This document shows positions 1-64,000 of a stretch of DNA of 64,000 nucleotides, in pieces (the stretch's first letter is position 1; the number at the start of each line of letters is the position of its first letter). The DNA comes from Eubacteriales bacterium (GTDB taxonomy: Bacteria; Bacillota; Clostridia; Lachnospirales; JAVBKL01): the NCBI GenBank assembly GCA_031554055.1, contig JAVBKL010000056.1, positions 645-64,644 on the forward strand, given 5' to 3'. A model generated the notes under the pieces. That model worked only from the letters and a program-made list of their open reading frames with translations. It ran no database searches and was not told where the DNA came from. Position numbers and translations under genes: made by a program.

Positions 1-628
1 CTGCAAGCATAATCCCCTCATAATGCGACTGACACGCCCCCGCAATAATAATCAAACTATCCTTGTTTGGGTTGTACGCCCTTGCGGCTTTAATGGATTC
101 TATAAAATACCCCGAGCTGCGGTAGTTGTCCAAGTTTTCTAAATTCTCTTTCGTTGAGTTCTGCCCTGTGGAAAGCGAGTCGTGCCCCGTGAGCACCAGA
201 ATATTTGGCTGGTGTTTTTTTAGTAGCTCGGTTATCATTTGGCTCTGCTCTTTTTCTGCAATATTTTCGCCCACAGCCAAAATCCCAAGCTTCTCATAAT
301 ACTTTAAGTTTAGCTTTAAATATTCACGATCCGCATCAATATGCAAAACCGTCCCCGCTTTAAATTCTCTGCCCTTCGGAAGGTTTTTAGCACGGTCTAA
401 AAGGATTCGTTCCACCCTCTCGTCTATTGTTTTCACAAATATCTTTTTCACGTCAAGCAACCTGCTCTGCGAAATTTCTGTAAGTTCTTCCTGCTTGGCA
501 AACACCTTGAGCCTTGCGGTCATTCCTTGCAAAAGAAAGATTCCGTCGTCTATTACTTCTACCACTCTGAACAAAATATCGCAGTTATATGTTTTTCTCC
601 CTACTACAGAACCAATCTCAATCGGCAT
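1..628 (-). CDS. yabG: Sporulation-specific peptidase YabG (3' end runs off the window)
   Basis: Manual translation: MPIEIGSVVGRKTYNCDILFRV...GTVLHIDADREYL...PNILVLTGHD...IIAGACQSHYE, which are YabG (peptidase U57) motifs. GAGGGG RBS precedes the ATG at 628. Absent from the ORF track because it has no stop in the window. Confidence 0.9.
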   Translation of the reverse strand, partial: MPIEIGSVVGRKTYNCDILFRVVEVIDDGIFLLQGMTARLKVFAKQEELTEISQSRLLDVKKIFVKTIDERVERILLDRAKNLPKGREFKAGTVLHIDADREYLKLNLKYYEKLGILAVGENIAEKEQSQMITELLKKHQPNILVLTGHDSLSTGQNSTKENLENLDNYRSSGYFIESIKAARAYNPNKDSLIIIAGACQSHYEGIMLA

Positions 629-721
629 GATGATCCCCTCATACTCTGGCATACTTATGCATATGTGGAATGGGGCGACTTGTTCCAAGTTATATACTGC
701 GTCTCTAGCGTACACAGTTTA
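399..721. repeat. Source copy of an imperfect direct repeat (yabG 5' end plus upstream region)
   Basis: Blocks 399-413, 515-544 and 618-721 recur in the same order at 5213-5366. Confidence 0.85.
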
Positions 722-1463
722 AGCCTGTTAGTTTGTTATATTATTTCACTGCTTTATTGTAAAATAGAAAAGCATCCATTTGGGTGGGGGTGGGGATGCT
801 TCAATAGTGGAAATTTCTAGATGCCAATAGACTTTTTGATGAAAATGGCGAGGGCGTAAGGTATGTTAGCGAATTTAGGAACAAAAGCAAATAGTATAGT
901 GAACTATTAAATTATTTGTAGAATTTTAAGACCGGATGTGATATAATTTCTAACAGTAAATTGTTAGGTTTGAATGTTGGACGATGATGAAATGCAATAG
1001 GTTTCTATGTATTTATATAATGGGTGGATTGAGTATGTACCTAATTCTCCGTTTTGTGTGCAACCGTTTCTTCTGCAAATCCGGCAGCATTATGATTGGA
1101 CAATTACATAAATGTATATTAAAAATCGATGCTGATTAAGGCGTTTCAAATAGTTGCCTTGCCAAATCTCCATCATATAGTGTAATGGGTTATTGCAAGA
1201 ATTTGAAATAGTTTTTTATTTTCAAAATGGAACGGTATTTTCTATTTTATACTGTGCCATTTTATATTTACTTCAATAGCATTATGCCCACCGTTTCAAG
1301 AAGTTTGCCAGTCGTGATAATTTATAAGCGATGAAGACAATGTGGAACTTCTATCGAGTAAGCGGATATTAAGTATTTGCAAAATGTGTAATGAGTTGGT
1401 CAGCAGAACAATAATAAAAGGTTTTTAAATACTAACACGCATTTTAGCGAAAGGATATAAATT

Positions 1464-2714
1464 ATGAAAGAAAACAAATCAAAGAGAAAAACTATTATAT
1501 TACTTGGAATTTCAATCTTCATTTTTTTTATTTTAAGCCCAATGATTCTAACTATTAACTTAGTTTTATTAGCACCTGATGTAGGTAAGCATGGGGATTT
1601 ATTGAAATATGTAGAGGCTGTTATTAACTTTGAAAATATAGATAGTACGAAAAAAGAACTTGAAAAATCAGGTATACCCACAAGTGTAGACGCAGATAAA
1701 GTAACACAAACTCAAAAAAAGCTTGAAGAATGCAAAATTATTGCCCAAGAACGCATTGCATATACTAATAAAAAACTCTCCCAACATGGAATCGTTGTAG
1801 ATGAAACCTCAAAAAATAATTTAGTTAATTCATTGGGAGAATATGACTTAGAAGCCTTAAAATCAACAATAAATGTATATAGTACGACAAGTATTATTGC
1901 CTTGAGTAAATACATGGACACAAGAAGTGAATTTACAACCGAACCTGACTATACCAGACAATTAGCATTTCTAATTAGTAGTTTACAGGATGATATAATT
2001 AATAATGGTGGCAACAAAAACAATATCATTTACTTTGATGATCTAGGAAAAAAATTTGATTGTATAATACAAATTTTTTATTTAGTTGAGTTGTCTTGCT
2101 TAATATTTTTTATGTTAATGTACTATTATTATAAACTATGTGACATCATAAATGCTAGAAATGTAAAAGATTTTTTATTGTCACACAAAGAAGATTGTTT
2201 TTTTATTTGTACTTTATCTATTATTATAATATCGAATATTAGTGTTGCGTGTTCTAACTGTGCAACTTTAGTAAAATATCAAGATTTTATAAGACACGCA
2301 TATGGAGGTAATCAAACTGGTATTATAGCAAGTTTTTGTAATATATTCATAAGTGCATATCAATATACTTTCAAGACAGTCTTTATCGATTTATCTTTGA
2401 TTTTCATACTTCTCTTAGGTTTTTCCGAAGTAATTTTAGCAAGGTTGACAGACGAAAAAAACACGGAAATTGCAGTAAAAGATAAAGAAAATATGCGAGC
2501 CGAAATGAATCAAAGTTTTGAGACAATGTGTGAAGCGATAAGCTCTCGGGAAGAAAAAAATTTCAACAAGTTAACAGAAAAAATAAAGCAAGATGAGAAA
2601 AATATTACTTTGCTAATAAAAAAAATTGAGAGGCTTGAAAAACAACAAGTCCTATTTAAAAACAAGGATAGTAATCCAAAGCATGCACGCCCGAGAAGAT
2701 GGGATAGGTATTAA
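1464..2714 (+). CDS. Hypothetical multi-pass membrane protein with C-terminal coiled coil
   Basis: 416-aa ORF in AT-rich DNA with several hydrophobic segments; no family recognised. Confidence 0.7.
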   Translation: MKENKSKRKTIILLGISIFIFFILSPMILTINLVLLAPDVGKHGDLLKYVEAVINFENIDSTKKELEKSGIPTSVDADKVTQTQKKLEECKIIAQERIAYTNKKLSQHGIVVDETSKNNLVNSLGEYDLEALKSTINVYSTTSIIALSKYMDTRSEFTTEPDYTRQLAFLISSLQDDIINNGGNKNNIIYFDDLGKKFDCIIQIFYLVELSCLIFFMLMYYYYKLCDIINARNVKDFLLSHKEDCFFICTLSIIIISNISVACSNCATLVKYQDFIRHAYGGNQTGIIASFCNIFISAYQYTFKTVFIDLSLIFILLLGFSEVILARLTDEKNTEIAVKDKENMRAEMNQSFETMCEAISSREEKNFNKLTEKIKQDEKNITLLIKKIERLEKQQVLFKNKDSNPKHARPRRWDRY

Positions 2715-2843
2715 TTCCGCCTTAATGGCGTGGTTTTGCAACAAATGTAGAACTCACATAATAGTAAATTGTGATGCTGTATTTCTAAGCTATTATCCAT
2801 AAGCCTTTGGATTGAGGTTGAAAATGAACTGCCCATTATAAGC

Positions 2844-4496
2844 CAGCTTGTGTGAAAACTCATAAAAATGATAAAAGATATGGAAAAGAGATTATAGTAA
2901 TATCAAAAAACGTCTGAATATGGTATAATTAACCCATAAAATCAGGGGGGATAAGCCATATGGATAGATACAAAAAAGGCGATAATAGAAACCAATTAAC
3001 GATACAGCCTATGTGTCTTGATGATATGCTACCTCCTGATGCAGAAGTTCGTGCATTAGAAGTAATAATTGAAAAAATGGATATACCATCGCTGGGCTTT
3101 ACATATTCAGAAACAAAGCGTACAGGTAGAATGCCATATGACCCTGTAGATATGTTTAAGCTATATGCCTATGCATATTTTAATGGGATTTGTTCATCAC
3201 GTAAAATTGAGAGAGAATGCTATAGAAATATTGAATTACTGTGGTTATTAGATGGTCTTAAGCCAGATTTCAAAACAATAGCTGATTTTAGGAAGAATAA
3301 CAAAAAGCCAATAAAAGATGCTTTCAAAAAATTCAGCATGATATGCTGCGAACTAGGTTTGATAGGCAAAGAAATTATAGCAATAGATGGCAGTAAATTC
3401 AGGGCAAGTAACAGTCGCTTAGCTTATCATAGCGAGAAAAAAATAGATGAGAAAATTAAACACCATACAGAAAAAGCAGAACAGTATATGAGGCTTCTGG
3501 ATTCTTGCGACAAAGAAGAATCAGAGCAACCTAAGTACACAAGAGACGAATTAAACGAAAAAATAGATAAAATCAACAAACGTCTCGATGAGCTTCAAGT
3601 AATGAAAGAGGAAGTCAAAAAGAGTGGCACTATCTACGAAACAGACAAAGATTCTCGTATGATGAAAACCAACAATAATGGAATGGATATATGCCATAAT
3701 GTTCAGATCGCTGTTGATAACAAAAATCATCTTGTAGTTGCAGTAGATGTAACAAGCCAGCCTATTGATAAAGAGCAACTACATAACATAGCTTTGCAGG
3801 CAAAACAGGAAATTGAAGTGGAAAGTATAACTGCAATAGCTGATAAAGGTTATTACTCAGCGTTGCAGTTTTCAAAGTGTGCAGAAGACAATATTTATCC
3901 AATAGTTTCAAAAGCAAGTCACGCTCATATGGCAGCAACTGAAGAATATGGTAAAGAAGCATTTCGCTACGACGAAGAAAAAGGCGGATATATTTGTCCG
4001 GCAGGTGTTCTTTTGCTACCTTATAAAGCTACTTGTAAGAAAACGGATGATGTAAAATACAGAAATGTAGAAGCATGTTCTAAATGCAAAGATAAAGATA
4101 AATGCACGATTAACAAAAGTGGACGAACTATCAAAGACAGACCGCTACAGGAATTTTCACGAGAAGTTGATAGACGCACCAAAGCCAATATGGATACATA
4201 TCATCAAAGAAAACAGGTAGTAGAGCATCCATTTGGAACAGTAAAAAGGGCTTTTGGGTTTTCATATTTTCTTACTAGAGGAAATGAAAATGTGAGGGCT
4301 GAATCTGTGTTGCACTTTTTTGTGTACAACCTTAAAAGAGTTATAAATATCGTGGGAACGAAGGAGCTAGTGCAAGCTTTTAGGGGATAAATATTCCTCA
4401 TTTTTCTTGATAAATCTATAAAATGCAGAATATTATTGAATTTAATTTTTGCAAGCTTTATTTAGCTGTTTTGAAATATGGTTTTCACACAACCTC
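2844..4496 (+). mobile_element. IS1182-family insertion sequence, complete
   Basis: Terminal inverted repeats CAGCTTGTGTGAAAAC (2844-2859) and GTTTTCACACAACCTC (4481-4496). Flanked by a 4-bp target duplication AAGC (2840-2843 and 4497-4500). Single transposase. Confidence 0.92.
2960..4390 (+). CDS. IS1182-family DDE transposase
   Basis: Motifs GRMPYDP, SSRKIE, PDFKTIADFRK, AIDGSK, ADKGYYS, YICPAG and VEHPFGTVK. Confidence 0.95.
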   Translation: MDRYKKGDNRNQLTIQPMCLDDMLPPDAEVRALEVIIEKMDIPSLGFTYSETKRTGRMPYDPVDMFKLYAYAYFNGICSSRKIERECYRNIELLWLLDGLKPDFKTIADFRKNNKKPIKDAFKKFSMICCELGLIGKEIIAIDGSKFRASNSRLAYHSEKKIDEKIKHHTEKAEQYMRLLDSCDKEESEQPKYTRDELNEKIDKINKRLDELQVMKEEVKKSGTIYETDKDSRMMKTNNNGMDICHNVQIAVDNKNHLVVAVDVTSQPIDKEQLHNIALQAKQEIEVESITAIADKGYYSALQFSKCAEDNIYPIVSKASHAHMAATEEYGKEAFRYDEEKGGYICPAGVLLLPYKATCKKTDDVKYRNVEACSKCKDKDKCTINKSGRTIKDRPLQEFSREVDRRTKANMDTYHQRKQVVEHPFGTVKRAFGFSYFLTRGNENVRAESVLHFFVYNLKRVINIVGTKELVQAFRG

Positions 4497-4515
4497 AAGC
4501 AAACTGAAAAGCTAA

Positions 4516-5079
4516 GCGACAACCGCATCAATAAAAGCTAAAAGTGGAAATATTGCAGCATCACTATTTAAGTACACTGGCTCTAATAACCTAATCTACA
4601 ATAGAATATTATTTAATCCCAGCGCAATCAATGATTACGATGAGGATGAAAAAATTCTATTATATAAGGAAATGGCGTTTATGGATTCCGAATTTCGCAA
4701 ACAAGTGATTCCAGAAAATATTGTCGTTTATAGGTTTACACAGGAAAAGTATTTTAAACAATTGTTTAGCAAGTCAAAACCAAAAGTTGGAGAAATCTTT
4801 ATATGTAAAGGATTTACAAGCTCAACTCTATTTCCCGAAAGTTTATTGGAATTCGCTGAAAACCGTAACTATAACTGTATCTTAAAACTTTACTTGCCAA
4901 AAGGGAGTAAATGTGCCTATACCTATATATGGCAAAATAATAGATTGCCCGAACAGGAAATTTTACTCCCTACAAATTGTACATTCAGATTAATAAAAAA
5001 AGGAATTTGGTCACGAAAGCCAATGCCAATCTATGAGTGTATTTTGATTGAGCAAAGTGTAAACAAAGCACTTAAATAA
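4516..5079 (+). pseudogene. ADP-ribosyltransferase (VIP2/C3 exoenzyme-like) domain, probably 5'-truncated
   Basis: R-S-E signature: VYRF, GFTSSTL, PEQEILL. The frame extends upstream of ATG 4672 through YTGSNNLIYNRIL to a stop at 4513-4515, just downstream of the IS. Confidence 0.7.
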
Positions 5080-5212
5080 TTTTATTAATTTTAGCTTTTG
5101 GTACATTTCATAAGAAAAAGATATTTTCCCATTTCGCAATCTTTTCATGCCGCTATCTAATATTTTTAATAATTTGCATAAATAACCATTTGTCACATGT
5201 TCTGGTTCTACC

Positions 5213-5366
5213 AAAAGGATTCGTTCCGTGCGGTCATTGCTTGCAAAAGAAAGATTCCATTGTCAATCGGCTTGATGATCCCCTAGTATGCAAGCATACT
5301 TATGCATATGTGGAAAGGGGAGACTCGTTCCAAGTTTTATACATCGTCTGCGGCGTACACGGTTTA
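5213..5366 (-). pseudogene. Decayed, internally deleted duplicate of the yabG 5' end and upstream region
   Basis: Three collinear blocks match 399-413, 515-544 and 618-721. The ATG is changed to AAG. Confidence 0.8.
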
Positions 5367-5407
5367 TTGCCGAACATCAAAAAAATAACCCATCATGGGT
5401 TATCAAA

Positions 5408-5623
5408 TTAAATCTTATGATTGAAATACTCTGTTGTCACTTTCAGTTGCTTCTTTAAAATTTCTTTCCATAAGTGACCCTGTATCTCACCAGACCCTTT
5501 TGAAACTTTGGTTCTTTTCACTTCACCTTTTTCAAATTTTCTGTAAAAGTAGTGGTCTGTATCTTTATACAATTCCCACCCGTCTTTTTCACAAAAACGT
5601 TTTAATTCTTTCCAGCTTGGCAT
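5408..5623 (-). CDS. HicA-like type II toxin (mRNA interferase)
   Basis: 71-aa basic protein MPSWKELKRFCEKDGW...TDHYFYRK...WKEILKKQL; overlaps the upstream antitoxin gene. Confidence 0.75.
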   Translation of the reverse strand: MPSWKELKRFCEKDGWELYKDTDHYFYRKFEKGEVKRTKVSKGSGEIQGHLWKEILKKQLKVTTEYFNHKI

Positions 5624-6030
5624 ATAATTCTACCCCTGAGTTCGTCATCAGTAGCAGTCAGGATTTCTAGTACATACGGATAATGTTGTTTTCGGCTTCC
5701 AACATACCAATTCTCAATATCTTCATAATATTCTTGAGCATACTCACGCATGTCATTGATGAGATTACTAATGGATTCAGATTTATCTTTTCCATTTGAA
5801 ACCAAATCAAGTTCATTTAAGGATAGCGTTATGCTGCCATCATCTTCAATAAATTCGGAAGCATTTAACTGATAAGCACTCAGTATCTCGTTTAATAGTT
5901 CATATTTCAACAAAACTATATTATCACGCAACCTTGTTGCTATTATAGGTTTGTTCTTCCTAGCAATAATATCAAGATTTTCGCTAAAGTTATTTCGTAG
6001 TTCCGTAGCATTTAATGTGCTTAGCATCAA
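5602..6030 (-). CDS. Antitoxin with Phd/YefM-like N-terminus and acidic C-terminal domain
   Basis: N-terminal NATELRNNFSENLD...PIIATR pattern; acidic C-half; GGAGG RBS; upstream of a small basic toxin. Confidence 0.7.
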   Translation of the reverse strand: MMLSTLNATELRNNFSENLDIIARKNKPIIATRLRDNIVLLKYELLNEILSAYQLNASEFIEDDGSITLSLNELDLVSNGKDKSESISNLINDMREYAQEYYEDIENWYVGSRKQHYPYVLEILTATDDELRGRIICQAGKN

Positions 6031-6058
6031 TGCACCTCCTTAGCTCTTATTGTGTCTA

Positions 6059-6087
6059 ATTATATATTGCTCTATACGTAATGTCAA
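6059..6087 (-). promoter_or_regulatory. Sigma-A promoter of the TA operon
   Basis: Perfect TTGACA (6087-6082), 17-nt spacer, TATAAT (6064-6059) on the minus strand. Confidence 0.8.
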
Positions 6088-6512
6088 CAATGTATATTTT
6101 GTACGTTTTTTTAATTGTCACCACCTTACTTAAAAATTTATCTTTAAAACATGATCTCTTCACTGCTTCGTAATCCATGTAGTTGCTGTCTAATATAATG
6201 AAGTCAACATCGCCGGCTTCTGTCTGCAAACCCTCTGCACAAATGTTTACATTCACATGCGTTTAACCCTCTGGTCATTCCTTTTAAAAGAAAGAACCCA
6301 ACGTCTATCATCTCACCACATCGGGCAGAATCGCAGTTATACGCCTTTCGCTTAACTCAATCACCCTAATCAAACGCCCTACCCATCACAACCACTTTTT
6401 TATTCAAGTTTTGTATGCAACCCAACCCCCAAATATAGCCGTTTATGCTTCTCAAAGGGCGGTTTTTATGGTATTATCGACTCAATTTATACAACAACTC
6501 GAGGTGATAGAT

Positions 6513-9500
6513 TTGAAAAAAATGAACTTCGGTTTTCTCGCGATTTTGGGGATTTTTTGTTTATCGAGTGTTTTTTTCGCATCGGTTCAAGCAAGCCAAA
6601 TCGCAATCCAACCTGAAAAAATGATTAATATATCACAAACAGAAGATACGACTGTTTTAATAGACCGACTACTTTATTGTGCTTATCAAAGACTTGGGTA
6701 CAAAATGATTTTAACCGTTGAAGGAATGAACTCTGCCCTTGTATCTGCAAACTCTGGGTACTCCGACGGATTTTTGGCAAATGTACCGGGCATTGAAAAA
6801 AACTATCCAAACCTAATCCCTGTGCCCGAACAGTTTTCTTTTGTTGAGTTTATGTCGCTCACGCAAGCCGGCACAACAATTCCCCTTAAAGATTGGTCAG
6901 ACCTTTCGGGCAAAAAGGTTGGCTTTATGCAGCAGCGGCCATTTCTCGAAACCCATGTTCCAAGAACCGCAGACATAAAAAGATATTCAAGCATAAACGA
7001 GTTGATGGCGGCACTTAAGCAAGGCGAAATTGAAATTGCAATAACCCCTCTTGTGGGCGGAGCCAAGCCCTTGGTTGTTGACGGCACACAGGCAAACGGT
7101 GTCCTTGAGCGAATCAACAGCTACTCCTATGTAAACAAAAAGCATATCGACTTGGTGCCAAAATTAAGCCCAGTCTTGCAAGAGATGCGTGCAGACGGAA
7201 CCACCGAGAAAATCATGTCGGGCGAAATGACCTTTAACTCTTCGGATAATAAAGTTGTATTGTTAATCTCTTCTTACAGCGGCGAAACCAATTGGGAACA
7301 AACAATTGCCGATGGGCTGCGTGAAAACTTATCGAGCAACGTACCTTTTGAGCTATATCAAATCAATTTAAATTCCATTCGCTATGGTGATAACGAATAC
7401 CACTGGCAAATCATTTCTAACATGATCCACAAGGACTTTCTTGACAAAAATCCTGACATCGTGGTGACACTGGATAACGAGGCTCTCTCTTTTGTAAAAA
7501 AATATTACAACAGCACTTTTAACCAAACCCCTGTGGTTTTTTCTGGGGTAAACCAATTTACAGATCATGATTTAAATGGATATGAAGACAACATCACAGG
7601 TATAACAGAAGCAATTGCCGCAAAAGAAACTGTTACACAAATGCTCACCATGTTTCCGAATTCCAAAAAGATTTTTGTCATTAACGACTATACAGATTCT
7701 GGCAAGAGATGGCAAGCCGATATACAATCACAACTAGAAAGTTTTAAAGGTACACTAAATATTGAATATAACAAAAACATTTCGTTTGATGAACTGCTCA
7801 AAAAAATTAAAAGTCTACCGAAGGACAGTTTAATTCTTTCTGGTTTTTATTACAAAGATTCAACATTTAAAAGCTTTATGCAAGACGATATTCAAAGGCA
7901 GCTTTATGAAAACGCCAGTGTTCCGATTTTTGGTTTGTTCCCTGATTCCATCGGAAAAGGTCAACTTGGCGGAAAATACATAAGTGCTCTTGGCCAAGCA
8001 AAAAAAACGCATGACATGATGGAAAATATTATCATGAACAAAACAATCTCACATAACCCAATCGTCATGGATACGTCGGATTCTAGCGAGTGGATTTTTG
8101 ATTACAATATTTTAAAGGCGTGGAACATAAACGAAAGTGTACTGCCAAAAAATTCAAAACTAATCAATAAGCCGTTGAATATTTTTCAAAGAAACCCATT
8201 CCTTGTGTACTTGCTTGGGGCATCGGCCATTTTGATTGGTGTACTTGTGTATGTGATTCGTAACCAATTGAGATATTCAAGAGAGCTCTTGGCCACACAA
8301 AAAAGCTTGTTCTCAACCGAAGAACTGCTTGCTCGTGACAAGGCACTCGAAGAAGCAACCGAGCAACTTGACGCACTCGTATCCTCTGCACCTGTTGTGT
8401 TTATCGTCGCCTTGGATGGCGCGGTCGTTCTTGCAAACAAACATTCGAAGACAAAATACGGCGTGAATATTGGTGACAGGATAGAAAATTTTTATGTCGA
8501 ACCAAGTGCTCGTGAGGAATTTGTAAGAAGGGTTCACGAGCTAAAAAAAACCTCGGGCGAAACGCTTTGGGTTAAAACGATCTCAAACGAAAAGCGGCTG
8601 CTGTACGGAAACTTTGATGTGGTTGAACATAACCAAGCACAGCCCATTGCTTTTTGGGGCTTTGACATTACAGAACGAGAAAACAAAACATTGCTGTTAA
8701 AGCAACTCCAAACCGATTTAAAAAGCGTACTCGATACGTTACCGCTTGGTGTTTATATTTATGCCCAATCGTCTAAAAAACCTTTGTACGCAAACTTGGC
8801 CTATGCACAAATTTTCTGCTTGGACACAGGCGACGACTTACAGGCTTTTCAAGCATTTGACAACCCTGCTGCGGATTTTACAGACACACCCGATGAAATT
8901 TTGGAATACGAATACCAATTTCAATTTCCGAACAAGGATCGTGATGTGGTTGATGCAAAAGTGTTTGCCAGTAAAATTGTGTACAACGATGAAGCCGCCA
9001 TTTTATCCATCATAAGAGATGTGTCCGCAGATAAAAAGCAGACGCAAATGCTTGAGAAGATTGCAGCGCAAGAAAAAGAAGCCAATAAAATTAAAAACAA
9101 TTTCATCGTGAGCATGAGCCACGAAATTAGAACCCCCATGAACGCCGTGATTGGGCTTACAGAGATTGCCCTCACAAAGAATTATGAAAAAGAAGCCGCA
9201 GAAACTTTTAAGAAAGTGAATACCTCTGCCAAGCATCTGCTGAACATTATTAGCGATGCCCTTGATTTTTCAAAAATTGAGGCGGAAGAACTTGCCCTTT
9301 TAGAAGAGAATTTTGTTTTGTCAGATGTTCTTGCAAACGCTTCTTTGGTGGCTTCGCAGCGGATTGGTGACAAACGTGTTGAGATGCACCTTGACCTTGA
9401 CATAAACTTGCCCAATGTTTTGCATGGAGATAAAACAAGATTTTGGCAAGTGTTTAAAAACTTACTAGATAACTCCGCCAAATTTACAAACACAGGTCGA

Positions 9501-10997
9501 ATTGTTTTATCCGCCACAAGCAAAGATTATAAATCAGGCGACCAAGAAGTTTTGATAACGTTTAAAGTTTCTGACACAGGGTTTGGTATGTCACAGGAGC
9601 AGTTGGATAAGTTGTTTGTGCCATTTGAGCAGTTTCACCAAAACGCAAAAAATTCTTCCACAGGCACAGGTCTTGGCATGACCATCTCAAAACAGATTGT
9701 GGCATTGATGCACGGCATCATTCTCGTGGACAGCGAAGTGAATGTGGGCACAACAACGACTGTTGTTTTGCCGTTTAAAGTAGTCGGGCACGATGCAACC
9801 ATCGAGAGCAATATTAAGAACAGCGGTTTGGCCAAGTGCCGAATTTTAGCCGCTGACGACGACGAAATCTCTTTAAAGATTATCAACAGCTTATTATCGG
9901 TTCTCGACTGTGACATAACCTGTGTAAAAAGCGGCGAAGAGGCACTGGAAAAAGTATCGCATTCCATGAAAGAAAACAATCCGTATCAAGTTATTTTGCT
10001 CGATTATTTTATGGGCGGAAAAAACGGCATGGAAGTCGCTTGGCAACTGAAATCACTTGTAACCCAGCAAACAAAAATTTTAATGGTATCGGCATACGCT
10101 ACGCAGTTTAACGCAAGCCAAATACGAGACGCTGGGTTTGACGATATAATCGAAAAACCGTTCTCCCCTACCGATTTTGTGCAAAAAATTAGCTCTGCTT
10201 TAAATGTAAAGCAAGCTGTTTTAGCCGCTAGCCGCAGTAGCTCTTTTAGCCGTGCAAAAGTTATGGTTGTGGAAGACAACGAGATTAACCAAGAGGTCGC
10301 CATCAGTATGCTGGAAGTTTTTGGCATTACACCCATTGTTGCGTCTAACGGACAAGAAGCTTTGGACTTACTGGAAGAACAAGAGTTCCATTTGATTTTA
10401 ATGGACATACACATGCCTGTTATGAATGGCCACATCGCAACCCAAACCATACGTGCGTCTAAAAAACCATATGCAAATATTCCAATTGTTGCCATGACTG
10501 CCAACGTCGTAAAAGAAGAAATCAAAAAATGCGTGGACGAGGGCATGAACGGACACATCAGCAAGCCAGTTGATTTAAACAATTTAAGTTCACAGCTAGA
10601 ACTGTGGCTGTCAGGTTATAAAGATATTGTAGCCGACTTGCAAAAGGAAGCTGAAGAAAAGGTTTCCATAACAGGCATAGATATGGAAACTGCCGTGAAG
10701 CGGTTTGGCGGCAAGGAAGAAAAATATCATCGTTTGTTAAAGGTGTTTGCACATGACTGCCCCGCAGAAGTGAAGCCCTTTGAAGATGCCATCAGTGAAG
10801 ACAACAAAGCTTGGACTGTACATTTCATTCACACAATCAAGGGCGTGTCTGGCAATTTGGGTATTACAGAACTTTATGAAGCAGCCATTGCGTTTGAAGC
10901 CAGTATGAAAAAAGACGAGCCAAACGAGTCCCTTTATTATGCAGTATTTGAATGTTACTCAATCATGAAACAACGCATTCTTGAAACGCTAAAATAG
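6513..10997 (+). CDS. Hybrid sensor histidine kinase (SBP + ABC-type binding domain, TM, PAS, HisKA, HATPase, 2 REC, Hpt)
   Basis: MSHEIRTPMNAVIG H-box, NSAKFT, DTGFGM, GTGLGM, two receiver domains, HTIKGVSGNLG Hpt. Likely start is TTG 6513 after GAGGTG rather than 6411. Confidence 0.92.
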   Translation: MKKMNFGFLAILGIFCLSSVFFASVQASQIAIQPEKMINISQTEDTTVLIDRLLYCAYQRLGYKMILTVEGMNSALVSANSGYSDGFLANVPGIEKNYPNLIPVPEQFSFVEFMSLTQAGTTIPLKDWSDLSGKKVGFMQQRPFLETHVPRTADIKRYSSINELMAALKQGEIEIAITPLVGGAKPLVVDGTQANGVLERINSYSYVNKKHIDLVPKLSPVLQEMRADGTTEKIMSGEMTFNSSDNKVVLLISSYSGETNWEQTIADGLRENLSSNVPFELYQINLNSIRYGDNEYHWQIISNMIHKDFLDKNPDIVVTLDNEALSFVKKYYNSTFNQTPVVFSGVNQFTDHDLNGYEDNITGITEAIAAKETVTQMLTMFPNSKKIFVINDYTDSGKRWQADIQSQLESFKGTLNIEYNKNISFDELLKKIKSLPKDSLILSGFYYKDSTFKSFMQDDIQRQLYENASVPIFGLFPDSIGKGQLGGKYISALGQAKKTHDMMENIIMNKTISHNPIVMDTSDSSEWIFDYNILKAWNINESVLPKNSKLINKPLNIFQRNPFLVYLLGASAILIGVLVYVIRNQLRYSRELLATQKSLFSTEELLARDKALEEATEQLDALVSSAPVVFIVALDGAVVLANKHSKTKYGVNIGDRIENFYVEPSAREEFVRRVHELKKTSGETLWVKTISNEKRLLYGNFDVVEHNQAQPIAFWGFDITERENKTLLLKQLQTDLKSVLDTLPLGVYIYAQSSKKPLYANLAYAQIFCLDTGDDLQAFQAFDNPAADFTDTPDEILEYEYQFQFPNKDRDVVDAKVFASKIVYNDEAAILSIIRDVSADKKQTQMLEKIAAQEKEANKIKNNFIVSMSHEIRTPMNAVIGLTEIALTKNYEKEAAETFKKVNTSAKHLLNIISDALDFSKIEAEELALLEENFVLSDVLANASLVASQRIGDKRVEMHLDLDINLPNVLHGDKTRFWQVFKNLLDNSAKFTNTGRIVLSATSKDYKSGDQEVLITFKVSDTGFGMSQEQLDKLFVPFEQFHQNAKNSSTGTGLGMTISKQIVALMHGIILVDSEVNVGTTTTVVLPFKVVGHDATIESNIKNSGLAKCRILAADDDEISLKIINSLLSVLDCDITCVKSGEEALEKVSHSMKENNPYQVILLDYFMGGKNGMEVAWQLKSLVTQQTKILMVSAYATQFNASQIRDAGFDDIIEKPFSPTDFVQKISSALNVKQAVLAASRSSSFSRAKVMVVEDNEINQEVAISMLEVFGITPIVASNGQEALDLLEEQEFHLILMDIHMPVMNGHIATQTIRASKKPYANIPIVAMTANVVKEEIKKCVDEGMNGHISKPVDLNNLSSQLELWLSGYKDIVADLQKEAEEKVSITGIDMETAVKRFGGKEEKYHRLLKVFAHDCPAEVKPFEDAISEDNKAWTVHFIHTIKGVSGNLGITELYEAAIAFEASMKKDEPNESLYYAVFECYSIMKQRILETLK

Positions 10998-11019
10998 TGA
11001 AGGAGTCAGGAGTGAGGCT

Positions 11020-14000
11020 ATGAAGATTTTCAGGATTATACTATGTGCTTTAATTTTCCAGTTGTGTCCAGTTTCGGTATATGCAGATGAATCTGGGCGG
11101 CTCCTCACCTTTAGCGGAGCAGAAGATTCATCCAACAACATCGCCCGTGTGATTTACTATGCACTAAAACAAATGGGCTATGAAATGACAATCGCCCTAC
11201 AGGGAATGAGTTCGGCGGCAATCACGGCAAACTCTGGGCAAACAGACGGTTTGGTATGCCTCACCAAGGGGTTTGAAGAGACTTATCCCAACTTAATTCC
11301 CATTGAAGCACCCATCGGTACCATCAGTTTTTTGACGTATGCAAAAAATGGAAACTCGTTTCCTATTGATTCATGGTCGGATTTATCTTCTTATAAAGTT
11401 GGGTTTTTGGTTCAGAAATTTTATATAGAAAACCATATGCCAGAAAATTCTAATATATCACGCTATGATACTTTTGAACTGCTTTGGCAGGCGTTGCTTA
11501 GTGGTGAGATTGATGTGGCCGTTGTGACAAACATTGGCGACCAGCCATACCTTGTGGACGATAATATTCACTTAAACAGCGTACTCGAAACCTTGGACGA
11601 CTACATGTTTTTGAACAAAAAAAACCAAGACCTCGTACCCCAGCTTACAAAAATTCTTCGTGAGTTTAATGCAGATGGAACCACCGACAAAATACTCAAC
11701 AACGAACTCGACATAAACTTGAACATAAATGGTTCCAAAAACAAAGTGGTGCTCCATATTTCTTCTTTTGGTGCGGATATGCCTTGGGAAGTTGCCATTC
11801 GCAAAACATTACAAGAGAGGTTCATTGACACGCCCTATGAGTTTCACAGTGTAAACTTGGACTCTTTGCAAATGAGCAACTCCTACAAAAACAAAATGAT
11901 TTTAAATGCAATCCAAAGAGATTTTCTTTCAAAGCCGCCCGATATTATTATTGTGTCTGATAATGAAGCCGCCGCCTTTGTTAAGGATTTCTATAACACG
12001 GCGTTTAATGCCACGCCCGTTGTATTTTTCGGTGTGAATAATTATGGGCCACATCTCGTAAGTGGTTTTGAAACGGTTTCGACTGGTGTTGCGGAAAGAA
12101 TTTCTGCGGATGAAATCGTCACCCAAATGTTAAAAATGTTTCCAAAAACTAAGGGCTTATATGTAATAAATGATTATTCCAGAAGTGGCTGGGCGATACA
12201 GTCCGATATAGAAAAACAATTAAAGCCGTTTGAAGACAAGATTGCCATTACCTATAACGAGAATTTGACCTACCAACAGCTCATGGATGAAGTGCACGCA
12301 CTTCCAGCGGATACCTTGATTTTGTCTGGATTTTATTTTATTGATTCCGTAAAAAGCTTTCATTTCATGAGCGACTTTCAAGCAGACCTCACCAAATATG
12401 CAAATGCTCCTTTCTTTGGAATTTTGAGCACACACAAGGGCTTTGGGCAACTCGGCGGCAAGTATACAGACCCTGCCCTTCAAGCGAATTATGCTTGTGA
12501 TATAGTTGATAAAATCTTGAGTGGTACAGCACCTTCTGAAATTCCTGTTGTGATAAACCCCTCGGACGAAAACAAATGGATTTTTGATAACACTGTCATG
12601 AAAAAATGGGGTATAAAAAAATCAGATCTTCCTAAGAACGCCGAAATTTTGAACAAAGATTACAATATCATTGAAGATGATCCAGCAACTTTCGCTGTGC
12701 TTTTTATGGCTGGGCTTTCCGTTGTTGTTCTTGTGATTTTCACCTTGCGACAAAGAAAAAACAACCGAGCACTAGTAGATCTACAAAAAACGCTTCACTC
12801 CAAAGAGGAAATTTTGAAAAAGGAATCGGAAATCACCGAGACAAAAAAGCAGCAATTAACCTATCTATCCATTGCACCTGTTTTATTTATTGTGACGCTC
12901 GACGATACCGTGGTGTATATAAACCATTTTGCACAAGAAACGACAGGGCTTGATCTGGGTGATCACATCAACCGCTTGTATGAGGACTGTGAAGAAGCGA
13001 AAGAAGTCATGCATCACATTATGTCAAGCGAACAAGCCGACGGCTCTGCACTAAAACTTAGGATTTTAGGCGGCGAGTTTCGGAGCTTTTTTACAAATTT
13101 TATGCCAACCACCTTTGAGGGCAAAGAAGCCATTGTTATCTGTGCGATGGACATCGAAGAATCCGAACAGCAAGACCGATTGCTCGAAAGTATGCAGCAA
13201 AATCTGCAACGAGTCATGGACGCATTGCCTTTGCCGTCTGTGATTAAAATTGCTGAAACTTCTAAAACCGTTTACGCAAACGATGCATTTTTACGAATGT
13301 TTTCCATTGGCACACCGCTTAGCGGAAGTGACGAAATCTCAAATGAAATCTCAAACCAAGAAACAGGAACCGTGTACGAAAAGAGTCTACTCTTAAAATC
13401 AGGCGAGAAAATGGACGCAAGCATTTATGCCAGGCGAGTATTCTTTAACGGAAATTCCTGCGAGATTATGGTGATACAGGACATAACCGCCGATAAAAAA
13501 CAGAAGAAGCTCTTGCAAAGCATGGCGGAAAAAGAAAAAGAAGCCAATAAAATCAAGAGTCGGTTTGTTGTGAACATGAGCCACGAGGTTCGCACACCTA
13601 TGAACGCCATTATTGGGCTTACTGAAATTGCACTGACCAAAGGTTTTCAAGATGAAATTCATTCGTCGCTTAAAAAAGTCAATACCTCTGCCAAACATTT
13701 GCTTCATATCATCAATGACGTGCTAGACTTTTCAAAGCTTGAAGCAGACAAGCTTGAGCTATTTGAAAATGATTTTAATTTAGTTCAAACATTGGAAGAC
13801 ATCGCTTTGGCTGTATCAGAAAAACTTGACAACAGACCAATAGAACTTAAGACGGCTTTTGATTCCAACTTGCCACAATTTGTGTGGGGCGACCAAGATA
13901 GGTTTTGGCAGGTCGTTGGCGGACTGGTTGAGAACGCCTCAAAGTTTACAAAAAAAGGCCACATCCTCTTTGCAGCTACTTGCCCGCCGTATGAAATCAC

Positions 14001-14652
14001 GGATGATTCGCTCACCATAACCTTTACGGTTTCTGATACAGGCATCGGCATGACGCCCGAACAAGTAGGAAGACTTTTTATTCCGTTTGAGCAGTTTCAC
14101 AAAGGCTTATCGTCAACTGGAACAGGGCTTGGTTTGTCCGTTGCCAAACAGCTCGTTACTCTCATGGGCGGCGACATACAATTGGAAAGTGAATGTGACG
14201 TGGGCACAAAAGCAACGGTTGTGATTCCGTTTTCTATTTCCAAAGGCGATTTGGCAGAACAAACAGGCAACGCTTTTCGTTGTCTGTCAGCAAAAGTTTT
14301 GGTTGTCGAAGATAATGCAATCAACCAAGAAGTGATTGGCGGTATGCTAGCAATGTATGCCATCACGCCAACGTTTGCAGGCAATGGAAAAATGGCGGTT
14401 GACATTCTTTCCAAACAAAAATTCGACTTGGTGTTCATGGACATTCATATGCCAGAAATGGGCGGCGTGGAAGCAACACAGCTCGTTCGCCACTCTGATT
14501 CTTTAAACCAGCAGGTTCCCATTGTGGCACTAACCGCCGATACGGACAACGAATCCCTTGCGACTTTTTTAGAATCGGGCATGAACGGACATCTTGCAAA
14601 ACCAATTGAGCTGCACACTTTGGCAAGCTCGCTTAAAAAATGGTTGGTGTAA
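11020..14652 (+). CDS. Hybrid sensor histidine kinase (paralog; one REC, no Hpt)
   Basis: MSHEVRTPMNAIIG, NASKFT, DTGIGM, GTGLGL, VFMDIHMP. Confidence 0.92.
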   Translation: MKIFRIILCALIFQLCPVSVYADESGRLLTFSGAEDSSNNIARVIYYALKQMGYEMTIALQGMSSAAITANSGQTDGLVCLTKGFEETYPNLIPIEAPIGTISFLTYAKNGNSFPIDSWSDLSSYKVGFLVQKFYIENHMPENSNISRYDTFELLWQALLSGEIDVAVVTNIGDQPYLVDDNIHLNSVLETLDDYMFLNKKNQDLVPQLTKILREFNADGTTDKILNNELDINLNINGSKNKVVLHISSFGADMPWEVAIRKTLQERFIDTPYEFHSVNLDSLQMSNSYKNKMILNAIQRDFLSKPPDIIIVSDNEAAAFVKDFYNTAFNATPVVFFGVNNYGPHLVSGFETVSTGVAERISADEIVTQMLKMFPKTKGLYVINDYSRSGWAIQSDIEKQLKPFEDKIAITYNENLTYQQLMDEVHALPADTLILSGFYFIDSVKSFHFMSDFQADLTKYANAPFFGILSTHKGFGQLGGKYTDPALQANYACDIVDKILSGTAPSEIPVVINPSDENKWIFDNTVMKKWGIKKSDLPKNAEILNKDYNIIEDDPATFAVLFMAGLSVVVLVIFTLRQRKNNRALVDLQKTLHSKEEILKKESEITETKKQQLTYLSIAPVLFIVTLDDTVVYINHFAQETTGLDLGDHINRLYEDCEEAKEVMHHIMSSEQADGSALKLRILGGEFRSFFTNFMPTTFEGKEAIVICAMDIEESEQQDRLLESMQQNLQRVMDALPLPSVIKIAETSKTVYANDAFLRMFSIGTPLSGSDEISNEISNQETGTVYEKSLLLKSGEKMDASIYARRVFFNGNSCEIMVIQDITADKKQKKLLQSMAEKEKEANKIKSRFVVNMSHEVRTPMNAIIGLTEIALTKGFQDEIHSSLKKVNTSAKHLLHIINDVLDFSKLEADKLELFENDFNLVQTLEDIALAVSEKLDNRPIELKTAFDSNLPQFVWGDQDRFWQVVGGLVENASKFTKKGHILFAATCPPYEITDDSLTITFTVSDTGIGMTPEQVGRLFIPFEQFHKGLSSTGTGLGLSVAKQLVTLMGGDIQLESECDVGTKATVVIPFSISKGDLAEQTGNAFRCLSAKVLVVEDNAINQEVIGGMLAMYAITPTFAGNGKMAVDILSKQKFDLVFMDIHMPEMGGVEATQLVRHSDSLNQQVPIVALTADTDNESLATFLESGMNGHLAKPIELHTLASSLKKWLV

Positions 14653-14746
14653 AGTGAATATTCACTTTGCACCGCCTTTTTTTATAGTCCACGCTATTGT
14701 AAATATATCTTTTTTGTAGTAAAATGTTGGTAAGGAGTGAATCATT

Positions 14747-15931
14747 TTGGACTCGAATTTTAGAACAGAGATAAATATAATTTTAACTAGCGAAATTGGG
14801 GAAAAAGACTTTATATCCATCACTTTAAGCAGCCCAATTTCTAGTAACGCCGAGTTTACTAAAATAAAGATTGTTCCTAAAAAAAATAAGAACGGTATTT
14901 TTTTTCAGTTTGAATATTTTTATGATAGCAAAGTAAAACACGAAAACACAGCAGACATTGCAGAGGTCATTAAACGGCTTACAAGCATACTTGCGCTTGG
15001 TTATAAGCAGACTTATATTTTGTTTTCTGATCGGTACGTGCAGATTTTTATTGACAAAAAAATGAAAATATCGGTTCTGCGTGGAAATTTAAGCACAACC
15101 AATAAAATAAAAACCGAAATAAAAGATCATAATAACGAAAAAAATTATATACTCAAAGAGGGCGTCGCTGTTAACTGGCTTGTATCACTTGGCATCATGA
15201 ATACGAGTGGCAAGGTACTTAACCCTATGCAAAAAAAGTTTAGGCAAATCAATAAGTTTCTCGAAAACATTCAGGATATAAAAAAGCAACTCCCCATGAA
15301 CCCAACCATCGTGGATTTTGGCTGTGGCAAATCGTATTTGAGCTTTGCCATGTATGATTATTTGTGTAAAGAAGGCTACACCCCAACGATTATCGGTTTG
15401 GATTTAAAAGCCGATGTCATTGAAAACTGCAACGCAATTGCCAAAGAAAATAATTTTACAGGCCTTACTTTTCATGTGGGTGATGTTGCTAATTATTTTG
15501 ATTCAAACAAAGATGTTGCGGCAGATATGCTCATAACTCTTCATGCTTGTGATACAGCAACCGATTATGCCATCTATCACGCACTAAAATGGCGTTGCAA
15601 GGTGATCGTGGTTGTTCCTTGCTGTCAGCATGAGATTTTGGGTCAAATTAAAAATGAAGACCTCCAACCGCTGCTTAAACATGGAATCATGAAGGAGCGA
15701 TTTTCTTCATTGCTTACTGATGCCATTCGTGCTAATATAATAGAAGCCTATGGCTATAAGGTTAGTGTCCTTGAATTTATTGACACAGAACATACACCAA
15801 AAAACATTATGATTCGTGCAACTGCTAAAAATTTCGAATTAAACAAAGAAAAGCTAGATGATATATTACAGATGCAGAACATGTTTGGGGCGAGCCCTAT
15901 TTTATGTGAGCTTGCAAAAAACTTGGATTGA
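14747..15931 (+). CDS. Class I SAM-dependent methyltransferase
   Basis: KKFRQINKFLE, VDFGCGKSYL, LHACDTATD, PCCQHE, EHTPKN. Confidence 0.85.
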   Translation: MDSNFRTEINIILTSEIGEKDFISITLSSPISSNAEFTKIKIVPKKNKNGIFFQFEYFYDSKVKHENTADIAEVIKRLTSILALGYKQTYILFSDRYVQIFIDKKMKISVLRGNLSTTNKIKTEIKDHNNEKNYILKEGVAVNWLVSLGIMNTSGKVLNPMQKKFRQINKFLENIQDIKKQLPMNPTIVDFGCGKSYLSFAMYDYLCKEGYTPTIIGLDLKADVIENCNAIAKENNFTGLTFHVGDVANYFDSNKDVAADMLITLHACDTATDYAIYHALKWRCKVIVVVPCCQHEILGQIKNEDLQPLLKHGIMKERFSSLLTDAIRANIIEAYGYKVSVLEFIDTEHTPKNIMIRATAKNFELNKEKLDDILQMQNMFGASPILCELAKNLD

Positions 15932-15949
15932 CAAATTATTAAAAGGTAG

Positions 15950-16957
15950 GTGAACATTTTGGGTTACCGAGATACTAGGGTGGTCATTGCAACACGTGAC
16001 GCCGCATTTTATAATGCGGTGCAAACTGGATTTATGAACACTGCAAACATTGAGTCTTGCATCAACGTATTTGATTTGCCTTCGGCTGAACATAAAATGA
16101 ACCGCCTTATTTTCAATGTCATTATCGTTGATTTGGATACCTGTGCCACTACCACAGCTTATATGCGTCAGTTGATTGAAAAGCATAAGCTCTTTATTAT
16201 TTTAACAGCACAATCGCCCTCTTCTGCCATCAACTATACATCCGGTAGTGTCAAAGAGTTTGTCTTAAAACCTCGTGCGTTATCAGAAATTTATATCACT
16301 GTGTACTTAAACTCCATTTTACCAAGAATCCGTGAATTTACGTTTTCGGCACCAACCATGAGCTATCACGGTATGCAAAAAACAGTTGACGTAAACCAAA
16401 AAATAATTGTCATCGCCTCCTCCACTGGCGGCACAGATGCCCTTGAGAAAATTTTTAAATCCATGCCCGCTGATATTCCACCGATTTTGGTCGTTCAACA
16501 TATGCCTTCTGGTTTTACTCGCTTCTTTGCAAACCGCTTAAACAGCATTTGCCCGATGGAAGTTCGAGAAGCCGAGAACAACGATTACTTACAGCGTGGA
16601 CTTGTTTTAATTGCACCGGCTGATAATCACATGAAGCTAATCAGACGTAGTTCAAAACTTGTGGTGGAATGTTTTTCTGGTACAAAGATCCACGGTGTTA
16701 TGCCTGCCGCAGATATTTTGTTCGAGTCGGTTGCCCCACTTATGCGTAGCAATGTGATTGGCGTAATCCTCACAGGAATGGGTGCAGATGGCGCAAAAGG
16801 CATGATGCTTATGCATTTAAACGGTGCCACCACCATCGGCCAAGACAAAGAAAGTTGTGTGGTATACGGAATGCCTAAGGTAGCTTTTGATATGGGTGCT
16901 CTGGATATGCAACTGCCACTGAATAAAATCGCAAATACAATCATGAGTTTGGTTTAA
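15950..16957 (+). CDS. cheB: Chemotaxis methylesterase CheB with atypical receiver domain
   Basis: ASSTGG, VQHMP, LTGMGADGAKG, VVYGMP; divergent N-terminal REC. Confidence 0.9.
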   Translation: MNILGYRDTRVVIATRDAAFYNAVQTGFMNTANIESCINVFDLPSAEHKMNRLIFNVIIVDLDTCATTTAYMRQLIEKHKLFIILTAQSPSSAINYTSGSVKEFVLKPRALSEIYITVYLNSILPRIREFTFSAPTMSYHGMQKTVDVNQKIIVIASSTGGTDALEKIFKSMPADIPPILVVQHMPSGFTRFFANRLNSICPMEVREAENNDYLQRGLVLIAPADNHMKLIRRSSKLVVECFSGTKIHGVMPAADILFESVAPLMRSNVIGVILTGMGADGAKGMMLMHLNGATTIGQDKESCVVYGMPKVAFDMGALDMQLPLNKIANTIMSLV

Positions 16958-16968
16958 AATTATAAATA

Positions 16969-17010
16969 GGTAAAGGCGTGTGCATGAGTTAACCCAGCAC
17001 ACGCCTTTAC
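16969..17010. terminator. Stem-loop after cheB
   Basis: GTAAAGGCGTGTGC ... GCACACGCCTTTAC perfect inverted repeat. Confidence 0.65.
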
Positions 17011-17047
17011 TAAAATATGTTTATAGTTTACATTTAGGAGGCTTGCT

Positions 17048-18001
17048 ATGTTATCTGATAAAAAAGTTGTCTACTACTTATGTACTTCCGAGGAAAGACA
17101 TGGGCTTGTGTCTAGGGACATCTGGAAAATGATTCTTGCAAAAGACGGAGTAACCCCTGCGGGCATTTCATTTGATGGACAAGAAGTTATGATGTGCCGT
17201 GATTTGAGAAACAATGCGTTTTATTTTGTGCCGACTGCCGTACCGCTTTGTTGGGAATATCCAAAGTATCTGGAAGAAATGAACAGTAAGTTTGGGGATT
17301 TTGATTTTGCTGGCATGGTCACTTGGCACGAAGGGGCAAGTGCTCCACCAAAGGTACTCACTGTACATTCGCTAGGCGATGTCAATTTGGGAATTTATGG
17401 TGCGGCAAACCCGCTTTACATGAGAAACCTTTTAAATGCAATTGAGAAAAACCGTGTTGCACTTGGGTTAACCGAATACCAAACCGTAACAGAAGCGACA
17501 CACTGGTCAGGAAAAAACATTCCAGGGCGTACCCCCGAGCTGATTCTTAAATACCCTGTGCCAATGGTTGACATAGAAGTTGGAAGTCTTGAAGAGAGCT
17601 GGGCAGACCTCACCGCCTGTCAGGCTTTGGCAGATTCATTGACCCAAATCTTTGATGCAAAAGAAAAACATATTCACAATATTTTATGTGTGGGTGGCGT
17701 TCACTTTGACCCAAACTTTGCCGAAGCAGTTTTTACCGAATGGGCAGACGAAGCGTTTGGCATTTCGCATATCATAGCAAACCAATGGCTTGTTACGGGC
17801 GAGTACGAAAAAGAGCACGGACTTGCTTTTGCAAGTTCTGCCATGGACGCCATCATGGGTGGCGTGGAAGCGATTGCGTTTCACGATAAAATGAAGGGCT
17901 GTTACAAAGATTTGGTGCGTTCCCTTGGCGAAAAATACAATGTGCCCATACTAAGACATCAACGACTAAGAACACCACAAGAAATTGAATTTGTAAAATA
18001 A
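17048..18001 (+). CDS. Archaeal/plant-type (DTD2/GEK1-like) D-aminoacyl-tRNA deacylase
   Basis: LTVHSLGD, TEATHWSG, DIEVGSLEESW, VGGVHF and FGISHII resemble DTD2-family motifs (LTVH, EATHHGP, FIEIGS, GGGHY). Confidence 0.75.
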   Translation: MLSDKKVVYYLCTSEERHGLVSRDIWKMILAKDGVTPAGISFDGQEVMMCRDLRNNAFYFVPTAVPLCWEYPKYLEEMNSKFGDFDFAGMVTWHEGASAPPKVLTVHSLGDVNLGIYGAANPLYMRNLLNAIEKNRVALGLTEYQTVTEATHWSGKNIPGRTPELILKYPVPMVDIEVGSLEESWADLTACQALADSLTQIFDAKEKHIHNILCVGGVHFDPNFAEAVFTEWADEAFGISHIIANQWLVTGEYEKEHGLAFASSAMDAIMGGVEAIAFHDKMKGCYKDLVRSLGEKYNVPILRHQRLRTPQEIEFVK

Positions 18002-18015
18002 GCGAGGGGAAAACG

Positions 18016-18528
18016 TTGGAGTTTACAATCAGAACCTATCAAGATTCGGATTTGGATTTTATAATTGAGAGCCATAAAACCATGTATGCACAGGAGTACG
18101 GTTACAACGATGTTTTTTTCGCCTATGCCAAGAAAACCGTAACAGATTTTTTGGCGGTGACAAAATGGGAACGTGAGCAGATTTGGATTGCCGAAGTCTT
18201 GGGAAAACCAGTTGGCTGCATTGCGTTGATTTGCCCCGAGCCACAAAACAAGTGGAAATCACAGCTCCGTTGGTTTTTAGTTTTGCCCGAATACCGAAAA
18301 TACGGAATCGGTGCGGCACTCATGAACAACTTGCTAGAAAATGCCGCCGCTTGGGATTATAAACATATCGTGTTCTTAACCACAAGCAATCTGGTAAACG
18401 CTCGTGCATTTTACGAACGATATGGATTTTACGAAACAGCAAGAGTCGAATTGCCAAACTGGTGTGACGAAGTAATTTATGAAGTGATGATGGCACGAGA
18501 TGTGTATCGTCCTGATATTTGCATATAA
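18016..18528 (+). CDS. GNAT-family N-acetyltransferase
   Basis: QLRWFLVLPEYRKYGIGAAL; ARAFYERYGF. Confidence 0.88.
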   Translation: MEFTIRTYQDSDLDFIIESHKTMYAQEYGYNDVFFAYAKKTVTDFLAVTKWEREQIWIAEVLGKPVGCIALICPEPQNKWKSQLRWFLVLPEYRKYGIGAALMNNLLENAAAWDYKHIVFLTTSNLVNARAFYERYGFYETARVELPNWCDEVIYEVMMARDVYRPDICI

Positions 18529-18560
18529 TGGAATAAAAGTTTATAAGGAGATGTCTTTAC

Positions 18561-19433
18561 ATGCAAGAAAAAATATCACAGCTTGTGATGGAACGGTTTC
18601 AAAAATTTAAGTTGGCATATGACGAATCATTGGCCACTGTAACAAATGATTTAAAATTGGTAGCCGATAATAAGCCCATTGATACCAATAAACTTTATAA
18701 CTCAATCGAAAATTCTGTTTTGGCATTGGAACGCCCCAGTGATGTATTTCTTTTTTTGCATTACCTTCCCTACCAAGTCGTGCATGTATTTTCGCATAGC
18801 CTTAACGTCGCCATCTTAACCTATATGTTTGCTCGCAAGCAAAATTTAGAGCCTAGCAAATGGCGTGAACTTGTCTTAAGCGGTGCTTTGTTTGATGTTG
18901 GAATGCTTTTGATTGACAAAGAGATTATAATCAAAAGAGAAAAACTTAACGCAAATGAATATGAGCAAATTGATCAACATTCACGATATGGTTACATGCT
19001 ATTGAAAACGCTAAACTTTAGTGACGAGATTTGCAAAGTCGCTTTAATGCACCATAAAAGATTGAATGGAAAAGGCTACCCCAGAGATGTTTCGGCAGCC
19101 GACATAACAGAATTTACAAAAATTATAACCATTCTTGACATGTACGAAGCCATGACGTCTAACAGGGTTTATAGAAATGCCCTTTCACCTTTTGAAGTTT
19201 TACGAAGGTTTCAAGTCAAGGGCTTTGCAACCCTAGACCCTGCTTATATGCTTACATTTTTAACTGCGGTGTCCAATGCCTGTATTGGTAACGAAGTTAT
19301 TTTATCCTCGGGCGAAATTGGCGAGGTAGTTTTGGTCAACAAAGATGACCTTGCTCGTCCTCTCATTAAAATCGGCGGTGTATTTGTTAATCTCGCTGAA
19401 AGAAAAGACCTAAGTATCATTCGGTGGGCGTAA
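18561..19433 (+). CDS. HD-GYP domain protein with degenerate HD motif
   Basis: SHSLNVA, HHKRLNGKGYP and MTSNRVYR are present, but LHDIG reads LFDVG. Confidence 0.85.
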   Translation: MQEKISQLVMERFQKFKLAYDESLATVTNDLKLVADNKPIDTNKLYNSIENSVLALERPSDVFLFLHYLPYQVVHVFSHSLNVAILTYMFARKQNLEPSKWRELVLSGALFDVGMLLIDKEIIIKREKLNANEYEQIDQHSRYGYMLLKTLNFSDEICKVALMHHKRLNGKGYPRDVSAADITEFTKIITILDMYEAMTSNRVYRNALSPFEVLRRFQVKGFATLDPAYMLTFLTAVSNACIGNEVILSSGEIGEVVLVNKDDLARPLIKIGGVFVNLAERKDLSIIRWA

Positions 19434-19443
19434 GCAAGAATAC

Positions 19444-19486
19444 AAAAAAGTGGCGGTACACGTGATGTGTGTCGCCACTTTTTTTT
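19444..19486. terminator. Bidirectional intrinsic terminator
   Basis: AAAAAAGTGGCG-GTACAC...GTGTGT-CGCCACTTTTTTTT between convergent transcription units. Confidence 0.8.
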
Positions 19487-19734
19487 GCACAATGATACTG
19501 CTTTGCGGATCATAAAGCGTCAACTACCTCATACGCAAACCGTTCTCAAAGATTTTAAAGATGTTTGATTTTTGAACTTTGATGTTTGACCTTTAAACAT
19601 CTGAAATTTAAATTTTAACCTGTGAGTTTTAAACTTTGGGCTTTGAATTTGTTTTCAAAGTTATCAATAACATGTCTGCACTTTAACCCAAGTGCTAGGG
19701 GAGGTAGGTTTATTATTTTCGTATCATTATGCAA
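19485..19734 (-). ncRNA. Putative structured ncRNA with a 7-nt repeat array
   Basis: 14-bp terminal helix (19721-19734 with 19485-19498), internal hairpin 19678-19695, long-range pair CUACCUC/GAGGUAG and 12 heptamer repeats. Lies between a stop codon and a terminator. Confidence 0.65.
19563..19647 (-). repeat. Twelve degenerate tandem heptamers (RNA consensus close to UUCAAAG / NUYAAAN)
   Basis: Plus strand: GTTTGAT TTTTGAA CTTTGAT GTTTGAC CTTTAAA c ATCTGAA ATTTAAA TTTTAAC CTGTGAG TTTTAAA CTTTGGG CTTTGAA. Confidence 0.85.
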
Positions 19735-19740
19735 ATTGCA

Positions 19741-20376
19741 TTAACTCAATAATTCGATTTCAAGTTTTGTCGTTGCGTTTGATTCCGATAATATATAATC
19801 AACTTCATTCTCAAACTCATAAATTGCATCTAAGAGCTTTTGAATTCTGTCCGAGATATTGCTTGGGTCGATTAGTTCCCATTTGTTTCTGTTCTCAAAA
19901 AGGCGGGTATGCTCCTCAATTTCTGACGGAACACGTTTGTCCTTTTCTCCCAAAATCGACTGCAAATAGCTTTCGAGTTTGAAGGGGATCTGTGCGTTTT
20001 CTGATTCGACGATGTTGTTGTTTCTTGTGTATTGGGTTTGGAGGTGCATGAGCAGATCTTTTTCGTAATGAATCGAATTTTTTCGTTCAATCGCTTCTGC
20101 CACTGTATACTCTTTGTTCCCAATTTTGACAACAACACTGGCGTTTGACGAAACAACAACGTCTTTAATTCTTTTGCGGTTTTCAATCAAAGCAAACACT
20201 TTGTCAAAGTTGCCCTGAATCATTCTCTTTGTTTCATCAATTGTTTTACCCTGAATTTTATCGTTGGATTTTTTGTTTGCGATTACATACATCGAATCGT
20301 AGCAGTCTTTAATTTTGCTGTCATACATCTTCAATTCAGAAAGTGCCCTGTGTACCGAATACAAAACTTTTGCCAT
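19741..20376 (-). CDS. Uncharacterised helical/coiled-coil protein
   Basis: 211 aa with GGAGG RBS. Conserved-looking blocks VHRALSELK, YTVAEAIERK and FENEVDYILSESNATT; no catalytic motif seen. Confidence 0.8.
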   Translation of the reverse strand: MAKVLYSVHRALSELKMYDSKIKDCYDSMYVIANKKSNDKIQGKTIDETKRMIQGNFDKVFALIENRKRIKDVVVSSNASVVVKIGNKEYTVAEAIERKNSIHYEKDLLMHLQTQYTRNNNIVESENAQIPFKLESYLQSILGEKDKRVPSEIEEHTRLFENRNKWELIDPSNISDRIQKLLDAIYEFENEVDYILSESNATTKLEIELLS

Positions 20377-20387
20377 AAAAAAACCTC

Positions 20388-22562
20388 CTATTTGGATTCA
20401 TTTGCACCATTATCAAAAAACGTATACCTCCCACGTCCAGCGTCCTTGCTTTTATAAAGTGCTGCGTCAGCCTTTTTAAAAAGCTCTGGATAATTTTCGC
20501 CATGTGTGGGAAACTCGCAGATGCCAATGGAACAGCCAAGTGGAAGTTTATCATAAGCTTTAAGCTCTGCCAGTATTTGATCAAGCATAACAGACACACA
20601 ATTTTTGTCAAGCCCTATCACAGCAAATACGTACTCGTCACCACCCACACGTCCAACGATTGCCTCTTGTGGACAAACCTTTTTAAGGGTATCGGCAACA
20701 AAAATAATGACTTCGTCGCCAAACCTATGCCCATAGGTGTCGTTGATATGTTTGAGGTAGTCTAGGTCAATTACACAAAGTGTAAATGCGTCACCTCTCG
20801 CAATCCATTCAGAAATTTTGTCTTCAAACGAAAACCTGTTGAGCAGTTTTGTTAAAAAATCTTGGTATTTGAGTGATTCCCATTTGTCGTGATAGCGTTT
20901 TCTTTTATAAAGTAAGAGCGAAATACTACCGAACACAACCGCAAAAAAACCGATAGCAATGGCAACACGTCCGAGCAAAATTAATCTGTTTTGTGCCGCA
21001 TCTTTTCGCTCAAGGCTTTGTGTTGAATCATAGACATTTTGATAATATTTAAGCCTTGGAAAATACTCATTCGACTCCTTGATTTTCTCGGAGGACACCT
21101 CAAACAATTCGAGCAGGACAGCTTTAATTTTGCTGTCGTTGCGAATCAAGTACACATACTTATAATTGCCAAACGTGCCCTTGCCCACCAAATTTTCCAT
21201 CAGTGATTTCGACGTGACATTATCATCAATTAAAGCGTAATCAATTTTCCCTTTTGAAACCGCACGAGTTAGAGAATCAATGGATTTAAAATGCACAAAT
21301 TTTATTTTTTCGCCGTTGTTTACCACTTTGTTATCGACATAAAACTTAAAGTCATTTAAATATCCAAGCCTAATTTTTTCATTGTTTGCATTAAACGAAG
21401 GTGTGTGTACATCGCCATACACTTTGTATTCAGACGCAAAAAGATCTAAGTTTGTGTAATCGGTATAACGAATGAATGATGACTCGCCAAAGCTTGCCTT
21501 CGGCACAAAAATCGCATCTATCTCGCCCCTATAAAATTGATTGAGTATCTCTTCAAAGCTGCCGTGTTCATAACCAACATTGTACCCAAACCTCATTTTT
21601 AACTCATCAATAATTAAAAACGGAACACCAAATATTTTTTCATCCGCAATAAATTGAAAAGGCTCTTCGTCAAATATTCCAAAAACTGGTGTAGGCAATT
21701 TATCCATTAACAAAGATACCGCAGGCTCAATGCCCGCCATTTTTCGGTTATACCGCATCTCGCCTTTTTTAACCAACGAGGATAATTGTTCATCCCCAAG
21801 CGTTTTGTTTAAAATCGAAACAAGAATGTCCTGTCCATAAAAAAACATGCGTAATGGGCTTGGTTCAAAAAAAGGAATTTCCTCAACGTTTGGATAATTG
21901 GCTTGTATTTGTGCGCTTCGCACGGTGGACAGCATAACATCAATTTCATCATTTTGAAGTGCATTTGCAAGTTCAAAAAAAGTATTGAAGTATACAAACT
22001 TTGCAGTTGATAATTTTTTTTCAAGTTCTATAGAACTTAAAAACTCCGGCCTTGTCATCACACCAATCACAACTTTTGATGAACCAGAAAAACTTTCAAT
22101 TTTATCTTTTTTTGCATAAAAACGCTGCATCAGTCTCAAGTCTTCATGCTTAAACGACTTGGCAACTGTTTCTGGAAAAGCACCTTCTCGCATATGTGTC
22201 AAGCTGTTATCGGCAACACCCACTTGTTCTTCGAGGTCAGATACACTTGGCTGAACCACCAGCTTCACAGGCAGCCCTGTTTTGTCAGAAACAATTTGCA
22301 TAATGTCCGCTATGTAGCCTTTGTAAGAGCCGTAATACATATAGGTCGGGCTGAACGTGCTAAAAAAATTGATTACAATGCCATCGTCTTGATGCTTCTC
22401 TATAAATTTTTTTTCTTCATCGCTAAATGAAACACCACGGCTCAAATCAATGGGTACGGTTTCTGGAAAAACCCAGTCAACTGCCAACACAACATGGGCA
22501 TTCCATATGCTCATATACGCCACAAAAGCAAGGATTGCTATGTGCTTAATAATGTGTTTCAA
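20388..22562 (-). CDS. Diguanylate cyclase with extracellular solute-binding domains
   Basis: DFLTKLLNR, DLDYLKHINDTYGH, RVGGDEY; single TM. Likely start is TTG 22562 after AGAGGG. Confidence 0.88.
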   Translation of the reverse strand: MKHIIKHIAILAFVAYMSIWNAHVVLAVDWVFPETVPIDLSRGVSFSDEEKKFIEKHQDDGIVINFFSTFSPTYMYYGSYKGYIADIMQIVSDKTGLPVKLVVQPSVSDLEEQVGVADNSLTHMREGAFPETVAKSFKHEDLRLMQRFYAKKDKIESFSGSSKVVIGVMTRPEFLSSIELEKKLSTAKFVYFNTFFELANALQNDEIDVMLSTVRSAQIQANYPNVEEIPFFEPSPLRMFFYGQDILVSILNKTLGDEQLSSLVKKGEMRYNRKMAGIEPAVSLLMDKLPTPVFGIFDEEPFQFIADEKIFGVPFLIIDELKMRFGYNVGYEHGSFEEILNQFYRGEIDAIFVPKASFGESSFIRYTDYTNLDLFASEYKVYGDVHTPSFNANNEKIRLGYLNDFKFYVDNKVVNNGEKIKFVHFKSIDSLTRAVSKGKIDYALIDDNVTSKSLMENLVGKGTFGNYKYVYLIRNDSKIKAVLLELFEVSSEKIKESNEYFPRLKYYQNVYDSTQSLERKDAAQNRLILLGRVAIAIGFFAVVFGSISLLLYKRKRYHDKWESLKYQDFLTKLLNRFSFEDKISEWIARGDAFTLCVIDLDYLKHINDTYGHRFGDEVIIFVADTLKKVCPQEAIVGRVGGDEYVFAVIGLDKNCVSVMLDQILAELKAYDKLPLGCSIGICEFPTHGENYPELFKKADAALYKSKDAGRGRYTFFDNGANESK

Positions 22563-22581
22563 ACCAATCCCTCTTTCGCAA

Positions 22582-24747
22582 TCATTTATAAACAGAGTAC
22601 CTGTCACGACCCTGTTGCTTGCTCTCAAAAAGTGCCTTGTCGGTATTTAAATAAATTTCGGCAAGGTCATTGCTGTCCTTTGGATAATTACTGATTCCAA
22701 TGGAGAGCGTAATTTTTACGTGCTCTTCTTTGTACATAAATTTTGAAACGGCTTGCTGCACTTTCTCAAATTTCCGAATTGTTTCTTCAAGCGATAGCTT
22801 TGTGATGACCGTAAACTCGTCACCGCCGATTCTTGCCGCTAACCCTTTTTCAAAAAACTCGTCCTGTAAAGAATTTGCAACCTTAATTAAAGCTTGATCG
22901 CCGCAGTCATGCCCATATTTATCGTTAAATTGCTTGAAAAAATCCACATCAATCAATGCCACATGAAACGTTTTTTTCTCTTGCATGAGCTTATTCATGT
23001 ACGTTTCCGCCGCAAAGCGATTACTGATTTTCGTTAAATGATCAGATACTCTAAGGTAGTCTGTCTTTTTTTGCTCAACTCTTCGCATAATCAGCCCAAT
23101 TGAAATTGTGATAAATGCGATTACACCAATTGACAAAACAAACGCAATAAAAAACAGAGCATTCGCCCTTTTATTCGCTTCCATCGCAATGGTTCTTTGC
23201 AGTGTCGCCTCGTACAGAATCGTATTTGTTCCAAGGGTAAGTAAATAATTCTCGTTTTGCAACTCGCTCGAAAATGGTCCCGCATCAGAAAACAATGCAT
23301 TGTATAGGTGTTTCACATAATCATCATGATGCGTATAGACAACAAACTCGTACCTTGCAAAAATTCCTTTTTCAAAAAGCCCTTCGTACTGTTCCCCCAC
23401 GCTGTAAACATCGAGTGCCGCATAATCCACTTCACCCGTTGTTACGGCTTTGGCAACTTCTGCTAGGGTTGCATATCTTGTAAATATAAGATCATCGCTG
23501 TCATGCAATCTACCCGAATTTAATAATCCGTCAAACTCCGAAGTCACGCCGACATTTATTTTTTTGTTGTCAGCGATACGCTCCCTATAACCCACATAAC
23601 GCTGGTCTTCTTTTCCATAGAGCATGATGTTACCTTTTTGAATCACAAACTTGGGGTATGTTGAAATTTCTATCTGCTCACTTGAATAGTTTTTTTCTTG
23701 CCCCAAAAAAGGCAGAAGCTCTATGTTTGGAAAAATATCAATTTCGTTTCTCATAAACATTTGAAACAGCTTGCTATACTCGCCGTCAATATATTTTGTC
23801 TGGATTCCATAGTCATCTTTAATTTTATCAGCAATTTGTGTAAACAACCCTGCTTTTATCTCGCCAAGCGAGAAGTGAAACATGGGCGATTCGTAAAAGG
23901 CAAATGAAATGGTTTTATCATTCTTTGGTGAATACACAATGTCATGGCTTAATTTCAAATTACCAAGGTTGCTCGTGAGCAGATTGGCATTAAATATTTG
24001 GTAAACATCGGTTTCTGCCATGATTGCGTCTAGCACCGAAATAAATTCTGCATCACCAAAAAATCGGGTAGCCACATTGATTGTCTGCAAAACATTGACA
24101 GGCTCAATTCCTTTAAACTCATTGGTTATGTAGGAGTAGTTTGGCAACAATACCATTTCAATTTCGCCGTTCATAAGAGCTTGGTACATATGTTCGTAGG
24201 TACTGTACTTGAGTGCGTAAATTCCCTTGAACTGGTTCAAAAGCCTCTCATATGCGTCTCGATCAATATCAACAAACCCAACTGTGTACTTCTGCGTATC
24301 AGAAAATTCTCTTGATACCGTTGTTGGTTTATAAAACGCATAATCCAAATAAAGTTCTGATTTTGTATAAGCCATTCCCGAGACATTGCCTATAAATGAA
24401 ACAAAATTGGCGTTTGCCTCTTTCTCGTTTAATGACTCCACACATTCTGCCAAGTCGCTCTTAATAACAACATCCACGTTGATTCCTGTTATGTCTGTAA
24501 AAATCTGCATGGCGTCGGGAATAAAACCATGCAAGTACCCCTCGGCACATTCAGAAATTTGAGCACTCTCGCCTTTCCAATAAACAAACTTCAATGTCCG
24601 TCCTTTGTTCTCTTCAATCCATTTGTTCTGCTCTTGAGTAAACGAAACTGCATCCTTTGCCATAACTGTCTGAATACCAATAACAGCAACGCAAATATAC
24701 GTTACTGTTATCAATAAGAGCTTCAAAATGGATTTTATTTTTGTCAT
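22582..24747 (-). CDS. Diguanylate cyclase with extracellular solute-binding domains
   Basis: DHLTKISNR, DVDFFKQFNDKYGH, RIGGDEF; signal peptide and one TM. Confidence 0.9.
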   Translation of the reverse strand: MTKIKSILKLLLITVTYICVAVIGIQTVMAKDAVSFTQEQNKWIEENKGRTLKFVYWKGESAQISECAEGYLHGFIPDAMQIFTDITGINVDVVIKSDLAECVESLNEKEANANFVSFIGNVSGMAYTKSELYLDYAFYKPTTVSREFSDTQKYTVGFVDIDRDAYERLLNQFKGIYALKYSTYEHMYQALMNGEIEMVLLPNYSYITNEFKGIEPVNVLQTINVATRFFGDAEFISVLDAIMAETDVYQIFNANLLTSNLGNLKLSHDIVYSPKNDKTISFAFYESPMFHFSLGEIKAGLFTQIADKIKDDYGIQTKYIDGEYSKLFQMFMRNEIDIFPNIELLPFLGQEKNYSSEQIEISTYPKFVIQKGNIMLYGKEDQRYVGYRERIADNKKINVGVTSEFDGLLNSGRLHDSDDLIFTRYATLAEVAKAVTTGEVDYAALDVYSVGEQYEGLFEKGIFARYEFVVYTHHDDYVKHLYNALFSDAGPFSSELQNENYLLTLGTNTILYEATLQRTIAMEANKRANALFFIAFVLSIGVIAFITISIGLIMRRVEQKKTDYLRVSDHLTKISNRFAAETYMNKLMQEKKTFHVALIDVDFFKQFNDKYGHDCGDQALIKVANSLQDEFFEKGLAARIGGDEFTVITKLSLEETIRKFEKVQQAVSKFMYKEEHVKITLSIGISNYPKDSNDLAEIYLNTDKALFESKQQGRDRYSVYK

Positions 24748-24770
24748 TTTATCTCGTCCCGTATGTTAAC

Positions 24771-25964
24771 TTAATTCATAATTGTATAATCTTCATTGAG
24801 AAGTTCAAAGCCTTCTCTTGCTGAACCCGCCAAATATATTTTGTTTCCGTCCGTGATAAAAATTGCTCCAGCTCCTTCGACGCCCTCAATAAATTTCATG
24901 CCTCCCACCAAGTCTTTTGTAAACACAGTGGTCGAAAGTCCGTCGCCGTCTATTGACTCTTTGCTGATGATGGTAACACCTTCAATCACGGTGTCATATG
25001 GATAGCCTGTTTTTGGATTTAAAATGTGGTGATATTTTTTTCCGTCCGGGGCTTCTATAAATCTCTCATACACACCCGAGGTAACATATGATTTTTCTTG
25101 TCCATACACACGACCCACAAGCTCGTCTCGTTCTTTGTTCGGGTCTTGGATACCAATTGTCCAGTCCTCGCCCTCTTTGTTTCCCACAACAAAAACATTT
25201 CCGCCAAGGTCAATGATTCCGCTACCCGCCTTGTTTTCGTGCATCACTTTTGCAACTGCATCTGCCGTAAACCCTTTTGCAATCGAGCCAAGATCAATCA
25301 TCATACCTTTTTCTTTGAGATAAACGGTTCGTTCTGCTTCATTTATCTCCACGTTTTTATAATTAATCAGTTTAATTTTCTCGTCAATTTCTGCTTGTGA
25401 CGGAATTCTTGCATCATCAAAACCGATATGCCAAAGCTTTACAAGCGGTCCAATTGTTATATCATAACTTCCCTCTGATGTTTCGCTATAAAAAAGCCCT
25501 CGCTTGACAACATCAAAAGTGTCTTTACTAACTTTTACTGGTTTGATGCCGGCGTTTGCATTGATCGCATCAACTTCTGTGCCGTCTTCGTTCATGCTCA
25601 TCTTTTTCTCTATATCTGCAATTCGTTTAAATGCAAGCTCTAAAATTTCTGGGCGTGGATTTTCATGGATTTTAATTCTGCAAACCGTTCCCATTAAAAA
25701 TCGAATGTCTTGCAGTGGCTCACCTTTTATCACGTCCTCATTGGCGTACAGTGCATAGTCTTCGTCGGGAAACGGCGTTACAATTTGGGTTGCATCAATC
25801 GGTGTCTTTGGTGCAACATCAATCGTGCCGACTTGTGGCTGTGTCGTTTGCTCCTGTTTCGTTTCCTTTGGAACATTGTTTGTTGACTTGCCGCAACCTG
25901 TAAAAACCAAGGGTAGGGCTATAGCGGTAATGAGCATCGTGTTTTTAAGCAGTAGCATTTTCAT
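24771..25964 (-). CDS. apbE: FAD:protein FMN transferase ApbE (lipoprotein)
   Basis: Lipobox FTGC, MGT, YDITIGPLVKLW, DLGSIAKG, VTSGVYER, YHHILNPKTGYP. Confidence 0.93.
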   Translation of the reverse strand: MKMLLLKNTMLITAIALPLVFTGCGKSTNNVPKETKQEQTTQPQVGTIDVAPKTPIDATQIVTPFPDEDYALYANEDVIKGEPLQDIRFLMGTVCRIKIHENPRPEILELAFKRIADIEKKMSMNEDGTEVDAINANAGIKPVKVSKDTFDVVKRGLFYSETSEGSYDITIGPLVKLWHIGFDDARIPSQAEIDEKIKLINYKNVEINEAERTVYLKEKGMMIDLGSIAKGFTADAVAKVMHENKAGSGIIDLGGNVFVVGNKEGEDWTIGIQDPNKERDELVGRVYGQEKSYVTSGVYERFIEAPDGKKYHHILNPKTGYPYDTVIEGVTIISKESIDGDGLSTTVFTKDLVGGMKFIEGVEGAGAIFITDGNKIYLAGSAREGFELLNEDYTIMN

Positions 25965-26136
25965 TGTAGAGATTCCTCCATTTTTTTGAAAGTGAATTTA
26001 GTTGTGGTTCTTTAATGGGGTTTATTATATCAATATCTAAAGCCGTTGTCGATAAATTTCTGTTACTTCTTAAACAAACAGAAGATTGATTATAATTTTT
26101 GTTTTTTTTGGAACAATATAGTGAAAATAAAAAGGA

Positions 26137-26802
26137 GTGTTATTGACCATGAACAAAAAAAATATTTCCGTTCTCATGTGCTTGAGCCTAGCAATATCCG
26201 TTGTGCCTATCCAGTCGAAATTTTTAAATGAGAACAACATAGCAAGTGTTGAGGTGGTAAGCGGTGCCTCACCAAACTGGGAAGCCCCAACGCCTGCACC
26301 AAAACCACTTCCAACAGCAAGACCAACGGCAAAACCAACAGCAAAGCCAACTCCTGCACCAACACAATCTCCAACGCCTGCACCAACACAATCTCCAACT
26401 CCAGTTCCAACCCTTGCACCAACTCCCGCTCCAACTCCAGTTCCCACGGAGCCTCCCCTTAAAATTGAGTGGCATGGCGAAAAATTTGTCACAACCTACC
26501 CAATTATAAACAGAAACGGCAGAAATTATTATCCGCTTCGATCAATTTACGAAGAAATTGGTGCGACAGTCAGTTGGGACAGTACAGAAAAAGCTGCAAC
26601 CATTACACTTGATGGAACCGTTTTAGAATTTAATGTAGGTGATACAAAAATCAAAGTAAATGGCGAAGTGCGTGACATGTGGCCGGATGCACCTTTTGTT
26701 GCCAAAAACGGAATGGTTTATTTGCCAATTCGATATGCTTTTGAAACGTTAGGATACATCGTTGAATGGAACGAAAATGCAAAATCAATTTATGTCAGGT
26801 GA
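26137..26802 (+). CDS. Secreted protein with Pro/Thr linker and copper amine oxidase N-terminal (stalk) domain
   Basis: Signal peptide, PTPAPTQS repeats, YPLRSIYEEIGATVSWD and YLPIRYAFETLGYIVEWN. Confidence 0.85.
   Translation: MLLTMNKKNISVLMCLSLAISVVPIQSKFLNENNIASVEVVSGASPNWEAPTPAPKPLPTARPTAKPTAKPTPAPTQSPTPAPTQSPTPVPTLAPTPAPTPVPTEPPLKIEWHGEKFVTTYPIINRNGRNYYPLRSIYEEIGATVSWDSTEKAATITLDGTVLEFNVGDTKIKVNGEVRDMWPDAPFVAKNGMVYLPIRYAFETLGYIVEWNENAKSIYVR
26286..26450 (+). repeat. Coding 12/24-nt tandem repeats (Pro/Thr linker)
   Basis: CCAACNCCTGCA-like units encoding PTPA/PTAK/PTQS. Confidence 0.8.
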
Positions 26803-27090
26803 CAGAAATTCTTGAGTCCTCGCACAAGCAAAATCTGAAACGAATAATACAAAAAAATGTTTTCGACATTTCAAATTATTCGTTTCGATTTTTGTCGATT
26901 GCAAGTTTGTAATTAATTTTCTGTTCTATCCTATTTAAATACAAAAATTTCATCATTCTCCTTTGCGCTTCGCAAAAAAAAATCGCCGTTTGTCTATTAT
27001 TTCTCATTTTTCTGATTGACTTTTTTCAACATTTCATTTAGTATTGTTATCAGTTAGAATGAACTATATTTTTGAAAAGGTCGTGATAAA

Positions 27091-28083
27091 GTGAACGAAA
27101 ATGTTCATGTTTTGCAAGGAATGCTAATCAATGTTTTTGGCGGAAACTACGTCTTGCCAATCACGTGTATCAAGCAGTCATTTAAGCCGCTTAAAAAAGA
27201 TGTTTTTTCTGATCCAAGCGGAAACGAAATGATTCAGGTCAAAGGGGTTGTTTATAATCTGGTTAGACTTTCAGATTATTTGTGTCCCACAAACGCCGAG
27301 GCACTGGAGATTGAAGATGGCATTGTCATTATCATGGAGTTTAAACGCCGTGCCATTTGTGTTTTCGCAAGTGCACTCTTGGGTGAACGACAGCTTCCTA
27401 TCACTCCTCTTCCAGATTTTTTTGCGGGTAACCCATACATATCTGGTTGTGCAGAACTGCAAGAATCGACAACGCACAATTCTGAGTCTGAGCTTTGCTT
27501 GATCATTAACGTTGAAGGGTTTTTTGATGATGCTAAAAGCTTTACAATCGAAAGCGAGCCAGAACCCGAAGAAGAAATACAAGTAATTGATGAACCGCAA
27601 ACCATTTCTGAAGACATGACAATTGATAAATATTTTACTTTTGGCATTGCATCGGAAGAATATGCGGTTGAAATCGCAAGCATCAAAGAAATTATTGGCG
27701 TTAGAAAAATAACAAAAGTTCCAGAATCACCCGATCACGTGGAGGGAATCATTAGCCTTCGTGGAAAAATCATTCCAATAGTAGATTTGCGGAAGAGATT
27801 TTTCAAACCAAGTGTAAATGACTCACTTACCTGTATCGTTGTGGTTGAAGCACTACCTGATTCGGGTATAGCCTCTGAATCTGGCGAACCGACAGAGAAA
27901 CAAACCTTTGGGCTAATTGTAGACAAAGTGCTAGAAGTAGTCGTCATGGAAGAAAGCAGCATTGAGCCTATGCCAAAGGCTAGCACCCAAAGAGGATACA
28001 GCCAGTTTGTTTCTGGAATTGGTCGTGCGTTTGGCAAAGTCAAATTACTGCTTGATATAAATAAGTTGGTCTATAAAGACTAA
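27091..28083 (+). CDS. Tandem CheW-like domain protein (CheA P5-like + CheW)
   Basis: The N-half resembles the CheA C-terminal domain. The C-half has KYFTF, EYAVEI, VEGIISLRGKIIPIVDLR and GLIVDKV. Confidence 0.85.
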   Translation: MNENVHVLQGMLINVFGGNYVLPITCIKQSFKPLKKDVFSDPSGNEMIQVKGVVYNLVRLSDYLCPTNAEALEIEDGIVIIMEFKRRAICVFASALLGERQLPITPLPDFFAGNPYISGCAELQESTTHNSESELCLIINVEGFFDDAKSFTIESEPEPEEEIQVIDEPQTISEDMTIDKYFTFGIASEEYAVEIASIKEIIGVRKITKVPESPDHVEGIISLRGKIIPIVDLRKRFFKPSVNDSLTCIVVVEALPDSGIASESGEPTEKQTFGLIVDKVLEVVVMEESSIEPMPKASTQRGYSQFVSGIGRAFGKVKLLLDINKLVYKD

Positions 28084-28110
28084 CCAAAACAAAACTAGGG
28101 AGTGTGCTAA

Positions 28111-30354
28111 ATGGGTTTTATTAAAAACATGAAGATCAGTGCAAAACTGATTCTTCTATCCGCAATCGCTTTAATTCTTATGGTAGTTATGTTGTTCGTT
28201 GCAGTAAACGGTTTTAACGAGCTTGAAGAACTTGATAACTACAAGTACGACACAATCATTGTCCCCACAGCAAAAGTAATTGATATCTCACTTTCACTGG
28301 AAACAATTGGCAAACGTCTACGTGATCTTGCTCTTGCAACAAGTATGGAAGAAAATCAAAAATACAAGCAAATGATTGACGATGCATTTCCTCTTTTAAA
28401 GAAAGCTATTGATGAGTATTCGGCTATCCTAAAAGAACATAACGTAACATCTGGAGATGAATATAATTATCTTAAAGCAATCTCAGATAGTTATGTTCCT
28501 TATAAAGATGCAGTCGATCGTGCCATTGCTCTCGGTATGAACAACGAGACTGCTGGTGTTATCGAGATAATAAAAAAGGAAACCAGTGTTACTGCAGGTA
28601 TTCTTGTTGACAATCTTCATAAAATAGCTGCTCTCAATGTTCAGCAAGCGAGAATTGCTACAGACCAAGCAACTGCTGCTAAAAACATGGCTCTTCTTCA
28701 AATGGGCGCTGCTATTGTTGTTGCTGCGATTTTACTGATTGGTTTTGCAATTATTGTTATCAACGCAATCACAAAACCTGTAAACCAAATGGTTTCTGTT
28801 GCAAACAATGTTGCCAAGGGTAACTTGAATGTGAATGTTTCTGTGGATTCAAAAGATGAGATGGGCATTCTCGGCGGCGAATTTTTAACTTTGATTACTA
28901 CGCTCCGCACGTTGATTGATGACTTGGCGCATGTTACAAAAGAGCATGGCGAAAAAGGCAACACAGAAGCGACTATTGATGTGAATAAATATCAAGGTGC
29001 CTACAAAGAACTTGCTACTGGTTTAAATACAATGCTTGGCGATTATGTTGGTATGTCAACAGACATCTTAAATTGTGTAAACCAATTTGGCGAAGGCAAC
29101 TTTGATTCCGATATTAAGAAATACCCAGGCAAAAAACAATTTGCAAACCAAAGTATCGACGCTTTACGTGTAAACATGAAAGCAGTTGGTTCTGATATTC
29201 AAGGTCTGATTAATGCGGCATCTGATGGAAAATTGTCACACAGAGCAGATGATACAAAATATAAAGGCACTTGGAATGGTATTGTTTCTGGCTTAAATAC
29301 ACTCATGAAAACAATTGCTGAACCAATTATGGAGTCTGCTGATGTTATGGGCAAATTGGCAAAAGGCGATTTCTCTGACAATGTACGTGGCAATTACAAA
29401 GGCGATTTTGCTTTGATTAAAAATTCATTAAATACCACAGTTGAGAACATGGCAAGTTACATCAAAGAAATCGCTGACGTACTTGACAAACTTGCTCATA
29501 ACGACTTTAACCAAGAGATTAAACGCCCATATGTTGGTGAATTTGCAAACATCAGAACAGCGGTTAACGCCATCATTGATAAGATGAACCAAGTACTTCG
29601 TGATATTCAATCTGCTGCTGAACAAGTAACAGTTGGTGCAAAACAACTTTCTGAAAGCAGTATGACGCTTGCACAAGGTGCAACTGAACAAGCAAGCTCT
29701 GTTGAAGAACTTAACGCAACCATTGACACAATCAACGAACAAACACAAAGAAACGCAAGCAAAGCAGAAAATGCAAACAATTTATCTGTTTCCTCTATGT
29801 CCAATGCGACTAAGGGCAATGCAGAAATGCAAATGATGCTTAAATCCATGGAAGGAATCAAAAATTCCTCCGCTAATATCTCAAAAATCATTAAAGTTAT
29901 TGAAGATATTGCGTTCCAAACAAACCTTCTTGCACTTAACGCAGCCGTTGAGGCGGCTCGTGCTGGTGAGCACGGAAAAGGTTTTGCCGTTGTAGCAGAA
30001 GAAGTAAGAAGCCTTGCGGCAAGAAGCCAAAAAGCGGCTCAAGAAACAACCGAGCTTATTGAAAACTCAATCAACCAAGTAAACGATGGTACAAAAATTG
30101 CAACAGTTACAGCTAACGCACTTGAAACAATCGTTGCAGACGTTAAAGAAGTTTCTGGCATCATCAGCGAAATCTCTGAAGCTTCAAAAGAACAAGCAGC
30201 GTCCATCGCCCAAGTTAGCATTGGCCTTGGTCAAATTTCTCAAGTTGTTCAAAGCAACTCCGCAACTTCCGAAGAAGCGGCTTCCGCATCAGAAGAAATG
30301 GCTAGCCAGGCAGAAACACTTGATAGCATGGTAGCGATATTTAAACTTAGATAA
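28111..30354 (+). CDS. Methyl-accepting chemotaxis protein with several HAMP domains
   Basis: Two TMs, HAMP repeats, [34 protein letters not shown]. Confidence 0.95.
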
Positions 30355-30360
30355 TATATA

Positions 30361-30400
30361 AAAAAGTGAAGTTGCTCAAATGAGCCGCTTCACTTTTTTT
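30361..30400. terminator. Bidirectional terminator
   Basis: AAAAAGTGAAG...CTTCACTTTTTTT between convergent genes. Confidence 0.7.
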
Positions 30401-30981
30401 GTTGGGTACACATACAAGCCATGTGCCGTGCAGTATAAATATAAATCTCCATGACCGATATGCGGCAGACGAGTTGCCGCTGTCTGCTCTGGGTATAGTC
30501 TGTTTAACACCACTTGGTCGCTTTTGGCAAATGCCACAAACGCAATGAAATGTTCTTTTTCCATCTCATGTTTAAAAGTGATATAAAAATCCGTATCCAT
30601 TTTTTCGGTGGTTACTTCCATATCAAGGGGCATCTCCTGTGGCACTTGCGGCTGTAGCGTTCTGCTGCAACAAGTGATGCTTGCTTTGCCAGTGGAAATT
30701 AAAATGTTTCGGCAAATCGGGCAAACATAAAACTTTACTTTGTCAATCTTGCCCACATTCACTCTATTTTGTTCCAGTTCGCCTTCAAGAATTTTAAGAA
30801 TGTCTGCACCCAAAAACTCCGACAACTCGTGCCACAAAGAAACATCGGGGCAACCCAGTCCACATTCCCACTTGGATACCGTCTTGTTGCTAATCCGCAG
30901 CACATCGGCGACTTGCTGTTGCGTAAGCCCACGCTCTTTTCTAAGTTGCAAAATCACTTGCCCAACTTTTGTGCAATCCAT
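30376..30981 (-). CDS. XRE-family HTH regulator with desulfoferrodoxin-like C-terminal domain
   Basis: LTQQQVAD...TVSKWECG HTH; FYVCPICRN, ITCC, HEMEKEHFI, LYPEQ, YCTAHGL. Confidence 0.85.
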   Translation of the reverse strand: MDCTKVGQVILQLRKERGLTQQQVADVLRISNKTVSKWECGLGCPDVSLWHELSEFLGADILKILEGELEQNRVNVGKIDKVKFYVCPICRNILISTGKASITCCSRTLQPQVPQEMPLDMEVTTEKMDTDFYITFKHEMEKEHFIAFVAFAKSDQVVLNRLYPEQTAATRLPHIGHGDLYLYCTAHGLYVYPTKKVKRLI

Positions 30982-30995
30982 AAAATCCCCAGCCT

Positions 30996-33053
30996 TTATA
31001 ACATATATTTGGCGATAACCGAAACAAGCCGTTGTGGCAAGCTTTCGAGGTTCGAAATATCAATGAAGCGTTCATTGCCGTATATCTGCTCAATTTCTTG
31101 TTTGTCTTGCCCAATCGCCGCCGCAAGATAAACAATCCCTTTTCGTGAAAATTCGTTCATGGTACTTTGCATATCAAGAGCCGCTTTTGCCCCCGAATAA
31201 TCTGGCAGTGCCGTGGGTTTTCCATCACTTATGCTGATTAAAAGTTTTGTGGTTGCATCTGATTGTAAAAGCTTCTGGCTCAAAATCCTAAGTGCCATTC
31301 CGTCACGGTTGTTGCTTCTGCCAGAAATCCCCATTAAGCAAAACTTGTCATCCTTTTCACTATGCTCAAAATCAATGTAGGAGAACAGGGACATTTGCTC
31401 CCATTTTGACCGATCCGCCGTGTCTCCATAAATAACAATCGGAATATTTAGCTGTTGGCAAAATTCATACACGGCAACTGCCGCTCGTTTTGCCGCTTCG
31501 GTTCGACCAAACGCCGCCATGGATGCGGATTCGTCAATTCTAAGCCCGACGGCAAGAGTAGGCTTTTCACTCGGTGGTTGCTTGTTTGCAAAATATTTTA
31601 AATCCGATGCCGCCAAATTTTCCGCTTTAAACTTTGTTCCAAAGGTTTTTGCACTCGAAAATCCTTCGGACTGTTCATGTTCCAAAATGGATTTTATTTT
31701 ACGTACCATTTCAGTGATGATAGGATTAACGTCGCTAAAAATCAAGTTGTATTCTTCTTTATAGGTGGTTTGACTTTCTGGTCTGTGAACAATGAGCTTT
31801 GTTTTTTCGTGCGTCGAATCTTTTAAGGCTTCCCTTGCCTCTTGGTTTAGTTTTTTTCTAAGCTCTGACTTTTTCTCTTGAAGACTCTTTTGTTTTTCCA
31901 ACTCATGATAGGTGGGCGTTCCGTTTTCATCAGCTTCTGAACTTTCGGAAATGGTTGTTTCGTCATTTTCTTTTTCAGTTACTTCTGATGAACTGCCTTC
32001 ACTGTCCGCAGATTTTCTTAGCCGTATCGCATTCTGGTTGTCTAGCACTTCCTCACTTGCACCCTCAAAATTTCCGTCAGCACGAATTTCCATTACGATG
32101 CCGTCATTTTTATTTTCGGCTTTTACATGAAGTGCATTGAGCTTTTTAAAAATGTCTTGTGCGTTTAGTGCGTTTTCAAGAATTAATATTTCGCCCTTGT
32201 CCGTCGTTATTTTATAAATCACTTTGTGGTACATGGCTTCTGTTATGTCGGCACCACGACTCACGGCATCCACCCAGAACAAATAGGAACGCATGCCAGA
32301 AACACCCTTAATCGAGTTTGCTTTTGCGGTCTTATCCAGCAAAATAATTGTTTCTGCCAGTAGTGCCAGCACTTGAAAATCTCTGTACCCTGTTTTAGAA
32401 ATTGCTCGCTCCATCATGACCCCTGTCGTCGGCAAATCCATTTTTTCTGTATGCTGCACCCGATCCCGAAGCGATTCGTTGAGTGGGCGGCAACCGTTGT
32501 ATCCCCTGTTTGTTGTAATCACCGCAATAAAATCGGGGTGGCGTTTGATTATGCCTGTCGGTAAATTGATGGTTCCATCTGGCTCAAGTGCCGAGTTTAA
32601 AGACATAAGTACCGCCGCATCTCTAATCACGGTGGGCTCTTGAATTTCGAGAAACCAACCGTTTTCAAACGCACGCACAATCTCCGAAGGATAAAATTTG
32701 TAGGCAACTGCTTTTGAAGCTGCTTCTTTATTTTCGCTTTCTTCGGATATAATTGGCAGTATCGAGCCGATTATATCCGATTTATCCATGTCCGCAAAGC
32801 AAGTGATTTTTGTATACGGCAGACCAAGTTCCGCTGAAAGACACTTCGCAAGTTCAGTCTTTCCAGATCCGGCGTCGCCCTCAAGCAGTATGTTGTTAAT
32901 CCGCATTTCTCTGTTGTTCCAATTGCGTTTTATTTCGTGCAAAACCCTACGTTCTTCTTTGCTTTCAATATGTGAACTTGGCTTTTTATAAACCAAGGAC
33001 TTCTCAATTTCTGTCAACTCCCGACCCTGCGACAGAACAAATTTGCCTTCCAT
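30996..33053 (-). CDS. AAA+ ATPase (MoxR/CbbQ/CobS-like) fused to a vWA domain
   Basis: GDAGSGKT Walker A, IQEP, NRGYNG...LNESLRDR; vWA MIDAS DESASM, NRDG, ISDGKP. Likely start is ATG 33053. Confidence 0.88.
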   Translation of the reverse strand: MEGKFVLSQGRELTEIEKSLVYKKPSSHIESKEERRVLHEIKRNWNNREMRINNILLEGDAGSGKTELAKCLSAELGLPYTKITCFADMDKSDIIGSILPIISEESENKEAASKAVAYKFYPSEIVRAFENGWFLEIQEPTVIRDAAVLMSLNSALEPDGTINLPTGIIKRHPDFIAVITTNRGYNGCRPLNESLRDRVQHTEKMDLPTTGVMMERAISKTGYRDFQVLALLAETIILLDKTAKANSIKGVSGMRSYLFWVDAVSRGADITEAMYHKVIYKITTDKGEILILENALNAQDIFKKLNALHVKAENKNDGIVMEIRADGNFEGASEEVLDNQNAIRLRKSADSEGSSSEVTEKENDETTISESSEADENGTPTYHELEKQKSLQEKKSELRKKLNQEAREALKDSTHEKTKLIVHRPESQTTYKEEYNLIFSDVNPIITEMVRKIKSILEHEQSEGFSSAKTFGTKFKAENLAASDLKYFANKQPPSEKPTLAVGLRIDESASMAAFGRTEAAKRAAVAVYEFCQQLNIPIVIYGDTADRSKWEQMSLFSYIDFEHSEKDDKFCLMGISGRSNNRDGMALRILSQKLLQSDATTKLLISISDGKPTALPDYSGAKAALDMQSTMNEFSRKGIVYLAAAIGQDKQEIEQIYGNERFIDISNLESLPQRLVSVIAKYML

Positions 33054-33054
33054 T

Positions 33055-33516
33055 TTAATGCCCCATTTCCTCCAATATTTTCTCAAGCACCCTAAATCTT
33101 TCGCCCAAAATCTCACCCACATCGTTGATCGACTGCGAAAACTTTTGTATATCCTCGTTTATGCTTTCGTTGTCTGTGCAAATTTCCACAGGCATCACGC
33201 CGCCTTGCACGCCAATTCTGTCAATGCTTGTTTTTTTTGGATCGTAAAGCAGTGGGTAACGATACGCTTCTTGAAAATGCAGCAGTGTTCGGCTTAATAA
33301 AATCATTAAGTCCATCACTTGATGCACTGGCAATTCTTGTGCGATTTCAAGCTCGTTTTGCTCGTTTTCTTTCCAAATTTGCATCGCTAGTTTCATTTTT
33401 TTATTTTCTTCTTGCGTAGGCTCTCCCATTGTGATGCGTTTGATGCTCGAACTGTATGCATTTCTTCCGTCAATGCGGTCATAGTTGTTTGAAACAATTA
33501 CTGTTTTCTCGTTCAT
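33055..33516 (-). CDS. Conserved hypothetical protein (DUF6530-like)
   Basis: NYDRIDGRNA and ELPVHQVMDL; 1 nt from the next gene. Family assignment is from recall only. Confidence 0.65.
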   Translation of the reverse strand: MNEKTVIVSNNYDRIDGRNAYSSSIKRITMGEPTQEENKKMKLAMQIWKENEQNELEIAQELPVHQVMDLMILLSRTLLHFQEAYRYPLLYDPKKTSIDRIGVQGGVMPVEICTDNESINEDIQKFSQSINDVGEILGERFRVLEKILEEMGH

Positions 33517-33680
33517 GCAAATCCTCTTTTCTAATTTTGTTTGTGTTGTCTCATGAACATAGTATAGCTCAAAAGAAATAAAAAACAATCCATGCTCCGT
33601 AGAGTTTGCAGTGGATTGTTTTCAGGTTTCAAAATTTATGGTACAATAGTTGTACATTTAAAAATAGAAAGGTGAGTTTT

Positions 33681-34091
33681 ATGAACACAAGTTTAGTTGT
33701 TAATTTTAATGGACAAGGGCAAGAAGCAATCAAAATGTACACCGAGATTTTTGGCTTGGAACAACCAGAGATTCTCACTTACGCAAGCTTTCCAAAGGAT
33801 CCAAACTTCCCCATTTCGGAAGAAGAAGAAAGCTACGTTGTTGCGTCAACTTTAAAAATCGGCAACCTCGAAGTTTTAATACAAGACTTGGTTAAGTCCA
33901 TGCAATATCCATTTGCAAGCAACGTGACCATTAGCATTGGCACAAGCGAAAAAGAAAACGTAATCAAATGGTTTAACGCCATGGCAGACGGCGGACAAAT
34001 CACTTGCCCTCTGCAGGTAATGCCTTGGAGTCCGTACTATGGTGCTGTGAAAGATAAATTTGGCACATCTTGGCAATTTCAAATGAACTAA
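33681..34091 (+). CDS. VOC/PhnB-family protein
   Basis: FNGQGQEAIKMY; PWSPYYGAVKDKFGTSWQ. Confidence 0.85.
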   Translation: MNTSLVVNFNGQGQEAIKMYTEIFGLEQPEILTYASFPKDPNFPISEEEESYVVASTLKIGNLEVLIQDLVKSMQYPFASNVTISIGTSEKENVIKWFNAMADGGQITCPLQVMPWSPYYGAVKDKFGTSWQFQMN

Positions 34092-34133
34092 AAAAATCCC
34101 ACCTGTCGAGAAAATTGGCAGATGGGATTTTTT
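34091..34133. terminator. Bidirectional terminator
   Basis: AAAAAATCCCA-CCTGTC...GGCAGA-TGGGATTTTT. Confidence 0.7.
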
Positions 34134-35178
34134 ATGCACTTCTATTTCTCCGACCAAACAAAAGCCCCAAACAAATTCCCGCAACAAGCCCCGCAATATG
34201 CCCAACCCAAGAAACATTTGGCATAATAAAACTCATGCCGACACCCATTACCAAAATGATGGTTAAATTATAAAAGTCAAGTTGCTGTCTTGGAACAAAC
34301 AGCGTAATAACGGCTGCTGCACCCATGAGTCCATACGCCGCACCAGATGCACCTGCCGTAACTGCCTCAGGGCCAATGAACACGCAGGCCACACTAGCAG
34401 CAAGCCCTGACACAATATAAATCAACGCAAATTTTACTCCGCCTAGGTACCGTTCCACAATGTTTCCAAAAATATAAAGGCTTAACATATTTGCCGCAAG
34501 ATGCATGAAATCAAAATGAATGAACATGGCACTAAGCAGTCTATAGTATTCACCGTTTCTAATCACAAGATCTGGTACAATTGCCCCCGCTTTCACCATC
34601 CGCAACATGTCATTCGGGTCCAGTAGCAAACCCATTAATGCATATGCAATGCCGTTGATTGCAATAAAAATATACAACATAAAGTTTTTACTTTGCACTG
34701 GTTTTGCCATCGGTATTACTTTGTCTTTTTTTACGGTTTGCTCAAGTGTTTTGGCAAGTCCGCCCACTTCACTCGGCTGGTCTTTGTTATAATCAATGCT
34801 GCAAGTATCGCCCATGAGTTTCACCGACCAAAACACTTCATACAGCTTTTGGTTTGAAAACATTTCGCCACGGCTTAAAATTTGTTTGGCCTCGGCGTTT
34901 GTGTTTTCGGGATCGCTATTGCTAAACATGATGAACACGGCAATTGCACTTTTTATGTCAGCGTTTTCTGCTGAAGCTTTGAGCTGTGCCCCATAACCTT
35001 CCACAAACTCACAGAGTTCTCCTTCCTTAAAAAACTCGCAGTTTATTAAAATCGCAATATTTACAACCGCCCCTTGCATATTGTGCAGCTCCGTAAACTT
35101 TTCTGTGCCGTTTCGTGTTTGCAAAAATCCCAAATTTAAAAGTCTTTGTTTGTATTCGCCAATAAATTCTGTTGTCAC
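34132..35178 (-). CDS. Rhomboid-family intramembrane serine protease
   Basis: YYRLLSAMFIH, HLAANM, GASG (catalytic Ser), GHIAG (catalytic His). Confidence 0.92.
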   Translation of the reverse strand: MTTEFIGEYKQRLLNLGFLQTRNGTEKFTELHNMQGAVVNIAILINCEFFKEGELCEFVEGYGAQLKASAENADIKSAIAVFIMFSNSDPENTNAEAKQILSRGEMFSNQKLYEVFWSVKLMGDTCSIDYNKDQPSEVGGLAKTLEQTVKKDKVIPMAKPVQSKNFMLYIFIAINGIAYALMGLLLDPNDMLRMVKAGAIVPDLVIRNGEYYRLLSAMFIHFDFMHLAANMLSLYIFGNIVERYLGGVKFALIYIVSGLAASVACVFIGPEAVTAGASGAAYGLMGAAAVITLFVPRQQLDFYNLTIILVMGVGMSFIMPNVSWVGHIAGLVAGICLGLLFGRRNRSA

Positions 35179-35208
35179 TTTGTACCCTCGTTTCCTATAC
35201 TCAACTTA

Positions 35209-36558
35209 TTATTTAAAAGTCACGGTTAATGTGTTCTTGCTCTCGCTCGGTTTTGAATATGAGATTCCGTTTGCTCCAAGCGAAAATAAAAATTTTAGTT
35301 CATCCGCCCAGTTATAGCTTTTCAGTTCTTCGTTTAGCAAAATCGTTATCTCGCTCTTTCCTTCTACATACGCTTTTTTAATAATTTCGACTGCTTGTTC
35401 ATATGTTTCTGGTGCAATTCTACTGTACACAAAATAATTATATTCTCGTGCATTTGCCTTGGGGTACTTCTCCTTGTCTTTCCAATCATGCTGTTTAATC
35501 TTAACCATTTCCGCATCGGTTAAATTAAAAAAATCATATTGAACTTCCTCTGGGCGGTCAGGAACAGGGTCGTCCCAAGTCACGTCCAAATGATAATATC
35601 CCTCACCAATTTTGACAAGGTTCCAAGAATGTGTATCGCTGTGCAGTTCATAATTTTCGATGCCCTCAAGTGTCAAAAGAATGGACGCCGCCCCAGAGTA
35701 CCCCGAACACACCGCCGTTTTATTAAACAACGCCCCATATGCCGTATATGAATCTTTATTGCCACCAATCGGATTATTTAGCGTTTCCTCATCATATACT
35801 AAATTTAACACCAAGTAATCATGAATCGCTTTCTCTTTTTCGTAATCCGTCATACCTTTTTTAATGATTTCGCTTATGATGCTCTCGCATTTTTCAAATA
35901 ACATGAGTTGGCTCTCGTTTAGTTTACTTTTTAAGTTTGGATTTTTAATACTCTGGTTGATTGCGTGAGCATCTGTATATTGTATTTTCCAAACCAGCTC
36001 CAATGTTTTATCATCTTTGGTTCCGCTGTATTCCCATTTTTTTACGCCACCAAAATCATTGATTGCAAACACCGATGCAATGTCAAGTTTTGGATTATTG
36101 ATTGTCATGTCATACGTTGGCTCGATATTGTCAACCGCTGTTTGCAGTGCAGACTTTAAAGCTTGGATGTCCACTTGGGTTAGAATTTTTACCGTTTTTG
36201 CTGCATCGTCCCATTCTGTCTTTGCACCAAAGCAGTCCGCCGCAAATCTCGCTGGCATATACGTTCTATTATTTATAATCTTTGCAGGAACATCCAGCGT
36301 TACATCCTTGCCATTTACTTTTGCAATCAATTCGTCAATTGTAATTTCAATTGTTGCTTCACTATTTGTAATAGTTACCAAACGGCTACTTTCGTCCCAT
36401 TTAACCGAACCGCCGAGTTTTCTAAACAACTCCGCAACAGGAACAAGCACTCTGCCCTCCACATTGACTACAGGTACATCGGACTCAACTGGTTTTCCAT
36501 CGACCAACACACTATATTCTGCTCCAAAAGCAGAAATCGCAGTCGTGCACATGCACAA
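35209..36558 (-). CDS. Secreted stalk-domain + transglutaminase-like protein
   Basis: Copper amine oxidase N-terminal repeats; triad VCSGY, HSWNLV, DVTWDDP. True start may be ATT at 36600. Confidence 0.85.
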   Translation of the reverse strand: MCMCTTAISAFGAEYSVLVDGKPVESDVPVVNVEGRVLVPVAELFRKLGGSVKWDESSRLVTITNSEATIEITIDELIAKVNGKDVTLDVPAKIINNRTYMPARFAADCFGAKTEWDDAAKTVKILTQVDIQALKSALQTAVDNIEPTYDMTINNPKLDIASVFAINDFGGVKKWEYSGTKDDKTLELVWKIQYTDAHAINQSIKNPNLKSKLNESQLMLFEKCESIISEIIKKGMTDYEKEKAIHDYLVLNLVYDEETLNNPIGGNKDSYTAYGALFNKTAVCSGYSGAASILLTLEGIENYELHSDTHSWNLVKIGEGYYHLDVTWDDPVPDRPEEVQYDFFNLTDAEMVKIKQHDWKDKEKYPKANAREYNYFVYSRIAPETYEQAVEIIKKAYVEGKSEITILLNEELKSYNWADELKFLFSLGANGISYSKPSESKNTLTVTFK

Positions 36559-36762
36559 AGTGAAAATGATAAAAACTATTATTTTCTTAAACGAGAAAAT
36601 AAACCCACCCCATTATAATGTTTTCTAGCAAACATTATAACATACTCACTGACTAAATTGTAATGATTATAAAATTTCTACTTGTAAATTTTTGAAATCA
36701 TGTTAAAATATATATTAATCGAAGTTTAGTGTTATCAAAAAATTTTTATAGGCGGTGTCCAC

Positions 36763-37674
36763 ATGAGGTTACTCACTCGTTCAGATTTTGACGGTTTAGC
36801 TTGCGGTGCGCTCTTAAAAGAGTGTAACGTTATTGATTCTTGGAAATTTATCCATCCAAAAGATATGCAGGATGGTCTGATTGAAGTTACTGAAAATGAT
36901 GTTTTGGCAAACGTACCTTATGTTAGAGGTTGTAAAATGTGGTTTGACCACCACTCAAGCGAAACAACAAGACTTGGCGAGCATAGTTTTGAAGGCGAGA
37001 GCCGTCTTGCACCTAGTGCTGCCAGAGTTATTTATGAATATTACGGCGGGCGTGATGCTTTGCCGCATTTAGAAGAAATGGTGAATGCCACCGATAAAGT
37101 TGATTCTGCTAATCTTACTGTTGATGAAGTTTTAAATCCTGTTGGTTGGATTCTCTTAGGATTCATTATGGATCCAAGAACTGGTCTTGGAAGATTTAGA
37201 AACTTTAAAATCAGCAACTACGAGCTTATGGAACTTCTCATGGACGCTTGCCGTACCATGACTATTGAACAAATTTTGGATCTTGACGATGTGAAAGAGC
37301 GTTCAGAAGTTTACTTTGAGCAAAACGAATTGTTTAAAGATATGATTTCTAAACATACTCGTGTGGATGCCAATGTAATTATTACAGACCTACGTGGTGT
37401 TGAGCCAATTTATACAGGAAACAGATTTTTGATCTACAGCCTTTTCCCAGAGCAAAACATTTCGCTTTGGATTGTTGACGGACGTGCAAAAGTAAATTGT
37501 CCAATCGCTGTTGGTCATAGCGTTTTAAACAGAACTTCCAATACTGATGTTGGTTCGCTCATGTTAAAACACGGCGGCGGCGGTCACAGACAAGTTGGCA
37601 CTTGCCAAGTTCCTTATGATGAAGCTGATACAATCATTGCAGAAATTATTACCAAGTGCAAAATTGATGGATAG
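36763..37674 (+). CDS. DHH-family phosphoesterase (NrnB/exopolyphosphatase-like)
   Basis: TRSDFDGL, FDHH, GGGGH. Confidence 0.85.
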   Translation: MRLLTRSDFDGLACGALLKECNVIDSWKFIHPKDMQDGLIEVTENDVLANVPYVRGCKMWFDHHSSETTRLGEHSFEGESRLAPSAARVIYEYYGGRDALPHLEEMVNATDKVDSANLTVDEVLNPVGWILLGFIMDPRTGLGRFRNFKISNYELMELLMDACRTMTIEQILDLDDVKERSEVYFEQNELFKDMISKHTRVDANVIITDLRGVEPIYTGNRFLIYSLFPEQNISLWIVDGRAKVNCPIAVGHSVLNRTSNTDVGSLMLKHGGGGHRQVGTCQVPYDEADTIIAEIITKCKIDG

Positions 37675-37681
37675 GATTATT

Positions 37682-37719
37682 GAGAGCATTACAGGATTAT
37701 CCCTGTGGTGCTCTTTTTT
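37682..37719 (+). terminator. Intrinsic terminator
   Basis: GAGAGCATTACAGG...CCTGTGGTGCTCT followed by a T run. Confidence 0.7.
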
Positions 37720-37997
37720 ATTTTCACATTTCTAAATTCAAAGCATAATACGTTTAGAATTTATTTTTACAACAATTAAATTCTAAAATAATGATTTTTC
37801 ATTTTTGTCCTTTTCTGTACACTATTCACAATTTTTTTAATATTTTTATGTATATTAAGTAGAACATATAATATTCTTCAGAAAATTATTGACTTACCTT
37901 TGATAAGCCTGTATATTTAACTTTAGATAAACACGAACATAATTTATCTTTATTAAAGCAAATACAGTCCCATCGTTTTATTAAAAGGAGGATTATT

Positions 37998-39347
37998 ATG
38001 AAGAAATTAGTATCTCTCATGCTTGCAGGTATCATGTGCCTTGGTGCCACTGCTTGTTCAAGTAAACCAAGCACGACTCCACCGGCAGAACCCGGCAAGG
38101 AAGCGCCAGCTCCAGCAGCTCCAGCAGCAGAAGCTCCAAAGGGTGCCTACGAACTTAGCTTTTGGACTTTCCAAGAAATACATAATCAATTTTACCAAGA
38201 TGCAGTTGAAACTTGGAACAAAAAATATCCAGACCGCCCAATCGTTTTAAAGCCAGAAGTTTATTCATATGACGACAACCACAACAAACTTCTTGTTGCA
38301 TTACAATCGGGTACAGGTGCCCCTGATATGGCGGACATCGAAATTAGCCGTTTTGCAAACTACTTAAAGGGTTCCGAGCCAGCACTTGTTCCTCTTAATG
38401 ATGTTGTTGAAAAAGAAATGCCTAACATGGTTAAAGCAAGATTTGATAACTATGCAAAAGACGGCAAGTATTACGGCATCGACTTCCACGTTGGTGCAAC
38501 CGTTCTTTACTACAACACAGACATTATTAAAGCAGCGGGCGTTGACATCGACAGCATCAAAACTTGGAAAGACTATGTTGAAGTAGGCAAAACCGTTCTT
38601 GAGAAAACAGGAAAACCGATGACTGCATACGAAACTACCGAGCACTGGTCGATTTATCCAATGATGAATCAACAAGGCTCCGATGTTTTTGGCAAAGACG
38701 GTTCTGTCACTTTGGATAACGCAATCAACACAAAAACACTGGAGTTTATGCTTGACAATATCAAAAGCGGCATAGCTGTAAAAGCTCCTGGTGGATTCAT
38801 GCACTCCGAAGAATGGTATGCTTACATGAACGAAGGCAATGTTGCTTCTATCATTATGCCAGCTTGGTACATGGGACGTTTCACTGACTACATGCCTGAC
38901 CTCAAAGGCAAAATTACATTACGCCCTCTTCCAATCTTTAACGAAGGCGACAAGAGATCTGCTGGTATGGGCGGAACAGGTACATCCGTTACAAACCAAG
39001 CCAAAGACGTTCAACTTGTAAAAGAATTTTTAGCTTTTGCTAAAACCGACAGAGAACAAAATATTAAAATGTGGACAATGCTCGGCTTTGACCCAATTCG
39101 TTGGGACGTTTGGGATGACCCTGCTATGAAACAACCAAACAAATATACTGATTACTTTGGCGATGGCGTGTTCGATTTATTGTACACACTCAAAGATGAA
39201 TTTAATTCTTTAAATATTACAGAGCAATACCCAGAGGGCATCACTCTCTTACAAAAAACAGTTATGGTAAACGCTCTTGAGAACGAATCCATGACACCAG
39301 CCGAAGCACTTAAAACTGCTGCTGATGAATTACGTGCAAAACAATAA
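37998..39347 (+). CDS. Sugar ABC transporter substrate-binding lipoprotein (AraN-like)
   Basis: Lipobox ATAC, GTGAPDMAD, SAGMGGTG; context with a GH51 gene. Confidence 0.9.
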   Translation: MKKLVSLMLAGIMCLGATACSSKPSTTPPAEPGKEAPAPAAPAAEAPKGAYELSFWTFQEIHNQFYQDAVETWNKKYPDRPIVLKPEVYSYDDNHNKLLVALQSGTGAPDMADIEISRFANYLKGSEPALVPLNDVVEKEMPNMVKARFDNYAKDGKYYGIDFHVGATVLYYNTDIIKAAGVDIDSIKTWKDYVEVGKTVLEKTGKPMTAYETTEHWSIYPMMNQQGSDVFGKDGSVTLDNAINTKTLEFMLDNIKSGIAVKAPGGFMHSEEWYAYMNEGNVASIIMPAWYMGRFTDYMPDLKGKITLRPLPIFNEGDKRSAGMGGTGTSVTNQAKDVQLVKEFLAFAKTDREQNIKMWTMLGFDPIRWDVWDDPAMKQPNKYTDYFGDGVFDLLYTLKDEFNSLNITEQYPEGITLLQKTVMVNALENESMTPAEALKTAADELRAKQ

Positions 39348-39361
39348 GTAAAGTTATACAT

Positions 39362-39408
39362 GGCACTAAAGTGTCGACGTTCAAATGCGTTGACGCTCTA
39401 GTGCCTTT
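39362..39408 (+). other. Intercistronic stem-loop after the SBP gene
   Basis: GGCACTAAAGTGTCGACG...CGTTGACGCTCTAGTGCC; typical of mRNA stabilisers or partial terminators. Confidence 0.6.
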
Positions 39409-39438
39409 TATAACAAATTCATAGTAAGGTGGTGCTTT

Positions 39439-40332
39439 ATGAAGAAAAAGCAAGCTTTCAATTCGCAAACAATCGCTCCTTATCTCTTTGCGGCTCCCTT
39501 TGTGATCTCGTTTTTAATCTTTTTCCTATACCCTTTGGTGAGTTCTTTTATCATGAGCTTTCAAAAAATTGAAGGGTTTAACGACGTCACCTATATCGGG
39601 CTTAAAAATTACAAAAATTTATTAAACACTCATTATTACGCAGCCATTCAAAACAGCCTTCGTTACACATTCTGGACGATTATTGTTTTGATACCACTGC
39701 CTATGTTCCTTGCTTTGGTTTTAAATAGCAAGATTACTTTGGCTAAAAATTTCTTTCGGTCTACCTTGTTTATGCCGGCTCTTACTTCCGTAATTGTTGC
39801 CGGAATGTTCTTTCGGTATGCTTTTGGTTCACAGCCCACAACTTTTGTGAACGCAATCCTTGGCATGTTCGGGGTTGAGCCACATAAATGGTTGATGGAC
39901 GGCTCGACTGGTATGCTTGCCTTGGTTGTTCTCTGCACGTGGCGTTGGCTCGGTGTTAATATTATTTATTTCTTATCAGGGCTTCAAGGGATTTCCGAAG
40001 ACTTGTATGAAGCTGGCGACATTGACGGGGCAAACGCTCTTCAAAAGTTTTGGAGCATCACGCTCCCAGGGCTTAAACCTGTTGTGATTTATGTAGTAAC
40101 CATCAGTATTTATGCGGGTCTATCCATGTTTGCCGAGTCCTTTGCTTATTGGACAGCACGATCCCCTGCTGATATTGGCTTAACACTTGTCGGTTATATT
40201 TACTCCGCAGGATTTACGAACAACGATTTTGGATTTGCATCCGCCATCGGCGTTACGTTAATCATCATTATCATGATCATCACCGCCCTACAATTAACTC
40301 TTTTTGGATTCTTTAAAAAGGAGGACGAATAA
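39439..40332 (+). CDS. Carbohydrate ABC permease (AraP-like)
   Basis: LYEAGDIDGA EAA loop; TM helices. Confidence 0.92.
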   Translation: MKKKQAFNSQTIAPYLFAAPFVISFLIFFLYPLVSSFIMSFQKIEGFNDVTYIGLKNYKNLLNTHYYAAIQNSLRYTFWTIIVLIPLPMFLALVLNSKITLAKNFFRSTLFMPALTSVIVAGMFFRYAFGSQPTTFVNAILGMFGVEPHKWLMDGSTGMLALVVLCTWRWLGVNIIYFLSGLQGISEDLYEAGDIDGANALQKFWSITLPGLKPVVIYVVTISIYAGLSMFAESFAYWTARSPADIGLTLVGYIYSAGFTNNDFGFASAIGVTLIIIIMIITALQLTLFGFFKKEDE

Positions 40333-40335
40333 TAG

Positions 40336-41178
40336 ATGAAGACAAAAAATATTACGTTTACCCAAATTTTCTTTTTAATCGTCTGTATTTTGGCGGCGGC
40401 CTTTGCTCTGGTTCCCTTCTTGTTCATGGTTATATCTTCTTTAAAACCTGGGCAAGAACTAATGCGTCATGGCATCAATTTAAACATTGACTTTGCTATT
40501 ATGAGCTTCAAAAACTATACACTGTTATTCACCGAGAACGACGGACTTTACTTTAGATGGTATTTTAATTCTCTGTTTATTACTTTGGTGCAAACAGCGG
40601 CGACTTTGCTTTTTTCTTCCATGGTTGGTTATGCACTGGGTGTTTACAATTTCAAAGGTAAAAATATTATTTTTGCATTGGTCATGGTCACCATGATGGT
40701 TCCTGTAGAAATTTTACTGTTACCTCTTTACAAACTCGTTATCGGAATGAAAATCTACAATACATACGCTGGTGTCATCTTGCCTTATGCGGTTTCACCG
40801 TTTGCCATTTTCTTCTTCAGACAATACGCAAGCGGCTTGCCCAAAGATTTTATGGCGGCAGCTCGAATCGATGGCTGTGGCGAACTTCGGATTTTCTTAC
40901 AAGTTATGCTTCCGCTCATGACACCAGCAATCGGAGCCATGACAATTCTACAATCCATGGGCAGCTGGAACGCTTTCGTTTGGCCAATGATTGTTATGGG
41001 TTCAAAAGAAAACATGACGCTACCTGTCGGACTATCCACCATGATTACGCCGTATGGTAACAACTACGATATGCTCATGCCGGGTGCTGTGCTTGCCGTT
41101 ATTCCAATCGCAATCATCTTCATCTTTAACCAGAAATCGTTCATCGAAGGTATGACTTCTGGCGGGGTTAAAGGATAA
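40336..41178 (+). CDS. Carbohydrate ABC permease (AraQ-like)
   Basis: AARIDGCGE loop; WNAFVWP. Confidence 0.92.
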   Translation: MKTKNITFTQIFFLIVCILAAAFALVPFLFMVISSLKPGQELMRHGINLNIDFAIMSFKNYTLLFTENDGLYFRWYFNSLFITLVQTAATLLFSSMVGYALGVYNFKGKNIIFALVMVTMMVPVEILLLPLYKLVIGMKIYNTYAGVILPYAVSPFAIFFFRQYASGLPKDFMAAARIDGCGELRIFLQVMLPLMTPAIGAMTILQSMGSWNAFVWPMIVMGSKENMTLPVGLSTMITPYGNNYDMLMPGAVLAVIPIAIIFIFNQKSFIEGMTSGGVKG

Positions 41179-41205
41179 AAAATAAACATTCAAAGGGAGA
41201 TCGCT

Positions 41206-42699
41206 ATGACCAATAAAGTAAAAGTAATGTTAGATAAAGACTATGCAATTGCCGACGTTGGCAAACGTATGTATTCAACATTTGTGGAACATTTAGGACG
41301 TTGCGTGTATGAAGGAATTTATGAACCAACACACCCCACTGCCGACACTGATGGTTTTCGGGAAGATGTGCGTGAACTTGTGAAAGAACTGCATTTCGGC
41401 TCGCTGCGTTACCCTGGTGGAAACTTCGTTTCGGGTTTCAATTGGCAAGACTCCATAGGCCCTCGTGAAAACCGCCCAAAGAGACTGGACTACGCTTGGA
41501 AATCCATAGAAAGCAACGAGATTGGCATGGACGAATTTTGCGATTATGCAGACTCAGTTGAGAGCGAAGTCATGTACGCCGTAAACATGGGTACAGGTAC
41601 ACCCCAAGAGGCTGGTTATTGCGTTGAATATGCAAACTTCCCAAGTGGCACTTTCTATTCAGACCTTAGAATTAAAAACGGACACACCGAGCCACACGAC
41701 ATAAAACTTTGGTGCATCGGAAACGAAATGGACGGTGCTTGGCAAACTTGCCACTTGACCGCTGATGAATATGGACGAAAAGCTCTTGAGACTGCTAAAA
41801 TCATGAAGTGGGTTGACCCAACCATCGAGCTAATCGTTTGCGGCAGTGCAACCACTCTACAACCGACTTACCCAGAATGGGACAGAATTATTTTGGAACA
41901 CACATACGACAAGGTTGATTATCTTTCGCTACACAGATATTACGAAAACTTGGGCAACGACCTAGATTTTTTGGCATCGTACAAAGAGATGGATACCTTC
42001 ATTAAATCCGTTGCTGCAACAGCCGACTACGTGAAAGCTTTGAAACGTTCCAAAAAAACCATGATGCTCTCTTTCGACGAATGGAATATTTGGTATCAAG
42101 CCAAACTGAAAATCGAAAATTGGGAAGTAGCACCACATATTTTGGAAGATAATTATTCGCTCATGGACGCCATTGCGTTTGGCGGTTTGCTCTGCACATT
42201 GATCAATAATTCAGACCGTGTAAAAATTGCTTGCCTTGCACAAATGGTCAACGCCATTGCACCGATTTATACCGAAAAAGGTGGCAAAGCCATTCGCCAA
42301 ACCATTTTCTATCCGTTTGCTATGGCAGCAAAAAACTGCATCGGTACCGCACTCCATACATTTATCAAATCGCCAATCTTAAACAGCGAAGCCTATGGCG
42401 AGGTAAACGCCGTTACTTGTGCGGCAACTTACAACGAAGAACGCCAAGAAGTAAGCATCATTGCCACAAACATTGATGACCGTGAGCTCGAGTTATCACT
42501 TGACATTCGTTCATTCGGTGTGATAACATGGTTGGAACATACGATTCTAAAAGGCGACGATTTAGATGCGACCAATACATTTGAGAATCCCGACAAAGTG
42601 AAGCCAGTTTCTGGCAACATCACTGTAGGAGCAGACGTAGATTCTTCGATTTTATTGCCAGCAAGGTCATTTCATTTAATCAGACTTAAAGTGAATTAA
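41206..42699 (+). CDS. abfA: Alpha-L-arabinofuranosidase, GH51
   Basis: FVEHLGRCVYEGIY, RYPGGNF, WCIGNEMDG, SFDEWNIW, ACLAQMVN. Confidence 0.93.
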   Translation: MTNKVKVMLDKDYAIADVGKRMYSTFVEHLGRCVYEGIYEPTHPTADTDGFREDVRELVKELHFGSLRYPGGNFVSGFNWQDSIGPRENRPKRLDYAWKSIESNEIGMDEFCDYADSVESEVMYAVNMGTGTPQEAGYCVEYANFPSGTFYSDLRIKNGHTEPHDIKLWCIGNEMDGAWQTCHLTADEYGRKALETAKIMKWVDPTIELIVCGSATTLQPTYPEWDRIILEHTYDKVDYLSLHRYYENLGNDLDFLASYKEMDTFIKSVAATADYVKALKRSKKTMMLSFDEWNIWYQAKLKIENWEVAPHILEDNYSLMDAIAFGGLLCTLINNSDRVKIACLAQMVNAIAPIYTEKGGKAIRQTIFYPFAMAAKNCIGTALHTFIKSPILNSEAYGEVNAVTCAATYNEERQEVSIIATNIDDRELELSLDIRSFGVITWLEHTILKGDDLDATNTFENPDKVKPVSGNITVGADVDSSILLPARSFHLIRLKVN

Positions 42700-42706
42700 T
42701 ATACCT

Positions 42707-42739
42707 GTCCTCTTGTGTGTTTTGCAAGAGGACTTTTTT
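42707..42739 (+). terminator. Intrinsic terminator
   Basis: GTCCTCTTG...CAAGAGGAC followed by a T run. Confidence 0.75.
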
Positions 42740-42765
42740 ATTATAAGAAAGTGAGTGTTTAAGCC

Positions 42766-43698
42766 ATGAATTTTAACGGAATTGATAAAACGGTGGAGCT
42801 TTTTAAGGTGCTCGCAAGCGAGCCACGCATTCAAATCATCAAGCTTCTTTCAAAATATGAAAGCTTAAGCATGAACGAACTTTCAGAAAAACTTGGCGTA
42901 ACACAAGGTGCTGTGACTGCCCATATCAAAGTGATGCTCGCCTGCGGCATGGTGAGCGTAACCGAAGAAAGCGGCCAGCGTGGCACTCGCAAACTTGTAA
43001 GCCTAAAAGAAAAAAAACTCATAATCAATCTGGTTGAGTTTGAAGAATATCCGTCCGTGTGCGAACTAAACATTGGCGTGGGCTCTTACACAAGTTGCTC
43101 GGTGAAGCCACCTTGTGCCATCGCAACCACAACCGAAGTCGTCGGACAAGCCGTTGACAAAACAGACGGCTTTTTCAACCCAGACCGAATCAACGCCGGT
43201 ATTCTATGGCTTGGCAGCGGCTTTGTGGAATACAAAATCCCATTGCCATCGAGCATGAAGAACAACATCAAGCAAATCGAAATTACCATGGAAATTTCAA
43301 GCGAAGCACCCGGCACTTGCGAGGACTGGCCGAGTGATATTACTTTTTTCATAAACGATGTAAACGTAGGCACTTGGGTAAGCCCTGGAGATTACGGCAA
43401 CGCACAGGGCACATTTAACCCAAAATGGTGGGACAAAAACTGGAACCAGTTCGGCTTGCTCAAACAATTAACCATCAACAACAGCGGAAGTTTTATGGAC
43501 GACGACTTGCTTTCTAAACACAACATAAGCGAAATTTTGGTCGATGACGAAAACATGATTGTATTAAGAATTGCCGTTTTGGAAGACAGCACAAACGTCG
43601 GCGGACTGACCCGCTGTGGTGCAGGCTTTGGAAATTACAATCAAAATATATTGATTCGGTTTTACGGAACAAACAACTCCGAACTTTCTAACAAGTAG
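42766..43698 (+). CDS. ArsR-type HTH regulator with C-terminal beta domain
   Basis: LASEPRIQII HTH; EISSEAPG, WPSDI, SPGDYG. Confidence 0.85.
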   Translation: MNFNGIDKTVELFKVLASEPRIQIIKLLSKYESLSMNELSEKLGVTQGAVTAHIKVMLACGMVSVTEESGQRGTRKLVSLKEKKLIINLVEFEEYPSVCELNIGVGSYTSCSVKPPCAIATTTEVVGQAVDKTDGFFNPDRINAGILWLGSGFVEYKIPLPSSMKNNIKQIEITMEISSEAPGTCEDWPSDITFFINDVNVGTWVSPGDYGNAQGTFNPKWWDKNWNQFGLLKQLTINNSGSFMDDDLLSKHNISEILVDDENMIVLRIAVLEDSTNVGGLTRCGAGFGNYNQNILIRFYGTNNSELSNK

Positions 43699-43706
43699 GT
43701 GATTCT

Positions 43707-44618
43707 ATGTTAAGAATAGATTCAATTGACGAGGGAATCCCCATTTATTATGCCCTTGCCAGCGAAATTCGTATGAAAATAATCTCTTTGCTCGCAAAAA
43801 ACAAGTCCATGAACATGAACGAGTTGAGCACACAACTTTCCATACCGAGTAGCACGCTGACGGCTCATATCCGTCAGCTTGATTTGTGTGGGCTTGTCGA
43901 AGTGACCGCAGCCGAGGGCGTTCGGGGTACACAAAAGATTTGTTCCCTAAAAGAAAACAGGCTCATCATTGAATTAACTGATTCGCCTGCCAAAAGAAAC
44001 TTAAAACGCTTCGAGCTACCAATCGGCAGCTACAGCAATTACGCCATGCTTGCCCCTTGTGGCATCGCAACCACACAAAGCATCATAGGCGAACTGAACA
44101 AGCCATGCTACTTTGATTCGCCCGAACGTTTTTCATCTGGCGTTTTGTGGCTGTCGTCGGGCTTTGTCGAGTATCCGATTCCAAACTATTTTAATAAAAA
44201 TACCGTGGTTAGCGAAATACAAATCAGCATGGAAATCGCTTCTGATCTACCGCTTAGCACAATCTCTGACAAGCCGCTTGGTGTTACGTTTTCGTTCAAC
44301 CAAGTGTCAGTCGGCAGTTGGGTGATTCCACGAGATGCCGAAAATATGCAGAGCCTTTACACGCCAGCTTGGTGGAACGAAAACTGGATTCAGTCCAGTA
44401 AAATAAAGTTGCTCACCATTAACAGCAAAGGAACTTTCATTGACGGCAACAATTTAGTTTCGAATATAACCATCGACCAACTTGATATTCAAGCAGGGCA
44501 ACGTTTGATTTTTCGCATTGCGGCAGAAGCCGGTGGCGGTTTGACATTGTTTGGCCGTGGGTTTGGGCGGTATAACCAAGATATATATGTGAGGATTTCT
44601 TATACGGAGAACAGTTAA
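43707..44618 (+). CDS. ArsR-type HTH regulator (paralog)
   Basis: LASEIRMKII, GVRGTQKIC, GGLTLFGRGFG. Confidence 0.85.
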   Translation: MLRIDSIDEGIPIYYALASEIRMKIISLLAKNKSMNMNELSTQLSIPSSTLTAHIRQLDLCGLVEVTAAEGVRGTQKICSLKENRLIIELTDSPAKRNLKRFELPIGSYSNYAMLAPCGIATTQSIIGELNKPCYFDSPERFSSGVLWLSSGFVEYPIPNYFNKNTVVSEIQISMEIASDLPLSTISDKPLGVTFSFNQVSVGSWVIPRDAENMQSLYTPAWWNENWIQSSKIKLLTINSKGTFIDGNNLVSNITIDQLDIQAGQRLIFRIAAEAGGGLTLFGRGFGRYNQDIYVRISYTENS

Positions 44619-44636
44619 AACTACCAAATCTGCTCC

Positions 44637-45633
44637 TCACTTACGATACACCCGCCTAATATTCGGGTTCCGATAATACGTGTAGGCAAGCTGCACGCAC
44701 ATCACACACCAGATAATCGGTTCGCAAATGATTACGCCCCAGTAACCCAAAATTGGTATCAACACGATTACAAATACAAACTTGCCCAATAGTTCTATCA
44801 TGCTTGAGAACAGCGGCAATATGCCCTGCAATCGTTTCGTTGCCAAGTCCGTTGATTGCGTATTGCAAAATGACGGTACCAATGCAAACAATCGAGAGCA
44901 TAAGCCCCATGGACATCCCTTGTCCAAAAAGCTCTCGGTACAGTTCTTTGCTCACAGAAAAATGCTTTTTGCTTGGCAATAAAACGGGGCATTTTTTGAC
45001 AATGTAAATAATGCAAAGAACAGCCGAGCTGCCCTGTGAAACGATGGTTGCCACCGCCGCACCAACGATTCCCATGTGTGGCACAAGCCAAACCGCCAGA
45101 GCAATGTTAAGCAACGAAGAAGCAATTAGAAAAATGAGCGGCGTAACGCTGTTTCCGATGGCCCGAAGAAATCCCGCACAAAGATTGTAGGCAAGCATGA
45201 CCCCTACAAACAATGTGATCAGCGATATATACGCATACGATTCATCAATGATACTCGCTGGCGTGTTCAAAACTTGCAAAAGCGGATAAAGCTGTGTGAC
45301 CGAAAACAACATGATAAAAAGGCAGACCACAAATCCTATGACAATTGAGCCAGCCACCGATTGTTTCACGAGTTCCGTGTCTTTCGCCCCAAAGCTCCGT
45401 GCCACAACAATGCTAAGCCCACTGCCGATTCCCAGTGCAAACCCAATCAAAAGTTCAAAAACTGCCAGACTCGCACCTATTGCCGCCAATGATTGTTCTC
45501 CCAAGATATGTCCAACAATGATCGTGTCCGCCGTGCTATACATTTGCTGAAATATACTAGAAATAAGCATTGGCAACGCAAACAAAAAAAGAGATTTTCT
45601 CACACTGCCGTTTAGCATATCCACGTTAAACAT
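44637..45633 (-). pseudogene. MATE efflux transporter with internal deletion and frameshift
   Basis: MATE N-part reads to GHIAA. The MATE C-terminus (PLFSSMIELLGK...CEPIIW) follows directly in another frame; the total is well short of a typical ~450-aa MATE. Confidence 0.8.
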
Positions 45634-45694
45634 TTCATTCCCCCTATCTCATTTCGAATAATCATAATCACTGGCACGCCTGTTGTCAATCCAT

Positions 45695-47332
45695 CTATTT
45701 CCGTTTGACCACCATTTTTTTCTGTCTCTGGTACTCGTCATAATCGCCGAAATAATTTTTCATGTGGCCGTCTTCAATCTCAATAATTCTATCCGCTACT
45801 TTATTGATAAAGAACCTGTCATGCGAGATAAACAGCAAGGTGCCTTTGTAGCTCCCGAGCGATTCCTCCAACAACTCTTTTGTGACAATATCCAAATGGT
45901 TGGTGGGCTCGTCCAAAATCAGGAAATTTATTTTCTCTTGCAAAAGTATAGCAAGCTTTAAAATCACTTTTTCTCCGCCCGATAATGTTTCGGCTCTTTT
46001 ATAAACATCGTCGCCAAAAAAGAAAAACTTTGCAAGCACTCGTCTGGCTTCAAGCTCCGTGACTTTTACGGCATCTTTAAATATGTTCAAGACGGACTCG
46101 TTTTCGTTGCCAAAAGATATTTCCTGTTCGATGTAGCCGATTTTTACATTGCTGCCTTTTTCTACTTTCCCTGTAAAATCTTTGATATTCTCAAGCAGAA
46201 TGTTTACAAAAGTTGTTTTGCCACAGCCGTTCTTGCCAAGGATACAAATTTTTTCTTTGTAATATAATTCCACACTAATATTGTTCAACAAGTTTTTGTC
46301 GTCAAACCCAAAGCACAACTTATCAATGGCGTACACTTTTTTGCCGGAACGCTCGTTCATTTGAAAATTAAGCGGAATCTTATCTTTTTCGAGTTTAGGC
46401 TTCTCTAGCATCTCCATTTTTTCCAGGCGTTTCTCGAGTTGGTGATACTTTACAAAAAAGCTTGGGTTGTCACCACGTTCGCCCCACTCTTTAAACCGTT
46501 TCATGGACTCTTTCATGGCTTCTATTTTTCGCTGTTGGGTCTTGTAGTTTTCAAACTCTTCCATGAGAATCCGTTCTTGCTCTTTTAAGCTAAACGAATA
46601 ATTGCCACCAAACACATCACAAGTACCACGGTCAACTAAAATCGTTTTGGTAGCCGTCCGATCAATAAAGTACCTGTCATGAGAAATAATGATGACGGTT
46701 CCCCGATAGCTTGCAATAAAACCCTCAAGCCAAGTGAGTGCCGCAATATCAATGTGGTTGGTCGGCTCGTCCAACAACAAAATATCCGGTTTTTGCAAAA
46801 GTATTTTCGCCATGTTCACAATGGTTTTTTGTCCACCGCTAAGCTCGCCATGCTTTTTTAGAAGCATTTCGTTTAACTTAAACACCGTGCAAATTTTGTT
46901 AAAGTTCTCCTCGGTTTCATAGCCGCCAAGCGAAGTGAACTGATTTTGCAAACGATTGTATTCAGACATCAGTTTGTTTAAATCTTTCTCGTCTGTTAGG
47001 TTTCCCATTTCCGTTTCCACTTCACGCATCCTGTTTTCAATATCAAAAACATCTTGCTGTGATTTTTTGAGGATCTCTGATACCGTCAAGTCGTCCTCGC
47101 TACTCTTTGGAATCTGCTGCAAAAAACCAATGGTTGCCCCTTTTCTTACGGTAAAACTTCCACCGTCCATTTTTTCCTGCCCTGTTATAATTTTAAAAAT
47201 CGTTGTCTTGCCACAGCCATTGCGTCCAACCAGCGCAACCTTTTCCCCTGTTTGCACGTCAAAGCTGATTCCGCCTAGCACTTGCTTAAATCCAAAATTT
47301 ATCGTTACTTGGTTCAATGCGATCTCTATCAT
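45695..47332 (-). CDS. ABC-F ATPase (ribosome-protection-like)
   Basis: Two NBDs (GRNGCGKT/LSGGQ/LDEPTNH and GKNGCGKT/LSGGE/LDEPTNH), no TM, attenuator-like leader. Confidence 0.9.
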   Translation of the reverse strand: MIEIALNQVTINFGFKQVLGGISFDVQTGEKVALVGRNGCGKTTIFKIITGQEKMDGGSFTVRKGATIGFLQQIPKSSEDDLTVSEILKKSQQDVFDIENRMREVETEMGNLTDEKDLNKLMSEYNRLQNQFTSLGGYETEENFNKICTVFKLNEMLLKKHGELSGGQKTIVNMAKILLQKPDILLLDEPTNHIDIAALTWLEGFIASYRGTVIIISHDRYFIDRTATKTILVDRGTCDVFGGNYSFSLKEQERILMEEFENYKTQQRKIEAMKESMKRFKEWGERGDNPSFFVKYHQLEKRLEKMEMLEKPKLEKDKIPLNFQMNERSGKKVYAIDKLCFGFDDKNLLNNISVELYYKEKICILGKNGCGKTTFVNILLENIKDFTGKVEKGSNVKIGYIEQEISFGNENESVLNIFKDAVKVTELEARRVLAKFFFFGDDVYKRAETLSGGEKVILKLAILLQEKINFLILDEPTNHLDIVTKELLEESLGSYKGTLLFISHDRFFINKVADRIIEIEDGHMKNYFGDYDEYQRQKKMVVKRK

Positions 47333-47357
47333 ATTGGTTCACTCCTCGTTTTTACAT

Positions 47358-47400
47358 ATAAAAAAGCACCAAAAAGAAGAGTATCTTCTTTCAGGTGCTA
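47358..47400 (-). terminator. Premature terminator in the ABC-F leader
   Basis: AGCACC-TG-AAAGAAGA tac TCTTCTTT-TT-GGTGCT followed by a T run, just upstream of the RBS. Confidence 0.75.
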
Positions 47401-47426
47401 CTGGGTGTGCCATTTTTAATAATTGG

Positions 47427-47600
47427 CTACTTCCATTTAACAGGTGACAGATGAATAACTTTCAGTATGTTAAGGCATCTTAAATTAAACCCCAAAAGGG
47501 CATAGCTTCCCCTTGTCCATACTTTTGTAAATGAAATTCCACGTAAACTAAAAATTTCGCTACTCACGAAACCAGCTTTGCAGAAAGACACTTGATTCAT
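47427..47600 (-). CDS. Putative 57-aa leader peptide of the ABC-F gene
   Basis: GGGGGTGA SD; MNQVSFCKAGFVSSEIFSLRGISFTKVWTRGSYALLGFNLRCLNILKVIHLSPVKWK*. Confidence 0.5.
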   Translation of the reverse strand: MNQVSFCKAGFVSSEIFSLRGISFTKVWTRGSYALLGFNLRCLNILKVIHLSPVKWK

Positions 47601-47825
47601 CTCATCACCCCCATTTTTTTAATTTTGTAGTTACCAGAAAAAATATAACATAGTTACGCATTAATTTCAAGCCGTAATTCCATATGATTTTTAAACTTTG
47701 CTATTTAAAAATCCTCCACTTTCTGTTATACTCTCCAAGCTTTCTATTTTTTCTTAAACACAGAACACCAATCACCACTCACCAAGCAACTACCCCCAAT
47801 GTAAAATTTTGATAGGAGAAAACGA

Positions 47826-48458
47826 ATGACCCCTTACCAGTTAGAAATGCTCGGATACTTAGCTTCTTTTATAGTTTTAGTTTCCTTGTTAATGAGTTCG
47901 ATTATTAAATTAAGATGGATTAACCTACTTGGCTGCCTATTATTTTCTGTGTATGGCTTCTCGATAGGTGCACTGCCTGTAGCGATTATGAACGCATTCA
48001 TTACGATCATTAATATCTATTATTTAATAAAAATGTATCGTGCAAAGGAATATTTTAAACTGCTCACAGCCGACACAAGTTCGGAATATTTCAAGCACTT
48101 CATGGATTTTTATCATAAAGATATTGAAAAATATGCAGATGTAAGCAATCTTGATTTTAAAAAAACAGCCGTATCTTTTTATATTTTAAGAAATTTAAAA
48201 CCTGCGGGAATTTTTATTGCATCTGCCACAGACAGCAGTACGCTTACTGTGAATCTGGATTTTGTTATCCCTGAGTACAGAGATTTTAAAATAGGCACTT
48301 TCATTTACGAAGACAACAAAGAATACTTGTTGGAAAAGGGATACAAAAGAATTATTTGTAGTTCCTCAAACAACGTGCATGTTAAATATCTTAAAAAGAT
48401 GGGCTTTAAAGCAACCACCGAAGGTGGCGTCAATAGTTTTATTAAGACGTTGGCATAA
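47826..48458 (+). CDS. YgjV-like membrane protein with soluble C-terminal domain
   Basis: GYLASFIVLVSLLMSSIIKLRWINL; LDFVIPEYRDFKIG. Confidence 0.75.
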   Translation: MTPYQLEMLGYLASFIVLVSLLMSSIIKLRWINLLGCLLFSVYGFSIGALPVAIMNAFITIINIYYLIKMYRAKEYFKLLTADTSSEYFKHFMDFYHKDIEKYADVSNLDFKKTAVSFYILRNLKPAGIFIASATDSSTLTVNLDFVIPEYRDFKIGTFIYEDNKEYLLEKGYKRIICSSSNNVHVKYLKKMGFKATTEGGVNSFIKTLA

Positions 48459-48631
48459 GATACAAAATAATTTGGTTTAAAACAATAAGAAAAAAATAGA
48501 AATAGCATGAAGCATAAAAACCTTTTCATCAGCCTAAAGCTATAGTAGCGATACTATATCTTTTCTTTTTGTAATCACTTGTATTCGGTACCTAAACATG
48601 GTAGAATTTAGCTACTGAAAGGAGTTGAACT

Positions 48632-49801
48632 ATGTTTGGCCTAAGAAACAAATCCAACGCTAAAGCTGTCGAACAAATAGGTTTGGATGAGCTAGTACGT
48701 GAAAGCGAAAAACTTCTGAATGCAAGCATGAGCAAAGACTTTAACGTAACCATCGAGACTACTAATCCGCAGTTTGCTCAAGTCATAAATAACATAAACC
48801 AAACGATTCAAAACTACTCCAGTACATTCCAATCCGAATTGTTAAAATATAAAGTTACACAAGAAGCACTCAATATGGCCTCTTGGGAAATGGACGTTAT
48901 ATCAGGCGACCCCATCAATTGCGAAAATACTTTTATCTGGTCAAAAGAGTTTAGACAGTTGTTAGGTTACACAACTGAATCTGAATTTCCAAATCTACTT
49001 AAAAGCTGGAGCGATAGTTTGCACCCTGACGACAGAGAACAAACACTTAAAAGTTTTAACAACCATCTCATTGACTCAAAGGGCAAAGCCCCATACAACT
49101 TAGAATATCGACTTAAACATAAAACAGGCGAATACGAATATTATCAAGCCATCGGTGCCACCTTGCGAAACCGTTCTGGTATACCGCTTAAGGTAATGGG
49201 AATCATCAGAAACATTCAGCACGAAAAGAATATGCTTGGTGCCCCAGCAAGCCTTGAGGGCTTGGAACAACTGACGGTAGAGCTTAAACAAATGAAACAA
49301 AACATCGAAGTGAATCATGATACAAACACCATCGGCAGCACAGCATCTCTTGCTCCGGCATTAAAGCCCATTATGGATTTAGTGAATGAGCTGCTCGCTT
49401 CGATCAACGAGCTACATAATCATTCAGATTTTGAGTATGAGCTGCCCCAACTTGGTTTATGGCATGTCGCCATTGTAGACGGTGACCTTGAACATGCGGC
49501 AAATAAGTGGCATTGGTCCAATGAATTTAGGCAATTGCTTGGGTTCTCTAGTGAGCGTGATTTTCCAAACACATTTGAAAGCTTTAGTTGCAGGGTTCAC
49601 CCTTCTGAACAAAAATCAATCTTGACCATCGGCAACCAACGTGTTGCAAACAACAATGAACCATCGTCTTATGATACGGTTTTAAGGCTTATGAAAAAGA
49701 ATGGCGAGTATGCATATTTTCATACCTTTGGTTCAGTCATGAGAGACAATTATGGCACGGCAATAGGGGCAACTGGTGCAATCGAAGAAGTCAACAGGTA
49801 A
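48632..49801 (+). CDS. Cytoplasmic protein with two PAS_3 domains and no output domain
   Basis: Twice-repeated WS(K/N)EFRQLLG(Y/F)...FPN...HP...(Y/L)RL..K.GEY. Confidence 0.85.
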   Translation: MFGLRNKSNAKAVEQIGLDELVRESEKLLNASMSKDFNVTIETTNPQFAQVINNINQTIQNYSSTFQSELLKYKVTQEALNMASWEMDVISGDPINCENTFIWSKEFRQLLGYTTESEFPNLLKSWSDSLHPDDREQTLKSFNNHLIDSKGKAPYNLEYRLKHKTGEYEYYQAIGATLRNRSGIPLKVMGIIRNIQHEKNMLGAPASLEGLEQLTVELKQMKQNIEVNHDTNTIGSTASLAPALKPIMDLVNELLASINELHNHSDFEYELPQLGLWHVAIVDGDLEHAANKWHWSNEFRQLLGFSSERDFPNTFESFSCRVHPSEQKSILTIGNQRVANNNEPSSYDTVLRLMKKNGEYAYFHTFGSVMRDNYGTAIGATGAIEEVNR

Positions 49802-49922
49802 TAAGCTTGCGTGATAATAAGCAATGCTTGAGGGTAGCCAAAAGATCCTTAAGCACTGCTTTTTGTTAGGCAGAAAATTTAAACAGTTCATTTTTTTAAA
49901 TATATTATCTCGGGGGTTACCA

Positions 49923-52900
49923 ATGAAATTGTTAAAGGTAAGTATTTTTAGTTTGTTCTGCTTTTTATTTGTTTTCAATCCGTTTACACGTGTCGCATTT
50001 GCTGATGACTCAACTACGAGCGATCGAGAGATTTCTTTTAGTGGTGGGGATGAAGATACTGTTTACGTTGACAGAATACTCCGTTATGCTTTTAAAGAAA
50101 TGGGTTACAACTTGAGTTTAAAACTCACGGGTACAGAGTCTGCAACAACCAGTGCAAACCTCGGGGTATCCGATGGGTTACTACACGCGCCAAAGGGTCT
50201 CGAAAATGAATACAAAAACCTTGTTATGGTGAATCAAGCTATTTCTTCCATGAGCTATGTGGTTTTTTCAAAAGATGGCAATGAAATCCCCATCAAAAAT
50301 TGGGATAAACTCGCAAATAAAAAGATTGGCTATGTGGTTGACGATCCCTACCTAAAAAGCCGCCTTCCTGCAAACTTGCAAGCAAGCATTCAGTACCCAG
50401 ACAAACCAACCATGTACCAGGCTATTTTAAATGGCGAAATTGATTTGGCGATCATCACACAGGCCTCCCAAGAAATCCTTGTTATGCCTGATGGCATCAT
50501 CTCAAACGGCGCAATCGAAATCCTACCCACATACCCATACTTGAATAAAAAAAATTCAAACCTTCTCCCACAGCTCGAAAAAGTGTTGACAACCATGAAC
50601 TACGAAGGCATTTTTCAAAAGATACGAGAAAACAAATTTGATTTAAATCAATCTAAAAATAAAATCATATTAACGATCTCATCTTTTAGTAGTGATGTGC
50701 TCTGGGAACGCAACTTGTTTGACGGCTTTCGGGTGCCTCTCGAAAATGGGATTCCCACCGAAGTTTTTAACTTTAGCATCAATGCCCTACATTTAAAGAC
50801 AGATTCAACGTACAAGAAAAACATTGCCAACATCATCCAAAGGAACTTTATAGACAAAGTACCCGATTTAATTATCGTTTCTGATGACGAAGCGTTTAAC
50901 TTTTTAAAAGAATATTACAGCACAACATTTGCAGGCATACCTGTCGTGTTTTGTTCGGTCAACAACTTTACACCAGAGAGCATTAAGGGTCTTGAAGACA
51001 CGTTTACAGGCGTTGCAGAAACCAGTGCGGCGGAGGAGACTGTTGACGAGATGTTAAGACTGTATCCCAAAACAAAAAAGATTTTTGTTGTGACCGACTA
51101 TACGCTGTCTGGCAAAGCTTGGCGGGGCGATATCGAAAATCAATTGTCGTCCTACAAAGACCGTGTGGACATCGAATACAATGATAACTTGCCTTTTAAT
51201 GAGCTGATTGAAAAAATTAAAACTTTACCTGACGACACGTTAATGCTCTGTGGCTTTTATTTGGTAGATGGTGCCAATAAATATCAGATTTTAGGTGAAA
51301 GCCAAAAAGCATTTGCGACCAACTTTAAGGGGGCAATCTTTGGGCTGTATTATCCAACCTATGGACAGGGACAGCTTGGCGGAAAATATTCTGTTGCGGG
51401 TGTTCAGGTTAAATATGTACGAGAAATCGCTTCAAAAATTTTAGAGGGTGTCCCTGTTTCAGACATCCCCGTCATCTATGATTGCAATAAAGACTATCCT
51501 TGGATATTTGATTATTTTAGTATGAAGAAGTTTGGCATAAAAGAAAGTCAACTGCCACCGAGCTCCCTTGTGGATAAAAAACCAAAGAGTTTGTTTGAAA
51601 CGTATCCATTAATCGTGATCACGGCAATCATCATCATGTCTTTAACCATCATAGGCTTTTTGGTGTTCTTTACTTATACACAACGAAGGAAAAACACTTT
51701 ATTGTTAACTGCACAGCAGAGCTTACATACTGCCCAAACAAAGATTGAGAAGGATAAAGTTGTCTTGCAGGCAAAAGAATTTAGAAACCAGATTTTAGAA
51801 ACAGCGCCAGTAGCTTTTGCCGTAATCAGCGATGGAATCGTAAGAGAAGCAAACGCTTACGCCGAGAGCACATGGGGGATTGCTATAGGCGATCAACTAG
51901 AAAAATGTTTTGCAGATAAAAATCAGTTAAATAGTATTTTACACAATTATAAAACAGCTAACAATTCCGACGGCGAAGTCGCAGAATTTATAATTACAAC
52001 AGGCGCCACACGAAGGTTTTTCATTACCATGTCAAGCCTGTTTTACGAAGGCAAGAATTGTGACGTTATGTGGGCAATCGACGTGGAAGACAACGAACAA
52101 CAACATAACTTACTCAAGAAACTGCAAGCCGATTTGCAAAGTGTGCTCGACTCGTTGCCTTTAGGCGTTTTAATAAGTAGTTTGAGCAACGCAAAGCCGA
52201 TTTATATGAACACCGCTTACTTAAAAATATTTAAGTTTAAGTCGCATGAGTTTGGGCTGAAATATAGCAAACTGGAACTTTCTCCAGAGTTTCAGCCAGA
52301 TGGTAACGCATCTGCACAGTTAATAAAATCATTTGTGTCGGACATTACTTCCAGAGATGAAACGATTTCTTACGAATGGCAATTTGCATTAAAAAATAAG
52401 AACGTACTCGAAACTAAAATTTACGACCGCAAGATTTTTTACAATGGAGAAGAAGCAATTGTTTCGATTATTCAGGATATAACAACCGATAAGCAACAAT
52501 CAGAAATGCTTTTACGCACAGCAGAAAAAGAACGTGAAGCCAACCAAATAAAAAGTCGATTTGTTATAAACATGAGCCACGAAATTCGTACCCCCATGAA
52601 CGCAGTCATTGGGCTATCGGAGATTGCTCTTATGAAAAACTTCAACAAGGAAGCCGATAACTCATTTAGAAAAATAAATACGTCTGCCAAAAATTTATTG
52701 AGCATCATCAATGATGTGCTAGACTTTTCAAAGATTGAAGCCAAAAAGCTTGAGCTGTTCGAGGAAGAATTTGTTTTAGAAGAAACCCTAGCCAATGCTT
52801 CCCTGATGGCATCGCAAAGAATCGGAGCCAAGCAGGTAGAAATGCTTTTACAGCTTGACGTATCTATTCCGAGTGTTTTATACGGCGACAAAACAAGGCT

Positions 52901-54461
52901 CTGGCAAATACTCAAGAACTTGCTCGATAATTCCGCCAAGTTTACCAATCAGGGGCATATCGTTTTAAGTGCAACCCATAACCCCGCTTTAACAACTGGT
53001 GGAAAAACGCTAATCACTTTTACGGTTATGGACACAGGATTTGGCATGAGCCAAGAGCAACTTGACAAGCTTTATGTGCCGTTTGAGCAGTTCCACCGAA
53101 GTCTTGCAAACACATCAACAGGCACAGGACTTGGCATGACCATAACAAAACAATTGGTTGAATTGATGGGCGGAACTTTAAAAGTCGAAAGCCAAACAGG
53201 TGTTGGTACAACAACAACCGTCATCATTCCTCTAAAAGCTGCCACCAAAGACGGACTCCTAAAAGATGCCCTCGTTAAAGATTCTTTAAAAGGGAAACGA
53301 GTTTTGGTTGCGGATGATGACCCAATTTCACTCGAGATCATGGACTATCTTATGAAATCAGTGGAAATTATTCCGACTTGCGTGGCACGCGGGACAGAGG
53401 CAATTGCTTTGGCTAAGCAGGCCGAACGTGACAATAAACCGTATGATATTATTTTGCTGGATTATAAAATGGATGGGCTAAATGGAATTGAAGTTTCAAG
53501 ACAACTGAAAAATGCAGTTTCCGATAACAACGCAAAAATATTAATGGTTTCCGCCTACTCCAGTCAGCTCGTATCAGGGAATAGTGCAAAGGTCGATTTT
53601 GACGAAATCATTGAAAAGCCGTATTCCCCAACCGAATTTATTCAAAAGCTGTACAATGCTTTGTTTGTCAAGAAAGCCACGTTAAAAGCTACCACACAAA
53701 CGAGATTTGATGATGCAGCGGTTTTAGTTGTGGAAGACAACATCATTAACCAAGAAGTTGCTGAAAGTATGCTTGAAATATTTGGCATTAAACCAGTGAT
53801 GGCAAATAACGGCCAAGAGGCTTTAGACATTCTCGAGAAGCAACCGTTCCAGTTAATCTTAATGGATTTGCTCATGCCTGTTATGAATGGCCACGAGGCA
53901 ACCAAAACGATTCGCCAGTCTGATAAGCCCTATAAAAATGTGCCGATTGTTGCCATGACAGCCAACGTGGTAAAGGAAGAAATAGATGCTTGTATGGCCG
54001 AAGGAATGAACGGACATATCGGCAAACCTGTTGACATCAATGTTTTAGGCGTTCACTTGAGCAAGTGGCTTACCGCTTCCAAAGAGGCCCCACCAGAACC
54101 AACACGCATCGCAGACGATAAGAAAGAGGTAACTGGCATAGACTTTGACTCTGGTGTTGCCCGCTTCGCCGGTAAAAAAGATCGGTACATAAAAGTCCTA
54201 ATCGCTTTTGCAAAACAGTTTCCAGAACAAATTATGCCATTTGAAGAGGCAGTCAACGAAGAGAACCTAAAACAAACGGCGGCTCTTGTGCATAATATCA
54301 AAGGCACCGCCGGAAACCTAAGCATTATCAACCTGTATGAGGCTGCCATTGCCTTTGAAAACACCATCAGGAGCAACCAGCCGGACAAAGACTTATATAA
54401 CGAATTGTTTGCGTGTTACACGCAGGTTCATAATGAAATATTGGAAGTTTATGAAAATTAA
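49923..54461 (+). CDS. Hybrid sensor histidine kinase (third paralog; 2 REC, Hpt)
   Basis: MSHEIRTPMNAVIG, NSAKFT, GTGLGM, HNIKGTAGNL. Likely start is ATG 49923. Confidence 0.92.
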   Translation: MKLLKVSIFSLFCFLFVFNPFTRVAFADDSTTSDREISFSGGDEDTVYVDRILRYAFKEMGYNLSLKLTGTESATTSANLGVSDGLLHAPKGLENEYKNLVMVNQAISSMSYVVFSKDGNEIPIKNWDKLANKKIGYVVDDPYLKSRLPANLQASIQYPDKPTMYQAILNGEIDLAIITQASQEILVMPDGIISNGAIEILPTYPYLNKKNSNLLPQLEKVLTTMNYEGIFQKIRENKFDLNQSKNKIILTISSFSSDVLWERNLFDGFRVPLENGIPTEVFNFSINALHLKTDSTYKKNIANIIQRNFIDKVPDLIIVSDDEAFNFLKEYYSTTFAGIPVVFCSVNNFTPESIKGLEDTFTGVAETSAAEETVDEMLRLYPKTKKIFVVTDYTLSGKAWRGDIENQLSSYKDRVDIEYNDNLPFNELIEKIKTLPDDTLMLCGFYLVDGANKYQILGESQKAFATNFKGAIFGLYYPTYGQGQLGGKYSVAGVQVKYVREIASKILEGVPVSDIPVIYDCNKDYPWIFDYFSMKKFGIKESQLPPSSLVDKKPKSLFETYPLIVITAIIIMSLTIIGFLVFFTYTQRRKNTLLLTAQQSLHTAQTKIEKDKVVLQAKEFRNQILETAPVAFAVISDGIVREANAYAESTWGIAIGDQLEKCFADKNQLNSILHNYKTANNSDGEVAEFIITTGATRRFFITMSSLFYEGKNCDVMWAIDVEDNEQQHNLLKKLQADLQSVLDSLPLGVLISSLSNAKPIYMNTAYLKIFKFKSHEFGLKYSKLELSPEFQPDGNASAQLIKSFVSDITSRDETISYEWQFALKNKNVLETKIYDRKIFYNGEEAIVSIIQDITTDKQQSEMLLRTAEKEREANQIKSRFVINMSHEIRTPMNAVIGLSEIALMKNFNKEADNSFRKINTSAKNLLSIINDVLDFSKIEAKKLELFEEEFVLEETLANASLMASQRIGAKQVEMLLQLDVSIPSVLYGDKTRLWQILKNLLDNSAKFTNQGHIVLSATHNPALTTGGKTLITFTVMDTGFGMSQEQLDKLYVPFEQFHRSLANTSTGTGLGMTITKQLVELMGGTLKVESQTGVGTTTTVIIPLKAATKDGLLKDALVKDSLKGKRVLVADDDPISLEIMDYLMKSVEIIPTCVARGTEAIALAKQAERDNKPYDIILLDYKMDGLNGIEVSRQLKNAVSDNNAKILMVSAYSSQLVSGNSAKVDFDEIIEKPYSPTEFIQKLYNALFVKKATLKATTQTRFDDAAVLVVEDNIINQEVAESMLEIFGIKPVMANNGQEALDILEKQPFQLILMDLLMPVMNGHEATKTIRQSDKPYKNVPIVAMTANVVKEEIDACMAEGMNGHIGKPVDINVLGVHLSKWLTASKEAPPEPTRIADDKKEVTGIDFDSGVARFAGKKDRYIKVLIAFAKQFPEQIMPFEEAVNEENLKQTAALVHNIKGTAGNLSIINLYEAAIAFENTIRSNQPDKDLYNELFACYTQVHNEILEVYEN

Positions 54462-54471
54462 ATCGTGCAAC

Positions 54472-54506
54472 AAAAAAGGAGTTGACCACAGGTCAGCTCC
54501 TTTTTT
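54472..54506. terminator. Bidirectional terminator
   Basis: AAAAAAGGAGTTGACC aca GGTCAGCTCCTTTTTT. Confidence 0.8.
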
Positions 54507-54510
54507 GTAT

Positions 54511-55857
54511 CTATTTGTAAATATCCAGCAAAACACCTTTAAACTGTATCTGCATCTCTTTAAAGCTGTTGTAAGCATCAGAACCTGGTGTGTTATACGT
54601 CTGCCCCATAACGCCCCGCAGATTAATGTCCTCAACAAATTTAGTTGGATTCTCCTGTATTTTTGAATTTATATCCAAGAGCTTCGAAACAAATGAGTTT
54701 TTATCTTCGTTACTTTTATTGAAAAAGCTTTTCAGTAAATCAGCATAGCCTTCATCTTGTGCCCGACTTGCATCGAACTCCAAATAGCCTGATACGTTTT
54801 GTGTAATACCCAACTTTTTTAACGCTTCCGAGTTTTCTGAAACAATACTCGAAAATTGATTCGCTAGCCCTTCGAGAAGCCTGTCGCCGTTACGGTTGGC
54901 ATTGACCGAACCAAAGAGCTTGTTATAGGAATTTACAATTTCGTTCGTATGTTGTGCCAAGTTGCTGTCATCAAATTGCTTTTCTGTTCCTATTATTACG
55001 TTGTCTGACGTTGTTTTGTTCAGTTGCATGGTAACTCCGTTATGAGAAATTGTATTGCTACTTGATTGCACAATTTCCCCGATATTAAAGCGGTAGACCG
55101 CATCTTTAGATTTTTCAGTCGTTGTTGTGATGCCAGCAATTGATGCTGCTTGCCCAGAAACATCTGACACTGTGAAAAGGTCGCTGCCATCTTGTGTTGC
55201 TCCTATTTTGTCCGATAGAAGTCTCAAACTGGTTTCTTGCGTTGAGCTATTGTATTTGACTTCGGCCGAAACACCAAGCTTCATGTCATTTATTGTTTTT
55301 GCCATCTTTTGTAGAATGGACAAGTTGTTGTCTGATTCAGTTGTAGAAAAAGCAAGACTGTAATTTGAACCGCCAACATTGATTCTAAATTCCTGTTCGG
55401 ACGCAGCACCAAAATCATTACCCAATACCGATAGATTGCCACCCCTGTTTATTTGACCAGATGCCAATTGATCTACCTTTATGTTCATCGATCCAAGCGT
55501 TGCATCAGAGGTTGTCGATTTAATCGTGATTGCCGATGAATTTGATATTGAATTATTGCTGATCAAAATGGAGTCTTTTCCCGAGGTGCCAGAAAAATCT
55601 TTCAAAAGATTGGACATATCGTTGCCATACGTCTTTGCATTGGTCAAAAAACCTTGCACAGACGCATCAACTTGCCCACTTTGATTTCCTTCAGGATAGT
55701 CGTCGAGACTTGTCGATTCAGTTGTAAAAGAAAAGCCGCTGATCGCATCCGTGCCAATAAACGCAACCATATCCTCTGGGTCACTCGAAACAGGCGTGCT
55801 CCCGCTACCAAACCGGGACTGAATATAACTTTTATCGTTGGTGATTATCATACACAT
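54511..55857 (-). CDS. Flagellar cap FliD-like protein
   Basis: IKVDQLASGQIN, SSSNTI..GVTMQL, VNSYNKL, LKKLGIT...GYLEFD; SigD promoter upstream. Confidence 0.7.
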   Translation of the reverse strand: MCMIITNDKSYIQSRFGSGSTPVSSDPEDMVAFIGTDAISGFSFTTESTSLDDYPEGNQSGQVDASVQGFLTNAKTYGNDMSNLLKDFSGTSGKDSILISNNSISNSSAITIKSTTSDATLGSMNIKVDQLASGQINRGGNLSVLGNDFGAASEQEFRINVGGSNYSLAFSTTESDNNLSILQKMAKTINDMKLGVSAEVKYNSSTQETSLRLLSDKIGATQDGSDLFTVSDVSGQAASIAGITTTTEKSKDAVYRFNIGEIVQSSSNTISHNGVTMQLNKTTSDNVIIGTEKQFDDSNLAQHTNEIVNSYNKLFGSVNANRNGDRLLEGLANQFSSIVSENSEALKKLGITQNVSGYLEFDASRAQDEGYADLLKSFFNKSNEDKNSFVSKLLDINSKIQENPTKFVEDINLRGVMGQTYNTPGSDAYNSFKEMQIQFKGVLLDIYK

Positions 55858-55884
55858 ACCTCCTTGTACTTGATTATATAAGTA

Positions 55885-55912
55885 CTATCGGCAAATAATA
55901 CCAAAAGGTTTA
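55885..55912 (-). promoter_or_regulatory. SigD (sigma-28) promoter
   Basis: TAAA, 16-nt spacer, GCCGATAG upstream of the fliD-like gene. Confidence 0.75.
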
Positions 55913-55927
55913 TAGGTATTCTACAAA

Positions 55928-57739
55928 TTAAAACGTCTTGGCTGTATCAAAATTAATTGTATTCGTTTCCGCATTGTACGTTATTTTAAAACCCAATTGC
56001 CCTGCAAGGTATCTTACCGGAAAAAAATATTCGTTCATGATTTGATAGGCGTTCGTTTCGGCATTATAATCCAGATCATCAATCTTTGAATAAACCTTGT
56101 TAGCCATTACCCATTTCTTACTTACAGGGGCTAATTCCCCACCAATAGGCTTATAACTTTGCCCCATTATATAGGTTCTTCCATCTTTTAATACGTTTAA
56201 TTCGAGTTCTGTATCTTTAAGCGCGAATGCCACATCCCTCAACCTTACATGGTTTTCGTTTTCAATATTATACGCTGGCAACTCCAGTGCCTTGCCATTT
56301 ACATATATTTTATTATTTGAGGGAACTGCTTTTACCAGCACCTTTGAGTCTTTTGTTTCTTGATAGTTCACCTTGATGACATTTATCTCCGCATAAGTTT
56401 TAGCATAATAATTATTCGTGTAAATTGTTAAATCCTCGTTTCTAGTAAATACTAAATCGTCAATTTCTGTTACAGAATTCGGAATAATAACCTTTTTTAT
56501 CTTAGGGCAATAATCAAAAGCAATGTATCCAATTTTTGTAACAGTATTGGGAAGCGTAATATCCCCCAGATTGCTACAGCCATAAAATGCAGCACGGCCT
56601 ATTTCTTTTAACCCATGCGGAAATGTAACACCACTAACCTTTTTACAGTCAAAAAATGATCTTGTTTCGATAATGAGCGTGCCGCTCGGAATAACAAGAT
56701 TCTTTGATACTTTACCGTCAGGGCATACCAAAAGTTTATCTCCAGCTTTATTGTATAAAATCCCCTCTACGCTTTTGTATGCAGTATTATTTTTGTCAAC
56801 CAAAATTTCTGTCAAGCTATCACAATTATCTAGTGCGTCTTCATAAATCAATTTCACATTTGGTCCGAAACTGATTGACTTAAGGCTAATGCAACCATAA
56901 AAGAGAGAAGGCTCAATCTTCGTAATCGACTGCGGAATCTGAATGGATTCAAGAGATGTACAATCATCGAATGCACCGTTCTCCATTGATTTGATGTCGT
57001 TATGTGTCACGACATCCTTGAGTTTACTGCTTTGTGAAAAAGCATATTCGCGAATAGCTGTGATTTTCTTTGGTATTGTATAGCTTGATTCTACACGTCC
57101 CATCGGGTAAAGCAACAATTCAGTTTTAGCTTTGTTTGTGAGAACGCCATTGTCTTCACTAAATGTTGGATTTGCCTGGGGAACCAATATCTTCTTGAAA
57201 TTGATACAACCCTGAAACACAAACGACCCGACAATTTTTGTATTTGGGGAAAGTGTAATCGAATTAAGATTGTCGCAACTCTCAAATGCATAGTTGGCAA
57301 TTTTTTCAATTTCATTCGGAACAATATAATTTTCAATCTGCTGTGCTGGCATGCAGGCAATAATTTCATGCGTAACGGTGTTTATTAATATGCCATCTTT
57401 GAAAGTAAATATTTTGTTTCGGCTATCTATTTTAATTTCTTTAAGAGCCTTGCATCCTTTAAAGGCTCCCTCTTCAATTGTTGTGACCGACTCTGGAATT
57501 GTGATTGATTCGGGAACTGTGTCAAGCTGGTATTCATATCTCTCGAACGCAAATCTTCCTATCTCAGTTATGCCTTCTGGAATGATAACTTCTTTTTCAT
57601 CGCCATCATATTTTAAGAACTTAGTTCCATTGATGTTCATACTTGGTTCGGCAAAAACGTTGCATTGAACATTTGAAATGAGCAAAGTGAAAATCAGAAA
57701 AAATAGTATTCGCTTTCCAAAAAAAAGTTTGTTGTCCAT
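55928..57739 (-). CDS. BspA-type leucine-rich repeat surface protein with C-terminal stalk-like domain
   Basis: Signal peptide; many I..AF..C..L..I.IP..VT repeats; RLRDVAFAL and PVRYLAGQLGF. Confidence 0.88.
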   Translation of the reverse strand: MDNKLFFGKRILFFLIFTLLISNVQCNVFAEPSMNINGTKFLKYDGDEKEVIIPEGITEIGRFAFERYEYQLDTVPESITIPESVTTIEEGAFKGCKALKEIKIDSRNKIFTFKDGILINTVTHEIIACMPAQQIENYIVPNEIEKIANYAFESCDNLNSITLSPNTKIVGSFVFQGCINFKKILVPQANPTFSEDNGVLTNKAKTELLLYPMGRVESSYTIPKKITAIREYAFSQSSKLKDVVTHNDIKSMENGAFDDCTSLESIQIPQSITKIEPSLFYGCISLKSISFGPNVKLIYEDALDNCDSLTEILVDKNNTAYKSVEGILYNKAGDKLLVCPDGKVSKNLVIPSGTLIIETRSFFDCKKVSGVTFPHGLKEIGRAAFYGCSNLGDITLPNTVTKIGYIAFDYCPKIKKVIIPNSVTEIDDLVFTRNEDLTIYTNNYYAKTYAEINVIKVNYQETKDSKVLVKAVPSNNKIYVNGKALELPAYNIENENHVRLRDVAFALKDTELELNVLKDGRTYIMGQSYKPIGGELAPVSKKWVMANKVYSKIDDLDYNAETNAYQIMNEYFFPVRYLAGQLGFKITYNAETNTINFDTAKTF

Positions 57740-57853
57740 GTGTTCTCTCCTCGTTTAAATAGTTTTCAAAATATTTTCCTGATGCTCATTATAACAAAAA
57801 GCACAAAAAAAAGAAAGTCATTATAGCATTTCTGCTAACGCTCTCTCTTTGGG

Positions 57854-58462
57854 CTATACCATATAATCTTCTTTACTAAGTTGTCTTAGACCAACTGCAA
57901 CAACCACCGTTGTTATTGCTACAGCAAATACAATCTCAAAAATATACCCCGCAAATCGCCATGCTTCAAAAAAGTCACCCACCCTCGAGGCTCCATACCA
58001 ATTTATAATAAATCTCACCTTATACAAGTATATGACACCTAGCAAACCTAAATATACCATGGCAAAAATACCGTAACACAGTAACTTTGATTTTAAATGA
58101 CGCACCAACCATATCGCTGTTGCCGCCATCGCACTGACAGCTACACTTATCGCAAGCCAGCTAATAAGGCCAATTAAATTTGACATATGTGATTCGGTTT
58201 GCACAATCAATAGATTAAATGCGAAAATAAATGCATAGTAGGTAAAATTGGCAATAGTCAGCATAAAACTACTTAAAAGAAAGCTTTTGACCCAATTTTT
58301 AGCGTATACCCATGCTACGATTAAAGCCCCCAGAATATAACCAATGTGATTGCCTATAATCGTTAACCCTGTAAATTGTCTGATTCCATTTGGTATTTGT
58401 CCTACAATTATGGAAATGACACCCAACAACAGCCCCATAATGATTGGTAAGTATTTACGCAT
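57854..58462 (-). CDS. Hypothetical integral membrane protein
   Basis: About six hydrophobic helices; GGGAG RBS. Confidence 0.7.
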   Translation of the reverse strand: MRKYLPIIMGLLLGVISIIVGQIPNGIRQFTGLTIIGNHIGYILGALIVAWVYAKNWVKSFLLSSFMLTIANFTYYAFIFAFNLLIVQTESHMSNLIGLISWLAISVAVSAMAATAIWLVRHLKSKLLCYGIFAMVYLGLLGVIYLYKVRFIINWYGASRVGDFFEAWRFAGYIFEIVFAVAITTVVVAVGLRQLSKEDYMV

Positions 58463-58635
58463 TTAAATTCTCCCTTGACTTGACCATTCTGTTCCATGTA
58501 AGTCTAAAATCTCTACTGTTTTTTTCAAATTCTCATTATTTGGCATGACACATAAAAGCAAGCACAATAATTTGCAAGTTATAAAAAAGAACCCATCGCA
58601 TCTCTGCCAAAGGTTCTCTTCGCTGCTACAATTCA

Positions 58636-58689
58636 GCCCGAACCGGACTCGAACCGGTACAGGTTGCCCCTGAAGGATTTTAAGTCCTT
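58636..58689 (-). repeat. Degenerate duplicate of the 3' half of tRNA-Leu (att site)
   Basis: GCCCGAACCGGACTCGAACCGGTACAGGTTGCCCCTGAAGGATTTTAAGTCCTT nearly matches 63115-63170. Confidence 0.9.
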
Positions 58690-58784
58690 GCATAACATTT
58701 TAACAAATCCTATGAAATCAACATCTATTGCACTTGATTATATCTTTTTAATTTAATAATGCCCATTTTATGCCATAACAAAAA

Positions 58785-59270
58785 CTACTTATTAAAATCA
58801 TTTGCTATATAAATTCTTCCACATGCCAAGCCTATAATTGGTCTTGGGTTATCATTTTCTTTGAAATATATCTTGTCATTCTTCGTATCAATATAATAAT
58901 TGAAATACTCTAAAACATTTAAGCCCAATACCTCTTGGTTGATATTAATATCAACAGGAATTAGAACTTTTACATTGGTCATCACTTTATCCATTATTTT
59001 TAAGGCTGGTATTTCTACTAAATCCGCAAGTTCGTTACCAGTAAAACCATGTAGATTTACTCTGTCTTTAGGTAAGATGTCATATTTATACTTAATTGCA
59101 GTTCTCCTTGAAATAACTGTGATATATGCCCCTGTGTCTAATATAAAGTCAATATATTCATCTCTTTTTGTGCCTTCTCTTATAATAGGTATTTGTATAT
59201 AGAAATGTCCTTCATCTCTTCTTAGTTCACTAAAATTGCTATCGTCCAAACTAACTGTAAAAATACTCAT
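58785..59270 (-). CDS. Retropepsin-like (clan AA) aspartic protease
   Basis: FILDTGAYITVI and VLGLNVL. Confidence 0.85.
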   Translation of the reverse strand: MSIFTVSLDDSNFSELRRDEGHFYIQIPIIREGTKRDEYIDFILDTGAYITVISRRTAIKYKYDILPKDRVNLHGFTGNELADLVEIPALKIMDKVMTNVKVLIPVDININQEVLGLNVLEYFNYYIDTKNDKIYFKENDNPRPIIGLACGRIYIANDFNK

Positions 59271-59278
59271 AGGTTATT

Positions 59279-59581
59279 CTACCTCGTTATCTTCTTACTC
59301 AATACAGATATAAAATTCATATTGTTAATTAAAGTGTGGGAATATCCTGAACCATATCTATCGTCTTCATATTCATTATATATGCCATCTTCTACACCCT
59401 CAAATGGGGCATCGCCAACAACGACTGGTATACCTTGCAAAAATTTACTATTCCTTGTAAATTCAGCATTTACAATATACACCCATTTGCCGTAGTACTT
59501 TTCATCTATTTCTTCAGCCAACATTATTTTTGGATTTTCTATTATCTCATACATGCCTCTCAACTCCTTGCTTGTTATCAA
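59279..59581 (-). CDS. Small acidic hypothetical protein paired with the retropepsin
   Basis: EEIDEKYYGKWVYI (DUF5678-like pattern). Start may be ATG 59554. Confidence 0.6.
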   Translation of the reverse strand: MITSKELRGMYEIIENPKIMLAEEIDEKYYGKWVYIVNAEFTRNSKFLQGIPVVVGDAPFEGVEDGIYNEYEDDRYGSGYSHTLINNMNFISVLSKKITR

Positions 59582-59729
59582 TTAAATACTAACAGAGTCT
59601 ATTATCATTATATCACAAAAGCAAGGCAAGAAACAAACTTTTTGCCTTGCTTACAAATTATTTCATTATTCTTATTCTTTCCATGTCTTCTCTAGCTGAA
59701 TCAATCGAATAATTAAATCTTCCTACATA

Positions 59730-59970
59730 GGGTTTACTCAAAAAGACGAAATTTGCAAGTGGGAGACAAGAAGGTATCAAGAGTCCGAATAGCAAGCGAT
59801 ACAAAAAACCCTTAATTGTTTATTAATGTTCATGCAGAAAATGCCCATATCTAGTCTTGCCTTCTCCAAATTTTCCATAAACTGAGTTTCTTTGCGCAGA
59901 ATCGTTTCTCTGTTGCTTCAAAATGAAAGAATTAGTTTCTTTTGTTGGACGACCAAGTCTTGGACCACTG
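59730..59970 (-). pseudogene. IS5-family transposase C-terminal remnant
   Basis: Manual translation SGPRLGRPTK...RNSVYGKFGEGKTRYG, similar to the IS5 GRP...RNxIEGKFGxGKRRYG motif. Confidence 0.7.
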
Positions 59971-60053
59971 TGGCAAATGTTATTTTAATTAAATCATGTT
60001 GCTCTCTTTAATCAGACGAAATTCTGGTGCGGGATCAGTAAGTAATCAATTTG

Positions 60054-60356
60054 CTAAACGCAACTATAAATTTCAACCATTCGACTATCATTAGGATTAT
60101 ATTTCGGTCTATCACCTTGAAAAATGTTTGCTGTAACAACTACTTCTACCATTTTATCTACTGTATATAGTTTCCATCCTTCTGGGTTTCCCGAAGAACT
60201 AGCACCCCCAATTTGAAATGCACATAGAACATCGTTATTTTTTGAATTGCGTCCATAGCAAAAGGGCTCAACAATTCTTTCGTCCCCATCATAGTCAAAT
60301 CTAATAATCCTTTTGCCCTTTATAGCTTCAGTAATAGCTGTATTCATTCCACACAA
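60054..60356 (-). CDS. Stand-alone WYL-domain protein
   Basis: AIKGKRIIRFDY...RIVEPF...GWKLYTVDKM. Confidence 0.75.
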   Translation of the reverse strand: MCGMNTAITEAIKGKRIIRFDYDGDERIVEPFCYGRNSKNNDVLCAFQIGGASSSGNPEGWKLYTVDKMVEVVVTANIFQGDRPKYNPNDSRMVEIYSCV

Positions 60357-60424
60357 CCTTTCAACTTTGTTTTTTGCAATTAATTAAACCAAGTAATTCG
60401 CTACTTAATTTCTAACAGACATCC

Positions 60425-62620
60425 CTATACCAATGTATTTGTGACATCTTGATATAATTTTACTAATTCCTCTAACGAAATATCCACAAGCGGTTCATAC
60501 ATGAAAGAATTGATATGTATGTTTTCCGACACTATAATTAATACTCTCTCCACAATCTCTCGAATCTTCATATCGTTGTTATCGTTGTTATCGTAATGTA
60601 TTAATTTACTTAAACCTCTCGTCTGATCTGTTTTAATCTTGGCAATGTCTACATCATTGCTTATTCTTTTGACCATGTACCTCTCGGCTTTTTGTCTTAT
60701 TGCAATAGATAATACGATTTTATTTTCAATAATAACAATATTCGTAGAATTCTTCACAATATCATCAGCCGTTTCCATCAATAAATCAATAACCTTCTTA
60801 GCGAAGTCTTGCTTAAATTTGGACATATCTCTGTTCCATTCATCTTGATACCAAGTACACAGATCCTTAATCGTTACATCATCCGTTAAAACAACTCCAC
60901 TAGACGGAATATACTTATAGTGCAGTAGACTTGTCAAATTAGAATATGCTGGGTTATTACTACCCTTCGTATATTCAACTAGATTTCTGATAAACGCAAT
61001 TGATGAAAGGAAAACAACATTGTTATTGTATACTGCGTCCCTCCATTGTTTAAACACATTATCAAAATATGCACCTTTCTCTAATGTAATTGCTGTTTCC
61101 GTTTTATTAACAAACTTTGATGTTGGCTTAATGCCAACACGTCCTGCGACAGTTCGATAGAAATCGAAATTATGTGTAAGAATTAGCGGCATAAAAAGTG
61201 TATTATCAGCGATTTCTTTTATGTATTCAATAATAGCATACTTATTTCTATAATCAAAAGAATCAGCTATATCATCCATGATAACGAGTGTACTTTTATT
61301 CAGTTTTTTACGAGCCTCAATCTCAAAAATGATATTGAGCAAATAGAGGGCTTTCTTTTCACCATTACTCAAGTGACGCAAAATCTCCTGTCTGGTTAAC
61401 TTTGCTTCTTCCCCACGATTTTTAATCTCAAATTCTATAGCTGGATGCTGATTTTTCAATACCACATCATCTTTGTTTTTTATGACTATTTGAAATGGCA
61501 AACTAGTAAATCTCAAATTAAATTGTGCTACCACTTCATGCCAGCTTGACAATTGAGTCTTCGCTTTTTCTATAATTTCTGCCAATTCTTTCTTGTTACG
61601 CTGATAATTAAGGATTGCTTCTTGAAAAATCAAGCCATCCTTGAACAAATAAGAAATCCACAATTTTCTCCTAAACTCATCTATATCGGCCAGTTCTGGA
61701 ATAATGTCTCTATTTAACATAATCAAATTCCGCAATGCCTTCGTACCTTGTTTAGCAGATAACAGATTATCTATCTTCTTAAATTCATTTTCCATGCCGA
61801 CGTTAATTATTCGTTTTTTTTCATTTTCAATAACTTCATTAAATTCCACTTCGCCAATAGGGTCTGTTGTACCAGAAAGAAGAACTTGATGTGATGCTTT
61901 AAAAAAACCGTGTTTTCCCATCTCTTTAACAATACTTTCGGCGTTATTGTGATTAAATGTTTCCTTAAAAACTGTGGATTCTTTTAACAATTTTTCAAAT
62001 TGCTCAATATAAGATTGAATTAACTTTATAATATCACCGTTTTGCAAAAGTTTATCTATATCCGCTTCCATGAGTGTGCTGTATTTTATATCTGAAAACT
62101 CGTCTATTTTTCTACCCTGGAACTCTTTGTTAATTTTTTCCAAGCATTCGAAAATATCTTTTTCATTATAGCCAAAGTCTTTTGCTAATAACGCTTCCGA
62201 TTTTTGCTTTCCTGAACAAGTATTCAGTATCTTAAAAACTTTGCCCATTTTTTCCAAAATGTCTGAATGAGCACTCTCGTATCTGTTTTTCAACTCTGAA
62301 TCGGCGAGTAGAACGCTTTCGTTCTCGGAACTATAACTTTCAGAATAAGGCTCTATTACCAATATGTCATCTTTTGTCAAATTAACACCACTTGCATCCT
62401 CAAACTTAATAACCCGCTTCGTCTTTCTATGAGGATAATAATGATCTTTAGTTTCAGTTCCAGTACAAATATCGTTAAAAGTATTGGCAAGAGAAGTTTT
62501 CATAACACCATTTGGTGCATAAATCAAATGAGCTTTTTTATCTGCATTATCAAATTCAAAAGTATAACTGAACTTTGGAATTCCGTGACAATTTTCTAAA
62601 TCCAAAAAAACTTTATTCAC
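60425..62620 (-). CDS. SMC/RloC-like ABC ATPase with C-terminal helical domain (candidate defence protein)
   Basis: IYAPNGVMKTS Walker A, coiled coil, LSNGEK, IMDDIADSFD, LTHNFDF. Confidence 0.8.
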   Translation of the reverse strand: MNKVFLDLENCHGIPKFSYTFEFDNADKKAHLIYAPNGVMKTSLANTFNDICTGTETKDHYYPHRKTKRVIKFEDASGVNLTKDDILVIEPYSESYSSENESVLLADSELKNRYESAHSDILEKMGKVFKILNTCSGKQKSEALLAKDFGYNEKDIFECLEKINKEFQGRKIDEFSDIKYSTLMEADIDKLLQNGDIIKLIQSYIEQFEKLLKESTVFKETFNHNNAESIVKEMGKHGFFKASHQVLLSGTTDPIGEVEFNEVIENEKKRIINVGMENEFKKIDNLLSAKQGTKALRNLIMLNRDIIPELADIDEFRRKLWISYLFKDGLIFQEAILNYQRNKKELAEIIEKAKTQLSSWHEVVAQFNLRFTSLPFQIVIKNKDDVVLKNQHPAIEFEIKNRGEEAKLTRQEILRHLSNGEKKALYLLNIIFEIEARKKLNKSTLVIMDDIADSFDYRNKYAIIEYIKEIADNTLFMPLILTHNFDFYRTVAGRVGIKPTSKFVNKTETAITLEKGAYFDNVFKQWRDAVYNNNVVFLSSIAFIRNLVEYTKGSNNPAYSNLTSLLHYKYIPSSGVVLTDDVTIKDLCTWYQDEWNRDMSKFKQDFAKKVIDLLMETADDIVKNSTNIVIIENKIVLSIAIRQKAERYMVKRISNDVDIAKIKTDQTRGLSKLIHYDNNDNNDMKIREIVERVLIIVSENIHINSFMYEPLVDISLEELVKLYQDVTNTLV

Positions 62621-63066
62621 TTTAACCCTCCTCTTTGTTTTAAACCGATTTACGAATCAAACTTATAAATAACAATGCAAATTATAGCTATTTGTCGCTT
62701 TATAATTAACACTTGCAGATTGTATATTTTCAGTATAAATGAATTTTGAAACATTTACAAGATATTTATATTAAATTGTAAAAATGCATACCTTATGCTT
62801 AACCGACAAAGAGCTATACCGCGCCACATAATCGAACTATACAAAGTGATATAATTTAAAGCAATCTATGCGTTACCATCTTCATCTCATCTCACCAGTA
62901 TTTTCAGATTCTTGAAAAATTCCATCTGCCCATTTTTCGCCCACTGAACCGCCCATATCCGCTTGCAAATATGTTGACAGCACAAGAATTTTAACCCTAC
63001 ACCCCTTACAATTATAGGTTTTTCCACCCCTACAATCCTTAACGAATCCCCAAATCTCAACGCAAA

Positions 63067-63095
63067 AAAAACTACAGCATCTCTGCTGTAGTTTT
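63067..63095 (-). terminator. Terminator downstream of tRNA-Leu
   Basis: AAAACTACAGCA tctc TGCTGTAGTTTT with a T run on the minus strand. Confidence 0.75.
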
Positions 63096-63113
63096 ATCTT
63101 ACCAGTATTGGTA

Positions 63114-63196
63114 TGCCCGAAACCGGACTCGAACCGGTACGAGGTTGCCCCCGAAGGATTTTAAGTCCTTTGCGTCTGCCATTCCGCCACTCGGGC
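63114..63196 (-). tRNA. tRNA-Leu (anticodon TAA)
   Basis: GCCCGAG acceptor, GGCAGACGC D-arm, AAGGA-CTTAAAA-TCCTT anticodon arm, long variable arm, GTTCGAGTCC T-arm. CCA is not directly encoded. Confidence 0.95.
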
Positions 63197-63320
63197 GTGG
63201 GAAATTCAACAACGAATTTATTGTACTCGAAACAGGGGAGTTTGTCAACAGTTTTATTTGACAATTTTGCAAAATCTGTTAAAGTTTTATAAGGGTTTCA
63301 TTATTTTGGGAGTTGATAAA

Positions 63321-63692
63321 ATGATTGTTGGAATAGGTACGGATATTATTGAAATTGAGCGGCTTACAGCGTCGATTGCACGCTTAGCCTTTATGGATAG
63401 GACTTTTTCAAAAGCCGAACAAAGTGAGCTTTCGAGTTCTGAATCAAGAAAAAGCGAGCAGCTTGCTGGGAAGTTTGCGGCAAAGGAAGCGGTAGTCAAA
63501 GCGTTTGGCACAGGGTTTCGAGGGTTGTACCAGAACGAAATCGAGATTTTAACCGATGAGTTGGGAAAGCCGTTTGTGGTGTTAAATGGAGCTGCTGCTG
63601 CGGTTGCCAAACGCCTTGGGATTAAAACGGTTCACATCAGCATATCTCATTGCAAAACATACGCCACAGCTTTCGCTGTGGCGGAAAATTAA
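63321..63692 (+). CDS. acpS: Holo-[acyl-carrier-protein] synthase
   Basis: GIGTDIIEIER, FAAKEAVVKAFGTG, ISISH. ATG 63321 follows GGGAG. Confidence 0.95.
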   Translation: MIVGIGTDIIEIERLTASIARLAFMDRTFSKAEQSELSSSESRKSEQLAGKFAAKEAVVKAFGTGFRGLYQNEIEILTDELGKPFVVLNGAAAAVAKRLGIKTVHISISHCKTYATAFAVAEN

Positions 63693-63695
63693 AAC

Positions 63696-64000
63696 TTATC
63701 TGGAAGCCAAAACTTCTGTCCATGCCTTGTCATATTCTGCGATAAAGTTGCCAAGGTCAATAAATACTTCTGCCTTGTTATAGATTTCATCGCTTGGCCA
63801 GAAAGTTGGATCGTCTTTCAGTTCTGCGGGCAATTGCTCGAGTGCCACTTTGTTTACGGTTGAGTAGCCGATGTACTCGGTGTTTTTGGCTGCAATATCG
63901 CCACGGCATAAGAAGTCGATAAACTGCTCGGCTTCTGCTTTGTGTTGTGCCCCTTTTGGAATGACGATGGAGTCAAACCAAACATTGCTACCCTCTTTTG
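63696..64000 (-). CDS. potD: Spermidine/putrescine ABC binding protein, C-terminal part
   Basis: Manual translation KEGSNVWFDSIVIPKGAQHKAEAEQFIDFL...NTEYIGYST...YDKAWTEVLASR*. Confidence 0.85.
   Translation of the reverse strand, partial: KEGSNVWFDSIVIPKGAQHKAEAEQFIDFLCRGDIAAKNTEYIGYSTVNKVALEQLPAELKDDPTFWPSDEIYNKAEVFIDLGNFIAEYDKAWTEVLASR

What the first reader, a model, noticed from the sequence alone, without database searches (positions are those of the whole stretch)
19485..20376. Candidate undescribed protein + heptamer-repeat ncRNA system
Seen: 6 nt after the stop of an uncharacterised 211-aa helical protein, a 250-nt element begins. Its ends pair over 14 bp (UUGCAUAAUGAUAC / GUAUCAUUGUGCAA, one G-U), and a terminator follows immediately. 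Inside are a 6-bp hairpin (19678-19695) and 12 phased 7-nt repeats (19563-19647, about UUCAAAG) bracketed by CUUUGA(A/G)AA copies. Known: TRAP rings wrap arrays of short RNA repeats, and type III toxin-antitoxin systems pair a protein with a repeat RNA. This locus matches neither, and it is not CRISPR (no spacers). Inference: the protein oligomerises on the single-stranded array, perhaps one subunit per heptamer, forming an RNP ring or filament whose size or activity is set by the RNA. The function (defence, toxin-antitoxin, structural) is unknown. I recall similar uncharacterised proteins in Firmicutes and their phages, possibly DIP1984-like, but cannot verify this here.
Basis: partly seen in the sequence, partly recalled or inferred. 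Interest (0 to 1): 0.9.

Follow-up and report, generated by a model that had tools for sequence, protein, structure and literature searches.

The report
Undescribed phage/bacterial protein with heptamer-repeat RNA
A small helical protein found in many large phages and some Firmicutes is almost always followed by a conserved, folded RNA carrying about eleven 7-letter repeats, which looks like an unrecognised protein-RNA particle, possibly linked to tRNA biology.

Summary
The 211-aa protein (window 19741-20376, minus strand) belongs to PHROG 1491, labelled 'tail fiber protein' and homologous to phage T5 gene T5.085. It matches no Pfam, NCBIfam or PADLOC family and no solved fold. The family is large: 2,933 clusters at 50% identity and 729 phage records.

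A profile of the downstream element hit the same strand just after the gene in 160 of 162 loci, and in 8 of 8 further named phage records (6 of 8 at E<0.001). The RNA has these parts:
- a closing helix and a 5-bp 3' helix, both with abundant compensatory changes (58 of 58 sequences keep the 3' helix);
- an H-type pseudoknot;
- a single-stranded array of about 88 nt with strict 7-nt periodicity (unit about AAAGnUy; 7 units, a linker, 4 units).

Rfam 15 has no family for it, and seven literature searches found nothing.

In phages the module sits inside same-strand tRNA arrays. Some copies carry a whole tRNA or a YrlA-like tRNA mimic inside the RNA. A metatranscriptome contig covers the gene plus the RNA. 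The protein is predicted to form a homodimer.

That the protein binds the heptamers is plausible but untested, and the function is unknown. The DIP1984 recollection is not supported.

The parts
19741..20376 (-). Gene for the 211-aa helical protein (PHROG 1491; homologue of phage T5 gene T5.085; usually labelled 'tail fiber protein' or hypothetical)
   Evidence: ORF. phrog_1491 E 4.7e-56 over the full length. No Pfam, NCBIfam or PADLOC family. AF2 pLDDT 84, helical bundle with short strands. No PDB fold match, best E 0.29. Predicted homodimer.
20584..20611 (-). Promoter-like site (TTGACA, 16-nt spacer, TG-extended TATGCT) inside the 3' end of the upstream GGDEF gene
   Evidence: Consensus scan, 10 of 12 matches. 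The RNA-library contig reaches up to 20642. This is a consensus match only.
19484..19735 (-). The whole structured RNA element (252 nt), from the 5' strand to the 3' strand of closing helix P1
   Evidence: nhmmer profile hit in the window's own genome, E 3.2e-33, single copy. Covariance model R1 scores 73 bits on its 3' part.
19721..19735 (-). P1, 5' strand of the closing helix; pairs with 19484-19498
   Evidence: 15 bp in the window. All 12 aligned pairs change on both sides across 26 sequences. With P5, 85% of cells are paired against 62% in shuffles, 0 of 500 shuffles as high.
19708..19720 (-). Conserved A-rich single-stranded joiner (family consensus about GAAAAC...AAAC)
   Evidence: Conserved columns in alignment A2.
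19678..19701 (-). H-type pseudoknot. Stem 1 is CCC (19698-19700) with GGG (19687-19689). Stem 2 is the 6-bp hairpin at 19678-19695, whose loop holds the GGG.
   Evidence: The same topology appears with different sequences in many lineages. The pseudoknot finder scored >=28 in 40 of 74 sequences against 5 of 370 shuffles.
19652..19677 (-). Variable region, short here. In relatives it holds hairpins, a whole tRNA or a YrlA-like tRNA mimic.
   Evidence: Alignments. L112 carries tRNA-Gly inside the P1-closed element. YrlA model hits at 30-48 bits in 5 of 7 loci.
19556..19651 (-). Single-stranded heptamer array, unit about AAAGnUy. In most relatives it is 7 units, a CUCUU-type linker, then 4 units. 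In this window it is nearly continuous, 12-13 units.
   Evidence: TRF period 7. Lag-7 identity 0.573 against 0.315, 0 of 2000 shuffles as high. Family-wide autocorrelation peaks at lags 7, 14 and 21. Array length is 87-90 nt in 109 of 151 elements. RNAalifold leaves it essentially unpaired (a single 2-bp pair within the array).
19498..19555 (-). 3' domain: AAAUC motif, helix P5 (19547-19551 with 19501-19505), inner helices P6a and P6b, and the GC(A/U)G junction to P1
   Evidence: P5 is paired in 58 of 58 sequences, with 3 of 5 pairs covarying. P6a is 81% paired with compensatory changes. P6b is 58% paired.
19484..19498 (-). P1, 3' strand
19444..19483 (.). A run, G+C-rich hairpin and U run: a likely two-way terminator shared with the convergent HD-domain gene (18561-19433, +)
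   Evidence: Hairpin in the MFE fold. Not called by the simple terminator scan.

Best explanation
This is a self-contained two-part module of about 1 kb: a promoter, a gene for a roughly 210-aa helical protein, and directly behind it on the same transcript a conserved structured RNA of 250-440 nt, followed by a terminator or, in phages, a tRNA.

Shown:
- The RNA is closed by a long helix (P1).
- It carries an H-type pseudoknot at its 5' side and a compact 3' domain (P5, P6).
- Between them lies a single-stranded array of fixed length, about 88 nt, made of 7-nt units (AAAGnUy).

Inferred:
- The protein forms symmetric dimers that bind the repeated units. This would give a defined ribonucleoprotein in which the folded ends hold the array as a loop and the array sets the number of bound subunits (about 11-13 sites, roughly 6 dimers).

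Inferred more weakly:
- The particle acts in tRNA or translation-related RNA metabolism. In phages it is embedded in tRNA arrays and can itself carry a tRNA or a tRNA mimic.
- By analogy with Ro60 and its Y RNA, it may be a scaffold or decoy that brings the protein together with factors that recognise tRNA.
- In bacteria it is a solitary accessory cassette.
For: Pairing of gene and RNA:
- The RNA lies on the gene's strand directly downstream in 160 of 162 loci. The loci came from 80 bacterial genome contigs, 80 IMG/VR contigs and 2 phage records.
- It is also present in 8 of 8 further named phage records from 8 different phage groups.
- In the other direction, the covariance model of the RNA's 3' part found exactly one hit next to the gene in each of the 3 genomes with a full-length protein. 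It found none in 150 other genomes of the phylum.
- The window's own genome holds a single copy.

RNA structure:
- P1 and P5 are 85% paired against 62% in shuffles (0 of 500 as high). The covariation score is 0.646, against at most 0.198 for slid controls.
- P5 is paired in 58 of 58 sequences.
- The pseudoknot is enriched over shuffles.

Array:
- Period 7 is conserved across 81 non-redundant arrays.
- Length is 87-90 nt in 109 of 151 elements, with a second mode about 7 nt longer.
- RNAalifold leaves it essentially unpaired (a single 2-bp pair within the array).

Protein:
- It always stands alone at about 205-215 aa. There are 2,933 clusters and no longer fused forms were found.
- No enzyme family or known fold matches.
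- The homodimer prediction scored ipSAE 0.65 (three runs, 0.65-0.66) against a best control of 0.00. The runs agree in at least 94% of contacts and partner pLDDT is at least 90. In the tool's calibration this mark was reached by 20 of 30 solved homo-pairs and 1 of 23 single chains; because my own alignment was used, these counts hold only roughly.

Expression:
- An RNA-library contig of 1167 nt at depth 26.9 spans 19498-20642, which is the gene plus the RNA.
- Neighbouring stretches have depth 0-6.7, and 19 of 30 bins across the 7 kb laid have none.

tRNA link:
- 29 of 42 viral loci have same-strand tRNAs within 2.5 kb, against 1 of 18 bacterial loci.
- A tRNA sits inside the P1-closed element in L112.
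- A YrlA-like module occurs in 5 of 7 loci tested, at E 6e-8 to 0.008.
Against: - No protein-RNA contact has been tested, so the heptamers could bind something else or act as RNA alone.
- The predicted dimer is two-fold symmetric, whereas the commonest array has 7+4 = 11 clear units.
- The protein has no recognisable RNA-binding domain.
- The tRNA link is by position and by inserts present in only a subset. Bacterial copies, including this window, have no tRNA nearby and no tRNA-like insert.
- The YrlA matches are below Rfam's gathering score (30-48 bits against 69).
- Contigs from an RNA library cannot prove a single transcript, its ends or its strand.
- The many 'tail fiber protein' labels, if they rested on any experiment, would point elsewhere. 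I saw no such experiment.
Confidence: 0.5

Rival explanations
1. A toxin-antitoxin or abortive-infection logic, like type III systems. The protein is harmful when free and the repeat RNA sequesters many copies of it. When transcription stops or the RNA decays, for example during infection, the protein is released. Phage copies would then act as counter-measures or addiction modules.
For: - It is a solitary 1-kb cassette among unrelated housekeeping genes in bacteria.
- It is sporadic, in 4 of 401 genomes of the phylum.
- It is shared between phages and bacteria.
- A protein sits next to a repeat RNA, and many binding sites per RNA would suit sequestration.
- One Brevibacillus locus has an AbiEii-family gene nearby.
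Against: - There is no match to PADLOC models or to any Pfam family, and so to none of the type III toxin families if those are among Pfam's models (not checked).
- The RNA lies downstream of the gene, not upstream behind a terminator.
- The units are 7 nt, not about 36 nt, and they sit inside an elaborate fold with a pseudoknot.
- The module is conserved in hundreds of strictly lytic phages inside tRNA arrays.
- No toxicity data exist.
Confidence: 0.15
2. The RNA is the main actor: a Y-RNA-like or tRNA-mimic scaffold or decoy for host factors such as tRNA-processing enzymes, modification enzymes or nucleases. The heptamers bind a host factor or fold into RNA-only tertiary structure. The protein is only a stabiliser or chaperone.
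For: - A YrlA-type module (T arm, closed acceptor stem-loop, D arm) sits inside some copies (architecture compared with passages of PMC4201824).
- Whole tRNAs are embedded in others.
- The module lies inside tRNA arrays, as is reported for the RNA-only ROOL and GOLLD RNAs. I recall that point; the papers were seen only in search listings.
Against: - Gene and RNA co-occur strictly, in both directions, in the samples searched. This argues that the protein is an obligate partner.
- Most copies, including this window, lack any tRNA-like insert.
Confidence: 0.15
3. The element is a cis-acting 3' UTR. It would be an autoregulatory, stability or processing element for the upstream mRNA or, in phages, for the downstream tRNAs, not a separate functional RNA.
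For: - It is always on the same transcript side as the gene.
- One RNA-library contig spans both.
- In phages tRNAs start 9-50 nt after it.
Against: - A 250-440-nt fold with a pseudoknot, a fixed 88-nt repeat array and conserved motifs is far more than a stabiliser needs.
- The same RNA is kept in bacteria that have no downstream tRNA.
Confidence: 0.08
4. It is a DNA-level feature: terminal inverted repeats of a small mobile element, or iterons or a packaging site beside the gene.
For: The ends are inverted repeats, and the middle holds short direct repeats.
Against: - The inverted ends covary rather than being conserved, and G-U pairs are tolerated on one strand only.
- All 168 hits are on the gene's strand.
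- The window's own genome has one copy.
- A 7-bp spacing does not fit the DNA helical repeat.
Confidence: 0.03

Closest known systems
Ro60 (Rsr) with bacterial Y RNAs of the YrlA type
   Same: - A protein gene sits next to its partner RNA.
- The RNA is closed by a helix formed from its 5' and 3' ends and is modular.
- A subset carries a tRNA-like module in the YrlA order: T arm, closed acceptor stem-loop, D arm. Rfam RF02553 hits reach 30-48 bits; the architecture is as described in passages of PMC4201824.
- It also occurs in phages.
   Different: - The protein is a 211-aa helical protein, not a TROVE ring.
- No TROVE gene was found in 0 of 5 viral records that carry the YrlA-like module.
- The YrlA hits are below the gathering score of 69 bits.
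- Most members, including this window, have no tRNA-like module.
- Y RNAs have no heptamer array and no such pseudoknot or 3' domain.
TRAP (trp RNA-binding attenuation protein) wrapping 11 (G/U)AG repeats
   Same: A single-stranded array of about 11 short phased repeats, which could wrap or line a protein oligomer with one unit per subunit.
   Different: - The unit is 7 nt (AAAGnUy), not a triplet with 2-3-nt spacers.
- The protein is helical and predicted to be dimeric, not a beta-sandwich 11-mer; there is no Pfam match.
- The array lies in a stand-alone folded RNA downstream of the protein's own gene, not in a leader it regulates.
Type III toxin-antitoxin systems (ToxIN, CptIN, TenpIN, AbiQ/antiQ)
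   Same: A protein plus a tandem-repeat RNA encoded side by side, an accessory distribution, and presence in phages.
   Different: See the membership test: the repeat length, gene order and toxin family do not fit, and the RNA has an elaborate non-repeat fold.
SmpB with tmRNA
   Same: - A small protein gene next to a partner RNA.
- Paired ends, a pseudoknot ahead of a single-stranded central stretch, and a short helix stacked next to the 3' strand of the end helix.
- A link to tRNAs.
   Different: - ARAGORN and Rfam do not call tmRNA here.
- The closing helix is 12-20 bp with no CCA end.
- The array cannot be a reading frame, because a 7-nt period puts stop triplets in all frames.
- The protein did not match Pfam's SmpB family or any other Pfam family and is predicted to be helical.
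ROOL and GOLLD RNAs (large ornate RNAs of phages and prophages)
   Same: Structured RNAs of unknown function that occur in phages near tRNA genes.
   Different: - Those are 500-800 nt, form RNA-only cages and have no dedicated partner protein. This is recalled; the papers were seen only in search listings.
- Rfam models for them do not match here.

Membership tests
PHROG 1491 (phage protein family labelled 'tail fiber protein') | Full-length match to the family profile | tested here: met
   E 4.7e-56, residues 6-208 on profile positions 5-210 of 211. The label itself is unverified. The gene sits among early genes and tRNAs in T5-like DT57C and Bc431v3, not in tail modules.
Type III toxin-antitoxin | Toxin is an endoribonuclease of the ToxN/AbiQ, CptN or TenpN families | tested here: not met
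   The best Pfam hit has E 0.1 and is unrelated. PADLOC returned 0 families. The fold is a helical bundle.
Type III toxin-antitoxin | Antitoxin is an array of about 34-36-nt tandem repeats upstream of the toxin gene, separated by a terminator | tested here: not met
   The repeats are 7 nt and lie downstream of the gene inside a larger fold.
Type III toxin-antitoxin | The toxin cuts the repeat RNA into units that inhibit it | not testable with these tools
   Needs biochemistry.
TRAP-type attenuation | TRAP protein family, with (G/U)AG triplets in a regulated leader | tested here: not met
   No Pfam match. The unit is AAAGnUy with period 7. The array lies 3' of the protein's own gene.
CRISPR array | Repeats of 25 nt or more alternating with unique spacers | tested here: not met
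   Contiguous 7-nt units with no spacers. The only CRISPR-DR hit (16 bits, E 9.9) lies elsewhere.
Y RNA / YrlA (Rfam RF02553) | Score at or above the gathering threshold (69 bits) | tested here: not met
   The window has no hit at E<=10. The best relatives score 48.2, 44.5, 32.7, 30.9 and 30.5 bits.
Y RNA / YrlA | Encoded next to a Ro60/TROVE protein, which it binds | tested here: not met
   TROVE was found in 0 of 5 viral records that carry the YrlA-like module, while the control genomes were positive. Here the adjacent protein is PHROG 1491.
tmRNA | tRNA-like acceptor end with CCA, plus a tag reading frame | tested here: not met
   Neither ARAGORN nor Rfam calls tmRNA on the element.
Any Rfam 15 family | A covariance-model match over the element | tested here: not met
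   In the window at E<=10 there were 4 junk hits of at most 16.3 bits. In 16 related loci at gathering threshold, all 51 hits were tRNA.
   NCBIfam returned 0 families at E<=1. Pfam returned nothing relevant. That such a model exists in NCBIfam is my recollection.

The most novel reading that the evidence does not exclude
This is a new class of ribonucleoprotein. A dedicated helical protein polymerises as dimers, nucleocapsid-like, on a fixed array of about 11 heptamers that a pseudoknotted, end-closed RNA holds as a loop. Large phages carry the particle inside their tRNA arrays, sometimes with a tRNA or tRNA mimic built into the RNA. There it would act as a decoy or shield against host enzymes that recognise or cut tRNAs, or would organise the processing of phage tRNAs. 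Bacteria would have captured the same particle as an accessory cassette.
Probability: 0.2. Interest if true: 0.95.

Novelty: categorically new. Interest (0 to 1): 0.88.

Why it matters
If confirmed, this adds a widespread protein-RNA particle that neither Rfam nor Pfam records.

- It is conserved from T5-like coliphages and Salmonella phages to Bacillus, Lactococcus, Vibrio and Pseudomonas phages, jumbo phages and Firmicutes chromosomes.
- It would give a function-bearing identity to a gene labelled 'tail fiber protein' in several of the 729 phage records listed. It would also explain the 300-500-nt stretch behind the gene, left unannotated (a few records place short hypothetical ORFs in it), in all 10 phage records examined.
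- The 7-nt array of fixed length is an unusual RNA design and invites structural work.
- Its place inside phage tRNA arrays, and the built-in tRNAs or tRNA mimics, make it a candidate player in the conflict between phages and hosts over tRNAs.
- T5 and Lysinibacillus offer tractable laboratory systems.

Tried and rejected
- Known protein families: Pfam's best hits were CTD7 of ABC-3C (E 0.1) and SecA_PP_bind (E 0.16), both below cut-off. NCBIfam gave 0 and PADLOC gave 0.
- PDB by sequence returned only coiled-coil noise, with GCN4 chimeras at E >= 0.009.
- Foldseek against the PDB gave a best E of 0.29.
- BFVD returned only uncharacterised phage homologues.
- The ESM Atlas returned only unnamed, mostly viral clusters. 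The nearest named cluster, DUF6847 on 16% of members at score 0.88, was treated as chance.
- Fused or longer relatives: none among 8000 candidates. The tool itself calls this weak evidence.
- A single-protein scan of genome contigs found no relative. The alignment query then did.
- The family-level genome search covered only the window's own genome.
- RNAalifold on the whole-length alignment recovered only P1, P5 and a 2-bp artefact. The inner helix P6b is weakly supported, at 58% paired.
- My pseudoknot finder misassigns some sequences, among them the window and Sporosarcina. Its counts are therefore a lower-quality statistic than the helix counts.
- The simple terminator scan found none in 19300-20900.
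- Sequencing runs: X2 and X3 gave essentially no cover of the locus. The lack of cover at 19353-19497 and over most of the GGDEF genes is not evidence of absence. The adapter-like loose end at 19498 hints at an RNA or fragment end at the GC(A)G junction, but it comes from a single contig. I recognised the adapter from memory only.
- Ideas considered and dropped for lack of support:
  - heptamers as anticodon-loop or T-loop mimics: the conserved positions do not fit either loop consensus;
  - heptamers as Lys codons: the AAAG is degenerate;
  - a hidden reading frame: stop triplets occur in all frames;
  - an R-x4-H HEPN-like motif at residues 98-103: the His is not conserved in A1.
- Literature: seven full-text searches found no description of the protein, the RNA or the pair.
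  - For one candidate preprint (10.64898/2026.09.22.753630) I saw the outline and abstract only, and it concerns other systems.
  - For PMC4201824 I read passages only. Its supplementary tables of phage YrlA RNAs could not be seen, and they may list some tRNA-like modules of this kind.
  - The library holds only open-access papers and bioRxiv, so a paywalled description cannot be excluded.
Full report
**What is in the window.** On the minus strand, a 211-aa ORF (19741-20376) ends with TAA at 19741-19743.
- Five to six bases later a 252-nt element begins. Its first 15 nt (19721-19735) pair with its last 15 nt (19484-19498), including one G-U.
- An A run, a G+C-rich hairpin and a U run follow. 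The convergent HD-domain gene (18561-19433, +) appears to share this hairpin as a terminator. The simple terminator scan did not call it.
- Tandem Repeats Finder reports period 7, 11.6 copies, at 19571-19651.
- Lag-7 identity over 19556-19651 is 0.573, against 0.315 +/- 0.050 in dinucleotide shuffles. None of 2000 shuffles reached it at lag 7, nor at any lag from 2 to 21.
- The whole stretch folds much better than shuffles (z = -5.4).

**The protein.**
- It has no Pfam, NCBIfam or PADLOC family, so the DIP1984 recollection is not supported.
- It is a full-length member of PHROG 1491, labelled 'tail fiber protein' (E 4.7e-56).
- tblastn finds it in 729 of 50,697 phage records, and 722 of those cover at least 80% of it. 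The commonest are Salmonella (283), Escherichia (140), Pseudomonas (58), Vibrio (55), Bacillus (32), Klebsiella (32), Erwinia (24) and Lactococcus (21) phages.
- In T5-like phage DT57C the homologue is annotated as the counterpart of T5.085.
- A profile search counts 2,933 clusters at 50% identity with E<=0.001. The 150 best listed are nearly all 202-228 aa (two shorter, 138 and 155 aa).
- No longer fused forms were found, which is weak evidence.
- AlphaFold2 gives a confident helical bundle with short strands (pLDDT 84).
- Foldseek finds no solved fold (best E 0.29) and only uncharacterised phage homologues in BFVD.
- The 'tail fiber' label looks like annotation drift. In DT57C the gene lies among early genes (RNase H, thymidylate synthase, tRNAs), and in Bacillus phage Bc431v3 it lies directly after 21 tRNA genes.

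**The RNA is conserved with the gene.**
- An alignment-based scan gave 80 bacterial loci: Lysinibacillus, Solibacillus, Sporosarcina, Brevibacillus, Bacillus, several Clostridia, and single MAGs labelled Parabacteroides, Thermoflexibacter, Brevefilum and others. It also gave 80 IMG/VR loci.
- By eye, nearly all show the same downstream architecture.
- A profile built from 26 diverse copies (A2) hit the gene's strand just behind the stop codon in 160 of 162 loci.
- The two misses were L070, a variant with a large insertion in which the motifs are visible, and L090, a contig that ends 166 nt after the stop.
- Eight further named phage records were then examined: an Otagovirus, a Ralstonia jumbo phage, Lactococcus AM11, Vibrio AG74, Salmonella PVP-SE1, Salmonella SeKF_80, Erwinia Special G and Clostridium phage D-1873. 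All carry the RNA, 6 of 8 at E<0.001 and the other two at E 0.0097 and 0.047 with the helices visible.
- In all ten phage records the stretch is unannotated or covered by small hypothetical ORFs.
- The converse also holds in the samples searched. A covariance model of the 3' 105 nt (R1) found no match in 150 other genomes of the phylum. It found one match directly behind the gene in each of the three genomes with a full-length protein (G000, G218, G274). It found none in G280, which has only a 65-residue remnant of the protein.
- I could verify from the listings only for some handles that the 150 genomes are a subset of the 401 searched for the protein.
- The window's own genome holds one copy.

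**Anatomy of the RNA.**
- P1, the closing helix, is 12-20 bp. All 12 aligned pairs show changes on both sides.
- P5 is a 5-bp helix flanked by the invariant motifs AAAUC and GC(U/A)G. It is paired in 58 of 58 sequences, and its three inner pairs swap freely (CG 44/UA 14; UA 41/AU 11/CG 4/GC 2; UA 31/GC 19/AU 6/CG 2).
- On A2, P1 and P5 together are 85% paired against 62% in shuffles (0 of 500 as high). The covariation score is 0.646, against at most 0.198 when partners are slid by 1-3 columns.
- Inside P5, a 3-bp helix P6a is 81% paired with compensatory changes. P6b is weak at 58%.
- After P1 and a conserved A-rich joiner comes an H-type pseudoknot. A short C-rich strand pairs with the G-rich loop of the next hairpin. 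The same topology is rebuilt from different sequences in Lysinibacillus, Sporosarcina, Brevibacillus, Clostridia and viral contigs.
- A simple pseudoknot finder scores >=28 in 40 of 74 sequences, against 5 of 370 shuffles.
- Next comes a variable region and then the array.

**The heptamer array.**
- In 81 non-redundant copies the autocorrelation of A, U and G peaks at lags 7, 14 and 21.
- The unit is A(0.9) A(0.9) A(0.75) G(0.6) n U(0.7-0.96) y.
- Most copies have seven units, a CUCUU-type linker of about 9 nt, four units, then UCGAU/UCUUU and AAAUC.
- The array is 87-90 nt long in 109 of 151 elements (52 of 76 non-redundant). A second mode lies at 94-98 nt, one unit more. The few longer arrays contain inserted hairpins.
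- RNAalifold leaves the array essentially unpaired (a single 2-bp pair within it).
- A fixed number of phased single-stranded units points to a defined set of binding sites.

**Known RNA families and literature.**
- The window at E<=10 gives only four chance hits of at most 16.3 bits.
- In sixteen related loci at gathering threshold, all 51 hits are tRNA.
- Seven literature searches found no description.

**The tRNA link.**
- ARAGORN finds same-strand tRNAs within 2.5 kb in 29 of 42 viral loci, and in 1 of 18 bacterial loci.
- Often a tRNA starts 9-50 nt after P1.
- In L112, L147, L153, L155 and L160 a tRNA lies between the stop codon and the array.
- In L112, P1 (12 pairs) encloses the pseudoknot region, a bona fide tRNA-Gly (61 bits), the array and the 3' domain.
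- Other copies carry a tRNA-like module instead, in the order T arm, closed acceptor stem-loop, D arm (L162; L171).
- Rfam's YrlA model matches this module below threshold in 5 of 7 loci tested: 48.2, 44.5, 32.7, 30.9 and 30.5 bits, E 6e-8 to 0.008, against a gathering score of 69.
- This is the module order described for bacterial Y RNAs that partner Ro60 (passages of PMC4201824).
- None of the five viral records with the module encodes a TROVE protein, while control genomes were positive.
- The window's copy has neither a tRNA nor a mimic.

**Expression.**
- One public metatranscriptomic run (X1, invertebrate gut) holds 91% of the locus's sampled words.
- When laid on 7 kb, a 1167-nt contig at depth 26.9 covers 19498-20642, which is the RNA, the gene and 266 nt upstream.
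- The HD gene has only short pieces at depth 2.7-6.6, and most of the two GGDEF genes has none. In all, 19 of 30 bins are empty.
- This pattern fits a discrete, relatively abundant transcription unit better than DNA carry-over. Contigs cannot, however, prove a single transcript, its strand or its ends.
- A promoter-like site (10 of 12 matches, TG-extended) lies at 20611-20584.
- The contig's lower end at 19498 runs into adapter-like letters. This may mean that many fragments end at the GC(A)G junction, but it is a single-contig hint.

**Oligomer.** Two copies of the protein, given with the 35-row alignment, were predicted to form a symmetric dimer.
- The median ipSAE was 0.65 (three runs, 0.65-0.66), and the best of three controls was 0.00.
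- There were about 180 contacts. The runs agree in at least 94% of contacts, and partner pLDDT is at least 90.
- In the tool's calibration this mark was reached by 20 of 30 solved homo-pairs and 1 of 23 single chains. Because my own alignment was used, those counts hold only roughly.
- The interface joins strand 29-37 of one copy to strand 162-172 of the other, and runs along the long helices.
- This supports self-association. It says nothing about RNA binding.

**Context in bacteria.**
- Neighbours differ from genus to genus and are ordinary: an MFS transporter and an RNA methyltransferase in Lysinibacillus; an SLH protein and an AbiEii-family gene in Brevibacillus; ECF transporter and two-component genes in a Peptostreptococcaceae genome; GGDEF and HD-domain genes here.
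- The protein occurs in 4 of 401 sampled genomes of the phylum.
- It is therefore a solitary, sporadically distributed cassette.

**Interpretation.**
- Firmly shown: a real, widespread, tightly linked protein-RNA pair with a covariation-supported fold and a conserved heptamer array.
- Most likely: the protein binds the array as dimers and forms a defined particle. I put this at about 0.5.
- More weakly supported: the particle works in tRNA-related RNA biology.
- Rivals: a sequestration or toxin-antitoxin logic (0.15), an RNA-centred scaffold or decoy (0.15), a cis-acting 3' UTR (0.08) and a DNA-level element (0.03).
- I found no family or published system to file it under. The nearest analogies are Ro60/YrlA, TRAP, type III toxin-antitoxins and SmpB/tmRNA, and each fails a defining feature that was tested.
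- I therefore rate it categorically new.

Noticed in passing
window 20388-22628 (-) and 22582-24747 (-): Two tandem large proteins, each with a periplasmic solute-binding-like part and a C-terminal GGDEF domain, lie upstream. The first was scanned against Pfam: GGDEF E 2e-31 and SBP_bac_3 E 8e-7. The second resembles it by eye only. An HD_5 (HD-GYP-like) protein is convergent at 18561-19433. Together they form a local c-di-GMP cluster that the cassette sits within.
   Followed up: partly
L083 5554-6189 (Escherichia phage DT57C, NC_027356.1 30992-31627): The record annotates a 636-nt 'rnaX: stable RNA with unknown functions' next to tRNA-Arg, about 1.6 kb downstream of the module. ARAGORN places a tRNA-Ser-like call inside it (5616-5689). 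It is a separate uncharacterised T5-group RNA.
   Followed up: no
L084 534-611 (Bacillus phage Bc431v3): ARAGORN reads this tRNA, annotated tRNA-Asn, with a four-base anticodon (ttaa). It may be an 8-nt anticodon loop or a miscall.
   Followed up: no
L154 1941-2445: ARAGORN calls a permuted tmRNA with a 25-residue tag just upstream of the PHROG 1491 gene in a viral contig, overlapping a tRNA-Met call. It may be a false positive.
   Followed up: no
L165 2189-2377, L166 2436-2732 (-), L170 2412-2504 (-): Small 'hypothetical protein' CDSs annotated in phage records lie on top of the structured RNA. They are probably spurious gene calls.
   Followed up: partly
L089, L102, L135, L142, L143, L109, L111, L118: tRNA-Leu genes with anticodon UAA or CAA are often the immediate neighbours of the module in viral contigs. 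For example, one starts about 20 nt after the RNA in L135 and L142. This was not tested against the general frequency of tRNA-Leu in phage arrays.
   Followed up: no
G280:C1:2316996-2317190: A 65-residue remnant of the protein (E 9.7e-10, 99-aa open frame) has no detectable RNA 3' domain in that genome. It may be a decayed cassette.
   Followed up: partly
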